From assembly GCA_029717555.1 (NCBI GenBank), contig JAMDHS010000028.1:124001-188000 (forward strand): a stretch of DNA of 64,000 nt. The letters run 5' to 3'. This DNA comes from Peribolospora baueri. Lineage: Eukaryota. A model generated the notes under the pieces. That model was not told the origin of the DNA and did not search any database. It saw nothing but the letters and a program-made list of their open reading frames with translations. How positions within the stretch are numbered: the first letter of the stretch is position 1; each line of letters starts with the position of its first letter. This document shows positions 1 through 64,000 of this stretch, one piece after another. The translations under genes were made by a program, and so were the position numbers.

Positions 1-660
1 CTTTATCAGGACCCACGAGCTACGGACGGACGGACGGACGGATGCTTGGGTCATTCCGCTTCCGCCGTGATCGTCGCCATCGGGAGATGGGGGTAGAGAT
101 TGGAAGTGAGACAACGGACACGGGGACGGCGCAACCGCAAGTCCGCGGCGGATTGCTTGGACGGGCCCCCTTGCTGGCTGGCTTGCTGTCTCTTCGCTTC
201 ATCTAGTTCATTCTGGCGAGACAACTGGACAGACGGCGAGACATTCGTTTCTCCTCGTCCGACCCTACACCCTGACTGACTCGACGGCCCCATCCATCCA
301 CCTTTCTTCCTTCCTTCCTTCGTTCGCCGACCGGCGGCGCAGCGGGTGGACTGCAAGGTGCGCGGTCGGCGGCTTGTCGATCCGGCGAGGCGATCTAAGA
401 GGAGTACGGACGGAGGGTGGTTAGGTAGCTTAGTGGGAGCTAGTGTCATCGCTTGCAGAGTAGCGTTTCCTCCTCTGTCTACTTGCCTGCTTGCTTCCTT
501 ACTTGCTTGCTTCCTTACTTGCTTGCTTGCTTGCTCCCTTTCTTCCTTCCGCTCCACCAGCTGATGCGTCCGTGTGACACAAGGGACGGGCGCGAGCGTG
601 CCTACTGATCTCGGGACCACGAAGGGCGCGTTGTGCTGTCCCACGCCGGCCGTGCCTACC

Positions 661-700
661 TATCCTATCCTATCCTATCCTATCCTATCCTATCCTATCC
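661..700. repeat. (TATCC)8 microsatellite within an SSR-rich upstream region (also GGAC, CTTTGCTTGC and GACCGT repeats in 20-860)
   Basis: Read directly: eight perfect TATCC units. Confidence 0.95.
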
Positions 701-1528
701 TGTGCTCGCCTATCCTTGCCTGCCTGCCTGCCTCGCTTGCCTTTGCTTGCCTTTGCTTGCCTTTGCTTGCCTTTGCTCCCCTCTCCACGCACGCCGCGCC
801 ACGCCATGTCCGTCTGTGCCTATTCATGCCCATGACCGTGACCGTGATCGTGACCGTGACCAGCGTGAGCGTGACCTAACTGACCGCGTCGCGCACGGAA
901 GACCAAGTCCGACGAGCGAGCGAGCGAGCGATAAGCACCACGTCGCCCGTCACCTCTCGCCTCGATTGGATTCCCGTGCGCACGCGCGCGAGAAAGACGA
1001 AACGAAGCCAAGCCGAGCGCGAACTAGGCCGCCGATAGCCTTGCCGTAGTCAGCTTAGCGCTGCTCGTGGGCGCAATCCAAAGGCAACAAGGGCGAGAGC
1101 GAGCGCGCGACGGCGGACGAGCGGTTAGCGAGCCATTACAAGCGCCCCTCTAATCGTCCCTGCCGCCTTCCCCGTGTCTTCATTTCAATCCCGCCTTGAT
1201 CCTTTTCTTTTACTTTTTTCTTTCCTTTCCTTCCCCCGTCTCACCGTCAGTCAGCAAGCCAGCCAGCCAGCTCAAGCCGAGCCTTGGGTTGGGACCCCCC
1301 ACGCCCAGCCCACGCAGACCAGACCAGACAAGTCCCCGTCACTCACCCTTGCCCTTACCCTCGCCCGCCCGCCCGCCCGCCCGGCTCTTGTCGCCCGCCC
1401 TTTTCCCTTTACGCCCTCGCCCCTCCTCCTTTTTCTCCTCTCAACTTCCACCATCTCTTTTCTCTTCATCTCCCTTCCTCCCGCTCCCCATCCTCGCTCC
1501 CTTCCCATCCCTTCCCTCCCCACCAGCC

Positions 1529-2806
1529 ATGTCCGCTCAAGACACCAAGCCCGTCGAGCCCACTCCCGAGGCCGCCCCCGCTGCTGAGGCCCCCGCTGCC
1601 GAGGCTCCTGTCGCTGAGGCCCCCGCCACCGAGGAGCCCGCGCAGACCGAGGCCGAGGCTGTGACCGAGGCCGCCCCCGCGGACGCTCCCAAGGCCGAGG
1701 AGACCGCCGCCGAAGCCGCCGCCCCCGCCGCTGAGGCTCCCAAGGTCGAGGAGGCCGCTGCCGCCGAGGCCGCCCCCGCCCCCGCCGCCGAGGAGGCCAA
1801 GCCCGCGGAGGAGGCCGCCGCCGCCAAGGACAAGGAGACCAAGGACGAGGCCAAGCCTGAGACTCCCAAGGCTGCCAAGCGCGAGTCCATCTTCAACAAG
1901 CTGAAGACCTTCCTCGGCGACAAGAAGGAGAAGTCGCCCAAGAAGGAGAAGAAGGAGGAGAAGAAGGCGGAGAAGAAGGAAGAGAAGAAGGAGGTCAGTT
2001 CCGCACCCACGGCCGAGCCCGCGTCCGCGCACGCGCCCGAGTTCGCCGTCGGTCGTTACTTGCGCCAGTGGATCGACGCCCCACCCCGGCTCAACTCGTT
2101 ATTTGCCCCTCTTCGCGCTCGTCAGGAGGAGGCCCCCAAGACCGAGGAGGCCCCTGCCGCCGAGGCCCCCAAGGCTGAGGAGGCCCCTGCCGCCGCCGAG
2201 GCTCCCAAGACCGAGGAGGCCCCCGCCGCTGAGGAGGCCCCCAAGACCGAGGAGGCTCCCGCCGCCCCCGCCGCCGAGGAGGCCAAGCCCGCCGAGGAGG
2301 CCACCAAGGACGTCAAGTTCGAGGAGAAGGAGAAGAAGGAGGAGCACAAGAGGGAGAAGAACACCGACAAGGCCGCCAAGCTCGCCCGCAGGCTCAGCGG
2401 CCGCATCGGCGGCTTCATCAAGAAGGTGCGCTAGCGTCGTCGTGAACGGTCGATCTGTGACTGCCCATCTCACTCATTTCTCTTTCCTCCATTTTTTTTT
2501 CTCCTTCGATCAATTTTCTTTCTTCTCTTTCCCCCTTCAATCGCTTTTCTTTTCCCTTCCCCTTCTTTTCCCTTCCCCTTCCAGCCCGTCGAGAAGAAGG
2601 AGACTCCCGCCGCCGAGGCCAAGGAGGAGGCCAAGGCCGAGGAGCAGCCCAAGAAGGAGGAGGCCGCCCCCGCTACGGAGGAGACCAAGGCCGAGGGCAG
2701 TGCTCCCGCTGCCGCCGTCACCGAGGACATCGCCCCGGCGGTCCAGGCATCCCAGGCCGTTGACACGGCGCCCGAGGCCGCTCCGGCCGTCGCGGCCGCC
2801 GCTTAA
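1529..2806 (+). CDS. Ala/Glu/Pro/Lys-rich, probably disordered protein; 3 exons (1529-1993, 2126-2425, 2585-2806)
   Basis: ATG at 1529 in GCCATG context; very strong GC3 codon bias (GAG/GCC/AAG/CCC); GT..AG introns 1994-2125 and 2426-2584 keep the frame; TAA ends at 2806; repeated EEAPKTEEAPAA units. Confidence 0.85.
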
Positions 2807-3693
2807 GCGGTCGTTTTTCTCTCTTTCTTTCTCTCTCTTCATCTCTCTCCATCTCTGTCTTCTGTGTCTCGTCTGTCTTATTCGTCCCATTTTTTCCACG
2901 CTGCCTCTGCTTTCGTTTCACTTGTCCAGCACCCCCCTCCTGCGACGTCTCTCCTTTCCACTCCCGCTCCATCGCCGCCGCCACGCGCCACTGCCACTTC
3001 TCGCCGCCTCCGTCGGTCGTTCGTGTGTATTCGCGTTCGTCATGTCTCGCCTCGTCGCCGGCCTACCGTCGCCGATTCTTTGAACCCCCCTTCGTCGTCC
3101 CCAACCACCCCCATCCCCCCCACCCCTCGTTACCCGTTTTTGATTCCCCAACCCAGCCCCTCTACGTTCTGTCCCTCGAGTCACACCGCCTTGGTACTTA
3201 ATTCTCTACTACATGGCCATTTGCTTTTCTTGATCCTTGATCGCGTGAGTGAGTGAGTGAGCGCGAGCGTGAGAAGCTGTTCGCAGGTCCGAGTTTGAAT
3301 CACCCACGGCGCAGCGTACGTCACGTCACGCCGTCTGGATCGGCCAAATAAATGGTGACGGTCGCCTTGTTCACCTCGGGCACCTTTGTGTCTCGTTTGG
3401 CTTCTGTTTTGTTGGATACCAATCTAATCGTCTTCGAGCTCCCGCGCTTTCGTCCTCATCTCTTTCATTCTCTTTCTTGTTGTTGCCTATTTCTCTTTCC
3501 TTCTCTCTCTTCTTATTGCCTATTTCGCGACGCGCCCCCCGCGCTCGCTCGCTGGATCGGCGGAGGGAAGGACGAACGGAGGTGCAGGTGGAGAACGCTT
3601 GCTAGACCCGAGTGCCGCGGTACGGCTGCGGCCGCGCCTGCGATTGCGATTGCGATTGAGACTGCGGCTAGCCAGGGCTGACTCGGCCCGACA

Positions 3694-3774
3694 TCACGTG
3701 CGTGACCTCCCCCCCGGGTCGCTCGCTTCTATATAGCTGCATGAAACGCTGTGGTACGGTAGTAGGGTTAGGGT
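3694..3774 (+). promoter_or_regulatory. Putative ribosomal-protein-gene promoter elements: TCACGTG E-box (3694-3700) and telobox-like TAGGGTTAGGGT (3763-3774)
   Basis: Both motifs lie 200-280 bp upstream of the RACK1 ATG and resemble the Cbf1 and Tbf1/Homol-E type sites known at fungal ribosomal protein genes. Function is inferred. Confidence 0.4.
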
Positions 3775-3977
3775 CATCCCGGAAGTCGTCCTAAGATTCA
3801 TTGGTCGCGTTGGCGGGTGAACGAGGCTCAGGTTAAGGCTCGAGAAGGTCGACACAAGTCCTCAAGTCCGGCGACGAAACGTTCGGCTTCATCATCATCA
3901 CCACTTTCTTCTTCCCCCCCCCGTCCCCTTCTCTTCCCTTTCGTCTTCCTCTTTCACACTTCTGAGGCGTCTTCGAC

Positions 3978-5847
3978 ATGGCGGAAAGTCTGGTTTACAA
4001 GGCGAGCTTAAACCCCATCCCCATCCGGTCCTCGTCTTCGTCCTAGGAAAGATGCTCAGGCGGGCGCTGTACGTTTCTCCAAGGGCTTTTTTTTTCGACT
4101 GACCCCTTTCGTTTGCCTCGTTTTTTGTCTCGCCCTCCCCCCTTCACCCGCTTGGCGCTATTTCGATTGCAGGGCTCGCTCACCGGCCACGGCGGCTGGG
4201 TGACGGCCATCGCCACCTCTTCTGAGAACCCGGATATGATCTTGACTAGCTCTCGCGGTGAGTTCCTCTCGTCTCGTCTCGTCCGTCGACGTCGTGCGAG
4301 CTGGTACGGAGCTGGGGGTTCGGTTGGGCCTAAGCTGAGCTGGCGGGTGTGGTGGCGTGTTGGAGTTGACGGCGAATAGACGGTGGGATCGCGCTAGCAG
4401 TCGTGTTGGAAAAGATATGGATCGGACGGTGGTCGAAGGGAATAGGCAGGCGCCATAACGAGTTGGAGAAGAGACGGTTGCTCATCCCGGAATGGGACTG
4501 CCTGTGTGCCATCGATCAGACAAGACCATCATCGTCTGGCAGCTCTCCCGGGATGACGCCAACTTCGGTTACCCCAAGCGCATCCTCCACGGCCACAACC
4601 ACTTCGTTTCCGACGTCGTCATCTCCTCCGACGGCCAGTTCGCCCTCTCCGCCTCGTGGGACAAGACCCTCCGCCTGTGGGACCTCAACACCGGCGCCAC
4701 CACCCGGCGCTTCATCGGCCACACCGGCGACGTCCTCTCCGTCTCCTTCAGCGCCGACAACCGCCAGATCGTTTCCGGCTCTCGCGACCGCACCATCAAG
4801 CTGTGGAACACGCTCGGCGAGTGCAAGTTCAACATCACCGAGGATGGCCACTCCGAGTGGGTCTCCTGCGTCCGCTTCAGCCCCAACCCTTCCAACCCGG
4901 TGATCGTCTCCGCCGGCTGGGACAAGGTCGTCAAGGTGAGTGGACGAACGTCGTCGTCGTCGTCCAAAGTTCGCCGTCATCGCGTCGGACTTTGTTTCTT
5001 CGTCACGCCACCCTTTTCGCGTCGCTCGTTCCTTTCCTTCGTCCATACGCTCTCCGGGGGTGATGTCATATCTTCCAATATTTGCTACTTCAGAGGGCGT
5101 CGCTGCCCGATGAGACAATTTTTCCACCAAGATCTCTGACCCGACTTTCTCTTTTGTTCGAGACGTTTCCGCCACGTCACCCTTGCGCCGTGCGTCCTCT
5201 CGTCTACGAGGATAGGCCTTGCTGACCCTTATTTTGCCGCGCTTCCACATTCGCGACCAGGTGTGGGAGCTCTCCAAGTGCAAGCTCAAGACTAACCACT
5301 ACGGCCACACCGGCTACATCAACGCGTGAGCTCCGAGTCGTTCATGTCACGTGCGATCCGTATCATCTCCTAATCTTCGCCTCAACCTACGCCCCCTCCT
5401 CGCAGCGTCACCATCTCTCCCGACGGTTCTCTGTGCGCTTCCGGCGGCAAGGACGGCATCACGATGCTCTGGGAGCTCATGGAGGGCAAGCACCTCTACT
5501 CTCTCGAGGCCGGTGACATCGTCAACGCCCTCGTCTTCAGCCCGAACCGCTACTGGCTCTGCGCGGCGACGTCGAGCTGCATCAAGATCTTCGACCTCGA
5601 GAGCAAGTCCATCGTCGACGAGATCAAGCCCGAGTTCACCGGTGTCGGCAAGAACGCCCGCGAGCCCGAGTGCATCTCCCTCGCCTGGTCCGCCGATGGC
5701 CAAGTGAGTCCTTCCCTCTCCTCTTCTCCACGTTCTATGGAATCCCCGCTGACTCGGCTCGTTTTCTCCTCTCGCCGCTTCTCGCCGCAGACCCTCTTCG
5801 CTGGTTACACGGACAACATCGTTCGGGTGTTCACCGTCGTGTCCTAG
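3978..5847 (+). CDS. RACK1: RACK1 / G-protein beta-like WD40 protein of the 40S ribosome (Asc1/Cpc2/Gib2); 6 exons (3978-4001, 4173-4257, 4520-4935, 5261-5325, 5406-5703, 5791-5847)
   Basis: Spliced translation [23 protein letters not shown]...[43 protein letters not shown]...[12 protein letters not shown]...[14 protein letters not shown] is unmistakably RACK1. Confidence 0.98.
5057..5142 (+). ncRNA. snR24: Box C/D snoRNA U24 (snR24) in RACK1 intron 3
   Basis: C box GTGATGT (5060-5066); guide ATATTTGCTACTT plus D' CAGA (5091-5094); internal stem GGGC/GCCC; C'-like GATGAG; guide CACCAAGATCT plus D box CTGA (5136-5139); terminal GGG/CCC stem. Both guides match yeast snR24 as I recall it, and snR24 is hosted in the ASC1 intron. 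Confidence 0.92.
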
Positions 5848-6331
5848 GGTGCTCGTCACTAGCTCGTTTTCGGTCCTCCTCTCTGTACATGCCCCTACCC
5901 GTTTCGCCTCGCCTCTACGGGCGACCTATGGCATGCGCTCCGTTGTATGTTCGACCGTCTTCTCTGGTGAGGTGCACAAAAAAGCCAAACGCCATTTGAG
6001 CTGCAGCGCCGGGCGAAGAGCCATCCATGCAGAGAGGACGAAGGGTGGGATTGGGGGCAGCGTGACGGGCATGGTCAAGATGAACCATCGGAACAGAGCG
6101 CTTATGTGCCCGTCGACGACGGAGAGCGCCGACGGCGAAACGTTGCGATGTCTAAAAAAATTCCAAGAGACAGGGAAGGAGCGAAACGGAACGACGGAAG
6201 GTATGCGAACAAGAGAGAAGAGCGCAATACATAAATAAACAAGCGAAAGAAGGCGCCCGGCGCCCATCGATCGCAGAGCCCCGATCGCAGGGGCCCGCCC
6301 CGCCCGCAGGGGGTCCGTGCGAGCGATGTGA

Positions 6332-8922
6332 TCAGCACACGACGCATCGGTTCTCTACACCCATCTCGACCATCTCCTCTTGCGATCGGTCCTTCTCGTT
6401 CTCGCGCCGCTTCTCCTTCACCTCGCGCGGGAACCAGAGTTTCATGAATTGGAGCGTCGCGCTGTCGACGTTGTCTGAGGGCAATGGGGGAGAAGGAAAA
6501 AAAATGGGAGATGATGAGCGTCGTCTGTCGTTCCGGAAAACGAAGGAAAGCGGGCTCGCTCGGGGGTCCATTTTTTCGGGAGACTCACTCGCGCCCGCCT
6601 GCGCGACGGCGCCTCGCTCGCGACACATCGGACAGTCCGGCTTGTGTCGCTTCTGGAGCTTTACCAGGCATCGGATACAGAAGAGGTGGCCGCAGCGGAG
6701 TCGGACCTGTGTGTTTTGTGTGCGTGTGTGCGTGTGTGTGGGAGGGCGATTCGGTTCGGAACGGTCGACGAGAACCGTGCAGGATGGGAGGAGAGCGAAG
6801 GAGAGGGAAAGGTCAGTGTCGGTATTGCGGCGAAGGAAGAAAACAGGTCTGCGCGAAACGAAACCTCGATTGAAGGAAGGCCCGTGCGCGACGCACCGGT
6901 ATGTAAGCGACCTCGGTGCAAATGAGACAAGAAAAATCGTCGATGCTCGGAAGGATGGGGACGAGAGTCGAGGTGAGCAGCGTGACGAGGACGTGAGGTA
7001 GGCTTGTCGACAGGATGCTCAGTCGCAGGGAATTGCTCGGCGTGCCGTCGTTGAGGCTGATCGACGACGCCAGCGTGGAAGGGGCAGAAGAGACACGAGA
7101 TGGCACCACGGCCAACTCCAGCTCTCTCGACGTTCCCGCCTCGCCGCCGACCGGCACCAGAGCGCCGACACCATCGGCGCCTCCTCCCTCGACGATGAAC
7201 TTTCGGAACCCCCGAGTGGCGGTGAGGGCGGTGCGCTTGTCGTGTTTCTTGAGGATCTTGCGCGCCGCTTCAACGTTGACGAGCTGAAACTTTTTCACAT
7301 CCATCAAGGCGTGATTCAAATGTAGGAACTCGGTCATCGCAGCTCGGCTGCCCGGTTCGTGCAGCTTGCGTTCCGAACCCGGACCGACGTAACCTCGTTG
7401 TTTGAGCGTGTTCACGAACTTTTCCAGTCGCGCTTCCGCGTCCGCCAGCGTGCGCTCGCCCCGGTCGCGCTCGGAGAGGCCCTCGAAAATGGCGGACTCG
7501 ACCCAGAGCGTGAACACCTCTCGCCAAACGTACAGATCTGACTTGTGGTTGTAAGGCGAGGACACCTTGGTCACCGACGCGCTCAGCTCCTCGACCGAGG
7601 CGGTAAAGTTGTTGAATTGGGAGCGCTGGAGGGTTGATAGCGTGTTTAGGGCCGATGTCAGCATGGTGAGGAATTCGGTATCCCGACTGAGCGGTATCAG
7701 GATTTCGCGTTTGTGTACTGGAAGGGATCGAAGTCTGAGAAGACGGTTGGGGCAGTGAGGATTTGCAAAGGGAGGCGAACGACCGGTGTCGGCGGCGCGC
7801 GGACGTGACATGCGAACGATGTGCAAACGAGTAGAACACTCACTCCACCTCCACGTCCGCCGTCGGGTCGGCGTTTGCCTGCTCCATCGCCTCGCTGCCA
7901 TTTCCCACAGTATCGCTTGTCAAGATCGTCGAGGATCCTCCACCATCTTGTCGATATCCTTGAATACCGACCGTTGCAGCGTTAGCGTTGACGGTGCTAT
8001 CCCCAGCGGAACGCACTTCGTCCCCATCGCTGTCATCCGGAGTGTCCCCGAGTTCAATGTCAGAGCTGTCCGACACAAGCGGCGATTCGATTGTAAGTCG
8101 GATGCGAGGGATCGGGTGCTCTGCCGTACCTGAATTCATGCGAAAGCAGGTGAGTGCGGCGCAAGAGGTGGTCAGAGCGCGTGTGTCCCATACATGCGTG
8201 TGGCGACTCGTGCGGTCGATGGATCACTCACCTCCCAGCTCGTACTCCGCTTTCGCTGTCCGCGCCCTCCGTCTCAACGACGAATGCCTCTTGCCACGGC
8301 GACGCCGTCGCCCACCCACAGACGGCGAAGAGCCTTGACCTCGAACCTCGTTAGGAGGGCCTTCCTCCCGTTCATCCTCAGAGCTCGAGATGACAACGCC
8401 TCCCGGCGAAAACGTCTCGCTCCACTTCCAACCGTCGCCCGGCTCTACCACTCGCTCTTCCACCGTGTCTTCTCCCTCCAACCGTCGCGTCCGCTCAGCA
8501 GAAGGAGAGACGGAGATGTGACGTCGGCCGGTGCCGGGAGCGTCGTGCTGTGCCTTCGAAGAAGAAGGAGGCGAGAAGGACGATGATCTCCGCCGGCCGC
8601 CTGCTGGGTCAGGCCGCCTTCCGTCGTCGCAAGCTTTGTCGACGCCTGTCGCTGGCGGCGAGTCAGCACGCTGCTTGCCCTTGCCACCTACCGTGCTTCC
8701 TCGGCTCGGCTCGCTCGCAGAGAAGCCCTCCACCTCTACCCGACTCCTAGCCTCACTCATGAGTTCCCTCAACACCTCGGCGCCCAGCCCGAGCTCCTCC
8801 AACTCGGCGACGACGCCATTGATGATCTTCTTGAGCTGCTTGTACTCGATCGCCCCGCTTCGCCATTCTTGTGGGAAGGAGTACGACTCGAGGGTCTCCA
8901 TGTAGGTCTTGCCGAACTTCAT
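6332..8922 (-). CDS. SPX-domain / C3HC4 RING E3 ubiquitin ligase (S. pombe Pqr1/Spx1-like; plant NLA architecture), ~5 exons
   Basis: N-terminal MKFGKTY...WRSGAIEYKQLKKII and NVEAARKILKKHDKRT are SPX hallmarks; spliced RING reads CLICTEVAYIP|VRLRCGHLFCIRCLVKLQKRHKPDCPMCR; ends MKLWFPREVKEK...RCVVC*. Confidence 0.92.
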
Positions 8923-9888
8923 CCTATCTCGCCACTAGGAATCGAACAATCAGGGGGCGCACAATGAAGAGAGAGAGGGCGAGATGGGATGGAGGGGCGG
9001 AAGGAGGCGAGTTTATTTGTAGATGGGACGGTGGCCTGCCGGTCCGGATGTAGGTACATAAGCGAACGACTGCGGGAGGTCGAGCCGACGGCCGCACCGG
9101 AGTCGGTTGCGGGGATTGTTTTGACGCCGTCGGAGAGCGTAGGACGGGGTAGAGAGGGAGGAGAGTGGAGCCGTAAGGAGCTCCGACGAGCGACGTAGGT
9201 CTGCGCCAAAGAGGTGGGCGACCCGACCGGGTCTGGTTTAACGCCCCCTGTCGCTCCCGTCCTCGGACCGCTCGACGACACTCCAGACGGTACAAAACAG
9301 TGGTGGTGGTGGCCGCTCCGAGGACGGTTCAGGAACGCGCCCGTCGTCACGTGGCGTATTGGCTCGCTCTCAGGTTCCGACGGCTCCACAGCCAAGTCGG
9401 GCGAGGGAGGCCCACCGACGGATCCATCGAGCCATGTTCTATCCGGATCGGCTCGCTCGGTACTGTCAAGGTACACACGCGTTTCCAGTCAGGTATTCTG
9501 AGACATGCACCACGCCCTCAGCAACTGCACCCTTCAACTGAGAGTGAGCCAAGGCTCTCAGGCTGTCGCCTTGTCGCTTGCGGCGGATGAAGACGTCGCA
9601 AGATCAGCGGCCGGTCTTCGCCTTTTGCCGGTCGACCGCAATCGGCGTTGCTTCGGCTTCTCAACAAGGTAGTGGCATCGTGGTTCAATAATGTTACAGT
9701 ATATACAGTTAACCCTGTCTACAAGCATACAAGTTGTCTTGCCCGAGGGCTATGCAGTATGCGAGAGGGTGACCACACAGAGGGGTCTATGCATATTTGC
9801 CGCAGTCCTTGCCACAGTCGATAGCGCCCATCAAGACAGGAATTCCAAGCTAAGCTGTAGAGTATGTACTCGTCAGACACAACCATGT

Positions 9889-10255
9889 TCAAGAAGAAGC
9901 GTGTGCAGAAAAGAATTGTTGAAGATCGGTTTGTTTACGCTGCCTCGTTGACATGTTCTCTGAAAGTGCGACTGAGTTGAGTGACATACTGCTGCATCTT
10001 GAGCCCACTTCTCCGTGCGTGGCTTCATGAAAATTGCTTCGTGGACGTAGCGCAACTGGCCTACGATGTTTTCTGATTTATGGTGTTCTTCTTGAAGCAA
10101 GACCACCTCACAGACGCTCCCTCCTCAGTGTCGCAACCAGCTCTCTGAAGGTCAATGAACTCCTCTCTCGTGAGAGACTCCGTTCCCATGTTGGACTCGT
10201 GCACCTCTTGTTCGTCTCGAGGAACAGCGGGGTTCAATAAGAATCCAATGCTCAT
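9889..10255 (-). pseudogene. C-terminal remnant of a pogo/CENP-B-like transposase (frameshifted)
   Basis: Joined frames give MSIGFLLNP...TREEFIDL...LLQEEHHKSENIVGQLRYVHEAIF...RQRKQTDLQQFFSAHASS*. The terminal QTDLQQFF (9910-9933) is a perfect QxxLxxFF PIP box, typical of pogo/Tigger transposase C-termini, and it sits next to the 3' TIR. Confidence 0.7.
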
Positions 10256-10367
10256 CCTTCTTGCTTCAAGAAGAACACCATAAATCGGAAAACATCGTGC
10301 ACAAGCTGCGCTACATCCACGAAGCAATTTTCATAAAGCCGGGCGCGGATAAGTGGCTCAAGATGCA
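9993..10367. repeat. Imperfect inverted duplication (~108-bp arms at 9993-10100 and 10261-10367; 160-bp spacer)
   Basis: Both arms read TTGCTTCAAGAAGAACACCATAAATC.GAAAACATCGT...GAAGCAATTTTCAT.AAGCC...AAGATGCA on opposite strands, with about 12 substitutions and 1 indel by hand count. Confidence 0.92.
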
Positions 10368-10540
10368 ACCATTAGAGAACATGAGCTGCTCCTCGGCGGG
10401 TACGTCCAATAAGTCGGATTATCTTGCGAGCTTGCACTTTAATCAGCTCCTCACTGAAAACGGCACTCGAGAAAGACCGTCGTTTATCCAGTAGACGAGC
10501 GCCGCTTCTAGCTCCGGATGCTTGAGCACGTCTTGGCGCT

Positions 10541-10940
10541 TTCCGTGCGGGCAGGCGCCGGCGAGACGGAGGGTTCAGGGCGAGAGCTTTCGCCTCTGCT
10601 TCGCGTGCTGCGCTGGCATGAAAAGGTGAAGGGGTATGCGGTCGGCGACGTGATCAGGCTGGTGGAAGCAGTGCGCACGGACGGAAGCGAGCCCGTTTTG
10701 GACAAGCTCAAGGTGGAAGTGGCCAAGACCAGGCTGAAATACTTGGCCACTTCCACGGCCACTTCCACTTTGAGCTTGTCCAAGACGGGCTCGCTTCCGT
10801 CCGTGCGCACTGCTGCCACCAGCCTGATCACGTCGCCGACCGCATACCCCTTCACCTTTTCATGCCAGCGCAGCACGCGAAGCAGAGGCGAAAGCTCTCG
10901 CCCTGAACCCTCCGTCTCGCCGGCGCCTACCCGCACGGAA
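10541..10940. repeat. Near-perfect fold-back palindrome: arms 10541-10727 and 10742-10940, 14-nt loop
   Basis: The arms are reverse complements with 4 substitutions and a 12-bp tandem duplication (GGCCACTTCCAC) in the right arm. This explains the mirror-image ORFs in the track. Confidence 0.98.
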
Positions 10941-11799
10941 CGGGCCGCCGCCTCCTCTTCCTCGGCAGCCACTTGCGCCACAAACGTGTCGAACATGGTC
11001 GACGTCGTCGGCGGCGGCGGCCCGTCGTCGCTGCTGCTGCTGCTGCTGCTGGGCAGGATGACCTCGAAAAAGAAGCACGCAAGTAGAAAGTTTGCATTTG
11101 GCAAGGACGATGGAGGTGCTTTCGCTCGCCATGTTGCGCATGCATTTTTCCATAGTGTCGGCGCATGACCACGAGACTGGAGCAGCAATACCCGCAGCTG
11201 GCCATCGTGCAGGCAAAACCGTTGTGCACTTGGAGGCCGCTGATGGCGATCGGATGAAGGGCATGGGAAAAGGCAGGGATGTCGGGCAAAGCTTGCGCAT
11301 GTGGCCGATGGTGCCGAACGAGCTCTTGGTAAAAAGCCTTTGGGCGCGAGAGTTTATGGCGACAATTGAAGTGACTTGACAGCTCGTTCGTCCGCACGCC
11401 TGCCTTGCAACCCGAGCAGATGAAAAGCTGGTAGAGCGGGTGATAGCGACAACCGATGCTGTCCAAAGACGAGACGAGAGCGACGTCCCAGTCGGCCGTC
11501 GTTGGTCTCGTCGGAGGAGGAGGAGGAGAGGTGGGCATGACCGACGACGACGACGGCGGGGGGTCCAGTTGGGCTTCAAGCGAGGGAGAGAGGGCGCCCC
11601 AATCCAAGGAATCGAACGACGGCGGTGGCGATGGCGAGACCGTCCTCATCTCGGCGTCGTCGTCCACCTCCTGCTGAGAAGCCACAGGGGAGAGATCGAG
11701 ATAGCGTTGACCCTGATCGTGCCGTACAGCTTCCTCCACCTTGAGATGCTCGATTGAGTCACCTAGACAATGAAATGCATCGTCAGTCTCCCACCGCAT
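10728..11799 (-). pseudogene. DUF3505 (OrsD-like) double C2H2 Zn-finger gene fragment, N-terminus of the telomere-linked RecQ helicase type; frameshifted and truncated
   Basis: GCRYHPLYQLFICSGCKAGV...SHFNCRH and PIAISGLQVHNGFACTMASCGYCCSSLVVMRRHYGKMH...CQMQTFY, then after a frameshift near 11080 FFEV...SPLLRVLRW. These match my recollection of DUF3505 proteins. The gene ends at the palindrome loop. Confidence 0.7.
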
Positions 11800-12354
11800 G
11801 CTTATCCTGCAGCAATGCGTTGCACATTAGGAAAGCCTGGATTGGCCTGTAGGAAAGCAGGCGAAGAGAAGTACGGACCGTCTTTGACTGATTGCCGTCG
11901 CCGTGCTTGGGATCACGAAGATAGCGGGGAGCTGAGGTCCAGCACGTGTTAACGCGAGGGAGATCTCTCTGGTTTCCTTCTTCGGAGCCGGGCGAAAGAG
12001 GACCGTATATATACACGAGACTCCGTGAGACGTAAGAGTAAACCAATGGGATTCAACGAGAGACAGCCACAGCGAATATGTTCTGTTGGGAGAGGGTAGT
12101 CGTCGGAGTTAGGGGGGATTGCAACGCAAACCACCTCGTCCGAGTCGATCGTCCCCGATCACTGTGTCTACCGTTGCCTATCGTTACCTCGCTAGCTCGC
12201 GTCGTCGGCCCTGTTCATTTGCGAGCTTCAGTCGTTCTGCATTGACGAGGTGTCGCAAGATATGACGGCTTGTTCAATTTGCTGTTTGATCCTTTCATGG
12301 TGAGTGTACTCCGGTTTCTCCGACTGTTCCTCTAGAGGTGCGAAGAAAAGTGGC

Positions 12355-12519
12355 TCAGCTGTCTTTTTGGGCCGCCTGTTGCGTTGTTCCAGGTCGGTAG
12401 ACTATGTCCGCGTCGAAATGCTCAATCTCGTTGATGAACCTTCTGATCCTCTTGCCCACTTCTTTTTGACTCCTCAGATACTTGAGCAATTCGTGGTCCG
12501 TTCGTACGAGAATAGGTGA
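12355..12519 (-). pseudogene. Ty3/gypsy retrotransposon RNase H fragment
   Basis: My translation (too short for the ORF track): SPILVRTDHELLKYLRSQKEVGKRIRRFINEIEHFDADIVYRPGTTQQAA, matching the TDH.sL.yl...R..R.....fd..I.YrpG..n..AD motif of Ty3/gypsy RNase H. Confidence 0.85.
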
Positions 12520-13038
12520 GGTCCAGTTCGATTTTCCCGCGTCGAAAAGGAAGGGAAAGAAGCCACCGAAGAAGTGCTCTCACTGCCGCAAGATGGGTCA
12601 CCTGGTAGCTCCGAAGCCTGCGTGGTAGGGACGGCACCGGTATCAGTGCTATGCAATATGCGGTAGGTTTAGTATGCATATAGACCGGTATTTTGGCTGG
12701 GAGCAGTCAACTTTTGGCTGGGGAACAAGCGGGAAAGGGAGATCGCTATGTACTATGTGAAGGTATGCTTATGGACCCGTATGCTAACAGACAGGGTCGA
12801 CTGTAGCGCGCTCGCACAAGAGACAGTGGGAGCCTGGGGAACGATCGATAATATTCAGATATGTGGTTTCGAAAGCGCCGGCAATGAACAGGATGCTCGC
12901 GTCCACACGTGCGAGAGCGCCAAGTCAGGTGGATATCCACGCGCGACCCAAGTCAAGAGTTTCTGCGAGAACGAAAGGCATCTCAGCGACATTGGCCTGG
13001 ACTTGCCCGCATGGACGAGAACAAGAAGACGGGAAGGC

Positions 13039-15031
13039 TTACGTGGGGACGCCGCCGTTGGGATGGAGCGTCGAGCCTAAGAATGCTCGCCGCAAAGGAA
13101 GGCCGGGGACTGTCAGTGTGTGTGTCGGCGTGCCTGCGTCCAGCTCCCCAAACTCACCAGAAATGTAACTGCTATCATTGCTAGCCAAGAAGACAAAGCA
13201 GGAGGCCACCTCGGCGGGCTGCCCACACCTCCCCATCGGCGTGCCCAGGCCGAACTTAGACTTGTCTTCCTTGGACATGGTGGCGCTGCAAGTGGGTAGG
13301 AGGATGAGTACGGGTGATGGTAGAAAGAGACCCTGAGCAAGCCGACTGGTTTGGGTATGGCGAGACTTACACGATCAGGGGAGTCCAAATGGGACCAGGC
13401 GCGACGGCTTTAAGAGATAGGAGCATGGAATGGCGACACAGACATTGTGAGGGTCGGCGGAACATGAAGGGGCAATACATATCGGACATGAATGACTCTC
13501 ACCATTGACGCGGATGCCGCGTTCGCCGAGCAGCTGATTGCTGAGCGCCCTTGTGAAGGCGATGATGGCTCCCTGCTCACAAAAAGACAAGGCGCGGGAA
13601 TCATGAGCAGACAGGCAAGGATTGGTGGGTCACAACCCACAACCAAAAAAGCATGAGACTTGCCTTTGTGGCAGTGTAGTCGACAAGATCCCCCCTGGTG
13701 GCGGTAAAAGCGATGTCTTTCTCAATAGGGCGGCGGTGATTGAAATAGGTGGTAATGCCACGACTCACTTTCCAATGTACGGCTGGCGAAGAGGCCATGT
13801 CAACGTCAAGCTTTGTCAATGTCGAATCGTCCGAACCTGGGGTAGGGCCAACTCACATTGACACTGGCGCAGTTCACGATGGAGCTGCCAGGCTGGAGAT
13901 GGGGGACGACAGCTACGGGTCGCAAGTGAATGCAGACATGTTCACTGCGGACATCCTCCTTTGCTCGACTGCATGGTAAGAATATGAGGCAAGCAAGGGC
14001 ACACACCCTTAGTCAAGTAGAACATGCTGTCCACGTTGGTTTCCATCGTGCGCTTCCACTGATCAGTTGAGATGTCCACGAGATTGTGCCGAGAGTACTG
14101 GTAGCCAGCATTGTTGATCCTTTGCAAATAATAAGAAGACGGCGTGTAGATTTTGAGGTGAGCGGAATCGAAAAAGGAGAATATGCTAGGCTAACCAAAC
14201 TCACAAAATGTCGATTCGACCAAACTTCTTCAATGTTTCATCCACCACCCTCTTCGCTGCACCCTCTTCCCTCAAATCCATATCCAAAAGCAGGGGTAGG
14301 CGCTGTCCATTGGTGAGCTTGTCCATGTCATTATAGACGTCTAGGGCATCTTTGTCCTCCTGTAGAAAATGGCACAAGGTGGGAGGTCATGGATCAGCAA
14401 GGGCGTTGAGATAGGAGGAGAGCAGAAAACCTTAGACGTACCTCGGGAAGATGGACAATAACCACTTCAGCTGCGAGTGGAAAGAAACGGAGACACATTC
14501 GAGTTCGTTCATCATACTGTCGACTTGACCAGCATGAAAATCCGACCCTACTGCTGGATAGACTACTCACCACCTTCGAGGGCAAACTGAAGTGCGGTAG
14601 CACGCCCTATTCCGCTATCACCGCCAGTGATAATAGCTACCTTCCCATGCAGCTTGTTTGCAGGTTTATACTCCTCAGCCCCAGCACGGTTGCACTGGCT
14701 TGGTAAGTGTAGGTCTGCAGGGGGCTCTTCAAGCTTGTATTGAAGGCCTCTGTCAATTCATATGGAAAGAGTGTGCAGGTTGAGTGAACAGTCAGGATGG
14801 AAGAGCCTTCTACCAAAGCAAGGAGAGCGCCACCCACGGGAAGGACTGCTCCTGCATGACTCCCTTCGGCAAGTGCCCCTTCTCGTACTGCCTATACGCA
14901 TCGCGTGTGGAACGACGGAAAAAATAAAAAGTCGTTGTTGCAGCCTAACTCATGGAACTTCGCCCGTGGGCCTCGGCAGAGCGCCGATCCTCGCCACTAC
15001 GCTCCAGCACTCACTTTGCATGGATAGACAT
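13039..15031 (-). CDS. Classical short-chain dehydrogenase/reductase (YghA/YhxC-like oxidoreductase) with many short exons
   Basis: Exon pieces [147 protein letters not shown] lies ~105 bp upstream of the ATG. Confidence 0.92.
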
Positions 15032-15728
15032 AGAGAATGGAAACGTTGAGTTTCTGAGAATGAACGATTGAGATGACAAAAGATATGGTCCTCTACAGGA
15101 GTACCTGACTGCCGGCCCTCGGCACGCCCTGTAGTTTTATACGCCGTTCGCTCCCAGGCATGCTTAGAAAGAAGGGACGGAAGAATCGGTAAGCGCAATG
15201 AGGTCAGAGAGTCAGAGCTTGTTAGAGTCAGTAAGATGCCCTGCAAGCGTGTTGCGTCAGGTGCAGAAGGGAGACCAAGATCTGAGACAATGAGATGTGA
15301 ACATATGGCGATGATGTTGACGTCAACCATCCGACAGCCATTTCGCCCGCCCGTCCCGCCCGATGGCTCTTTTCGCGACGCGCCCCCGACGCGCTCATTT
15401 ATATTGTGCTGCGGCATCCGCCGTGTCGGCGAGACGACGAGCGAGCGAGACGGACTGGGACGACCAAGAAGCAAACGGACGACCGACCTGGACAGAGCGG
15501 ACCATTTATGAGTCTCCTTCTCCATCTTCCCTCGCCACCCTCGCTCGTACCCATATATTCCTCATTTGCCATTGAATTGCTCAAAGTGAACGCATTTAAG
15601 GGACGACTTCACTCGACGAACCGCCGTCGTCTTGGGACGTCCTCAACGCGTACTGCCTACGTACCCGTCATCCGCCTTAAACGGCGTCACGCACACCGTA
15701 GAGCTGAGTGCACGGAGCAGTCCTCAAT

Positions 15729-18700
15729 ATGGTACGCGTGAAGCCTTTGGAGATTCGTGAGTGGTCTTCTTTCGACCGTCGAAAGCATTCCGGCTTCTGG
15801 GAAAGGGCCCGAGCTTCCATGGTAGATTATGTCGCTCACCATTCCGTCGCCGCAACGCTCGTCTGTGGTCTCCCGCGCGTGTCGCTCACCTTTTTCGTTA
15901 CCGAACCGCTACATGTTTTAGGATGGCACGACACGCAGCCGATCTATTCTTGCTCCTTTGCCCCCGTCCCGCCCCATCACCTTCGCAAGGTCCTCGATTA
16001 CAACCACGCGCAAGCTCGCGGCGCCCCGCCGGGCAGTTCGGTCCCTTCTGGTCTCTTCCAGGCTGCCGCTGGTACCGAATCCGGAGCAGGCAGCACCAGC
16101 GGTGCTGGTGGCAGTGGTAGTTGCACTGGCGCGGCCGGAAACGCACTGGCTGCTGGCATCCAAGCCGGCGGACAGACCTGGAAGCTGGCGACCGCTGGTG
16201 GGGACAACAATGTTAGGGTGAGAATGACGCATCCGATTCTAGTGTTGCGACCCTATCTGCTTTGCTGACCACCTGCCTATTCTTCTATGCTGTCTTCTCG
16301 CAGCTGTGGCATGTGCATCCCAACATACCTTCTCCCGCGGCCATGGCAGCAGCGGCTTCCTCCGGAGCTATGGCTGCTCCACATCCGCCGCGCGTGGAGT
16401 ACCTTGCTACGCTGCACCGGCACACTGGCGTGGTAAATGTCGTGAGGTGGTGCCCGAAAGGTGAGCGCCCAGTGCTCACGCTGAGAGAAATGCTGTGCCC
16501 CTTACGATATATTTCCTACCTTTAACACCCTTTTGTGACGTGATCGTTCATCATAGGCGAAACTCTCGCTACGGCCGGAGATGACGGCAACGTGCTCCTG
16601 TGGGCGCCTTGCGACCGTAAGCAGGCCATCTTCTTCGGAGACAACCCAGACGACGTGCAATTCGAGAAGGAGTTTTGGCGCGCTCGGGTGATGAGAAGGT
16701 GCGAATTCTTTTTTGACACGCGCAATCTCGTAATCGCCTCCGCTCAACCGTGGCCCACGAATCCCACCGCACTGTCAGGGTGACTTCGCAGGAGATCTAC
16801 GACATGGCTTGGTCACCCAACGGCGAGTCGCTCATTGTTGGAGGGACTGACTTTGCAGCGCGGATCATCAGCGCTTCCGATGGCACCGTGCTCAAAGAGA
16901 TCGCTGAGCACAATCATTACGTTCAAGGCGTTGCGTGGGACCCACTGAACGAGTACATTGCGACTCAAAGCAGTGACCGGTGAGCTGGCCGGGCAGTTGT
17001 CTGCTAAGCTATCATTAAAGCTGAACTGGCGTTCCACTACCCGCTCCAGGTCCGTACACATTCATTCGATCCAGCATCATGCCAACGAGGTGTCCGTCCA
17101 AACGGTCGGCCGGGCCCACCGAATGGAGATCTACCACGCTTCTCATCGTCGCACGCCGTCCGGCTCTGCTTTGTGGGACTCTCATGCTCGTCCGTCCCTC
17201 AAGCGACGCGAGTCTTCGCAGACGAGTGATTCAGACGCTCATGGCGACCGCCAGGACGCCCTTGAGGCGAGCGGACAGAATGTCCCCAGACCGCCTACGC
17301 CCGCCAGCACGGCTGGACGGGCCCCTACTCCAACTTCTACGTCCTCCACGGCCATGAACCCGCCAGCCGAGCGACCGTCGCGACGGTCTTCGTTTGGCAG
17401 TTCCGCCGTCGCGTCACCTCCGGTCTCCTCAACGTCCGCTTCAGCGCGCTTTGGCCGTTCGCCTTCCCCCATGCCTCCCCTTCCCGCCATCCGTGCACCC
17501 CCCAGTCCTCGTCAGCAGGCCGAGCAAGCAGCCCCGCTGCCTTTGACAAGGGCCACGCTGAGGATGTACGGCGACGAGAACTTTACTGGCTTTTTCAGGA
17601 GACTCGCCTTTAGCCCGGACGGCGCACTTCTGCTCACTCCCGCTGGCCTGGTGGAGGATCTGGCGGCGCTTATACCTGCGCCTCAACTGCCCAGCCCCGC
17701 AACGCCAGGTCCTGCATCCGCTTCGGGACACGGCGGCGGCGGCGACGCGCAGACTCCGGGACAAGGGACAGGCGGTGCCAACAAGGGCGCCTCGCCGATG
17801 GGGCAAGCTAGCTCGACGAACGCTAACAAGTCTGCCGTCTACGTCTACTCCCGGGCCAACCTGTCCAAGCCTCCGATCGCCAGATTGCCCGGCCATAAGT
17901 CTGCTACGCTGGCGGTCAAGTTTAGTCCAGTGTTGTACGAGCTCAGGAAGGACGTTGGGGACGTGAAAGGGAAGCACAGGGAGATGAAGACGGTGGAGTT
18001 GGAGGTGGGCAGGACGAGGATGGTGCATATCAACGACAAGAAGGAGGAAGCGGACAAGGTCGGGGAGACTAGTAGGACCAAGGGAGAGGCTGTCTCGTCT
18101 TGCTCCTCTTCGCAAGATGTCCCGTCGGCGTCTTCAGCGAGCAAGTTGAATTCTCCTTCTCCCGGAGAGAAGCCGGCCAGTGCTTTCAACTTGCCATATC
18201 GAATGGTTTTTGCGGTGGCGACGCAGGACAGCGTGTTCCTGTACGACACGCAGCAGATGAGCCCTTTCTGTTGCTTCAGTCAGCTGCACTATGCGTCCTT
18301 CACCGACCTGGCCTGGTGAGCTCGGTTGTGGACTCGCTACGATGGTGCAGTCAAGCTGACCACCTGCTCTCTTTCACTGCCTGTCACCCAGGTCTCCGGA
18401 CGGCCAGACGCTGATGATGACTTCCACCGATGGGTACTGTTCGGTCGTCGTTTTCGACTTTGAAGAGCTTGGCGTGGCTTACCACTACCAGCCTCAGCTG
18501 CTGGCGTCTGGGCCGATGTTGGCTCACGGACAGGCGCATCACGTCAGCCCACGCATCGCGTCGTCCGTCCTTCCCGCACTGTCCTCGGCGCCGCCGGTAT
18601 CAACAAGCCATGGCGGTGTGGTGAGCGGTGGAAATAACGGTAGTCTGGGTCTGGTCGGGGCGAGCAGGCCGCCATCGGCGTCGGCCTCGGAGGCGGCGAA

Positions 18701-18824
18701 GCGCGATGCGTCTTCGGAGAGCGGGAGCTCGACCTCTGTGGCTCCTGCTCCTGCTCCCGAAGAGGACCAGCCAAAGAAGAAGAGGAGGATCGCACCGACG
18801 CTCGTAGGCAATGACGGCCGATAG
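15729..18824 (+). CDS. CAC2: Chromatin assembly factor 1 subunit B (p60/Cac2), WD40 protein, ~6 exons
   Basis: MVRVKPLEIR|WHDTQPIYS, KLATAGGDNNVR, HTGVVNVVRW, EIYDMAWSPNG, EHNHYVQGVAWDPLNEYIATQSSDR, FFRRLAFSPDGALLLTPAG, FNLPYRMVFAVAT, LHYASFTDLAW and a C-terminal Asf1-binding B-like motif KKKRRIAPT. Confidence 0.95.
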
Positions 18825-20811
18825 GATGGGCTATGAACATGAACGGGGCGGAAACGTTGGAGAGAGGAATCCGAGTTGGACGGTGGAGCAGAGACGATGG
18901 GGGTTCCTCGTTCGCCGGTCGAGATCTCTCCTTTCGTTCGCTCTCGCACTCGTCCTCCATTCCGTCCCTTTGTGCGAGAGCGCGGTTGGCTTAGGTTTGG
19001 CCCCCTTCTCCGTTGTCTTTTTCCTTGACGCCTTCTTTCCGTCTCCTCTTTCCGTGTTTCTTTCTTTCGTCGGCCGCGTGACTCGCGTTTGTGCTTGTGC
19101 TCGTGTCGGTAGCGTCGCTTCATCGTTCGTCGTTGTCAATCGATCGACCCATCGAGCCAACGCGGCCCACAACAGAAGTGGAGTCGGAATCGGAATCGAC
19201 GCTGGCGGAGGCAAAAGGGCGTGCGTGGGTGGGCGGCGAAACTGGGAGATTGCTCGGTAGGCGAGGGCGAGGTTGAGCACGTGTTCGTTTCGTTTCGGAC
19301 ACGGTCCAGTGACGGTAACGGTGACGTGCGACGACGTGGGGTGCTTTTTAACGAGGACTATTTATTTGCATGAGCGGGTTAGAGAGCAAACAACGGGTTT
19401 TCCTCGGCCGAGGCACATGACGGATAACGGCGGGAGAAGATGAAGAGGGGAAGGGAGAGGGAGCCGCGGAGGTGCAGTGCAGACCGGGGAGAGACTAAGT
19501 GGACTAAAAGACGCAGTAGCTGCATAAAAAAGTGTTGTATGCAGCGAGCTCGCCGTCGGTCGAGATGAAATGGTTGAACCGAACTGAACCGAACTGAACC
19601 GAGTCCGTGCGTGCCCACGGCGTCGTCACGCCACGCCACGTAGCGTTGACGAAGGGAAGCGGCTACGGAGGGCATGAATAAATGAATGAAGAGGAGCGAC
19701 GATGCATGCACTTTACGTGTACTGTGCAGTTCTCGGCCCGAGGGAAGGGAGGAAGAAAGGAGGCTAGTCAGAGATGGGCGGACGGTCGCCGCGGGCCACG
19801 TCACGTGCCGGCGTCTTGTCGTCTATCGTCTGTCTGCGCTCGGCCCGGGCGCGTCCGACAGGGTCGTCGTGGGTCTGGGCGGGGCTCGAGGCGGAGGTGG
19901 AGGCGGAGGCGTGTGGTGTCGAGATGTCGGGATGGACGGGATGGGAGAAGATGGGATGGCAGGAGGGTTGAGGAAACGACGGCGGCGGTCACCCATCTCG
20001 CCCTATTTCGCCGTATATCGATCGCCTTCTGTCTGTCTGTCTGTCTCTTTATCTCGTCCAACACGACACGCACGCGTACGACGGCGTCGGCAACACCTTT
20101 CTTTCTTCTCTCGCTTGTCTCTCCTCGTCGCTCGCCGCCCGCCAGGCACGACAAAGAGTGATCGATCATCGGCGCCGGCTAAGTCAGGTCGAGCTGCCGA
20201 GCCGTCGAGCCACGTGGTCGGTGCCGCAGCTGCGGTCGGCGGCGCGGTCGAGGGCCGTCGGCGTCGGCCCGTCAGTCAGTCAGCGGTCAGACGGTCCGCC
20301 AGCGAGCTCGAGCGTCGCCTCCGCAGGGACGAGGAACGACGGACGAGATCGAGATCGACAGCGACAAGGACAAGGACGAGGCAAGGACAAGGACAAGGAC
20401 AGCCGACGACGACCGACGACCGACGACCGACGGTCGCCCGTCCGAGCTGACCTGAGCTACTCCTCACCCATCGCACGCCCGCCGGCCCGCTCGCTACACC
20501 ACTCCCATCTCCCACTCTCATCTCCCTCACCGCCCGCTCCGTCGACGGCAACAAACAGCCAGTGAGCCAGCCAGCCAGACAGCCGCCGTCTCGCTTCCTT
20601 TCACCACCCACACCTCCGCCTCGCTCCCTCTCCCTCTTACGTCCTTACCTTACCGGTCACCGCCGCTGTCTGTTCTTCAGCGCGGTCACCCACCACCCCC
20701 ACATCATCCCCAATCCGTAACCCTCTTCGCCCTTTCTTCCCCGTCTCCCTCGCCGTCTGTCTCGTCCTACCTAATCCCTCTTCCTCTCCCTCCCTTCCTC
20801 TTTGACCCCCT

Positions 20812-23800
20812 ATGGGCGCCGCCGTCTCTTCGACGTCGTCCGCCGAAGCCGGCAACGGCGGTCTCTACCTCGCCGATCCCGCCCGCTTCTCCATCTCCAG
20901 CCTCAAATTCGCCAGCTCCACCACCTCCGTCCATCCCTCCCTCCGAAGACCCTCGGTGGACAACGACGACGATGCCGACAACGACGACGACGACGACGAC
21001 GGGCGCTACGCCGCCTCCGTCTCCGCCGGTCCGCCGCCGTCAGCGGTGAGGACGATGACGACAGATGTGATCACCGTCAAGCCACGCACTCTTCCCCTTC
21101 CATCTTCTGCTCCTCTCTCCCGCCGATCCCAGCTACCGCCTTCGCCTTCCACGCCCTCTTTCTTCTCCTCCTCCTCCATCACCCAGGAGCTCGACCTCTG
21201 CACCTCCTCCACCCACTCTTCCTTCGACCCTCCCTCACCACCCAGCCTCTTCCATAGTCCCTACCCCCCGCCGCTCGAGCTCGTCTGTGATCCGACTCCC
21301 CCTTATGAACCCTTCGGCGCTGGCTCGGGCCACGAAGGAGGAACGGGCGAACCTACCAGCAAGCGAGTCAGCGCCGCACCGCCCTCCCTTCCTTCGACGT
21401 CGTCCGCCCAATACGCTGGCGCCGGCGCCGGCTACTCCGCCAACAACCTCCTCCTCAAGGTCTCCTTGCCCCCGCGCTCCGCTGCCCTCCTCCCCTCCCT
21501 CCTCTCCGCCGCCGCCTCCACGTCCTCTCCCCACCAAGGATACTCCGACGACGACGATCACCCTTCCCTATCTCGTCGCGAGGCCAACGCCAGAGCCGCC
21601 AACGTCGCCGCCGCCGCCGTCAAGGCCGCCAAGGCCGCCGCGGCGGTCGAGGGAGGGGCCGGGTCGACGCAGCTGTTGCTGAGCTTCAAGCTGCGCATCA
21701 CAGATCGAGATTCCAACGCCGCCTCCGATTCCCCACCCTCGCTCGCTCTTCCTGGCCCCGGCCCTTTCGGCCTCCCGTCCCCTTCCCTCCCGTCCGCCGC
21801 CGGCGGCGGCGGCGGTGGCAGCTCCCAGTCCAACGTGCATCGTCGCGACGTCGGCACCATCCTCCTCCTCCACGGCTCCAGCCCGGCCGAGCTGGAAGAG
21901 TGCATCGCCGAGGCTGCGGAGATGCTCAGACCACCCGAGGCGGACGATGGCGCCGGCGGCATAGGCGCCAGTCCCGCCCCGCCCCGCTCCGTCTCTGATC
22001 TTCCTTTTCCGTCCGTGCGCTACGATCCCATGGGCGCGAGGAGCCAGGAGATTGAATTCAACTGGGTTTGGAGGAGACCCAAAGCCCGTCGAGCCTTGTC
22101 GCGCAGCGGCGGCGGTGACGGTCCGTCTTCGAGGCGCGTCAGCCGACTTCCGTCTTCCCGGCTTGGCGTGCCTGCGATGGGAGAGCTGGCTACCGATACC
22201 GTCGGCCTTTCCGCCTCGCCCAGCGGACACGGCCAGGGAGGGCTGATGGCCAGGAGGGCTAGCAAGATGGTCGCCGCTGCTGCGGATCCTTGGGCGCCAA
22301 GCGGGTGCAGGAACTTTCTTGCCGTGAGTCGGGGGGGGGGGGGATCGCCGGCCCGGGGGCTTTGAGAGACTTGGATCTCGACGGAGCCATGGTCCTTGCG
22401 TTGCGCTGCATTGCGTTGATCGATCGCTCACCCTCTCGCTTTCTTTCTTCCCAATTACCTACCGCCCTAGTTCGTCGAATTTGATCCCGCGAACGGAACG
22501 GCCACCGTGCTGGCCAGGTTTTCTTTCTGGGTGGATTGTCCGCCGACGCTCGGCATCCCTTTCAGCAGAATCCGCGAGCTTCAAGTGCGGACGGCGACGG
22601 GGACGATGCCGCCGGAGGAGGAGGACGACGACGAGTCGCCGCCCGACACGCCGTCTCTCATCGCCAACTTTGATCAGGCGTATGCTTTCATCTTCCCGCC
22701 AGACTCGGCCGACGCCACGGCGGCGGAGGCTGCGACCGCGTCGGCCTCGGCCGCGGCCGCAGCCGCTCGTCCACTGGCAGACGCGTCGTCGTCGTCGTCT
22801 TCGAACAAGTCATCGTCATCGCCAAGCCCATATCTGTTGCCGCCCGAGACTTTGGACGCAGCGACGGATGATCGTCGTCGCCAACCGCCGTCTTCCCGTC
22901 GCCCCAGCGCGGCGGTGAACGATGCGGCGGTGAGCGACGTCAGCATCCTCGACCCGGCCATGAAAGCCTCTCCTGCTCCCGACTCGGCCGCTTCCCTTCC
23001 GCTCCCTACGTCCGCCTCGCAAGCACAAGCACACGCACAAGTACAAACACAAACGCAAACACAGTCTCGTGCTCCGAGACCGACGCCGCCTCCCGCCGGC
23101 GCCCCGCCTTCCTACCCGCCACCGCCTCCGCCAGCTGCACCGGCCATCGTCATGCCCGACGTCAAGCCGGCCGATCTGCGTTTGGACAACGCGGAGCTCT
23201 CTTCGACGTCGACCTTGGAGGACGGTCCGATCTTCCGAGCCACGTTGTCCAACCTCGAGCGACGGACGGCGATGCTCAAGAAGCTCACCAAGGCGGCGCA
23301 CAAGGCGGCGATGGACGTGCGCGCTTCGATGGTCGCCGTGGAGAGCGCCAACGAGTCGCTCACCATCGTCCTCGAGGAGCTCGGACAGGCGTTCCCTTTT
23401 ACCTTACAGGTCCTGGAGGAAGCCTATCTTCGCACCGCCAGGCGGCGCATGGCCACCTTTCGACAGCAAGAGGTGGCTCAGCTGGACGACCACGTGGTGC
23501 GGCCACTCAAGCTGGTCAACGAGCTTTGCAAGTCGGTCGAGGCGGCTCGAAAGACGTTTGACGAGGAAAGCAAGGCCTTTTATTCGTCCACCCAAAAGTG
23601 GCTCAGCGTCAACTCGAGCAAGGTCGGCAGCGACTCGACTCGACTGGCCAAGCTGGTGCGCAACGACGACAAGCAGCGCTTCCGCCAGCTGCGCTTCGAC
23701 TACCAGCGTTGCGATCTCGTCTGTCGGCTCGCCGAGCTCCACGGCGGCAAGGCCGAGCTGGACCTGCTCGGCAACTTTGTCGCCTGGGCCAACTGGCAGG

Positions 23801-23861
23801 CGTCTCTTCCGCAAATGTTCGTCGGCAACGACGTCGATCCTTCCTTTTTTTCTGCTCCACC

Positions 23862-23899
<38 letters not shown>

Positions 23900-26800
23900 A
23901 CTTGGACTTTGGACGGCTTTTGGGAAACCCGCCGTCGAAGGAGAGTCTGGAGGCGCTGGCTCGCCTTCAGGCCATCGAAGTTAGTCGACGCATGAAGATG
24001 GTAGAGGTAGAGGCTGAGTCGGCGAACAGGGAGGAACGGCGCGTCGAAGCGGATAAAAAGGCACGAGAGGCCCACTCGAGCGTCGTGCCCAACGGCAGCG
24101 CCGACTTTACCTTGGCCTCCATGGCGCCTGGCATCGGCGCCGCGGGCGGCGCGGGCGCCGGAAGCGCAGGTGGCATCGGCGCAGGTGGAGCGCTGGGCGT
24201 CGTGGGCAGCCTATCTGACGACGCCAAGGAAGCGGCCGAGGCGGTCCGGACGCGTAGCAAGCGCGTCCGACAGCTCTTCTTCCATCGAGATAGCGGTAAG
24301 AACTCGTCGGCGGCGACGACGACGACGCCCTCCACGGCCACTTTCCCCGCCGCCGCCGCCGCCTCCTCTTCCGACCAGGCCGCATCGGCGACGAACGGCC
24401 CACTGCCGACGTCGGCCCAGCGCACCCTATCGGATGCAGGTGCGAACGCGCCCAAAGCGTCAGCGGCAGCGGCGGCGCCGGCGCCGTTTGGCCACCAAGC
24501 ACAGAACGGCAGCTCTGTCTCGCTCAACGCTCTCACCGTTCCAGGCTCATCCGCCGGCGGACAGACGCAGCGCTCCGTCTCCGATACCGGTGCGGCGGGA
24601 CCGCCAGGTTCGCCAGCAGCACCGCCCGATCCTCACGTGTTCGTCTCTCCGCGCAAGAGCGTCGATAACCCCCCCACCGACGCGAGCGTCGTCACGCGGT
24701 TGGAGCCGGCGGAGCGGGCTAGGAGAGATAGGAAGAAGGAGGGTTTGTTGTGGGCTGCTGGTAAGGCGACTGGGGGAGGGCCGGCGGATCTGCCAAAGGG
24801 AGACTGGAAAGAGTGGGTCGTCCCGCTCCCTCGTGTTGCCATTTCACTCCAATCCAAAGGCTGGCTCAGACTCGGTGCCACTTTACATGGGTTAAATCGC
24901 TGACCGTTCCCTGACGCTTCCCTTTCTTTCTTTTTTTCGCGCAGATACTGGGTCGTTCTCTCCGGAGGCGGACAAATCTTCGAATTTCCCGATTGGCAAG
25001 GTCCAAAGGCGATGGAACAGAGCAATGTGCCGATTGATCTTCGGTTTGCTACTGTGAGGCCTTCTAAGGTGGACAGACGTTTTGGTGAGCGACGTTTTTT
25101 TTTTTTTTCTTCTTTTCCTTCTCTTGTCGTCTCGTATGTACGGGCCGGCGTTGTACATTGCTCACCCCTTTTTTTCTCCATTTCAGTCTTCGAGGTCATC
25201 ACGAACCGGACAAAGCGTTTCTATCAGGCACAGGACGAGACGTCTATGAAGGAATGGATCGCGGCCATCGCCAAGGCCATCGAGAGCGTCCTCAACGGCA
25301 CCTCGACCATCCGGCCGTCCGACAAGTTCCGTGAGGACGCACCGGACGGCGTCGATGGCTTTGGCGCCCGCAAATTGGGTGATCCTTCGCCGTCGATCCA
25401 GAGCCTCAGCGAGGCTGCCGCCGCCGGCGCCACCCGTCCGTCCTTCTTCTCCCATGCTGACCGGAACGAGCGGAGCCGGTTCGTCGGCGCCGGAAGCGGC
25501 GTCGGTGGTCACTTTGGTTCACTTTCCGAAGGCGCCCCCGCGTCTGGCCGTTTGGCGCATCACGACCGAGGCATTTCCAACCACACCCCCGCCGGCTACA
25601 TTCCACCTTCTCCTCCGACCACCGTCTCCAAGGCCACCACCGTTCCGCTTTCTCGTAGGTTTTCACGCCACGGCGGTGGCGGTGGCGGTGGTGGTGGTGG
25701 TGGCGGTGGAAGGGAGAGCGCGGAGACTATGGAAGACCTTGAAAGCGACGAGTTCGATCGTCGGATCGAGGAGAACGTGCTCGACATGGCCGGTCAGAGG
25801 ATTCGTACCCATTCGAACGCACAACCTTCCTCTCAGCCGCCACCGCCGCCCTCACAGCCAGGGCCGTCCCGGTTCGCCCCATCGACGGCTGCCGAGAACG
25901 CAGTCAAGGTCCAGCGCATCCTTTTGCGACCGTCCAACTCGGTTTGCGCAGACTGTCGAGCGCCTGGTGAGTAGTCTCCCGTCGATGTAGCTCACATGGC
26001 AGATTCGCTCGTGGACGTTGCGCCAGAACTGATTTTTCCATCCTTCTCATCATCATCTACAGACCCGAAATGGGCATCTGTAGCTCTCGGCTCGCGGTTG
26101 TGCGTCATTTTCGTCTGCATCCGGTGCTCAGGCGCACATCGCTCTTTGGGCACGCACATCACACGGATCAAGTCTGTCGACCTCGACGACTGGACAGACG
26201 AACAGGTCGAGGCTGCGAGCGAATGGGGCAACGAGAAGGCTAATGCGTGAGTGTGACCGAGTCTTAGGGATCCGGTACCCCAAGGTGACCGTCCGTGGCA
26301 CGCGACTGACGGCGCTCGCCCTCTCTTCTGATTGATGTCTTGCGCCTCAGCTACTGGGAATTCCGCAAGCCCGAAGACGTCTTCCCAACTGATCAAGATC
26401 GCTCGTTCTGGCACAAAAAGTACGTTCACAGGGTGTGGGCCGCTGGAGGTCCGCCGCCGGGCAAGCCGATCGACGGCGGCGTCGCCGCGTCGACGAAATC
26501 GCCCAACCTCGGCTCTGACGAGCCGACCGTACGACGTGCTCCGCCCCAACAATCACAACAACAACCACCATCATCACCACAACAACCACCGCAACCACAA
26601 CCACAACCACCACAACAAGTTCATCATCATCCGTACGCTAACCCGGACAACGCACCCAAATGGGGAAGCTCGCCTCCCTCGGATCCGTACAACCGGCGGG
26701 AAGGTCCGACAAGCCCGCGGCTCGGCAATGCGTTCGGCCTTGTATCGCCGTCCGCAAGCACGACGAGCTTTCGAAACAACTCCTCATCCGCCCTATCTAA

Positions 26801-26999
26801 GGTGAACACAGGCGCCGGTGGCTCTTCGACGGCCGTCGGGTCAAGTTCGGCGTCCGTCACCTCTTCGGAGAGCAAGGACACGACCGGCTCGAGCAAGCGC
26901 ACCAAAAAGTCGAGGTCGAGCTCGAATCGGACGCTGACGGGAGAGGAGAGCAAAAAGGTGTCCAAAGCGATCGCCAACTTGTCGTCGACGTTTGGATGA
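20812..26999 (+). CDS. BAR-PH-ArfGAP protein (centaurin-beta/ACAP type; fungal Csx2/Age1-like) with a long low-complexity N-terminus, ~6 exons
   Basis: BAR start EDGPIFRATLSNLERRT; PH domain KKEGLLWA...YWVVL...IDLRFATVR...FEVIT...FYQA...EWIAAIAKAIES; ArfGAP CADC...[26 protein letters not shown]...GNEKANA|YWE. The start codon is uncertain. Confidence 0.9.
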
Positions 27000-27655
27000 T
27001 GTTGATGATGTGGCCCGCCGACGACACCGCTCCCTTCCTTTCCCTCTCCGTCTCTCCTCTATCTGCCTCCCTGTTGCCTTTTTGCTTGCGAGGCGTGCAG
27101 CACTCGCTCCCTCATTACAACCCGTCCCCGTCTCCCCTTGTTAGAACCCTGGCTCCCGCCGCCGATCGCGAGGCGATCCTCTCTCCATACCTTTGCTTCC
27201 GATTTCTTTGTGGTTTCCTTGTGGCGCTCCTCGTCTATCGCTCGCTCGCTCTTGCTGCTCTACGCCACATCATCCCACGCATCATGCAATCGGATTGGAC
27301 TTTTTATACGTAATCTTTTTCCGTTTTCTTGTATCTCTTTCCTTTCTTCCCTCATGATAAACGGGGCTCGGCAGAGATGGCCAGCCACGGCAGGACAGAC
27401 AGACAGACAGACAGACAGACGGAAGATAGATGCGTTGCTTGCTTGCTGCACATAAGTCCAAGACACAAAAAGCCGCACTACTCCCCCTCCCCCTCCCTCC
27501 CTCCCTCCACTTCCACTTTCCACCTCCGAAACCCCACTCCTAACGAGATTCATACATGCAACGGACCGGATCGGATCGGATCGGAAGGAAAGAGAGACAC
27601 GGACGGGCGAGCGGATGGGCAGGTAAGCGGACGGTCGTACGTGGGGGGGGGGAGC

Positions 27656-27728
27656 AAAAAACAAAAAAAGAAAAAAAAAGAAAAAAAAAGAAAAAAGAAA
27701 AAGAGAAAAAAAAAAGAAAAAGAGAAAA
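27656..27728. repeat. A-rich polypurine tract between convergent 3' ends
   Basis: About 73 nt of almost only A/G (A runs broken by single G or C), preceded by a G10 run. Confidence 0.85.
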
Positions 27729-27963
27729 CGGTCGCTGCGGGATGGATGGCTCAGCTCGAGTGGGAGAGGAAACTGGTGGTATATCGGCCGGCGGGATCCG
27801 CATCCATGAGGAGAGACAAAAAGGAGAAACCGAGGGGAAGAGGAGTCGAGCCGGTCGATGCTTCCTCTACATGCACATGTACACGTACCGCCACGGTACT
27901 TGGGCGCTCCAGTCCTGCTGTCGCTTGCCACAGCACAGGGCACATCACGGCACGGCACTGCTG

Positions 27964-29460
27964 CTACTGCTCTTCTTCCGCGCTGACGAGATCGACATAG
28001 GCCTCTGGCACGAGCCCCGTTCTCGTCCGCGTCGTCGAATCGCCGCGTACCTCGCCATCCCCTCCTCTCTCGCCTTCCTTCGCCTCCGATAGTCTCGGTT
28101 GAGGCACGCTCTTCTCAGCGATGAACCAACCACCGTCGATGGCGCCCACGACGCGAATCTGCTCCCCTTCTTCTAGACTCAACTCCGTTTCCGCCTCGGC
28201 CTGGAAGGCGTAAATGGCGATGTACGTGCCAGGGACGTACGACAACGACTCCTCCTGCCCTCGCCCTTGCCCCTGACCGACTAATGACGCATCACCGCCA
28301 ACGGAAGGGCGATGGAAGCCGGCATCGTCATCGTACCCCTGCCCGTCGTCATCATCGTCGTCGTCGTCGTCGATCCCCCAGTCGTGCTCCGAGTGCCCAC
28401 CTTCGGGATCGTGGAGATCCCCCTCGCTCCACCGCCCCATCATCCCGCCGTAGTAACCGCCGAAGCCTATGACGCCGCCCTGAGATAGACTTGGATCCCT
28501 GGTGCCAGTGTGCCGAGGGTCGTCTTCTGGGAAGGCGAAGTCGCGCACCTTGACGGGTGGGAGTTGCGGGGGGTCGCGGAGGACGGAAGAGCGTCTGCGG
28601 TGGTGACTCGACGCGCGGCGGGAGGAGGCGGACGAGGCAAAGGAATATTGCGAGCTGACCGACGTGCCAAGCTGCTGCGACGCCGAGAGCGCCGTGCCGA
28701 CCTTGGAGCTCCGTCGCGAGTGGCCCGGCGCCCATTGGTCGACGGAAGAACGTGAGCGCGGTCGAGATCCGGCCGAGTTGGGAGCCGCCGACGTTCCTGC
28801 GGCCCCAGATCCGGTGGCGCCGGAGGAGGAAGAAGGGAAGATGGTGGAGGTGCGCCGAGAGTTGGAGGTGGACGTGGACGTGGACGTGGAGGATTGGAAT
28901 AATTGAGAGGGCTGACGAAGCATGGCTGCATCGAGGGGGACGGACGGCGGACGGGAAGGTGGGTTGGAGGACCGGCGCGAGTGGGTGCCGGATGGGGGAC
29001 GCGAGCTACGACCGGAGTCGTTGTTGCGCAGCGACGAGGTAGAGGAGGAGAGCGAGGACGATCTGCCGCCTAACTGGCCGCCCTGGCTGTCTCTGGGGCT
29101 GCAAGTGGCCAATTCGCGGGAAGAAGACGACGAGGAGGACGAGGCATGGAGATCGGCGACGGATGGTCGGGGAGTGACGCTCGGCTCGCCCTTTGTCGTC
29201 TCTGCGTTTGGAGGATCGACAGGGCTGTCGGCGCCTGTCGCCTTTTTCGATCCGTTGCCCTTGGGTGCCGGTGCGAGGGTCCAATCCTCGGGAGGAGGGA
29301 CGAAACCGCCAGAGGGAGAAGGGTAGAGCGTCTCTCCAGGCGGGACGCCGAGCTCAGGTTCCGGGGTGAATGGCGAGGCGACCTGACCGGCGGTCAAAGG
29401 CGGAGAAGCAAGGTTGGCTGTGGGCGGGGAAGGGACAAAGGAAGCAGAAGGTTCAGCCAT
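27964..29460 (-). CDS. NBP2: NBP2-like SH3 adaptor (HOG pathway) with a long Ser-rich N-terminus
   Basis: VKVRDFAFPEDDPRHTG resembles the Nbp2 RDFAY..P.H.G motif, followed by an acidic linker and a C-terminal SH3 (YIAIYAFQAEAETELSLEEGEQI...GWFIA...TGLVPEAYV). The true start may lie upstream. Confidence 0.75.
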   Translation of the reverse strand: MAEPSASFVPSPPTANLASPPLTAGQVASPFTPEPELGVPPGETLYPSPSGGFVPPPEDWTLAPAPKGNGSKKATGADSPVDPPNAETTKGEPSVTPRPSVADLHASSSSSSSSRELATCSPRDSQGGQLGGRSSSLSSSTSSLRNNDSGRSSRPPSGTHSRRSSNPPSRPPSVPLDAAMLRQPSQLFQSSTSTSTSTSNSRRTSTIFPSSSSGATGSGAAGTSAAPNSAGSRPRSRSSVDQWAPGHSRRSSKVGTALSASQQLGTSVSSQYSFASSASSRRASSHHRRRSSVLRDPPQLPPVKVRDFAFPEDDPRHTGTRDPSLSQGGVIGFGGYYGGMMGRWSEGDLHDPEGGHSEHDWGIDDDDDDDDDGQGYDDDAGFHRPSVGGDASLVGQGQGRGQEESLSYVPGTYIAIYAFQAEAETELSLEEGEQIRVVGAIDGGWFIAEKSVPQPRLSEAKEGERGGDGEVRGDSTTRTRTGLVPEAYVDLVSAEEEQ

Positions 29461-30029
29461 CGTGGGCGCGACGCTGATTGGCGGAAAGAAGGGGGTATAG
29501 AAGGAAAAGGGAGCGGAGAGGGTAGGAGGAGAAGGTGAGATGGAGGCAACGACGGGTTGGCGTCGTGGCGCGCTCATCAACACCGCCGCGCGAGCTAACG
29601 CTCGATTCCTGCCGCAGCACCGCAAGATTCGGGTGGAATAGAAAATGACCGAGAGATGGGGAGAGAAAGATGAAGCAGGCAAGAGGAGAGGAAAAGGAGG
29701 ACGAACGGCAGGGACGGAAGGGAAGAATGATAAAAAAACCATATTGTGCGACGGGATGAAGAGAAAGCAAAGGGAAAAGAAGGCAGGCCCGTCTCGGTTT
29801 CACCAGAAGGAGCGCACGCGACCGACTCCAACGGCGGACGAACGACGAGAAGGAGTCAAGGTAGTGGAGAGGAAAAGGAGGCGGACGCGTTCCCCTAGGG
29901 AGGCCCATCCATGTGCCCCATGCGCGGCGATCCAAGACGATGAAAAAAATAGCGAAGCGATAGAGAAAAGGGGAGCACAGAGAGAGAACGAGAAATGGGA
30001 AAGGACGACCCTGGAAGGAAGGACTCACC

Positions 30030-30638
30030 AAGCGGATTCGAGGCGAGATCGCTGGCGGTGCTGGTGGCCGTAGCGGGCGTCATGACGGCCATGAGATCGC
30101 GTGCGCTCGTCGGTGTCCTGAGATTACGGCCGGCGATGATGGAGGCCACTGTGGGCGTCTTGACGACTTCCAGCGTTTCCTCCGCCTCTTCTTCCTCGCC
30201 CCCGTCTTCGCCCTTTTCCTTCTTCGCCCCCCATCGCTGTGCCGCGGGCGCCGCCGGTCCAGCGCGAACATCGTCCGAGTCACCATCTCCCCGTCGCCTC
30301 ACCTCCTCTCCTTGCCTCCTCTCCGCGTCGTCAAAGAAGCCACCGCCCAAGACGGCAGAAGGAGGTGGCGGCACCGTCCCGTCCCTCCAACCGCCATCCC
30401 CCGCCGCGGCCGCGGCCGCGGCCTCCTTCTCCCGTCGTCGCTGCACATCCGCCGGTTGGATCTTGCCGTTGAGCAGGTCCCGGACGGTGTTGGGCGAGGG
30501 GGGAATGAACGGAGCCGGCGGTGATGAAGAGGAGGAGCCGGTGAGAGCGGAACGTGGCTCGCAAGATCCGACGTCGACGTCGGCGGTGTTGCGGCGCATC
30601 GTCGTCGTCGTCGTCGTCGTCGTCACCGACGTGACCAT
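30030..30638 (-). CDS. Hypothetical low-complexity exon, possibly an upstream exon of the NBP2-like gene
   Basis: Open frame MVTSVTTT...SNPL ending at a strong G|GTGAGT donor near 30029, on the same strand as NBP2. I could not find a convincing phase-matched acceptor by eye. Confidence 0.4.
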
Positions 30639-31795
30639 GCGCTGTGCTCTGCGGTCTGTAGCTTCGCTTCCGAGCTCAGTCGCCGCTTCAGGTGACGATG
30701 CGGGTGGACGCTCGGCCGAGGAGAGAAGTGTCGGAGAGGGGGTAAATCGAGGCGGGCTGTAGGGCGAAGGCCAGAGGGCGTGGCGGAAAGGGATGGGGAA
30801 AAGGATTGTATTGTAGCGACGTGACGAGGGCGGAAGGGGTGGAGGGGAGAAAGGCAAAGGGCAAGGAAGGAGGGAAGGGTTGTTGTTGGCTACGGCGCGT
30901 GGGGTCGGTCGGTCGTCGCCGGACCCGGACGAAAAGTGGTTCGTTCGTGCGTCGGCGTCGGCGCGATGGGAAGGGATGAGGATGGGGGGGCTCGTGCTCG
31001 GACTGGGACTGGGACTGGGACGAGGATAGGATGACGATCGGAGGGGTGTATGTGGACGGCGAGACGAGACGATTGACGTCTTTCGTTTTCCTCTATTTTT
31101 CTCTTCGTCGCCGCCGGCTCAACTCGCTCGCTCGCTCGACCTGACCGACCGACCGGACTGGACTGGACTTGACTTGACTGGCCCGCCCGACTTGGAGTTC
31201 TATTCTAATAGAAGTAGCCACCCCGTGCTAGCTACGAATTCAGAACCCGACATCGCCGAAACTGCGTCCGGGCGCCCCGAGGAAATAATAGTAAAAGACA
31301 TGCAAAGGCGCCGAGGAATTAGAACAAAGCATGCAAAAACGCAAATGCTTTTATTACTGGCAACCGAACTAAGATCCACACCACCTCATGCCACGTGGCG
31401 CGCCCGCGGACGCCCGGCGCCCGGCGCCCGACGCTCGACGCCCCCACCGAACGCCGCCGCCCTCGCGATTGTTTCCTCTTTGAACGCCGATGTGGAGCCC
31501 ACCCTGTTAACGAGCGCGCCCGTAATAAACTACGTAGCTGATTGGTCGCACACACACAGCAGTCGGCCGTCGCCCGGTCCCCTTTCTACCTTTCTAAGAT
31601 GCGCGCGTGCTTGCGATTGCAGACAGGCAAACGGACGGACGGACAGAGAGAGAGACAGACGGACGGACCGTGGTGATAGTTAGTTAGCTAGGTAGGGAGG
31701 TAGGCAGGCGCGTCGGCCAGGAGGCAGGGGAGAAGGCAGACGAGCCCAGTCCGAGCCGTCAGACGCCCCAGCGAGAACAAAGTCGAGAATCGACT

Positions 31796-34700
31796 TCAGA
31801 ACCCCCTCAGACCAAGCACGCGTCTGACATCGCTCGTGAATCGGAGCGAGTCGAGCATGGGCAGCAGGTCGAGCAGTGCTTCGTCGTTTGGGTCGTGCGT
31901 CCATCCTTCGATGGGGATGCCGTTGGCTGTTTAAAGAGGAGGGAGGGTGGAAAGGAGAACATTCGACTGAGCACCGTCAACAGCTTTGGGCGAACCAGAA
32001 CCGGTACAGCTGACTACGATGGGAACGGCCTGGAAACCCGAACCCACCCTGATTGCGCACATAGCTGTGCGGAGAGTTGTCGACCAGGCACACCCTGCTC
32101 AGATCCGGATCGACGACCTCGAGCCGCTTGACGTACGAGCCGTTCTGGTACGAACAGGACTGCCAATTCGATGCGGATGCCACCGACGACAGCCAGATCA
32201 GGAAGGAAAGATGGGCGGACGGATGAGCGAGGGAGCAAGAGAGTGGGAAAGCACAGATGACGGCGGAGTGAAATTTAGGACGAGCGGGCTAACCTCACCT
32301 CTCTAAAGAGCCTGCCGCCGATAAGGCCCCGTCCCTGATCCAGCCAATCGATCACCGGGTCGGCGTATTCCTGCATCGAGGCGGTGAAGATGACGACGTG
32401 ATACCACGTCGCGACCTGTTGGTGCAAGAGAGGCGGACGTCGATAGAGCAAGGTCCAAGAAAGGAGGATGCGAGACGAGTCGACAAACGAAGAAGGAAGA
32501 CACATTAGGCCAACCGACAAACGTCAATGAGACAGAGAGAAGGGTGACGACCGACCTTTCTCAGGAAAAAGTCGACAAACGGCCTCTTGTAGACGTGGTA
32601 CAGCACGCTTCTCCCATCGAGGACGACCTCGACCATATGCGCTTTGATGCCTCTTCCACCCGCCCCTCCCCAACCCCCACCGGCGCCCCCTCCCTTCAAG
32701 CCCAACATGCCGCGTAGGCTGAACCCTTCAAAGCCGAGCAGCGACCCTCCATGGGACGAGCGCATGCTTGCGCCCGGTCCGCCGCCCTTTCTGGATCGGT
32801 AGTACGAGGGGGGGCGGGAGGTGGAATGGATGAGCGTCTCGTCGAGATCTAGGATGAGGATCTTGCGTGGCAGCGAGGAAAGGTGCAATGGGTTGGGCCG
32901 AGGCAGAGTGGCGCTCGAAGGCGGCGACATCGACGTCTTCCCCCGCTTCTCGCCGTCCTCCTTGACCGCGGAAGGGGACGGGGAGCGCGTGATGATTATT
33001 GAGCCCGTGGGCCCCGCCTCGGTGGGGTACGTACGCTTGGCCGCCACATCTTTCTCCTCGTCCAGTACTGACGGGTGGGCGTCGATGATCGCAGTAGCGG
33101 TGGCAGGCCCTGAACGGTCCTTGGTGACGGCCGTAATGTCAGGCAAAGACGTCGTTCCAACGTTGCGCCTCCCCTCCATCTGCTCTCCCTCCTCTTCCTC
33201 CACCTCCACCTTCTCGCCCTTATTCCCTCCATCTCCTCGGCCGACCTTGCGGCGGCCAGCTTCATGAGCGAGCAACGGGTCCACGGGCTGCGGATTCGGA
33301 AGAAGCGCGCTCTTCTTCCTCGGCAGGCCTCCTTGTGGTCCTCGTGGTCTTTCTCCTCGGCCTACCTCACGTTCAGCAGCGGACACTTCGGTTTCCCGTT
33401 CGGACTGACGCCGACGCCGGCGCAGTTCCTCGTCGTCCGAGCCGATCTCATCATCCTCCTCCTCCTCTTCCTCCTCTTCTGCCTGGCCATCCTCGCTCGT
33501 TTGCCTCTCTTCCTCACCACTCAATAGAGCGACGTCCAGCTCTTGCCCCTCCCCATCCCCGTCGTCCTGCTCCGCTCCGTCATCCTCCTCTGCCTCCTCG
33601 TCCGCCCCCTCCACCTTGTCCCTCTTCTCGCCGCTCATGACGTCGCCCGACCAACTACGCCTGCGCAACGGCGAAGGCGTCGGGACGCGAGGTCTGGCCT
33701 TGCCTCTGACTTTTCCAGTTGCCCCACCGCCAGCGCCAGAAGCGGAAGTGGAAGAACCAGAGGTTGCTGCGGAAGGGAGGGAGATGCGACCGGACTTGAG
33801 AGAGGAGGGGGCGGGCGCCAGGACGAACGAGAGGGTCGGTGATCGTCTGGCGGAGGCAGGCAGAGAGGAAGACGTGGGAGAGTTTGGAGTTGGAGAAGGG
33901 TCGGTATCCGGAGCCGGAGGGACGGGGACAGACCGGGAAGATGCCAGTAGCTCCGACGCCGGCGCCGATGGAGGCGCGCGAGCCACGAACGGGTCAAAAG
34001 GCTCGTCTTCGCTCTCCGCCTCGTCCGACTCCTTCTCAAGTAGCTCTTCCCTCTCCCCGCCCTCTCGTTCCGCGACTTTTACCCGTCTGCCTCCTTCCAT
34101 CCAGGCCTTCCGCCAGAGCCAGCGAACAGCGAGGAACGGGGAGAGGAGGACGGAGAGGACGAGGCGGACGAGGAAGGAGATGGCAAGCCAGAGCCAGTAG
34201 AATGGGTAGAAAGGGTAGAGAAGGAAACGTCGCTTGCGTCGCCGAGGCAAAGGAGACGGCTCGTCTGAAAGGCCGTAACCCTCCTCCGACCGCCGTTCCG
34301 TCGCGTTTTCCCCATCCACAGAGCCGCGCGACGGGGAATCGGCATCATTGAACGACGGGTGAGAGCCGACTGAGGCAACATGAGCGCCGTCCGGCGACGG
34401 TGCATCCTCGTGAGCTAGAGTAAGGGCGCCCACAGAAGGCGACATGTCCGTTACGGGCGTGTCAGTGCAGGTACCGTCCCTACTGTCCGTAGTCACCGGG
34501 ATGAGGGGCGAGGCGATGGCCGGACGATCCTCGTACCGATTGCCGTCCACGGACGTCGAAGAAGACGCCGAGCCGACCATTTCCAATCTCGAAGGCCCGA
34601 CGTCGGATTGTTCATCATCCAACTGGAGGCCGAGCAAACCTTCCGTCTCCTCCTCGCTCTCGTCGGCCTCGCCTCCGCCCTGACGCTTCGCCTTTTCTTT

Positions 34701-35357
34701 TCGCTTGCCCTGCTGCCAATCCGGCGCCGATGCATCGCGAAAGGTGTGCCTTGCGCCCCTTGGATCCCAAGCAGGACTCATCCCCCAAAGAGCCCAGCCC
34801 TTTGCCGAACCGGACGAGCGCCGAGGTCGAGCGGGTGTGCTTCCAGACCGCTTGAGCGGCGCCCCTGGAGGGCCCCGGACGGAACCCGGTCGCCATGCGC
34901 CGGAAAAATCGCCACCGGGCTCGGAGCCGGAGCGTGCGGCGTGTCTTCGGGTATCGACATGAGTACCCTCTACCGCATGTAGTTCTCGCTCGACAGCGAT
35001 GAGCTCGTCGTCATCGTCGTCATCTAGGACCCGTCGGCTGTCAAAGTCGTCGTGGTCGAAGGGAAAGGTGGCGAGGAAAGGGAGTTCGCCCCTGGATCTG
35101 GTGGCGTCGGAGGACGCCCAAGAAGGATAAGGCGAGCCGGGGTCGGACGGGCGTCTGACGGCGTAACTGGGGAGGTTGGATGCGGATCGGGAAGGGTGGA
35201 GGCGGTGCGAGGGACGGCCGAAGGAGGGCAGGGATGGGGAGCAGGAGGATGGGGAAGCCGCCGCGGAGGGAGGGGAGGAGGAGGAGGAGGAGGAGGAGGA
35301 GAACGACGAACGGGAGCGGTTGTTGACGAGCGAGTCGAGGTAGGTGAGCGAGTTCAT
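31796..35357 (-). CDS. NEM1: Nem1/CTDNEP1-type HAD phosphatase (NIF domain), 4 exons
   Basis: MNSL start; hydrophobic segment [26 protein letters not shown]; catalytic [107 protein letters not shown]. Confidence 0.93.
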
Positions 35358-36401
35358 AGCGGACGGGCGCCAGGGCGTGGCCGTGCGTCAACAGGGGGAC
35401 GATGGTTTGCCCAGCGTCGTCTCGGCTTGAAAGCGGCGAGCTGCTCGTGCTCGTGCTCGTTCTCGCTCGACGACGTGCTGTCTTGCTCTTGGCCGATCGA
35501 TCGATCGGTCGGTCGGTCGGTCGGTCGTCGTCGTCGTCGACGCCGCAAGCTGCGCTGGTAAGGGTGCGAGAGTCAGACGGGCTCGCCGACTGCCCGCGCA
35601 GGGTAGAGGGAGTAAGGAGACGAGATGGTTCGGCGGCCCTCCTCCTCCGTCCGTTCGTTCGTTCGTGTGACCCGGCGGTCAGACGAGGGCGGGGTCGAGG
35701 GAGAGGGAAGGGGGGTGATGGCGCGGACGGCGAGGCTCGCTCGCACGAAGGGGAGGCGGGGAGGCGGAGGGGAGGGAAGGAGGTGCGGGGAGAAGGGAAG
35801 GTGTAAGTAAGAATGATGAGGTGTGGGGGACGACCGAGGTGGAGATTTAGATGGGGAGCGACGACGGCCCAACCTTTGAGGCAGGCCATCGACAACCGCC
35901 GCTCCGCCCGGCACGTGGCCAACAACGTCCGGTCGCAACCATCGCGGCCTGCCGATTGATTGCTTACTCGCCGCGACGCCTGGCCCGCCGGTCCGGCGCC
36001 GTCTCGAGACGGCCTCCGCGGCCCATTCCACCGCCACGATCATCTTCTTCTTATTCTTTCTCTGCCCAGCATAGGACCGCGTCTTGTACGAGGAGAGCCC
36101 GCTCGTGCGACGCTCTCGCCACCACCGCGTTGGGGAGCGGACCGGAAATCGACGGGGCGGCTCCAACTGCGGCGGCACTCTGGGTGGCCGCGGGCCAACG
36201 ACCCGATCCGAGCAGCCGAGGCCGGGGCCGGACATCCGAGATGGAGACGAGCGGTGACCTGCACGATCACCGTCGTGCACGGACCAGCGCGAGGCCGGCT
36301 GGTGCATAAAACGGGATGGGATGGAGAGGTAGACAGACAGACAGACAGATGGTAGACACGTAGTATTCGGAAGGACAGGTAAGGTGACAGACAGAACAAC
36401 C

Positions 36402-38014
36402 ATGGCCTTTCGCACCACCACCACTTCCACCTCCACGCGCACCACCCTCCGCCTCCCTCTCCGCAAGTACTCGCGAGCTACGCACACACTCGCCGCCGCC
36501 CGCGCGTTCGCGTCTCCTTCCCCTCCGAGGTCTGCTCTGCTCGTCGCTGTTCCCTCCTCCTCTTTCCTGTGGTGGCTCGCAGCTCATTGCCGTTTCTATC
36601 CCACATATACAAGCTCTGGCTCCAGTCAGCTTGTCGCAAGCGCCAAAGACGACGCTGCCGGCCGAGAGGCTTCTCTCCAATGGCACCACTTCGACCGGCC
36701 CGCGCTCGAGTGCAGGGTCGAGATCGTCGAGACGACCACCCAAGGCAGTCAGCAGGGTGATCAGCTCGCCTACTTCCTCCACGTCGACTGGCACGTTCTC
36801 GGCCGTCCTGCGATGGACGAGCTAAGCGATCCGATGCCTCGCGCTGGACCGCGGCCGGAGGGGAGCCCAGTCGGGGAGACCGGACACACGGTCCACCTTG
36901 TGAGCGCTCCGCGAGGGACTCAATCTCTCGCCCAGCTCCAAAACTAAGGCTTTTGAGGTCCTGCGTCGTCGTCTGCTCTCAGGAAGCCATCAATCTCACC
37001 GCGCTCTCCTCCATGACCGCCGTCGCCGTCGAGACGCCCTCGTCACAGTCGCAGGCCGAGACCATGGCTTGGACGACGGATCGCAGCGGCGTCAAAGCCA
37101 AGGGCAAGGACCCCGTGTTGGAGCCCGAGAGGGAAAGGGCCCGACGACAACTCCCACTCAAGGCTATGTACAGACGCAACGTTGTCGGCATTCGCTATCT
37201 CGCTAGTGGCCCCGGTGTGGCCCAGACGGTGAGTATATGCGTCCCCCCTCCGCTCTTCCAGGAAAGCATCCCCATCATTTGCTCGACGGGTCCTTCGTTC
37301 ATCCTATCCCCATTCGCCTCCCTGCTCTCCCACCAGTCCCACCCACGCTTCCGCCGCTTTCAGCTTCGTTTCTCCTCCGCTGCCGACGCAGCCGCCTTCG
37401 TACACGCCATCTCGCCAGTCTGTCCCGTCAAGGAGGCTCCTCCTCTTTCTGGCCCTCCCCCGCCCCTGGCACCACCGCCTGTCCCTCCCGCCCCAGTCTC
37501 GGTCAAAGTACCTGGGCCTGCGCCTCCTAAGGCTGCACCTCCACCACCATCACCTCCAATACCGTCGCCACCACCACCACCACCACAGGCGTCGCCACCG
37601 TCAACACTCGGGCACACTCCCGCTCCTTTTTACCCGTCACCTACCCCGCCCCCCCAAGAAGCCCCGGACCCCGCCGTCGGCCCGTGCCACCCGTTCGTCC
37701 CCTCCCAGCCGTCACGACACCCGCCACCGACGTCTTTCGCCCCCTTCGTCCCCCTCCCGTTTCCAGGCCCACCACCGACGGGCGTGTACCCCAATTTCGT
37801 TGTCGCTGCCCCACACGAGCACGGGGGGTGGCAGGGAAGAGGTCACGCCGTCACTCAACACTACGCGCCCGTCGACGCGTACGCCCCCGGACTCGTCGCC
37901 GCCGACCGAGACCGGGCGCTCGCCGTCCTCTCCGTCGTTCTGGCGGCCGCTGAGATGCACCCACACGGACAGGCCGAATGGTTCCTTGCAAGCCTGTTCT
38001 ACTTCCTCCAATAG
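36402..38014 (+). CDS. Probable meiotic recombination protein, Rec114/Rec7-like (PH-fold N-terminus, Pro-rich tail)
   Basis: Ordered motifs LPLRKYSR, LQWHHF, LPLKAMYRRNVVGIRYL and FRRFQLRFSSAADAAAFVHAISPVCP recall Rec114 signature motifs. GT-AG introns are present. The family call rests on motif recall only. Confidence 0.55.
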
Positions 38015-38224
38015 GGTAACCTCTCACACCTCTCACAGCGCCAGCCAGCCAGCCGTTTACATAGCTAGCTAGAACGGAACGGGTCGGGATAGCACACGTC
38101 GGCTGCGTTCGGCATTCAGTCTCGTCCCCTGAGCCTGTCTGTCAAATCATCCTATCGTGGCTTGTACATCTGTATGCACATCACCTATCTCTGCGAACAA
38201 CGAGAGAGCATCACACGAAAGCTA

Positions 38225-40619
38225 CTAGGCCACCTCTTTGGCCTCCTTCTCCATAACTTCCTTGAGCTTTTGCGCAGCGCTCTCCGTTTTCACCTTGACG
38301 CGGAAGTGCACGCCCTTGCCTGTTTCGTCGAAGCCGAGGAAGGTGAGGAAGCCCTTGGGCATCAGCGTGGCGGAGAAATCGCTGTAGAGGTTGAAGTTCT
38401 GGCGAACGGAGAAAGAGAAATAAAGGACATCGGATGGAGTGTCAGCGCCTCACTCGCTCTTTCCCTCCTGCGTTGGACCATCACCGGCTCCGTAAGCCGC
38501 CCACGAAGGGCACTCACCATCATGACCAGTCCGCTCGGATCGCCTCTCACAAGGATCCTCCTCCGCTTCTTCCCATTGTCACCGCTAGCCTTTTTGACCC
38601 TCAAGATGCCGATCCCCATCTCCTTGAACTGCTTGTCCTCGCTGAGCCGCCAAACCTTGCATCGCACCTCGTGCACCTGCTCCTCTCCCTCCTCGCCTTC
38701 ACCCGTCTGGTATTGGCTCTTGGAGTTGGCCGGCGCGTCCGGATCCGCCAGCGTGTTCGTCACCTGCTCCTGCTGTGCGCTGTCGCCCGTCCGGCCCGAA
38801 GAGGACGGCTCTTCGCTGCTCTGCGCACCATCCTCCACCTTTTTCTCTGCCGCTGCGGCCGTAGAACCGGCTGTTTCGCCAAACTTGATAGGTTGAGCTC
38901 CAAATTTAAACATACCGGGCGATGCCACGCCGGTGGTGTCGGCCATCTTCTCGCCCATTCCCGTTGGTGAGCTCGTCGCCGATGACGTCGAACCGAAGCT
39001 GCCTCCGAAGGAAAATGTAGGGCTCTTGAAAGCCGACGGCGTACCGGCCGCCGCTCCGAAGGTGAAACCTGGCGTGAGTTTGCTGCCAGGAGAGGGCGTG
39101 GAGGGAGGAAAAGAGGTAGAGCTCGATCCCGCCGACGTCTCCTTCTGAGGCGATGAACCAAAGCTGAAAGGGGAGGCCTTAGGTGCGGGAATGGATGCGA
39201 AAGCCGACCCGCTCGCTCCGGTCGTTGCAGGAGCAGACGTGGATGGTGCGCTGGTAGTCGCCACAGACTCCTTCCCTGTGGCCGGCTTCGACGAATCTGG
39301 GTTCGTCGCAGCCTCCATCTCCGCGCTGTCCGTTCCTGTTGATCCCGACTTGTCGCCTGCCTTGGCGGACAAAGTCGGAACGAAAGGTTGGGAGGACGAG
39401 GAAACACCGAAGCTAATGTTGAGCTTCTTTGGAGACGCGTCCGGTTTGCCCTCCGCTTCTGCTGACTTCTCCTGAGGCTTCGGTGCCGCGCTAGAAGCGG
39501 GCGAGCCAAACAGGCTCCAAGAAGGGGCCGAAGACGCGGCGGTGGTCGAGGTAGGGGCAGATGTCAAAACAGATTTTGGGGCAAACGTCAAAGGAGCTGA
39601 TGCCGGCGTGAAGAAGGACGGCTTCAGGGCGGAAGTACCGGGACTGGAAGAAGTACTTGATGGTGGGAAAGTAAAGGGTGATGCAGTTCCTGCAGCCGTA
39701 GTCGAGGGGGGGTTCGAGAATGATACAGATGTGGTGGTCCCTGCCGTCGTCGTCGAACTGGTCCCTGGCTTAATCTGACCATCGACCGCCTTCGCGAATG
39801 GCGCGTTAGACTCCAAAAAGTGGACTTTTCGGCCTGCGCCGGCCTCAGACGCTACTGGGGTCTCGCCGCACCACCTGTCCACCGCCTGCTCCCTCTTCTT
39901 CGCGTAATCACTTGCGATGGCATGAAGGAGAGGAGTAAAGTTGAAGAACATGTCCTTGTCAAGCGTCTCCAGAATGAGCTGCTTGAGACTGAGGTTGAGC
40001 GATTTCATCCATCGCAGGTAGTCCAATTGGAATTGTACGGGCGGCATCTCACGCAGACCAGCGGGAAGTTGGCTGGTTGAAAGGTTCTGGAATGGAGCAT
40101 TGGTCGTAGCTGTGGACTGAGGCGCAGTGGATGGAACAGACAAGGGCGTTGACGCGGCGCTCTGGCGAGCAAACGCTGGCAAGGGCGGAGCGTTGCCTCC
40201 CATCGGCTGGGAAGGTGACGGACCCACCGCAGGTGGAGTCGCTCGTGCGCCGAACCTCTTCGGCAGCCCTCTTATTCTGAAGAAACAGAGTTGCGAATGC
40301 AAATGTGCCGTCAGCTTTGGACTGATTACACAAAGTTGAAGCATTCATTGTGACGCACTTTCGTCCAGCAAGCGTCCGATCGTCCGCGAACTGTGACCCT
40401 GACGAAGGCGTTGGTTCGTCCTATCAAATTGCAGAGGCCAAAGATACGTGAGGACGATCCTCAACCGTCCGTAACAACCACGCGCTCATGAGCCAGGACG
40501 AGCCAGGGCTTCAACCATCAAAGGGACCGCTCACCGCCCGATCGTTCACTCACCTCTCCACCACTGTCCCGTTCAGCATCGTCTTTGATCAGCTGCTTCT
40601 CCGCAGCCCGCTTTCCCAT
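38225..40619 (-). CDS. NUP2: Nucleoporin Nup2/Nup50-like (N-terminal importin-alpha-binding region, FG/FSFG repeats, C-terminal RanBD), ~4 exons
   Basis: Exon 1 MGKRAAEKQLIKDD; RK|IRGLPKR; FSFG/FTFG/FKFG repeats; GEGEEGEEQVHEVRCKVWRL...EMGIGILRVKK...RILVRGDPSGLVMM|NFNLY. Confidence 0.9.
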
Positions 40620-41001
40620 CTTGACCTACGATACGAAAGCGTCAAAACGTGAAAACAATGATAACCGTTTCGAAGGAGAAGGAAGAGGGTTGAGGTGAGA
40701 ACGGCTCTGGATGGACAAGAAGTCAATGCGGACGGAGATCGCACCAACGCGAGAACGAGCGCTCCGCGTGCACTACGGAACCAACTTCCTGCGGCACGTC
40801 TATCTCCGCCCCAAGCCGACAAAGTGCGCTCGGCAAGAAGTACGCGTAACACGCTCTCCTGCCGCAGCGGGGGCACAAGACCGGTCCAAGGACAGCCATC
40901 TACGCCGGCGTCGTTCACGACGAGGTCGAACCGTCGCCCCCTCGGTTCTCTCCATCTCATTCATACCTCACACGCCCACGCCTACTACGTACACGACGGG
41001 A

Positions 41002-41372
41002 ATGAGCATGCTTGGCCGTATTGTGCACTACGCGGCCGACGCCGTCCTTCTTTCCACCGTCTTGGCCGGCATCAAGCGCAGCAGCGGATACACGTGAGTG
41101 CGGCGACGGACTTTCTCTTTCCGGCGGCTGGCTGGGCTGGTGACGGATAAATGGGCGGGCCATCTGATCCCCTGCCTCTTACCCGTTGCCCTGCCCCTCC
41201 GAATCTTCTGTCGCATATGGCCCTGCCGGCACGAACCACCAGTGTGGACACCTCCAAACTCTCCGACCCGACACTCAAGGGCGCGGCGGAGAAGTTCCTG
41301 GGGGTGGGCGAGACGGTGTTCGACACGACGCAAGCAGCGGTGCATCAAAGCACGTGGTTCAAGAAGGCATAA
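41002..41372 (+). CDS. Small DUF1748-family fungal protein, 2 exons
   Basis: MLGRIVHYAADAVLLSTVLAGIKRSSGYT|..VDTSKLSDPTLKGAAEKFLGVGETVFD...WFKKA* fits the DUF1748 pattern. Confidence 0.85.
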
Positions 41373-41628
41373 GCACGTTGGCGGGTCCAGTTGGCAATGA
41401 TACAGGGTCTGCATTTCCTGGAGGCGAACGGAGTAACACGAGATGGACAGAATGACCGTGCATGACAGCGGAAAGGGGATGGTGGACATGGGTTTGGCGG
41501 GATGATAACCAAGAGAGAAGCGAAGGGGGGCCAGAAAAAGAGACAAGGACGATAAAAACACAAACCATGTGAAGTGTATCGGAGGCGAAGAGAGCAAGGC
41601 GAAAAGAAGGGAACCAGACCGCGAGTCG

Positions 41629-43194
41629 CTATCGTCTCGTGTCCGTCATTCTTGACAGCGAGCTCAGCCCGCCCTTTCCAGCGCTCCCTCCACCGCTCCA
41701 AACCCGCTTGAGCGTCGCCGCCTGCTGCTCGACCACTTCCGCCAATCCTGCGGCGAAGCCTCCTGTGCCGGACGGCGTTCGTTCGCGCTGAGTGGGCAGA
41801 TCGGCGGAGGCGAGCGAGCGGGTGCGGTGGAGCGGGGGTCGCAGCACGCCGCTGCTGCTGCCGGGCGGGGGAGATACATCGCTCGGCGATCTTCTGACAC
41901 CGCCGGCACCGTACAGCGAGGACGCGAGTCGGTAGCCGTCGCTAGGCCCAACGCTCCACCGAGGTGTCTTAGCACCCCCACCACCTCCTTCTCCGCGCTT
42001 CGTCCACAGGCCTTTGGCTGCAGCTAGACGCTGAAAACTCTGCTTCTGGGGGTCAGCATATCTCCGTGTCATCCGATGGCTTCGCGCCTGGCCGAGCGCC
42101 GCCGCCGTCACTGCGAGCACTCGGACGTGGGGCGGCTTGAGGTACTGCCACTTCGTTTTGCCTGCCTGAGAAGACACGCCGCCGACGCCGTCCGGCATGG
42201 ACGCGGTGGGAGTCGTGGGCGACTCCACCTCGTCCTCCTCCACCTCCTCTTCCGACGCGCCATCTGAAGGTGTACCTTCCGGACTAGCGTCGTATTCCGG
42301 GTCGAGCGGGAACGCATCCTTGCTGGTGGTGGTGAGGGCGTGGATGAAATGGAGCGGCATGGGCGTAGGCGACGAACTAGCGCCGATCAGCGCACCCGCC
42401 TCTCCGCCATCCAACGTCTGCCTATGGCCCAACGCTGCAGCCGCGGCTTTGCTTCCCGGCCCGGCCCCCGCAGCCTGCAGCGCAGCCCAAGAAGGGTCGA
42501 GTTCTGTGAATGCAGGCGCGAGGAGGGCGTCATTGAGCGGGTGGGGCGACAGCGGCGGACCGACCAACGCGTACGGCAAGGAGTAACGCATCTGGCGGGA
42601 CCCATCAGAAGGGTTTCCCTCGCCCTCGCCCTCGCCTTCAGTGTTCGACTCCACCGGTACGGGCTCAGGCAGATCCGAGCCCTTGGTCTCGAAACGGCTC
42701 ACAACCGCCTTATCCGGTCTCCATGCGGGAAGCCTGGCGGGGGAGCCGCCGGAAGGCAAGCCGGGGGAGTGCAAGCTCGAGCCAAAGCTGCTGCCGCGCA
42801 CCGTCGTCCGATCGTCCACGCTCGCCTTGGTCGCACGCAGCTTAGTGGCCAGTTTGGCAGCATCTGCAGCTGTCAGACTCTGCGAGCTCGCCACCCTTCG
42901 TCGTTCCGGCGCGGCAGGAGACCGATGGGGCGGCAGTGGAGAAAGGCTATCCTCCTGTGTCTGCCCTAGCGTCCCAGTCAGCGCAGTCTGTAAATCAAGC
43001 TTGGGTGCAGCGGCAGTGCCTGGCGCAGTCGTGAATAGTCCGCTGAGCCGGTGGGAAGAGGTGGAGCGATGGGAACGGAGGGATGGAGAGCGAAGGGATG
43101 AAGAGGGGAAGGATGGGCTGCGCTCGGAGGGCGTGACGGGGTCCTGGGCGCGCACTGTCGTCCGCGTGGGTGGGGTCGACTCGGAGAGCGACAT
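41629..43194 (-). CDS. Hypothetical Ser/Pro-rich protein (521 aa)
   Basis: Single long ORF with ATG and coding-like composition. No clear domain apart from a short helical motif RSHRMTRRYADPQKQSFQRL. Confidence 0.7.
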   Translation of the reverse strand: MSLSESTPPTRTTVRAQDPVTPSERSPSFPSSSLRSPSLRSHRSTSSHRLSGLFTTAPGTAAAPKLDLQTALTGTLGQTQEDSLSPLPPHRSPAAPERRRVASSQSLTAADAAKLATKLRATKASVDDRTTVRGSSFGSSLHSPGLPSGGSPARLPAWRPDKAVVSRFETKGSDLPEPVPVESNTEGEGEGEGNPSDGSRQMRYSLPYALVGPPLSPHPLNDALLAPAFTELDPSWAALQAAGAGPGSKAAAAALGHRQTLDGGEAGALIGASSSPTPMPLHFIHALTTTSKDAFPLDPEYDASPEGTPSDGASEEEVEEDEVESPTTPTASMPDGVGGVSSQAGKTKWQYLKPPHVRVLAVTAAALGQARSHRMTRRYADPQKQSFQRLAAAKGLWTKRGEGGGGGAKTPRWSVGPSDGYRLASSLYGAGGVRRSPSDVSPPPGSSSGVLRPPLHRTRSLASADLPTQRERTPSGTGGFAAGLAEVVEQQAATLKRVWSGGGSAGKGGLSSLSRMTDTRR

Positions 43195-43789
43195 GGCGTC
43201 ATGAAAGGGAGGACGAGTGAACAGCGACTGTCACCAGGAAACGTACGAGGAGCCGCGGACAGGGTGACGAAGAGAATGTTTGAAGTGGAGAGTCGGCGAA
43301 GGGATCGGCTAGATGACACTGGGTAACCCTAACTCGGTCGATCAATACCCGTCGAGGTCGGCGAGGGAGCGTTTTCTGAACCCGATCGGACTGATGTCGT
43401 ACCTCTTTTCCCCCTCCTGCATGATACTCAGTGTCGTCATCAGCATCGACCCTATCGTCGCTCAACTTGAAGTAAAAGTGGCAGGCTAAAGTCGCCTAAG
43501 TTCGGCTGATATTTTGCTATGGAAACACAGGGAACAACAAGAGTACACGACCGCGGAGCAAAGCACACACGACCAGAGGAGGTCGATCAACAAACAGAAT
43601 CGAGAAGCGGCTCAGAGACGGGAGACAAGCAGAGGGTGTGGCGTGTCGAAAAGGGTAAAAGAGAAGGTAGAAAAATATAAAGGGGGTGGAAAGTGAAGGA
43701 GCGACGGCGAGCAGCGCGTGCACGATGGCCTCGCGAGACTATTAAAAGCGGAATACTAGGTACAGGGTGATGGAACGAATCCGGTTTGC

Positions 43790-46317
43790 TTAGCCAGCTT
43801 TGGCGGGCGTGGGCAAGGGCTGGTTCTCGCCCACAATGGTGAAGGCGGCCGAGTGCCAGCCCTCGCCTTCCTGAACGGCCGACTTGCGAGACTCCAACTT
43901 CTTCAGCCACGAATCGGGGTGTTCCTCGTTGATCATGGACTCCCGACGGTCGGTGACAACCTTGAAGGTGCCGGTGCCGGGGGCCTTGGAACCCGTCTCG
44001 GACTTCTTGCGCTCGAATATCTCCTTGACGACGTCCGTGCGGGTCCTGTCCTCCGAGGCTGCCGCCTCGTCCATGCGGTCACGGATAGATACGAGCTGCG
44101 TGTTGAGGTTCTCGAGGGCGGTGCGGAGGCCGTCTTGAACGGCCTTCTGGATCTGCTTCTTGATTAGGCTCTTGGCGAGAGGGCGAAGTGTCTTGTAAAG
44201 CGTGTTGTGTTTCGATTCGCGCACGGCAAAGGTGAGCTTGTCCACTTTGGCCTTGGTCTTCTTCACCACGAAGATGTTGCGCGACTTCTGGCCCGCAGGC
44301 GCGGAGCCCGCTTCGAGCTCGACCCTAGCGCTGATACCTGAACCACCGAGGAAGACGTCGGCGACACCGGAGTCGCGCATCTTGGGGAAGCCTGACTTCT
44401 TGGAGAAGTAAAAGCACACGTCGCGCATGTCCGCCTGGACCTGGCTGAAGCTGATCGTAAAGTTGTGCTTCTGGAAGTCACCCAGAGTGCTGTACGGCGA
44501 GAGTTTGAAGTACGAGTGCTGGTCGATCTCAAACAGGTTAGGCATCAGGTTTTGACCCTCGAGCGTGAGGTTCTCGATGACAAGGTCGATCATCTTGTCC
44601 GAGTATTCCACACGGGGGATCGGGATGTAACCGACATGCTCGAGGAGTGAGGGAAGAATGGTAGAGCGGATGTCCTGCCAGAGGTTGGGCTTGAACGTCG
44701 GCTTGCCGTCGGCGTCGAGGAAAAGATCCTTGGTGAGGCGCTTCCAATCCTCGCCAAACTTGACATTCAACGGATCCTCCGCCATGCCCTGGAAGAAAGT
44801 ATGTATGCGGTCGAAGAGCAAATCCTTGTGGGGCTTGTACTTGGCTGGGCGACCTTCCTTGTCCGTGACGAAGAACAGTTTGCCACTGTCGCGCAGTCTA
44901 CGGGCCTCGACGTTTGCCTCGTCCCTCATAACGTAACCGGGCTCCTGGAGTATGGCGCGTAGGTACTTGTCAAGGTCCTTGAACCACTGGCGCAGCTCGG
45001 CGTCATTCTTGACATCCTCGTAGATCTGGTCGATAGCTTCGAATATAGGCTTGGTCGGCCGTCCATTGGCGAAACGCTCGATGAGCGTGAGGAAGGATCC
45101 TTCCGCCTTGGCCCAGTTGGAGTCCCTGCGGACGGCGCCGACACCGTCGCCGCCCTGACCGGCAAGAGCACCAGCATGACCCTGGTATGTCTCGGCGGTG
45201 GTGAGGAAGAAGTCGATGGCGTCTTGGTAGTCGCGGTGGCGCTGAATCTCGACGATAACCTTCTTGAGGCGGAAGATGAACTGGTCACGCCTCTCTTCAG
45301 GGAACTTGTCCTTGAGGTACTCTTTGCCCTTATTGAACTGGTCCTTGACACGATTGCGGTGCTCCTCAGGGATGCGGTCGCGGAGAGCAGACATCTTCTC
45401 CTTCGCCGTCTTCTTCGATTGCTCCCGAGCCGCCTCCGTATCCTTCGTCGGGTCGGTCGAGGCCACCTGCTGATGAGCGTCCAGGGCTTCCGCCCTCGTC
45501 TCATCGGCAGCATGGGCGGCCTTGTCCTTCTTCTTCCCAAAGGTAGGAGCATCAATAAACTGGTCCGCCGGCGCAGGCTCGTCGACCTTGTCGAGATGCT
45601 CTTGGTTGGGACGAGCGGCGTTGGCGGCCTTCACGGCGGTATCTGCAAAGATGTCGCGACCGACGATGCCGGCGTCTTCAAGCAGCTTGCGTGCCTCAGC
45701 ATTAGTGAGGAGGAGCTTCCCAAGAGTGCGGAAAGACTCAGCAGCCTTTGTGGCGTCGGACTTGCGCTCATCCTTCGAGACGGGCACGGTGCCACCCTTG
45801 GCGGCCGAGTAGTCCGTCAAGCGAGTATGGTAGAGGAAGTTTTGCACTGTGGGTGAACCAACACGATAGCAGTGTCAATACATCAGCCCGTCGCTCGCGA
45901 AACCAAGAATGGTTCGACGACAACTCACGCTCCTCGTCACTGTTCTTCTGCGCCACGATTTCCTTCGCGGTAGTAATCACATCGCGCACATCGCCGACGA
46001 GCTTCTTCCCCTCCGGGCTAAGCTTTTCGAGGTCGACGGGAGAGTGAGAGAGCACATAGTCGAGCGTCTCTTCGATCTGCTTGTTGTCGGGATAACGGCC
46101 CTCGCGAAAAGCCTGGATGACGCCGATGAACCGAAGCTTTCGGTCGACGTCAGCGGCCTTGAACTTGGGGTCCGTGGGCTTGGTGACGGCGTCCTGCATG
46201 AAGAAAGCAGGGAACGGGACCTGTCATAAGGTGTGCGTTGATTAGAGGAATGAGAGGGCTACTCACGCCGGCTGGATGCTCAGAGACCTGAGCCTGAGCG
46301 GGAGGGACAGTGGACAT
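43790..46317 (-). CDS. HAM1-like protein (DUF5923 + DUF4449; BPI/TULIP-like fold), 3 exons
   Basis: DVDRKLRFIGVIQAFREGRYPDNKQI, KNSDE|LLQNFLYHT, ERRDQFIFRLKKVIVEIQRH.DY, YIPIPRVEYSD..DLVIENL, KKSGFPKMRDSGVADVFLGG; strong codon bias. Confidence 0.88.
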
Positions 46318-47464
46318 TTTGTGGGTTGAAGTTGGTTTGAGACGAAAGCGAAAAAATGTGTTAAGGTAGAGTGGCTTGGCAGAGGAGTGGAGTGAGAGCT
46401 TAATGACGGATTGTGAGAGGGCGTCTGCGTCCAGGAAGTGTGCAAATGTATACGGCTAGGACGAATGAAGTGGGTGAACGCCCAACGGTTGATGGTGGGA
46501 GGGAGGGTGTAACAAGGTAGCGGCGATGAATGCGGATGGTGGTGGAAAGCGAGGAAGGGAGGATAAATGCTTGTCGCTTGGTCGTCCGCCTCGGTCTTAT
46601 ACTTATGGGTCTCACTTCAGGCAAGGGGCGGGAACTCGATCGAGAGGTGAGCTGAGCTCAGCTTGCGCGAAGGTGACGACGGAGCCCCAAAATGACTTCT
46701 TCCCGGATCAAGCAAATCGGTTTCCGCCAGCCTATCCTGCCGCACACCCCACCTCACACCCCGCCGGCCGCATTTCCACTTGTTTCCACCCGTCCTTATC
46801 CAGGACTGAAGGCCATCTCCGCTCTTGGGTTCGGTGAAAGAACAGCGCTCAAGACAGCTCGGCTTGTCTCACCTGCGAACGCGATGATCATTCAACTCGA
46901 TCGTCCGGCCAACTCTGGCCTCACACCGCTCCCACTACCTTCCAGCAACCAGCATCGACTATACTGACCTTGACCCCGCACTGATGCCAACCCCGTCTCC
47001 ATCCCAGGCAACGAGGGGATGAGCAACGTCAACGTGATGACGAAAGGATTACGAAAATCGGATTCGGGTCGATCGAAGACGCATGCGGAAGATCGACGCG
47101 ATCGGTTACGTCATCGTCGTCGGGTTTATATTAGTAATCGACAGCACGTGATCAGCCGCAGTCGCTTCCAAAGGGGCACATGCAAAAACCCGGGGGGACC
47201 GCCTCGGCTTAGTCGTACACATTAACTTTCTTCCTAATTATTAGTCCTTTGCTAATACCATATACGGCTGATTAAGACAGGAAAGTCCTTTTAGGCTTCG
47301 AAGCGTCCTTCCTTCCCCGGTCAAACTGTCACGGGGGCCGAGATGGATGCAGATAAAAAGGAGAAAGCCCGTCGCCGGATGCGATGTCCGTGGCCAGCGC
47401 GGCGATGACGGATGCGGAAGACGTAACCGGAAGACGCAACAATGACAACATAGCTGCGGCGTAT

Positions 47465-47493
47465 GTCACGTGCTGATGTACACGTCACGTGAT
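47465..47493. promoter_or_regulatory. Tandem GTCACGTG E-boxes (Cbf1/bHLH-type) upstream of MRPS9
   Basis: GTCACGTG at ~47465 and GTCACGTGA at ~47484, about 100 bp before the ATG. Confidence 0.4.
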
Positions 47494-47587
47494 CATTGGG
47501 TCGGCGTTAAGCGGCGCTTCAAGCCGGCCTGAGGAAGAACTTGCTGGTCGACACAGTAGTAGCTTTCCGATTTCGACACCGCTCGTC

Positions 47588-48539
47588 ATGGCCAGCCTTT
47601 TGCGACAGCCCTTGCGAGCGGCGATCGCGTCCGCTTCTAGGACATGGGCCTCGTCCACATCGTCTTTCGGTATTGTGGCGACGGTGGCGACTGTTCGTCG
47701 CGCCTCTAGTGCCTTCCGACCAGCGGGATCCGAGGACTCCGACGTGGTGCCCCTTTCGCCCCGACCTAAGCCTCCTTCGCCTTCCTTCTTCACTGGCCGA
47801 AGCTCCGAGGTCGACTCACTTCTTGCCTATGAGGCGGCTGCTCGACATAGTCCCCGAGGTGACGCCACCGTCTCGCATCGCCCTTCTCTCGATCCAACTC
47901 CGGCCCCGAGGCAGCCAAGGAAGAGAGGAGAGATGGACGAGGAGGGTAGGGCGTATGGGTTGGGGCGTAGGAAGGAGAGCTCGGCTCGCGTATGGATCAT
48001 TCCCGTTTGGGACCAGTTTGGCCTTGCGGCGCACGCGCAGGAGCCTTCGTCCACTCAATCTCGTCAGGGCGGTTCCCCAGCAAGCCTCTCTTCGCCCGTC
48101 GAATCATTGCCTCCGCCGAACCCAGGCGCCATCCTGGTCAACGGCGTGCCCGTCTCTGAGTACTTTGGGCGCTTTGTAGACCTCGAGACGGTCACCTGGC
48201 CACTCAAGCTCACTGGCCTCGTGGGTGCTTTCAACGTCTTCGCTCTCGTTCGCGGCGGCGGCACGACCGGTCAGGCCGGGGCTATCGCGCATGGCTTGGC
48301 CAAGGCGGTCGTGGTGGCAAAGCCTGAGCTGGAGAGGATACTTCTCAAAGGTGCGTGCGCTACTGCTCGATAAGGCCATATGTGTTATATATGTCCCCTG
48401 AGGTGGATGGCCTGACCTAATCGCTTCTACTTTCTTCCTATATTCAGACGGCGTGCTCAAGCGCGACCCGCGCATGGTGGAACGGAAAAAGACGGGTCGG
48501 GTCAAGGCGCGCAAGCGTCCCACTTGGGTTAAACGTTAG
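47588..48539 (+). CDS. MRPS9: Mitochondrial small-subunit ribosomal protein uS9m, 2 exons
   Basis: Presequence-like N-terminus, [77 protein letters not shown]. Confidence 0.95.
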
Positions 48540-48652
48540 GCGGAAGGAAATTTTTCGCCGACACGGCTGGCTTGTACACTATTCTCTTCTCTTCTCCGCC
48601 CTTCTCTGCTTTGTGCGGCTGGACGACTCTTGCAATGTGATAAGGAAGGCTG

Positions 48653-50112
48653 TCACTTCGCTTTGTGGATTCGTACAGCGTCGAGAAATTCTTCTTCCAG
48701 TCCCACTGAACGCAGCCTAGCGGTAACGACGGAGGAGCCCTAGGCTGTGAGCACACGAAATGGCGTTGAGACAGAAATCGGAAAACCCACCTCTCGCTCA
48801 GCTCGCTCATCGTTTCTACCTCTTCAACTCCGGGTCTGACCTTGGCTTTCCCTCCGACGCGCCAACATTCGGCTAAGGCAGCTTTGCCGCGCTTGCCTGC
48901 CAATGTCGGGGACGCGATTGCCCGTTCTCGAAGGGATGTTTCTGGCGGAGAAGGTAGTAATTGGGAGGAGGACAGAGCATACGGAACGGACAGGCGGACA
49001 GAGAGGGCGTGCCAGTTGAGGCTCTGCGCGAGAGGTATCGGAGTGAGCGGCAGGGTGAGAATGGATGGCGTATAAGGCACACAAGGCACGAAGGCGAGGA
49101 TAGCGCACTTTGATCCGTCGTACAAATTCGTCGATGTCGGATAATAGACCGTCCAAGACGATGATTCCCGGGTACCTGAGTGCAGCGGAGACCGTCAATG
49201 TCCAACATCCGAGGAAGTAAATTAAGGAGCTGGTGCTGAGACGACGAAGGTCTCCTCACCCTGGCTTGACGACACCCCAGCAATCCAACTCGGCTGCCCA
49301 TGCAATCAGATCCTTTCGTTTCCCAGTCGCCTTGATGTGGTGAGACCAGATGATCACTCGCTGGAATTCAAAGGTTGTCTTCCGCTCGTCTTCATCTTCG
49401 TTGTTGGCCGACTTGTTCCCGGCCGTCTGGCCGGAAATGTTGTCCGTCCGGCCTGTCGGGGAATGGGAAGGAAGACGCCTAGCGATGTGGTCCTGGAGGT
49501 GGATCAGCACGTCGTACACGCGGTGGTCTGCGAGTGTTTTCAAAGGGAAGACCATCATTATGACGTCCATGGGGCCCTTTTTCACGCCGTTCCTGCGTAC
49601 CGGCAGCGCTCACCTTCTTCTCTATTCGCCTCCACCCTCGCCAATACGAGAGCCGCAATCGATGCTTGAGTTGTCCTATCTAGTCCATCGCCCTTCGTTA
49701 GGATCACCGGATCTCGCCCTTCCTCCGGTAACAGCACGGACGCGGACTCAGAACGTGACCCGTAGCCGCGCGGGAGTTGTACGTCCAGCCAAACGCCTGG
49801 CAGCGACCTCCCGGCCGACGAGCGCTCCAAGGACACCTCGGCGGAGACCGCAACAAGGAACCGAAATGGCGTTAAAGCGTCCCAACGCCCCGCTCCTGTC
49901 TCGGCGTTCAACGGGGAAGGCTCGAAGTTTTCCGCTGCCACGACCAAGCGCTCCCAAAGAGCCTCCTCTCCTTCGTCGCCTTCATCTCTGGACCTCGCAG
50001 CCGGAACCCACCGAAATCCTCCTTGGGGTAATGAGGCGCGGAGAAGGACAAGCTCGGATATTTGAGCTTCGAGCGCTTCCTGTGAGGATGGTGAGGTGTC
50101 GGGGGTGGACAT
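48653..50112 (-). CDS. RWD-domain / DUF1115 (RWDD2-like) protein, ~5 exons
   Basis: EALEAQISELVLLRAS and LDVQLPRGY (RWD-like); FQRVIIWSHHIKATGKRK...WGVVKPG|YPGIIVLDG...EFVRRIK|SLNWHAL...VEEVETMSE...GLEEEFL (DUF1115). Confidence 0.85.
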
Positions 50113-50888
50113 TGGAGCGGCGGTGGTGCAAGCTAGCCCTACAACGGCGCTTGTTAGAGGTCGACATTGTTACGTAAGCGATCTTTGGCTATCTGAGCAC
50201 GTGGTGCCTTTCCTATTCTATTCTCCGAGGGGCTTCTCAAGCATGCCGAAGCTCTTCGAGTCATTATGTCGGGGGTCTCGCTTCTCAAGCTCTTATTTAT
50301 TGACGTCCTATTTCTTCCTTTGGATGCCGATGTTGCGAGTGATGGGCTGTCCGCTGAACCACCGCGGAAGGGGGATGTTGATCAAGCCATCCACTAAGAA
50401 GCCGCGTTCCTACCTTTCGACAGGTGTCGCGTCTTTGGGCGGTTCAGTGAAGATCTCGAATGGACTGGACTGGTCTTTTTACGCCCAGTGGATGGCTTTG
50501 CTACGTAACTGATGTTGTCCCCGCCCTGCCGTTCTGACCGTTCTGGCGAGAACGTGCAGCCCGTGGTCAGGACCGAGGCGCAAGTGCCTGGATGGCATGT
50601 AAAGCGCTCGTCCTTTCACGACTACAACCACCACCGTCTCTCCCAAGTTTCCCTTTTTCTCCCTTCTGCTCGCTCTCTGGCAGCAGCCTTAGGTGCTTTT
50701 TTAGCGCGGACAGGATCTGCTTGACTTCGGGGCTGGACCTCGCTTTACCATCCACATTCTCTTCGAACGCCCCCTAGTCCTCGCGCCTGGTGCGCTTTCT
50801 GTTCAGGCTTCGCCTCGCTCGGACCTGTGCGTTGATAGTCTTGAGGATTGGCACCCTTTTTTATTTTTATTTTTTTTCCTTCAACGAT

Positions 50889-53015
50889 ATGAAGGTCAGC
50901 CGCATACTCATCGGGCTCATGCTCGGTATCGTTGCCCTAGAGGCGGACGCCGCGCCTCTGGTCACGTCGTCCCTCTCTTCGCCCCAGTCGGTCTGGAGCC
51001 CCCTTAGGATGGAGCCGGTCACTCGACTCCTGCGCGCAGGTTCGTCTGCAATGGCCGCTCGGATGGATCGTGTACGTGCGGCTGTCGCGGATAGCGCCTT
51101 GGGAGCAGAGACGAGGGCCGGTCGAAGGAGAGCACAGAGCGCCGACCTGGACGACTGCTCGGACTCGCCTTCTTCCACTGCGTCTTCAAACACGTCGGTC
51201 TCACCAATGACTCCAAGTACCACTACCACACCGCCTTTTTCCACTGCGTCATCATACACGTCGGCATCGCCTACGACTCCATGTACCGCTTCCATACTGC
51301 CTTCTTCCACTGCATCATCAAACACATCGACCTCGCCCACGACTTTGCCCGCAATTTCGTCCGCATCTTCAAGTACTGCTACCACACCGCCCGCAACTTC
51401 AAGTCCTACTGACACATTGCCAGCGACTTCAAGTACTAGTGTCACACCGCCCGCAGCCTCTTCCTCTACCAATCCTGTGGCAACCCAGGCGGCCGCCTGC
51501 TTCCCTGCTCTCAACTTCACCACCCCGAACAAGGTGCCGACGTGGAACGGCAATGCGACAAAGGCGGACGGCGTCAGGGACGGCTGGTGGTGCAATTGGG
51601 ACGACGAGTACGCTTTCATGGGGTTCAGCTATGATTTGAGCGCGTGTGAGTTTGGAAACGGTTTGGGGCGGTGCCCCAATGGTGATATGAGGTGGAAGTG
51701 CGCACCTGCTAAATTGGTATTATGTCTTGTGTACGTGCTCCCACACAGGCCCGTCCAAGGCCAAGATGTCGTCCGACTTCAAAAGGATGCGCAGCCAGTT
51801 CAATGCTCGCTACGTCAGGCTCTATTCTGCCTGGTCAGTCTCGAAAGACTGCTGACAAACAGGCTGCTTTACTCATGATACTGAAAAACGTGTCTTCTTC
51901 TCTTTGAACAGTGACAAATCCGGCTTCATGGACGACGTGATCGACACGGCATATTCGGCCAATATCGGCGTACACGCGCTGCTCTGGTTTGGCTTTGACG
52001 GGACCTTGAACGCCTATAGGCCTCGCAAGGCGTCCATGCTCAAGACGCTGAAGAGCAACCCGAAGGCTCCGCTCGTCGTGCGAGCCTTGGCCGCCGGCAG
52101 CGAGCCCCTCTTTGACTGGGTGAGAAATCGTGCGCAGCGAGTCTTCTTTGCTCTATCTGTTGCTTTTGCTTCTCCTGAAGTTTGGCTTGGCTCCCCTGTT
52201 TCACCTACCGAACTGCGCAGGCCATCTCGCCGTCTCAGCTCGCATCGGAGGTGGCCGATATCAAGAGTCAGCTGAAGTCTCTCGGGATCAAGGTGACAGT
52301 CTCGGACATGCCATGTGAGCAACATTCGTTGTCTCACCGGTCGGTCGGCTAGGTCACACGCGGTAACTTACAAGATTGTTTCTCGTTGTGTCTGACCGCC
52401 TCGCAGACGGTTTCCAAATCCACCACAATGCGCCGCAGGTCTTCAACGCGATAGACTTGGTCGAGGGGAACAGTGAGTCGAGGTCCCATCCATACTTCAT
52501 TAAGTGCCCTCCGCTGGAACGGGTTGCTGACGTTATCCGCCACATAGTCCTCCCGTTTTTCGACTCTTCCGCGACCACGGGAGGCTCTTCAAAGACGTGG
52601 TCATTTGTCCACTGGTCACTCAACTACTTCCTCTCACAACCGGCTGTCAAGTTGGCGGGCAAAAAGGTTCTTTTCACCCAGACGGGCTGGCCGTCGAACC
52701 AAAATGTGTGGAAGGCGAACAGCAGGACGGCGGTGGCGAGCGTGGGCAACGAGCATGCTTACTTCTCCTTGCTCGACAGCAAGTGCGAGATGTTCAAACA
52801 TCAGCAAGGCGGCGGTGTGGGGTGGTTTGCTCAAATTTGGGAGGACTCCATGGTGAGTTAGGCTGCGTTTGTGTTTGTCTCTATGTGACAGGAGCGACGA
52901 TATTGACCGATCAGCTACTGGCGGTTGCCACGTCGAAAAACAGCTGGACGGATGGGGCATCGTTGGACAGGGCGGCAAGCCAAAGTTCCGCTTTGCGCCC
53001 CGCACAGAGTGTTAG
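50889..53015 (+). CDS. Secreted GH17-like glycoside hydrolase with a Ser/Thr-rich linker, ~7 exons
   Basis: Signal peptide MKVSRILIGLMLGIVALEADA; CFPA...WWC...EYAFMGFSY; ARYVRLYSAC; GVHALLWFGFDG; GSEPLFD; LPFF; TQTGWPS; GVGWFAQIW; GWGI...PKF.FAPRTEC*. Confidence 0.88.
51167..51460 (+). repeat. Coding minisatellites: three ~66-bp units, then ~30-bp units, in the S/T linker
   Basis: GCCTT(C/T)TTCCACTGC.TC.TCA.ACAC.TCG at 51167, 51233 and 51299; CTTCAAGT... repeated at 30-bp spacing from ~51367. Confidence 0.85.
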
Positions 53016-54724
53016 ATGGTGACTCTAGACGCTGTCGTTCAGCTGCAGGTGTGTTTTCCAGCACATGTAAGCTATGTCTACACCTTGGCGCTCGATCGGG
53101 CCGACAGAGGCGAGCTGTGGGCGACGTCCGGTGCCGCGTCGTCGAACACCTAAGATCTCGCGTTGGCTCGGTGCTGCTGCGGCGCACGCGCGTGCGTTCC
53201 CCTGTGGCCGTGGCCGGTCGCAACGATGACGCTGCTCGTCTCGTCATTGTACCGTAGCAGGTCGGGTTCGGGTCGATTCGACCACCGCAAGCGGGACAAG
53301 CCCGTTCTATCCAGGTATCCCACATGCACTTGCCTCACACGGAGTGTCGATGCCGCCGCCGCTGCCGCCCGGCCGTCGAGGCGCCATGGCAAGGCATGTC
53401 TATGCTCCGATGGCAGTGGTGCGAAGAACCGTTGACCTTGGCCGGCCGTTCCTCGTGAGATGCACAGGTCGACCGTCGGCCCACGAGATTGTCGGCAACG
53501 CGTACAGCGTTTGATGTGGCTCCCTAATGTTTTCTTCGCAGCCTTCCTTTCCTACCAAGCCTGGTTTGCAACCATCTGTCATCTTCCAGGCCGGCATCTC
53601 ACATGTGGCTTCAAATGAGCTTCATACCCGATCGTCTTCGTCCGCCTCGCAGACGGCCGGCCGTGTCGCAGTAACGGGATCAAATCCTATAAATAATTTA
53701 ACTGATGAACATCGATTAAGTATTAGTAAAGCTAATAGTAAACCTATTTTTGTTTATTTAGATAATACTCTGACGACGACACATGTACACGAGCGAGCTG
53801 AGCTCATTCCCCCCGCCCGCGTGCTCACCATACCCATTTCTCGTTGCCTCTCTCTCGAGTCCCTTGTCCATTTCGGGCGACGAGGCGAGGCTCGCGACCT
53901 ATACCTGTCCTGCTGTTCTCGTCTCTTCACAGTCGTCAACGTCTGCGAAGCCGACCTCAAGGTGTCCTTCTCCCTCACGTGTTGTATGGAAGTCCGCGGT
54001 GTCGAGCAGTGGGGCCGCGAGACCGTGTACGTTTCCCCCAATACCGTTCCTGCCTTAAAGGTCGGACAGCCGGCGCCGATGGGAACGTACAAGGTGGAGG
54101 AGCTGGTCAAATGTGGCAGGTGGGACACCGTGAGTCGTCCGGGCTGACTCAGGCCGTCGTCGTCGTCCCTGAATCAGGCACCTCGCCTTTGCACTGTCGA
54201 ACGAGATCACGAGGACGCGGCATCGCACGTAGCTTTCGATGAACAGAACGCGAACGAGTGGAATACGATGCTACGTATCGCGAGCGAACGTGTCGAGATC
54301 CTTTTTCTGTCGCAATCCGATGGGACCGACTCACAGTTGGAGTAATCCCACGTGATCCTCTCCAGCCTGGGACCGTCAACGGGTCCGAAGCGGAAAGCGG
54401 GGGGCATGGAGACAGGCTTGACGATTCTGAACTGATACACGGCGCTGTTGAGGGTGGTAGTGTTGAAGGCGAATTTCTCCTTGGCGCTCATTGGCTTGAT
54501 CCTCTCCGACGCAGTCGTCGCCCCGCTGGCTCATGCAGTGCAGCGGACATGCATGTAGTATACATAGGCCGACAAGCCATCCTTTCCTTGCCTGCCCTTT
54601 CTCACATCCATTTCTCTCTCTCAGACCCGCCGTGCACTCCCCCCCCGTCGACGACCATTACTCCCCTCTACTTCGTTCCTCCACCTCAGTTCATCGTAAT
54701 CCCGACCCATTTTTTACGGGCCTT

Positions 54725-56628
54725 TTATCCCATTTTGGCTCTCTTCTCCGAGTCCACAGACGCGTCCGCGCCAGACTCGTCCACCCTCCTCTTCTCGCCT
54801 GAGCCTTGTAGCGACTGTGTGTTGCGGCCGACATGGACGGACGTGGAGGCAGCGTCCCCGACGGCGGCGGCCACCTTCTTGCGCACGAGCTGCGACAAGT
54901 CGTTCACCTGGCCCCTTCCTGCCGCTCCTCCGCTCGTTGCACCCGGAAAAACAGAGCCGTTTGCCCCCGATGACTTGCCGAGGATGGACTCGGCGATCGT
55001 CTGCGCCACGTCCGTGTCGCCGCCTTGAGCGTTCGGCGGTGAGGCCTTGTACTCTTCCAGCTGTCGGAGGAGAGTGTGCGTGGAAGGGGGTCGGGGAAGT
55101 TAGATTAGGCGGCAAAGATGAGGCACAGAAGCGTTTGTCAGTAAGAGGCCCCGATCCGATCCGGCGGAGAAAAGGGAGAGAGACGAGCAGGATTCCGTGC
55201 TCACTCTGACGTCTAGCTCTGCGACGATTTCCTGGACCTCCTTGAGCTCCTTCTCCACTTGAGCGTCCTCCATGACGTCGATATCATCTACCGGCTCCGA
55301 TTCCTGCGCCTTTCCCTTTCCTTTTCCATTTTCCTTCTCGCTCGCCTCCTCCTCCTTCGCCTCTCTTTTCCCCTCCCTCTTCCTCTTCTCCAACCTTTCC
55401 CTCCTCATCTCCGAAACCTCCCTGGCCTTCTCAATATGTCCAAGCGCTTCCTCTCGACGGGATTGATCGGAGTGGAAAGGGAGGCAGAGGCCAAGACGGT
55501 AGTGCACCTCTGCAAGGCGGTGCGAGGTGGGAGAGTAAAGCGTGCTTCCAAGGGTCAGAGCCGCTTCGTATTCCCCTGTGGCGGCGTCGAACTGCTCTGT
55601 AGAAGGGTGAGATGATACGAGGACAGAAGGCAAGTTCATAGTGTCAGCGAGCGACGGTCCCAGGCCATCCTAAGGATGTCTTAACGCGGTTAATGCCATC
55701 CCTCCAACTGACGACTCACCTCCCTCCATGCTGATCTCTCCCAAAGCCATATGACAGTCCACCCTCCTTCCTCTAGCCTTCTTCCCTTCCGCTGTCGTCT
55801 CCCCACCCTTCTCCGCCTCGATTTTCTCGAACTGTGCCCTGGAGAAGTCCAAAACTTCCCACGCCGTGGCAAAATCGTCCTCTTCCTCTTCGCCTTCCTC
55901 CTCAGCTTGGCGTTCATCCTCGGCGTCATCATCTTCGGCATCACCATCGATCGCGTCTCCGACGAAGGAGAAGCGGGGGTCGGAGGCCACTGTGGAGGAG
56001 GAAGGGGCTGATGCGGCTGCATGCGAACGCGAGCACCCCATCATGGTAGACGGGGCATTGAAAGGTCAAAACCAAAGACGTTTGGCAAAGAGGGAACAGA
56101 TTAAGGGCTCGTGAGATGTACTAACCAATCTCACCAGCGGCCTTGTCCGCGGCCTTGTTAGACTTCGAAGGTGCTTCCGGTCCCCCGCCGCCCAGTGCTG
56201 AGCTCTGCGAGATCGCGTACTCGAGCAACGACACTCCGTACATGTATTGGGGTTCTGCAAGAACAATAGAATCCTCTCCGTGTTCCTGCCGGCTGGACGA
56301 AAGAGGAGATTTGAAGGGCATAGCTTGAGACGACATATTGAATAGAGACGCGGGTGAGACCCACGAGTGGACAGGAAACAAGCTCACAGCAATTCGAGCG
56401 CCTCCCCAAACTCTTCCACGGCATCGAACCACTTCTTCAGCGCGAACGAACGATTGGCCTCGTCGAGCCATGCCTGCACTGTTTTCTTGGGCGCCTCGTC
56501 TGGCGCGGCGGCTGTTGTGCTCGTCGGCCTGTTAGGAGAGCGGAGAGGCGATGCGTAAGCGAGCAGGAAGGGGGTCAAAATTGCAACATGGTAGGCGCGG
56601 AGCTGACTCACTGTGAATCCAAGGACAT
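54725..56628 (-). CDS. SIM3: NASP/Sim3/Hif1-family histone H3 chaperone (SHNi-TPR), ~6 exons
   Basis: EANRSFALKKWFDAVEEFGEALE, YMYGVSLLEYAI, acidic insert, DDFATAWEVLD, HMALGEISMEG|EQFDAATGEY, RLAEVHYRLGL, C-terminal VNDLSQLVRKK and KRAK. Confidence 0.92.
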
Positions 56629-57257
56629 GGTCTCGTCGGCAACAAGTGAGGGATCTTGATCCCTGCTGGCGGTGGTGATGGGTCGATCGAAGAGCCAGTA
56701 CAGTCTCGCGGTCGACTTGGACGCGACCCTTTGCGCGTCGGCTGCGGCAAGCACGCGCGCTCCTGGGCACGATACGATCCGGAGCACGTTCTAACCAGGA
56801 AACCGGCACCCGACTATCGGCGTCGCCTCGCCGTCCATCGGTCCACACACAGGTCGAGCTGAGGTCAGTGCAAGTACACACCGCCAGAAAAGCAATGTAC
56901 AGGCGGAGAGGAGTGTGGTCAGCGACGCCGCTCTCATTCGCTCCGCGTCGACGGCAAGATGGACGCGCCGGGCGTCTCCGTGGTTGCTGCGGCATCGGCT
57001 AAAGTCTTCCTCCTATCCAGTCCAGTCTGTTCGTCTGACCTCTGGCCAAAATGCCGGTCTATCTTTTGCTCGGGTGACTATCGCCTCTACGTTCGCTCTC
57101 TTCGTGCAACTGCTCGTCTCTTTCATTTGCTACCATATCTACTTACAGCTCCGACAGCGACGTCGTTCATCTGTGAGGCATCGTTGCGCATCGCCTTCAT
57201 GCGCGCCTACAGGTGAAGGCAAACATGGGCAGCTGTCTTCATTCACAGGCTGCAGAC

Positions 57258-59747
57258 ATGCAAGCAGAGCTGGAAGTAAGTCAAACTGCGCGCGGCTGAG
57301 CTGGCTGCTCGTTTTCTGACACTCCGTTTCTGTTATTTAAACCTCGACTTTACGCTCGGCAGGCGGCTTTCAGTCCTCCCCTTGATTCAGCTCTTGTGGC
57401 AGCGATCGCCCTAGAGCCTGGTCAAACGTACGAAAATGCGTATTCGGTGTTGTCCGTCTTGGCGAAGGAGGCGGATGACGAGGCTCAGCGTAGCTCTTGG
57501 GTAGACGTCCCTGTGAATGAGAGTCCTAGCGCTTCGCACAGTGGACGAGTCTCGCCGGCGGGCGGCAGTGGAACCGGGTATGGGAACGGAAGTTCAAGGT
57601 CGGAGGACTCGGTGAGCGTGCGAAGAGCGCTGGAGGAGTGGAGTCTTGCAGAGGAGAGCGAGTTTGGGACGGGAAAAAGCTCGGCCAGCTCGTCTTCGGC
57701 GTGGCTCTCTTCTTCACCTTCGAGCTCGCAGACGCATTCTGCGGCTGGATACGAAGACTCCGTCGACGACGACTACTCTCCTCAGCTCTTCTTGCGCACG
57801 GCCTTCCCTGGCCGGACACATTCCTTTCTTTCCGACATCCTAGATTCGAACGACGGCGATGTGCAGGCTGTCATCGACAGACTGCTGTTACTCGACATGC
57901 TCGAGGCCGAGGCCGCGAAGGAGGGTCTGCGTGGAAGGAAGGATCCGGAAGAAGGCGGCAGTCTTGGTGGCGGGGGGAACACGGGTGTCGAGCTGAGCGG
58001 GAGGCGGAGAGGAGATCAGGGTGAAGAAGACGCCTTCCTCGCTAATGGCTTTGGCGGAGGCAAAACACGACGACTAAAGCACAACCCGGCGGTTTCTCGT
58101 GTTGCAGCTGGAAACGGTCACTCTTTGTCGTCCTCGGAGCGTTTGGTCGATAAATCTTCGAAGGTGAAGGTCAATCTAACCGATGTGAGGCAAGGCGGGC
58201 CTCCCATCGATCGACGTCACCCGGGTCGACTACATCATGGTTCTGAAGGATCCCCGGTAGTATCCGGAAGGTCTTCCCCGATCGCAACGTCTGCTCTAGA
58301 GGAGCCTCTCGACAATAGATGGGTCTTGACTTCGTCATTAGCAGCCCAGCTCTCCCTTCTGCTATCCATCCCGCCTGATAAGATCAGCGCCGAGATAACG
58401 CGCTCCTCCTTCAACGTTCGCCTCGCTATTGCTCGACTCATTTTCAACCTCGCCGAGCAAACACCCCTGTCCAGCCTTCTCCGTGGGAAGGAGACACTCG
58501 ACACGTTATCAGCCGCCCTACCGGACCGGAAGAGACGCGATGTCGAGCTCGCGCTGCGTGCTACTGGTGGCAAGGCGGATGAAGCGTTGGATCTGCTCAA
58601 CATTCAGGACACTGCAGCTCGAGAGAGCGCGGCGGAGGACCCTCTGGATCCTTTGGGCAAATTGGAAGCTGGAGAGCCGATCCATAGATCGGCGAACCTA
58701 CCGGCCGCCACTGCTGGGAGCGGATTCCAGTCTTCTTTCGAGGCATCTGCATCGAACGGTTTGCAAGGCTCATCTTCCAGAGCCGGTACTTACGGAGGTG
58801 TGCTCGGTCGCAAGAGCAAATCCTCCGGAGCTGCTGCTTCTTCGGAAATCGTGAACGGTGGTCGAAATGGCTCTTTACGTAGCGCCTTTGCTGCGCCTGC
58901 CAGGATGGTCTCGCTACCGACGTCTGCGTCGCCTACTCCCTCTGGCTCCTCCACGCCCCACCTCCCCGCAGGAACTTTGCTGAGGCCTTCCCATGGTCGC
59001 CTGGGAGGTGGTGTACCTGATCTCGACGCAGCGACATGCCAAGAGATTAGCACAGAGTACTATCAGCGCCGAAAGGAGGCTCTCCAGAAGGCTGCTCGGC
59101 ACTGGAAAGAGTCGAAGGGACAGGCGGGTGGAAGCAGGAAGGGAGAGGGACAGGGCGGTATCGCGTTTCATTATGCTGAGGAGGCAAGGAAACTCGATGC
59201 CAAGGCCAGAGCTTGGAGGTTGAGGGCTGCTAGAGGACTGGTGATGGCCAGGTGTGTTTCGTATTTCCTCTCACGTTTTTTCCTTTCCTTAGGAGCTTAT
59301 TCCGAGCTTACCACTAACGATCGCGCTGCTACCGCATTCCGCGGACAGTTGGTCGGCTGACCCCCACACCATCGATCTGCATGGTGTGACGGTGCATGAC
59401 GCACTGACCGTTGTGCATGAAACTGTCAACACTTGGTGGAGTCGAGGGAGTGAGTGTCTGCTCAGAGTGTCAACAATTTCATGTCTAATGGGTTGGCTAG
59501 TTCTCTCCGGCCAGCCCTCTTCCTCTCCGATTCACAGATGCTGACTTCTTATTTTCTCCTCTCCGCTGCTCTTCATCCAGTCGAAGCGCCAACGCACCCG
59601 CTCGTCATCATCACCGGAGTAGGACGGCATTCGCCGCGAGCGGTATCTGTCCTGCGCCCCGCCGTCGCTAAGTTGCTCGAGAGGGAGGGTTGGCGGTATG
59701 AGGTCGATGCACACCGAGGTATCATAACCGTCCGCGGCGTTCGCTAG
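57258..59747 (+). CDS. CUE2: CUE/UBA-like + DUF1771 + Smr endonuclease (Cue2-like)
   Basis: FSPPLDSALVAAI; FLRTAFPG...DGDVQAVID (CUE-like); AFHYAEEAR; IDLHGVTVHDAL; LVIITGVGRHS...LRPAVAKLLEREGW (Smr). Start codon approximate. Confidence 0.85.
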
Positions 59748-59875
59748 GCGAGACTGCACAATATACCATTGGGAAGGCGCTTGGGATCATTGCTTTACTT
59801 CAGCATTACATATCCGTTGTAGCATAACATAATAGAGCTATCGCGCGCCCTACGAATCTCTACTCGGAGGATGGT

Positions 59876-62523
59876 TCAGACTTTCAAAGCCTCTCCGACC
59901 TTCTTGGCGATGCCAAGGATTTGCTCTTCCCTCCCCGTCCTGCCGACGCACTGCAAGCAGATCGGAGCGCCCTTGTACTTCTCGGCTCCGCCGTCCTTCC
60001 AACGCTTTTGAATGACCTCGTCCTTGGGGTTGAGAGCTGGACCGGGAGGGACAACGTCGGTGGCGGTGTCGATGCTTGGGTCACAGGCAAGACCCGTGGG
60101 GAAGACTACGGTGGGGTAGCTATAGTTTGGGTGGAGTAGCCGCAAGGAAGTAGAAAATGGTTAGATGACTTGACCTGGCTCCTACTGCCGCTGTCAGCCA
60201 AGAGCAATTACGTGCTTCTGAAGCTGGACTCACTCAAGCAGGTTGATCATGGCCGTGAAGTAAAGCGAGCTGGACAGAGACAAATGGGGTCATGGTCAGC
60301 ACCTGCAAACTAGAAAACCACAAGTTCGCACATGCCAAATACTTAATAACTCACTCGTGTGTCCCCACAGGCGGCGCGACGTACGGGGCTACAGGCCAAA
60401 TGAGGGCATCAACGGGCCTGCCCGTGCTCGTCTTTGTGACCGTGGCATTCCAGTGGTCGAGGTACGCCTTGCGATAGGCCACCTTTCGTTTGTTGAGTTG
60501 CCACGTCTCATACACCGATTGTTCTTGCTCTCTCGTCCCAATGAGACCTGGGAGGAGGGGTTCGCCAGAAGCTTCAATCGTCCTGCGGACATCTTGGCCA
60601 CCGTCACTGGAGGAAGATAGAGAGGAGTGATGGAAGCGCGGGGATCATCAGGACCGTTAGGAACTTCTTTCGCTCGGAAGACAAGGTGGGGCAAAGTTTG
60701 GTACTGACGCGGTATAGATGGCATCCTGACGATTGTGTTCGTGTTGGTGTACCAAATGTCAGTGTCAGTCGCGCGACTCCGATTTTGTTGGTAAACATTA
60801 AGAATTAAGACTGATTATCTCGCATCTTACCAGAAGTTCCGATCCTTTGTCATGTTGCAGAGGCTCCCAGTCAACGACTACACAAGAAACGATCGAGAAA
60901 GTCAGTAAAATGAATAAAAAGAGCTCGAGACCTTGTGAAAGCCTTCGCTCACCTTCGTGTCCAGCTTTGAGGAGAGCCTCCTTGGTCTTCTCCAATCCCC
61001 TGGCCACAGGCGGATGGACCCGAGTCACACCGTCGTTCCACATAATAGCGAAGCACAGTTTGTCTCCACCCTTGCCGCCAATGTCGGACAGGGAGAATGC
61101 TTCGGCGTCCCACTTCTTCTCGGTAACCAAGGGGTCATACAGCCATGGCTCTTGGGAGATGACGGAGCGGACGAAAGTGACGAGGCCCGAGTGGGTGCGA
61201 GAGAGGGGGCCAAGGACAGAGACGATAGATTCTTGACCTGCGGGCGGTGCGACAACGAAGAGATAAACAAAATCTTGCATAAGAGCCTAGTCACCGCAAA
61301 CTAGTATTGGGAGAGAGACGGCTGGAAACAAAGAGACCCCTTTGTGTGCGAACTCACCCTCCATAGAGTTGGCAGCAAGGCCATACGGAAGCCGGTGGTA
61401 CGAAGGACGGAAGCCCCAGAGACCGTTGAAACCGGCAGGGATGCGAATGGAACCTGCGGTAAAGGCACCAAAAACGGACAGGGCAAGAAGAGCCAAGGAA
61501 TAAATGTCACCTAAATTAATCTCACTTGCCAAAGACCAGATTCTTCAAGGGCAGACTTCTAGCCCGCTTGCCTGCGCTGACCCCAAGCCAATCCACGCGC
61601 TCACCTCCGATATCAGTCCCTACACCAAGGGGACTTCCATTAAGGGCGATCAATGCTCCCTCACCGCCGGAGCTACCTCCACAAGTGAGGGTCCGATTGG
61701 CAGGGTTGACGGTCGTGCCATAAACATTGTTAATCGCTTCGCCTCGCATGAGATGTTGAGGGATGTTCTAACATATGAGGAGGGAAGGCAAGGTCGTCGT
61801 TCAGTTGACCACAAAGGCTTATCCACCTTGTTGAACTGTGCCAAGAGGCTGTTATGTTAACGTGTCCTCACCGTCCGGACGTAGAAGACTGCGCCGGCCT
61901 TCTCGAGAAGCTCGACGAGTGTCGAGTGCGCTTCGGCGGTTTGGCCGATCCATGCGACAAAGCCTGCATAACCCAGAGCAGAAGCAAGGGGAGGCGCACA
62001 ATCAGCAGAGGACAAAAAATCAAACAAACTACGAAAATGAAGGGTTTGGCGGAGTGGTGGGCACGGCCTCTGTCGCTTACTCACCCATGTTGAGTTCCAG
62101 ACCCTTAATTTTGAACTGATCCTTCAAGCTGATCGGCAGCCCATGCAGCGGGCCAACCGTCTTGCCCGTGCTCTTGAGATGGGCGTCAAGCTCATCGGCT
62201 CGCTTGAGCCCCTCGGGGATGCACGTCTCGGTGAGACAGTTGACAAGTTGGTGAGCGGCGATGGCTTGCTTTGCATAGGCCTCCACCACATCTCGGGCGG
62301 ACCACTCGGCGGAGGCCAGCTTGGCGAGAAGAGCGTCGACATCGGCCAGCGCTAGGATGTCGCGCTGGAGAGGGCTGAGCTGGGGAGACAAGAAGCCGAG
62401 TACCGAGAGCTGCGATGCGGGAGGCAGCGAAGAGGCGGGCACGAAGAGCGATTTCGGAATCGCCTCGTCTCGCGCCTTTCGGCGCTCCGCGACCACGTCT
62501 TGCCAGGGGCGCGTCGGACACAT
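59876..62523 (-). CDS. Amidase-signature family enzyme (acetamidase/general amidase), many exons
   Basis: AHQLVNCLTE, GPLHGLPISLKDQ, GTTVNPANRTLTCGGSSGGEGALIA...GVGTDIGG|SIRIPAGFNGLWGFRPS, GAPICLQCVGR. Confidence 0.95.
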
Positions 62524-63404
62524 GGCGGTGAATTCAGGTCTGCTACACGCTACGAAAAAGGAGTGGAGCGGTGAGTGGTGGTAGTAGTGAGGGCGGGGAA
62601 GGGTAAGATGAGGCGCTGTGTGCCCTGCAAGCTCCTCCGCTTTAAATATGTCCAACGCACTCCAACTCGAGACCTAATCGCTGTGTCCAAGACGGTCGGG
62701 TGCGGTGATGATAAGATACGGCCTGGACGGCGGGCGATCGGCCAATCAGTTCAACCAGGCAGTCCCGGACGCATCTTGCCGGCTTCCTCCGCTCCGCCGA
62801 GCTGTCTCATTCTGGAGTGTGGAGGTCGCCCGCCAGACGTGGAGATACCTAACGACTTGCCGGTTGGTCTTTTCCGACGTTATCATCTGGGCAAATTGGA
62901 CGGAAGGTGTCGGAGAGTCGGCCGGTACGCGACACCGTAACGCCGAGGCCGACAGCGATAACGGTCTAATGACGGTGACATCTAACCGTGCCCCGCAGAC
63001 AAACACCCCCACGAATAAAAGTCACGTCTATACTTTTTAAACAACACCTTTTCACAAGTTAGACAGCGGCGCCTGTCGCTTCTCATCCGCTGTGGGGCTC
63101 GCGTCGATGAGGCCGTGCGGTGGAGAAAATATATAGATACTTCAAGCGGAGGCCGCTCTGTGCTGAGCCCAAGTCTAGATCAAAAGACACGTTTCGCAGG
63201 CTGGACGGCCGTCCGATAACCCGGTTGTATGACGTGCGTGTGGTGAGAACCGCTACAAACAATATATTCCGAACCGATGGAAATACGGGCGGTGACGCGA
63301 GCAGGAAGTCTCAGTAATATTGAAAGAACGTGAGGTATCTGAGGAAGCGGAGAGCGATCATGGGATCTCTCGCCCGGGAGCAGCTGCATGCCGGTGAATC
63401 GGAC

Positions 63405-64000
63405 TTAAAAGATACCGGGAAGGACGGAAGTGCCCTCGGACCGGTGGGCGTCAAGCTGGTAGAGGGGGAGACCGAGAGCCTGGAGGAGCGTGGGGGCGAC
63501 CTGGCGGTTCTGGACCTCCATGGTAAGGTTCTGGCCGGAGCTCTTGAGGTGCTTTCCGGAGATGGCAAGGAGGGGAACGTTGAGGTCGTCGGGGCCGGCG
63601 CCGCCGTGGTCCTCGAGCGAGCGCTTGGTCTTGTAGAGGACGCCCTCGACGGCGCCGATGATGAGGTCGGGGGCACGGCCATCGAGGAAAGGCGAACCGA
63701 AGCCGTACTGTCCGACAGAGTGAATCGTCAGGTTCGCATTCATCGCACATCAACTTGCAACAGAGGGAGTTCTCACCTGCCAGACCTCCTCACCACCCTT
63801 GACGAAGGAGACGCCGGTCTGGTTCTTAGGAGCGGAGAGCAGGTTCTTCTTAGCGAGGTCGGCCTTGGTCGAGTCCTTGAGCCACATCTGTTAGAGGGAG
63901 AAGTTGGAGTGTTCAAGGAAGATCGGTCGGTATCATTTATTCAGACGTCATTGCGAGGCGATGAGGGACTCACCAGTCCACCGTCAGCAGCGGTGGTGAA
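63405..64000 (-). CDS. Alkaline-phosphatase-superfamily type I phosphodiesterase / nucleotide pyrophosphatase (3' part only; gene runs off the window)
   Basis: FGSPFLDGRAPDLII...LEDHGGAGPDDLNVPLL...QVAPTLLQALGL...LDAHRSEGTSVLPGIF*; introns visible at ~63713-63775 and ~63848-63972 region. Confidence 0.75.

Follow-up and report, generated by a model that had tools for sequence, protein, structure and literature searches.

With a probability of about 0.72, a 3.1-kb unit of Peribolospora baueri is a Pack-TIR-type derivative of a pogo/Tc5 element, dead and non-autonomous, that was put together by repeated template switching during the repair of breaks or gaps and is now drifting. It lies in a 64,000-nt stretch (the window: GCA_029717555.1, contig JAMDHS010000028.1, forward-strand positions 124,001–188,000), and coordinates are positions within this window (Table 1). 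An earlier note had read the unit as a candidate transposon-silencing locus. A dedicated one was not supported: fold-backs were common in long copies of the family and in gypsy relics, hairpin 1 showed no constraint, and neither an intact transposase nor another DUF3505 gene was found in the assembly. Judged from its sequence, a silencer role for the unit is possible but unsupported.

Table 1. Features of the 3.1-kb unit and its borders (window coordinates)
Position	Strand	Feature	Remark
9695–9701		TA-CAG-TA motif	2 bp beyond left TA
9704–9705		TA target-site duplication, left	
9706–9730	-	25-bp TIR, element 3′ end	
9731–9966	-	3′ subterminal region	common to family MITEs
9967–10257	-	transposase C-terminal coding region, broken	collinear with sequence downstream of DDE_1 remnant in C295
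9993–10102		hairpin 1, original arm (transposase C-terminus)	
10259–10367		hairpin 1, inverted copy	occupies place of deleted DDE core; partly common to C665
10368–10541	-	Tc5/CENP-B-type HTH, broken (stops and frameshifts)	~90% identical to C71
10541–10724	+	hairpin 2, left arm: segment of the DUF3505 gene in inverted copy	transposase junction common to C665
10723–11703	-	captured OrsD/DUF3505 gene fragment, frameshifted	contains hairpin 2 right arm
10725–10756		hairpin 2 apex	short stem, 14-nt loop, 12-bp tandem duplication on right side
10757–10940	-	hairpin 2, right arm	within captured DUF3505 fragment
11704–11924	-	transposase 5′ exon, intron, second exon	90% identical to C44, 93% to C295
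11925–11945		short filler between transposase and LTR remnant	
11946–12128	-	Ty3/gypsy LTR remnant, outer end lost	belongs to dispersed ~220-bp TG...CA repeat family
12129–12272	-	gypsy 3′ internal sequence	runs collinear with a C132 relic
12388–12520	-	gypsy RNase H fragment	86% over 22 aa against a C461 relic
12521–12622	+	single-copy piece	CxxCxxxxH knuckle-like motif
12623–12803	-	5′ subterminal region and 25-bp TIR	TIR at 12779–12803
12804–12805		TA target-site duplication, right	

A pogo/Tc5 copy with a broken transposase

The unit was confirmed as one copy of a pogo/Tc5 family. As the earlier note had described, its terminal 25-bp TIRs were identical at 20 of 25 positions with TA outside each, and three of the five mismatches reproduced a left/right asymmetry seen across the family. 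The pogo-type shell that the note had proposed was borne out by a dispersed TIR family: 77 ends were detected in the genome versus 1 in the control, family sequence gave 105 genomic matches, and TA was present at both mapped ends of 24 of the 36 mapped entries. The copies were mostly MITEs of 600–720 bp. Deletions were frequent in them (4.5 per MITE), and of the 41 that were at least 5 bp long in 21 MITEs, 18 had microhomology of at least 2 bp versus about 6.6 expected. In the family, C>T changes amounted to 2.6% at CG and 2.9–3.5% at other sites, and CpG bias was absent. A RIP-like change, suspected from TTAA versus TCGA in the left TIR, was rejected, as the family norm was TCAA and CpG bias was lacking. 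The TA-CAG-TA motif beside the left TA resembles a Tc1/mariner-type excision footprint; it occurred in the flanks of one of 36 family copies, with a background of 2 per 200 kb.

The transposase of the unit lay on the minus strand, and its N-terminal HTH exons and C-terminus were left while the DDE core was absent. Only the C-terminus had been recognized before, correctly as far as it went, and the 5′ exons and the Tc5 HTH were found in addition. An intron was read in the sequence at about 11763–11825, its donor site damaged. The frame of C71 aligned to the broken HTH scored HTH_Tnp_Tc5 at E 1.5e-11, the only DDE_1 match in the genome was in the broken copy C295, and both of these aligned with the unit at the DNA level. 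No intact transposase was found in the assembly of 668 contigs, from which intact or collapsed parent elements could have been lost, nor at 13 further TIR loci; the longest stop-free frame among five long copies was 195 aa. A 563-aa frame with an HTH_Tnp_Tc5 match on C220 was considered as the parent transposase and rejected, having no DDE match and reading as a host protein. The search for intact parents and other copies of the composite yielded one sister copy, C665, and no intact parent in the assembly.

These features are those of pogo/Tc5 (Tigger-like) MITEs and other non-autonomous derivatives: a TA duplication, CAGT-starting 25-bp TIRs, many short internal-deletion copies, and family members that retain remnants of HTH_Tnp_Tc5 and DDE_1. 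The unit differs from them in lacking the DDE core, in carrying foreign cargo and in having no intact parent found in the assembly.

Captured cargo and the sister copy

Transposase parts (10368–10541 and 11704–11924) flanked the DUF3505 piece, which therefore sits within the transposase gene, where it replaced 16 bp between the two HTH parts (joint 10541–11704, 16 letters between). The OrsD/DUF3505 zinc finger was located at 11140–11445 (Pfam E 1.2e-11), and we infer that the cargo is a piece of a helicase-family (DUF3505-helicase-type) gene. Its junctions were searched for a target duplication or element end and had neither; they showed short, imperfect microhomology and look like template-switch capture. 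The earlier note had counted DUF3505 among three classes of transposable element, which was not borne out: the only OrsD match in the genome was the unit itself. Apart from pieces in C665, no other DUF3505 gene or donor locus was found in the assembly. A HMMER library search for DUF3505 proteins gave 141 matches, and a homolog search for longer ones gave 96 candidates, none significant.

Of the gypsy sequence, an RNase H fragment had been noted; it was present, and the gypsy remnant also included 3′ internal sequence and the greater part of an LTR. The RT_RNaseH match, in the ORF 12355–12579, had E 0.0015, below the curated cut-off. The LTR sequence recurred at nine other genomic places. The adjacent single-copy piece matched Pfam zf-C2H2_10 (E 0.0059, below cut-off) and, in the genome, only itself; sequence matching found no source for it or for the filler at 11925–11945. 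The gypsy remnant replaced the 5′ region of the element and was unique to this unit. An intact LTR end with target duplication was not present, the outer LTR end being lost and filler standing at the junction. The unit as a whole was made up of a broken transposase, a frameshifted DUF3505 gene piece and a gypsy remnant, and no component was intact, as first noted.

The composition could also be that of a passive graveyard, in which two elements, one bearing DUF3505 and the other gypsy, were inserted by their own enzymes and then eroded by deletions. An eroded insertion would leave just such a collinear gypsy remnant (RNase H, 3′ internal, LTR), unique to this unit, and deletions were frequent in the MITEs; yet the DUF3505 junctions lacked a target duplication or element end and had cost 16 bp of transposase, the assembly held no DUF3505 element family, and insertions alone leave the fold-backs unexplained. 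We regard it as improbable; the earlier suggestion of nested insertions was only partly right, the DUF3505 part resembling template-switch capture instead.

C665 carried both transposase/DUF3505 junctions and hairpin 1 within its own family ends; the three-part composite with gypsy was single-copy. Because the two cargo junctions and hairpin 1 recur in C665, the composite has probably moved once or more, and the Pack-type mobilised unit proposed earlier is probably correct. It is possible that the likeness arose through ectopic conversion between the two copies. C665 had lost 52 bp covering part of a hairpin 1 arm.

Organism B, a relative with about 3% divergence (76 differences across 2294 flanking bases), carried the element at the same site, and its contigs crossed both TIRs. 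An empty TA site was looked for in four DNA runs from one study, and the insertion was present in all of them. Between the unit and organism B the DUF3505 piece, which was retained in run X3, showed 36 differences over about 860 positions and a deletion, a divergence not below that of the flanks. Contigs of organism B gave no cover at 10610–10666 in either run, and run X4 none at 11014–11264; these gaps are uninformative. A joint 11536–12538 in organism B was not trusted, one side being 23 letters.

Hairpins as probable repair scars

An inverted copy of part of the transposase C-terminus was confirmed as hairpin 1, whose arms agreed in 97 of 110 alignment columns with 8 of 90 21-mers perfectly paired. 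Its mismatches were split 4/4/4 among G-U on the plus strand, G-U on the minus strand and neither, without G-U or compensatory bias, and private changes numbered 10 in 218 sites of the arms versus 24 in 981 sites of other pogo parts (small counts). Hairpin 1 is decaying, with no constraint visible. In hairpin 2 the arms were identical at 180 of 184 positions, 103 of 164 21-mers were perfectly paired and the folding energy was about -435 kcal/mol; contigs of DNA runs X1 and X2, which may derive from the source sample itself, crossed the apex with zero differences. The DUF3505 fragment and the palindrome stood as first reported, and the zinc finger was not part of the latter: the arms are a segment of the gene adjoining the zinc finger, which itself lies outside them. 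The arms differed by 2% from each other, while the same region differed from organism B at 16 of 241 positions; being closer to each other than to organism B, they need a younger origin or arm-to-arm conversion. The apex structure fits fold-back priming.

No inverted repeats with arms of at least 40 bp were found in 40 arbitrarily chosen stretches (400 kb) or elsewhere in the 64-kb window. They were present in most long pogo/Tc5 copies (4 of 7; across about 12 kb of long copies, 7 distinct arm pairs), at 3 of 8 gypsy LTR loci and in none of 30 MITE-like copies. In a separate event, C71 had captured unrelated DNA and folded it back; this DNA matched sequence adjoining a family end on C328. C295 had a second 5′ end as well as long arms of inverted transposase sequence. 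The fold-backs look like repair scars, not a purpose-built silencer.

We infer the following order of assembly. The DDE core would have been deleted and an inverted C-terminus copy put in its place, giving hairpin 1. A piece of a DUF3505-helicase-type gene would then have been copied between the two HTH parts, with synthesis folding back at a short stem-loop to give hairpin 2. A transposase acting in trans would have moved the composite at least once, giving rise to the unit and C665, after which gypsy DNA would have replaced the 5′ region in the unit only. The copy would have been in place since before organisms A and B diverged. Double-stranded RNA, if made at all, would be incidental, and no intact target for it is left in the assembly.

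The good preservation of hairpin 2 (180/184) sits uneasily with this history.

Silencing and known systems

The genome had an Argonaute gene (Piwi match) and a Dicer-like gene (Dicer_dimer E 4.4e-18; exons for a helicase and RNase III were also present). An RNase III match on C641 was rejected as Dicer, reading as a short single-domain protein. RdRP was not found in a genome search run without a positive control. On the minus strand, an SDR gene ended some 235 bp short of the right TIR, pointing into the element in its sense direction, and read-through from it is conceivable as a source of hairpin RNA. The RNAi genes and the SDR neighbour count against the template-switching reading.

The unit may instead be an incidental or former killer allele: accidental fold-backs whose read-through RNA helped to silence a then-active pogo family (and DUF3505 donors), the hairpins decaying since their targets became extinct. 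Hairpin 1 consists of transposase coding sequence, the Dicer-like and Argonaute genes are present, the SDR gene ends upstream in the sense direction, no intact family transposase was found in the assembly, and precedents exist in maize (PMC3440606; bioRxiv 2020.01.07.897926). We consider it unlikely, as the arms are 110 and 184 bp compared with the ~4-kb hairpin RNA proposed for Mu killer, C295 suits the role better, the element's own 5′ region was replaced by gypsy DNA, and the family lacks CpG decay.

It is highly improbable that the unit is a hairpin-siRNA locus under selection that acts on several targets today. Such a locus would account for two tandem hairpins, one near perfect, for an insertion common to organisms A and B and for the DUF3505 piece kept in run X3; against it, hairpin 1 is decaying without G-U or compensatory bias, no intact targets were found, the DUF3505 piece diverges from organism B no less than the flanks, and fold-backs are common in this genome's relics. 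The dsRNA against two mobile families once suggested would find little to act on: the MITEs, the bulk of the family, are without hairpin-1 sequence, and no second DUF3505 gene was found.

The distribution of fold-backs, clustered in coding-bearing relics and lacking in MITEs, also speaks against the preferred reading, as selection for silencing alleles would give the same pattern. It is quite unlikely that the fold-backs of coding-bearing relics in this basidiomycete are self-generated killer alleles, feeding Dicer/Argonaute. If so, such fold-backs extinguished their own families and were for that reason preferentially fixed; the unit would then be a killer that was mobile and had two targets, and scarring by fold-back would be the host's main route of transposon extinction. 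The wider pattern matters more than the single locus: long hairpins, frequent among the transposon relics of this genome, were missing from its ordinary DNA. Inverted-duplication derivatives have been shown to start silencing in maize, and the question raised is whether they are a general cause of death of DNA transposon families or a by-product of break repair.

Taken alone, the unit is transposon debris, although it clearly illustrates Pack-TIR capture in a fungus and its sister copy can be traced. No fungal hairpin Pack-pogo was reported in the literature searched (partial coverage). Pack-TIRs were described in animals, and the word "fungi" is absent from the main text (Tan et al. 2021, PMC8277862). 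They likewise hold captured sequence within TIRs, with short breakpoint microhomology and few transposon bases lost, and the composite transposed further (gap filling or FoSTeST); the unit differs in its folded-back cargo, its two cargos and a donor gene not found in the assembly. Mu killer (PMC3440606) and Ac/Ds composite insertions (bioRxiv 2020.01.07.897926) have been shown to be transcribed and to silence active elements. The unit shares with them an inverted transposase duplication beside a gene that could read through, whereas their arms are far longer or include termini; those of the unit, known from sequence alone, are short, one is decayed, and there is no intact target. C295 is closer to Mu killer than the unit is. 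A Cryptococcus Harbinger hairpin silencer, considered as a precedent, was dropped, not being borne out by the consulted part of PMC6643885. DTX-chim_G199 of Colletotrichum higginsianum (PMC5576322) likewise joins parts of a DDE-1/HTH transposase to DUF3505 and helicase sequence in one chimera; it is 11–18 kb, subtelomeric and multicopy with telomere repeats, unlike the 1-kb DUF3505 fragment in a 3-kb interstitial relic described here.

The TIR shell and its pogo/Tc5 family

General features of pogo elements are taken here as background. The TIRs and TA ends of the element were present as described in the earlier note, and its Pogo-like shell was confirmed. The ends are part of a dispersed family (77 TIR ends against 1 in the control). 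At least 105 family matches to the ends were found in the genome (668 contigs, 22.7 Mb; 40 of 62 candidates scored), and the majority of family copies were MITEs of 600–720 bp with TA at both ends. This genome's genes, rich in introns, and its domain content suggest a basidiomycete fungus. On average a MITE had undergone 4.5 deletions; among the 41 longer ones, 18 showed at least 2 bp of microhomology (~6.6 expected). No CpG bias or decay was detected in the MITE family; CpG bias is described for Microbotryum (PMC4469406).

Transposase sequence occurred in seven copies (the element, its sister copy C665, C88, C44, C71, C295 and a C110 fragment). HTH_Tnp_Tc5 was scored in C71 and DDE_1 in C295, each at ~87–93% in alignment to the element. 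No intact transposase was found in the genome, including the long family copies and further TIR loci. In the element, the inverted arm of hairpin 1 occupied the place of the DDE core, between HTH and C-terminus. A host gene on C220 encoded a Tc5/CENP-B HTH and a long disordered body, with no DDE match.

The element was flanked on one side by an SPX-RING gene transcribed outward from it and on the other by a short-chain dehydrogenase gene ending some 235 bp off its right end. A TA-CAG-TA motif lay just outside the element, separated from the left TA by 2 bp. It resembles the footprint of an excision and could be the trace of local hopping; such a motif was seen at 1 of 36 copies, and its background frequency was 2 per 200 kb.

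Coordinates of features in the window (bare numbers) and of related loci
Feature	Location	Strand	Arm length
TA-CAG-TA motif	9695–9701		
Transposase C-terminus	10257–9967	minus	
Transposase HTH	10541–10368	minus	
Transposase 5′ exons	11924–11704	minus	
DUF3505 segment compared with C665 (L002)	10610–10724		
Zinc-knuckle-like piece	12521–12622	plus	
Short-chain dehydrogenase stop	~13039	minus	
C295 copy	L041:380–3130 (G000:C295:48169–50919)		
C71 copy	L021:1015–2779		
C328 family end and adjoining sequence	L110:440–1400		
C561 inverted repeat	L109:685–1232		207 bp
C220 host gene	L073:2423–5112		
Gypsy relic	L052		~60 bp
Gypsy relic	L054:404–1443		~296 bp
Gypsy relic	L058:1093–1373		~143 bp

Hairpins, cargo and the sister copy

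Both hairpins claimed for the element were there: hairpin 1, from the transposase C-terminus (97 of 110 columns identical), and hairpin 2, from the DUF3505 gene (180 of 184). Inverted repeats with arms of at least 40 bp were absent from 40 arbitrarily chosen 10-kb stretches and from the rest of the window, indicating that the two hairpins were not due to chance. Contigs of two DNA runs, possibly the assembly's own source, crossed the hairpin 2 apex with zero differences. At this apex a 14-nt loop closed a short stem, a structure that fold-back priming would be expected to leave. The zinc finger, previously thought to be folded into hairpin 2, lay outside it; the arms were the conserved segment following the finger.

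The OrsD/DUF3505 piece was located between two HTH parts of the transposase, replacing 16 bp, with short, imperfect microhomology at its left junction and no target duplication. OrsD + DEAD + Helicase_C proteins were among its closest relatives (2 of 12 scanned, from 141 matches), in line with the subtelomeric helicase repeats described in PMC5576322 and bioRxiv 721753. No OrsD domain beyond the element's own was found in the genome, and thus a mobile DUF3505 family as silencing target was unsupported.

The gypsy remnant (RNase H fragment, 3′ internal sequence, then LTR without its outer end) stood in place of the pogo 5′ region, in the element alone among family copies. A single-copy piece with a zinc-knuckle-like motif lay opposite in orientation to it; a search for its source found none.

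Because C665 contained hairpin 1 and both transposase/DUF3505 junctions, a pogo-DUF3505 composite once existed and most likely moved in trans, as had been guessed. A possible alternative to such mobilisation is that one resident copy was converted by another. C665 had one hairpin 2 arm only, neither zinc finger nor gypsy piece, and a separate fold-back of its own. Its DUF3505 arm was identical to the element for the first 72 bases, then ~18% divergent, and continued beyond the apex. Part of this arm was unlike both element arms at many third codon positions (judged by eye), which suggests a second donor, a paralog now lost, to which the arm possibly switched.

Dead derivative or silencer

The element is probably (roughly 0.7) a dead pogo derivative of Pack-TIR type, made by template switching. 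It works like the Pack-TIRs of PMC8277862, except that its donor locus was not found. A selected, working multi-target silencer is very improbable. As tests of silencing, hairpin 1 arms had 10 private changes in 218 sites versus 24 in 981 elsewhere, with no strand bias for G-U pairs among their mismatches; only 8 of 90 21-mers were perfectly paired in hairpin 1, against 103 of 164 in the well-paired hairpin 2. Hairpin 1 sequence was matched by six broken copies and zero MITEs, and hairpin 2 sequence by C665 only.

The insertion is judged to be old because contigs of organism B, a relative ~3% diverged in the left flank, crossed both TIRs. The DUF3505 piece differed from that of organism B at 36 of ~860 bases, plus a deletion (one study, minimum likeness 88). 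Counting against a dead Pack-TIR derivative, hairpin 2 arms differed less from each other than this region does from organism B, Argonaute (C175) and Dicer-like (C110) genes were present, read-through from the neighbouring gene could occur, and extinct targets are also the expected legacy of a successful silencer. That the element is a killer allele, whether former or incidental, is possible but unlikely. No RdRP was found in the genome by a search run without positive control. Likeness to Mu killer (PMC3440606) was in form only: transcription of the element and silencing by it in trans are hypothetical, and an intact target was not found.

Fold-backs elsewhere in the genome

The genome-wide fold-back excess in coding relics merits its own study more than the element's locus does. 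Fold-backs were found in four of seven long family copies (seven distinct arm pairs in ~12 kb) and in none of 30 MITE-like copies. C295, which had two 5′ ends and the sole DDE_1 remnant, also contained three pairs of inverted arms, long transposase arms among them, and was nearer to Mu killer in structure than the element was. C71 contained ~490 bp of non-transposon DNA, partly folded back and matching sequence adjoining a family end on C328; it is read as a second Pack-type capture. Inverted arms were also found at three of eight gypsy LTR loci, and on C561 a 96% identical inverted repeat in purine/pyrimidine-skewed DNA lay ~135 bp past a family 3′ end that was truncated.
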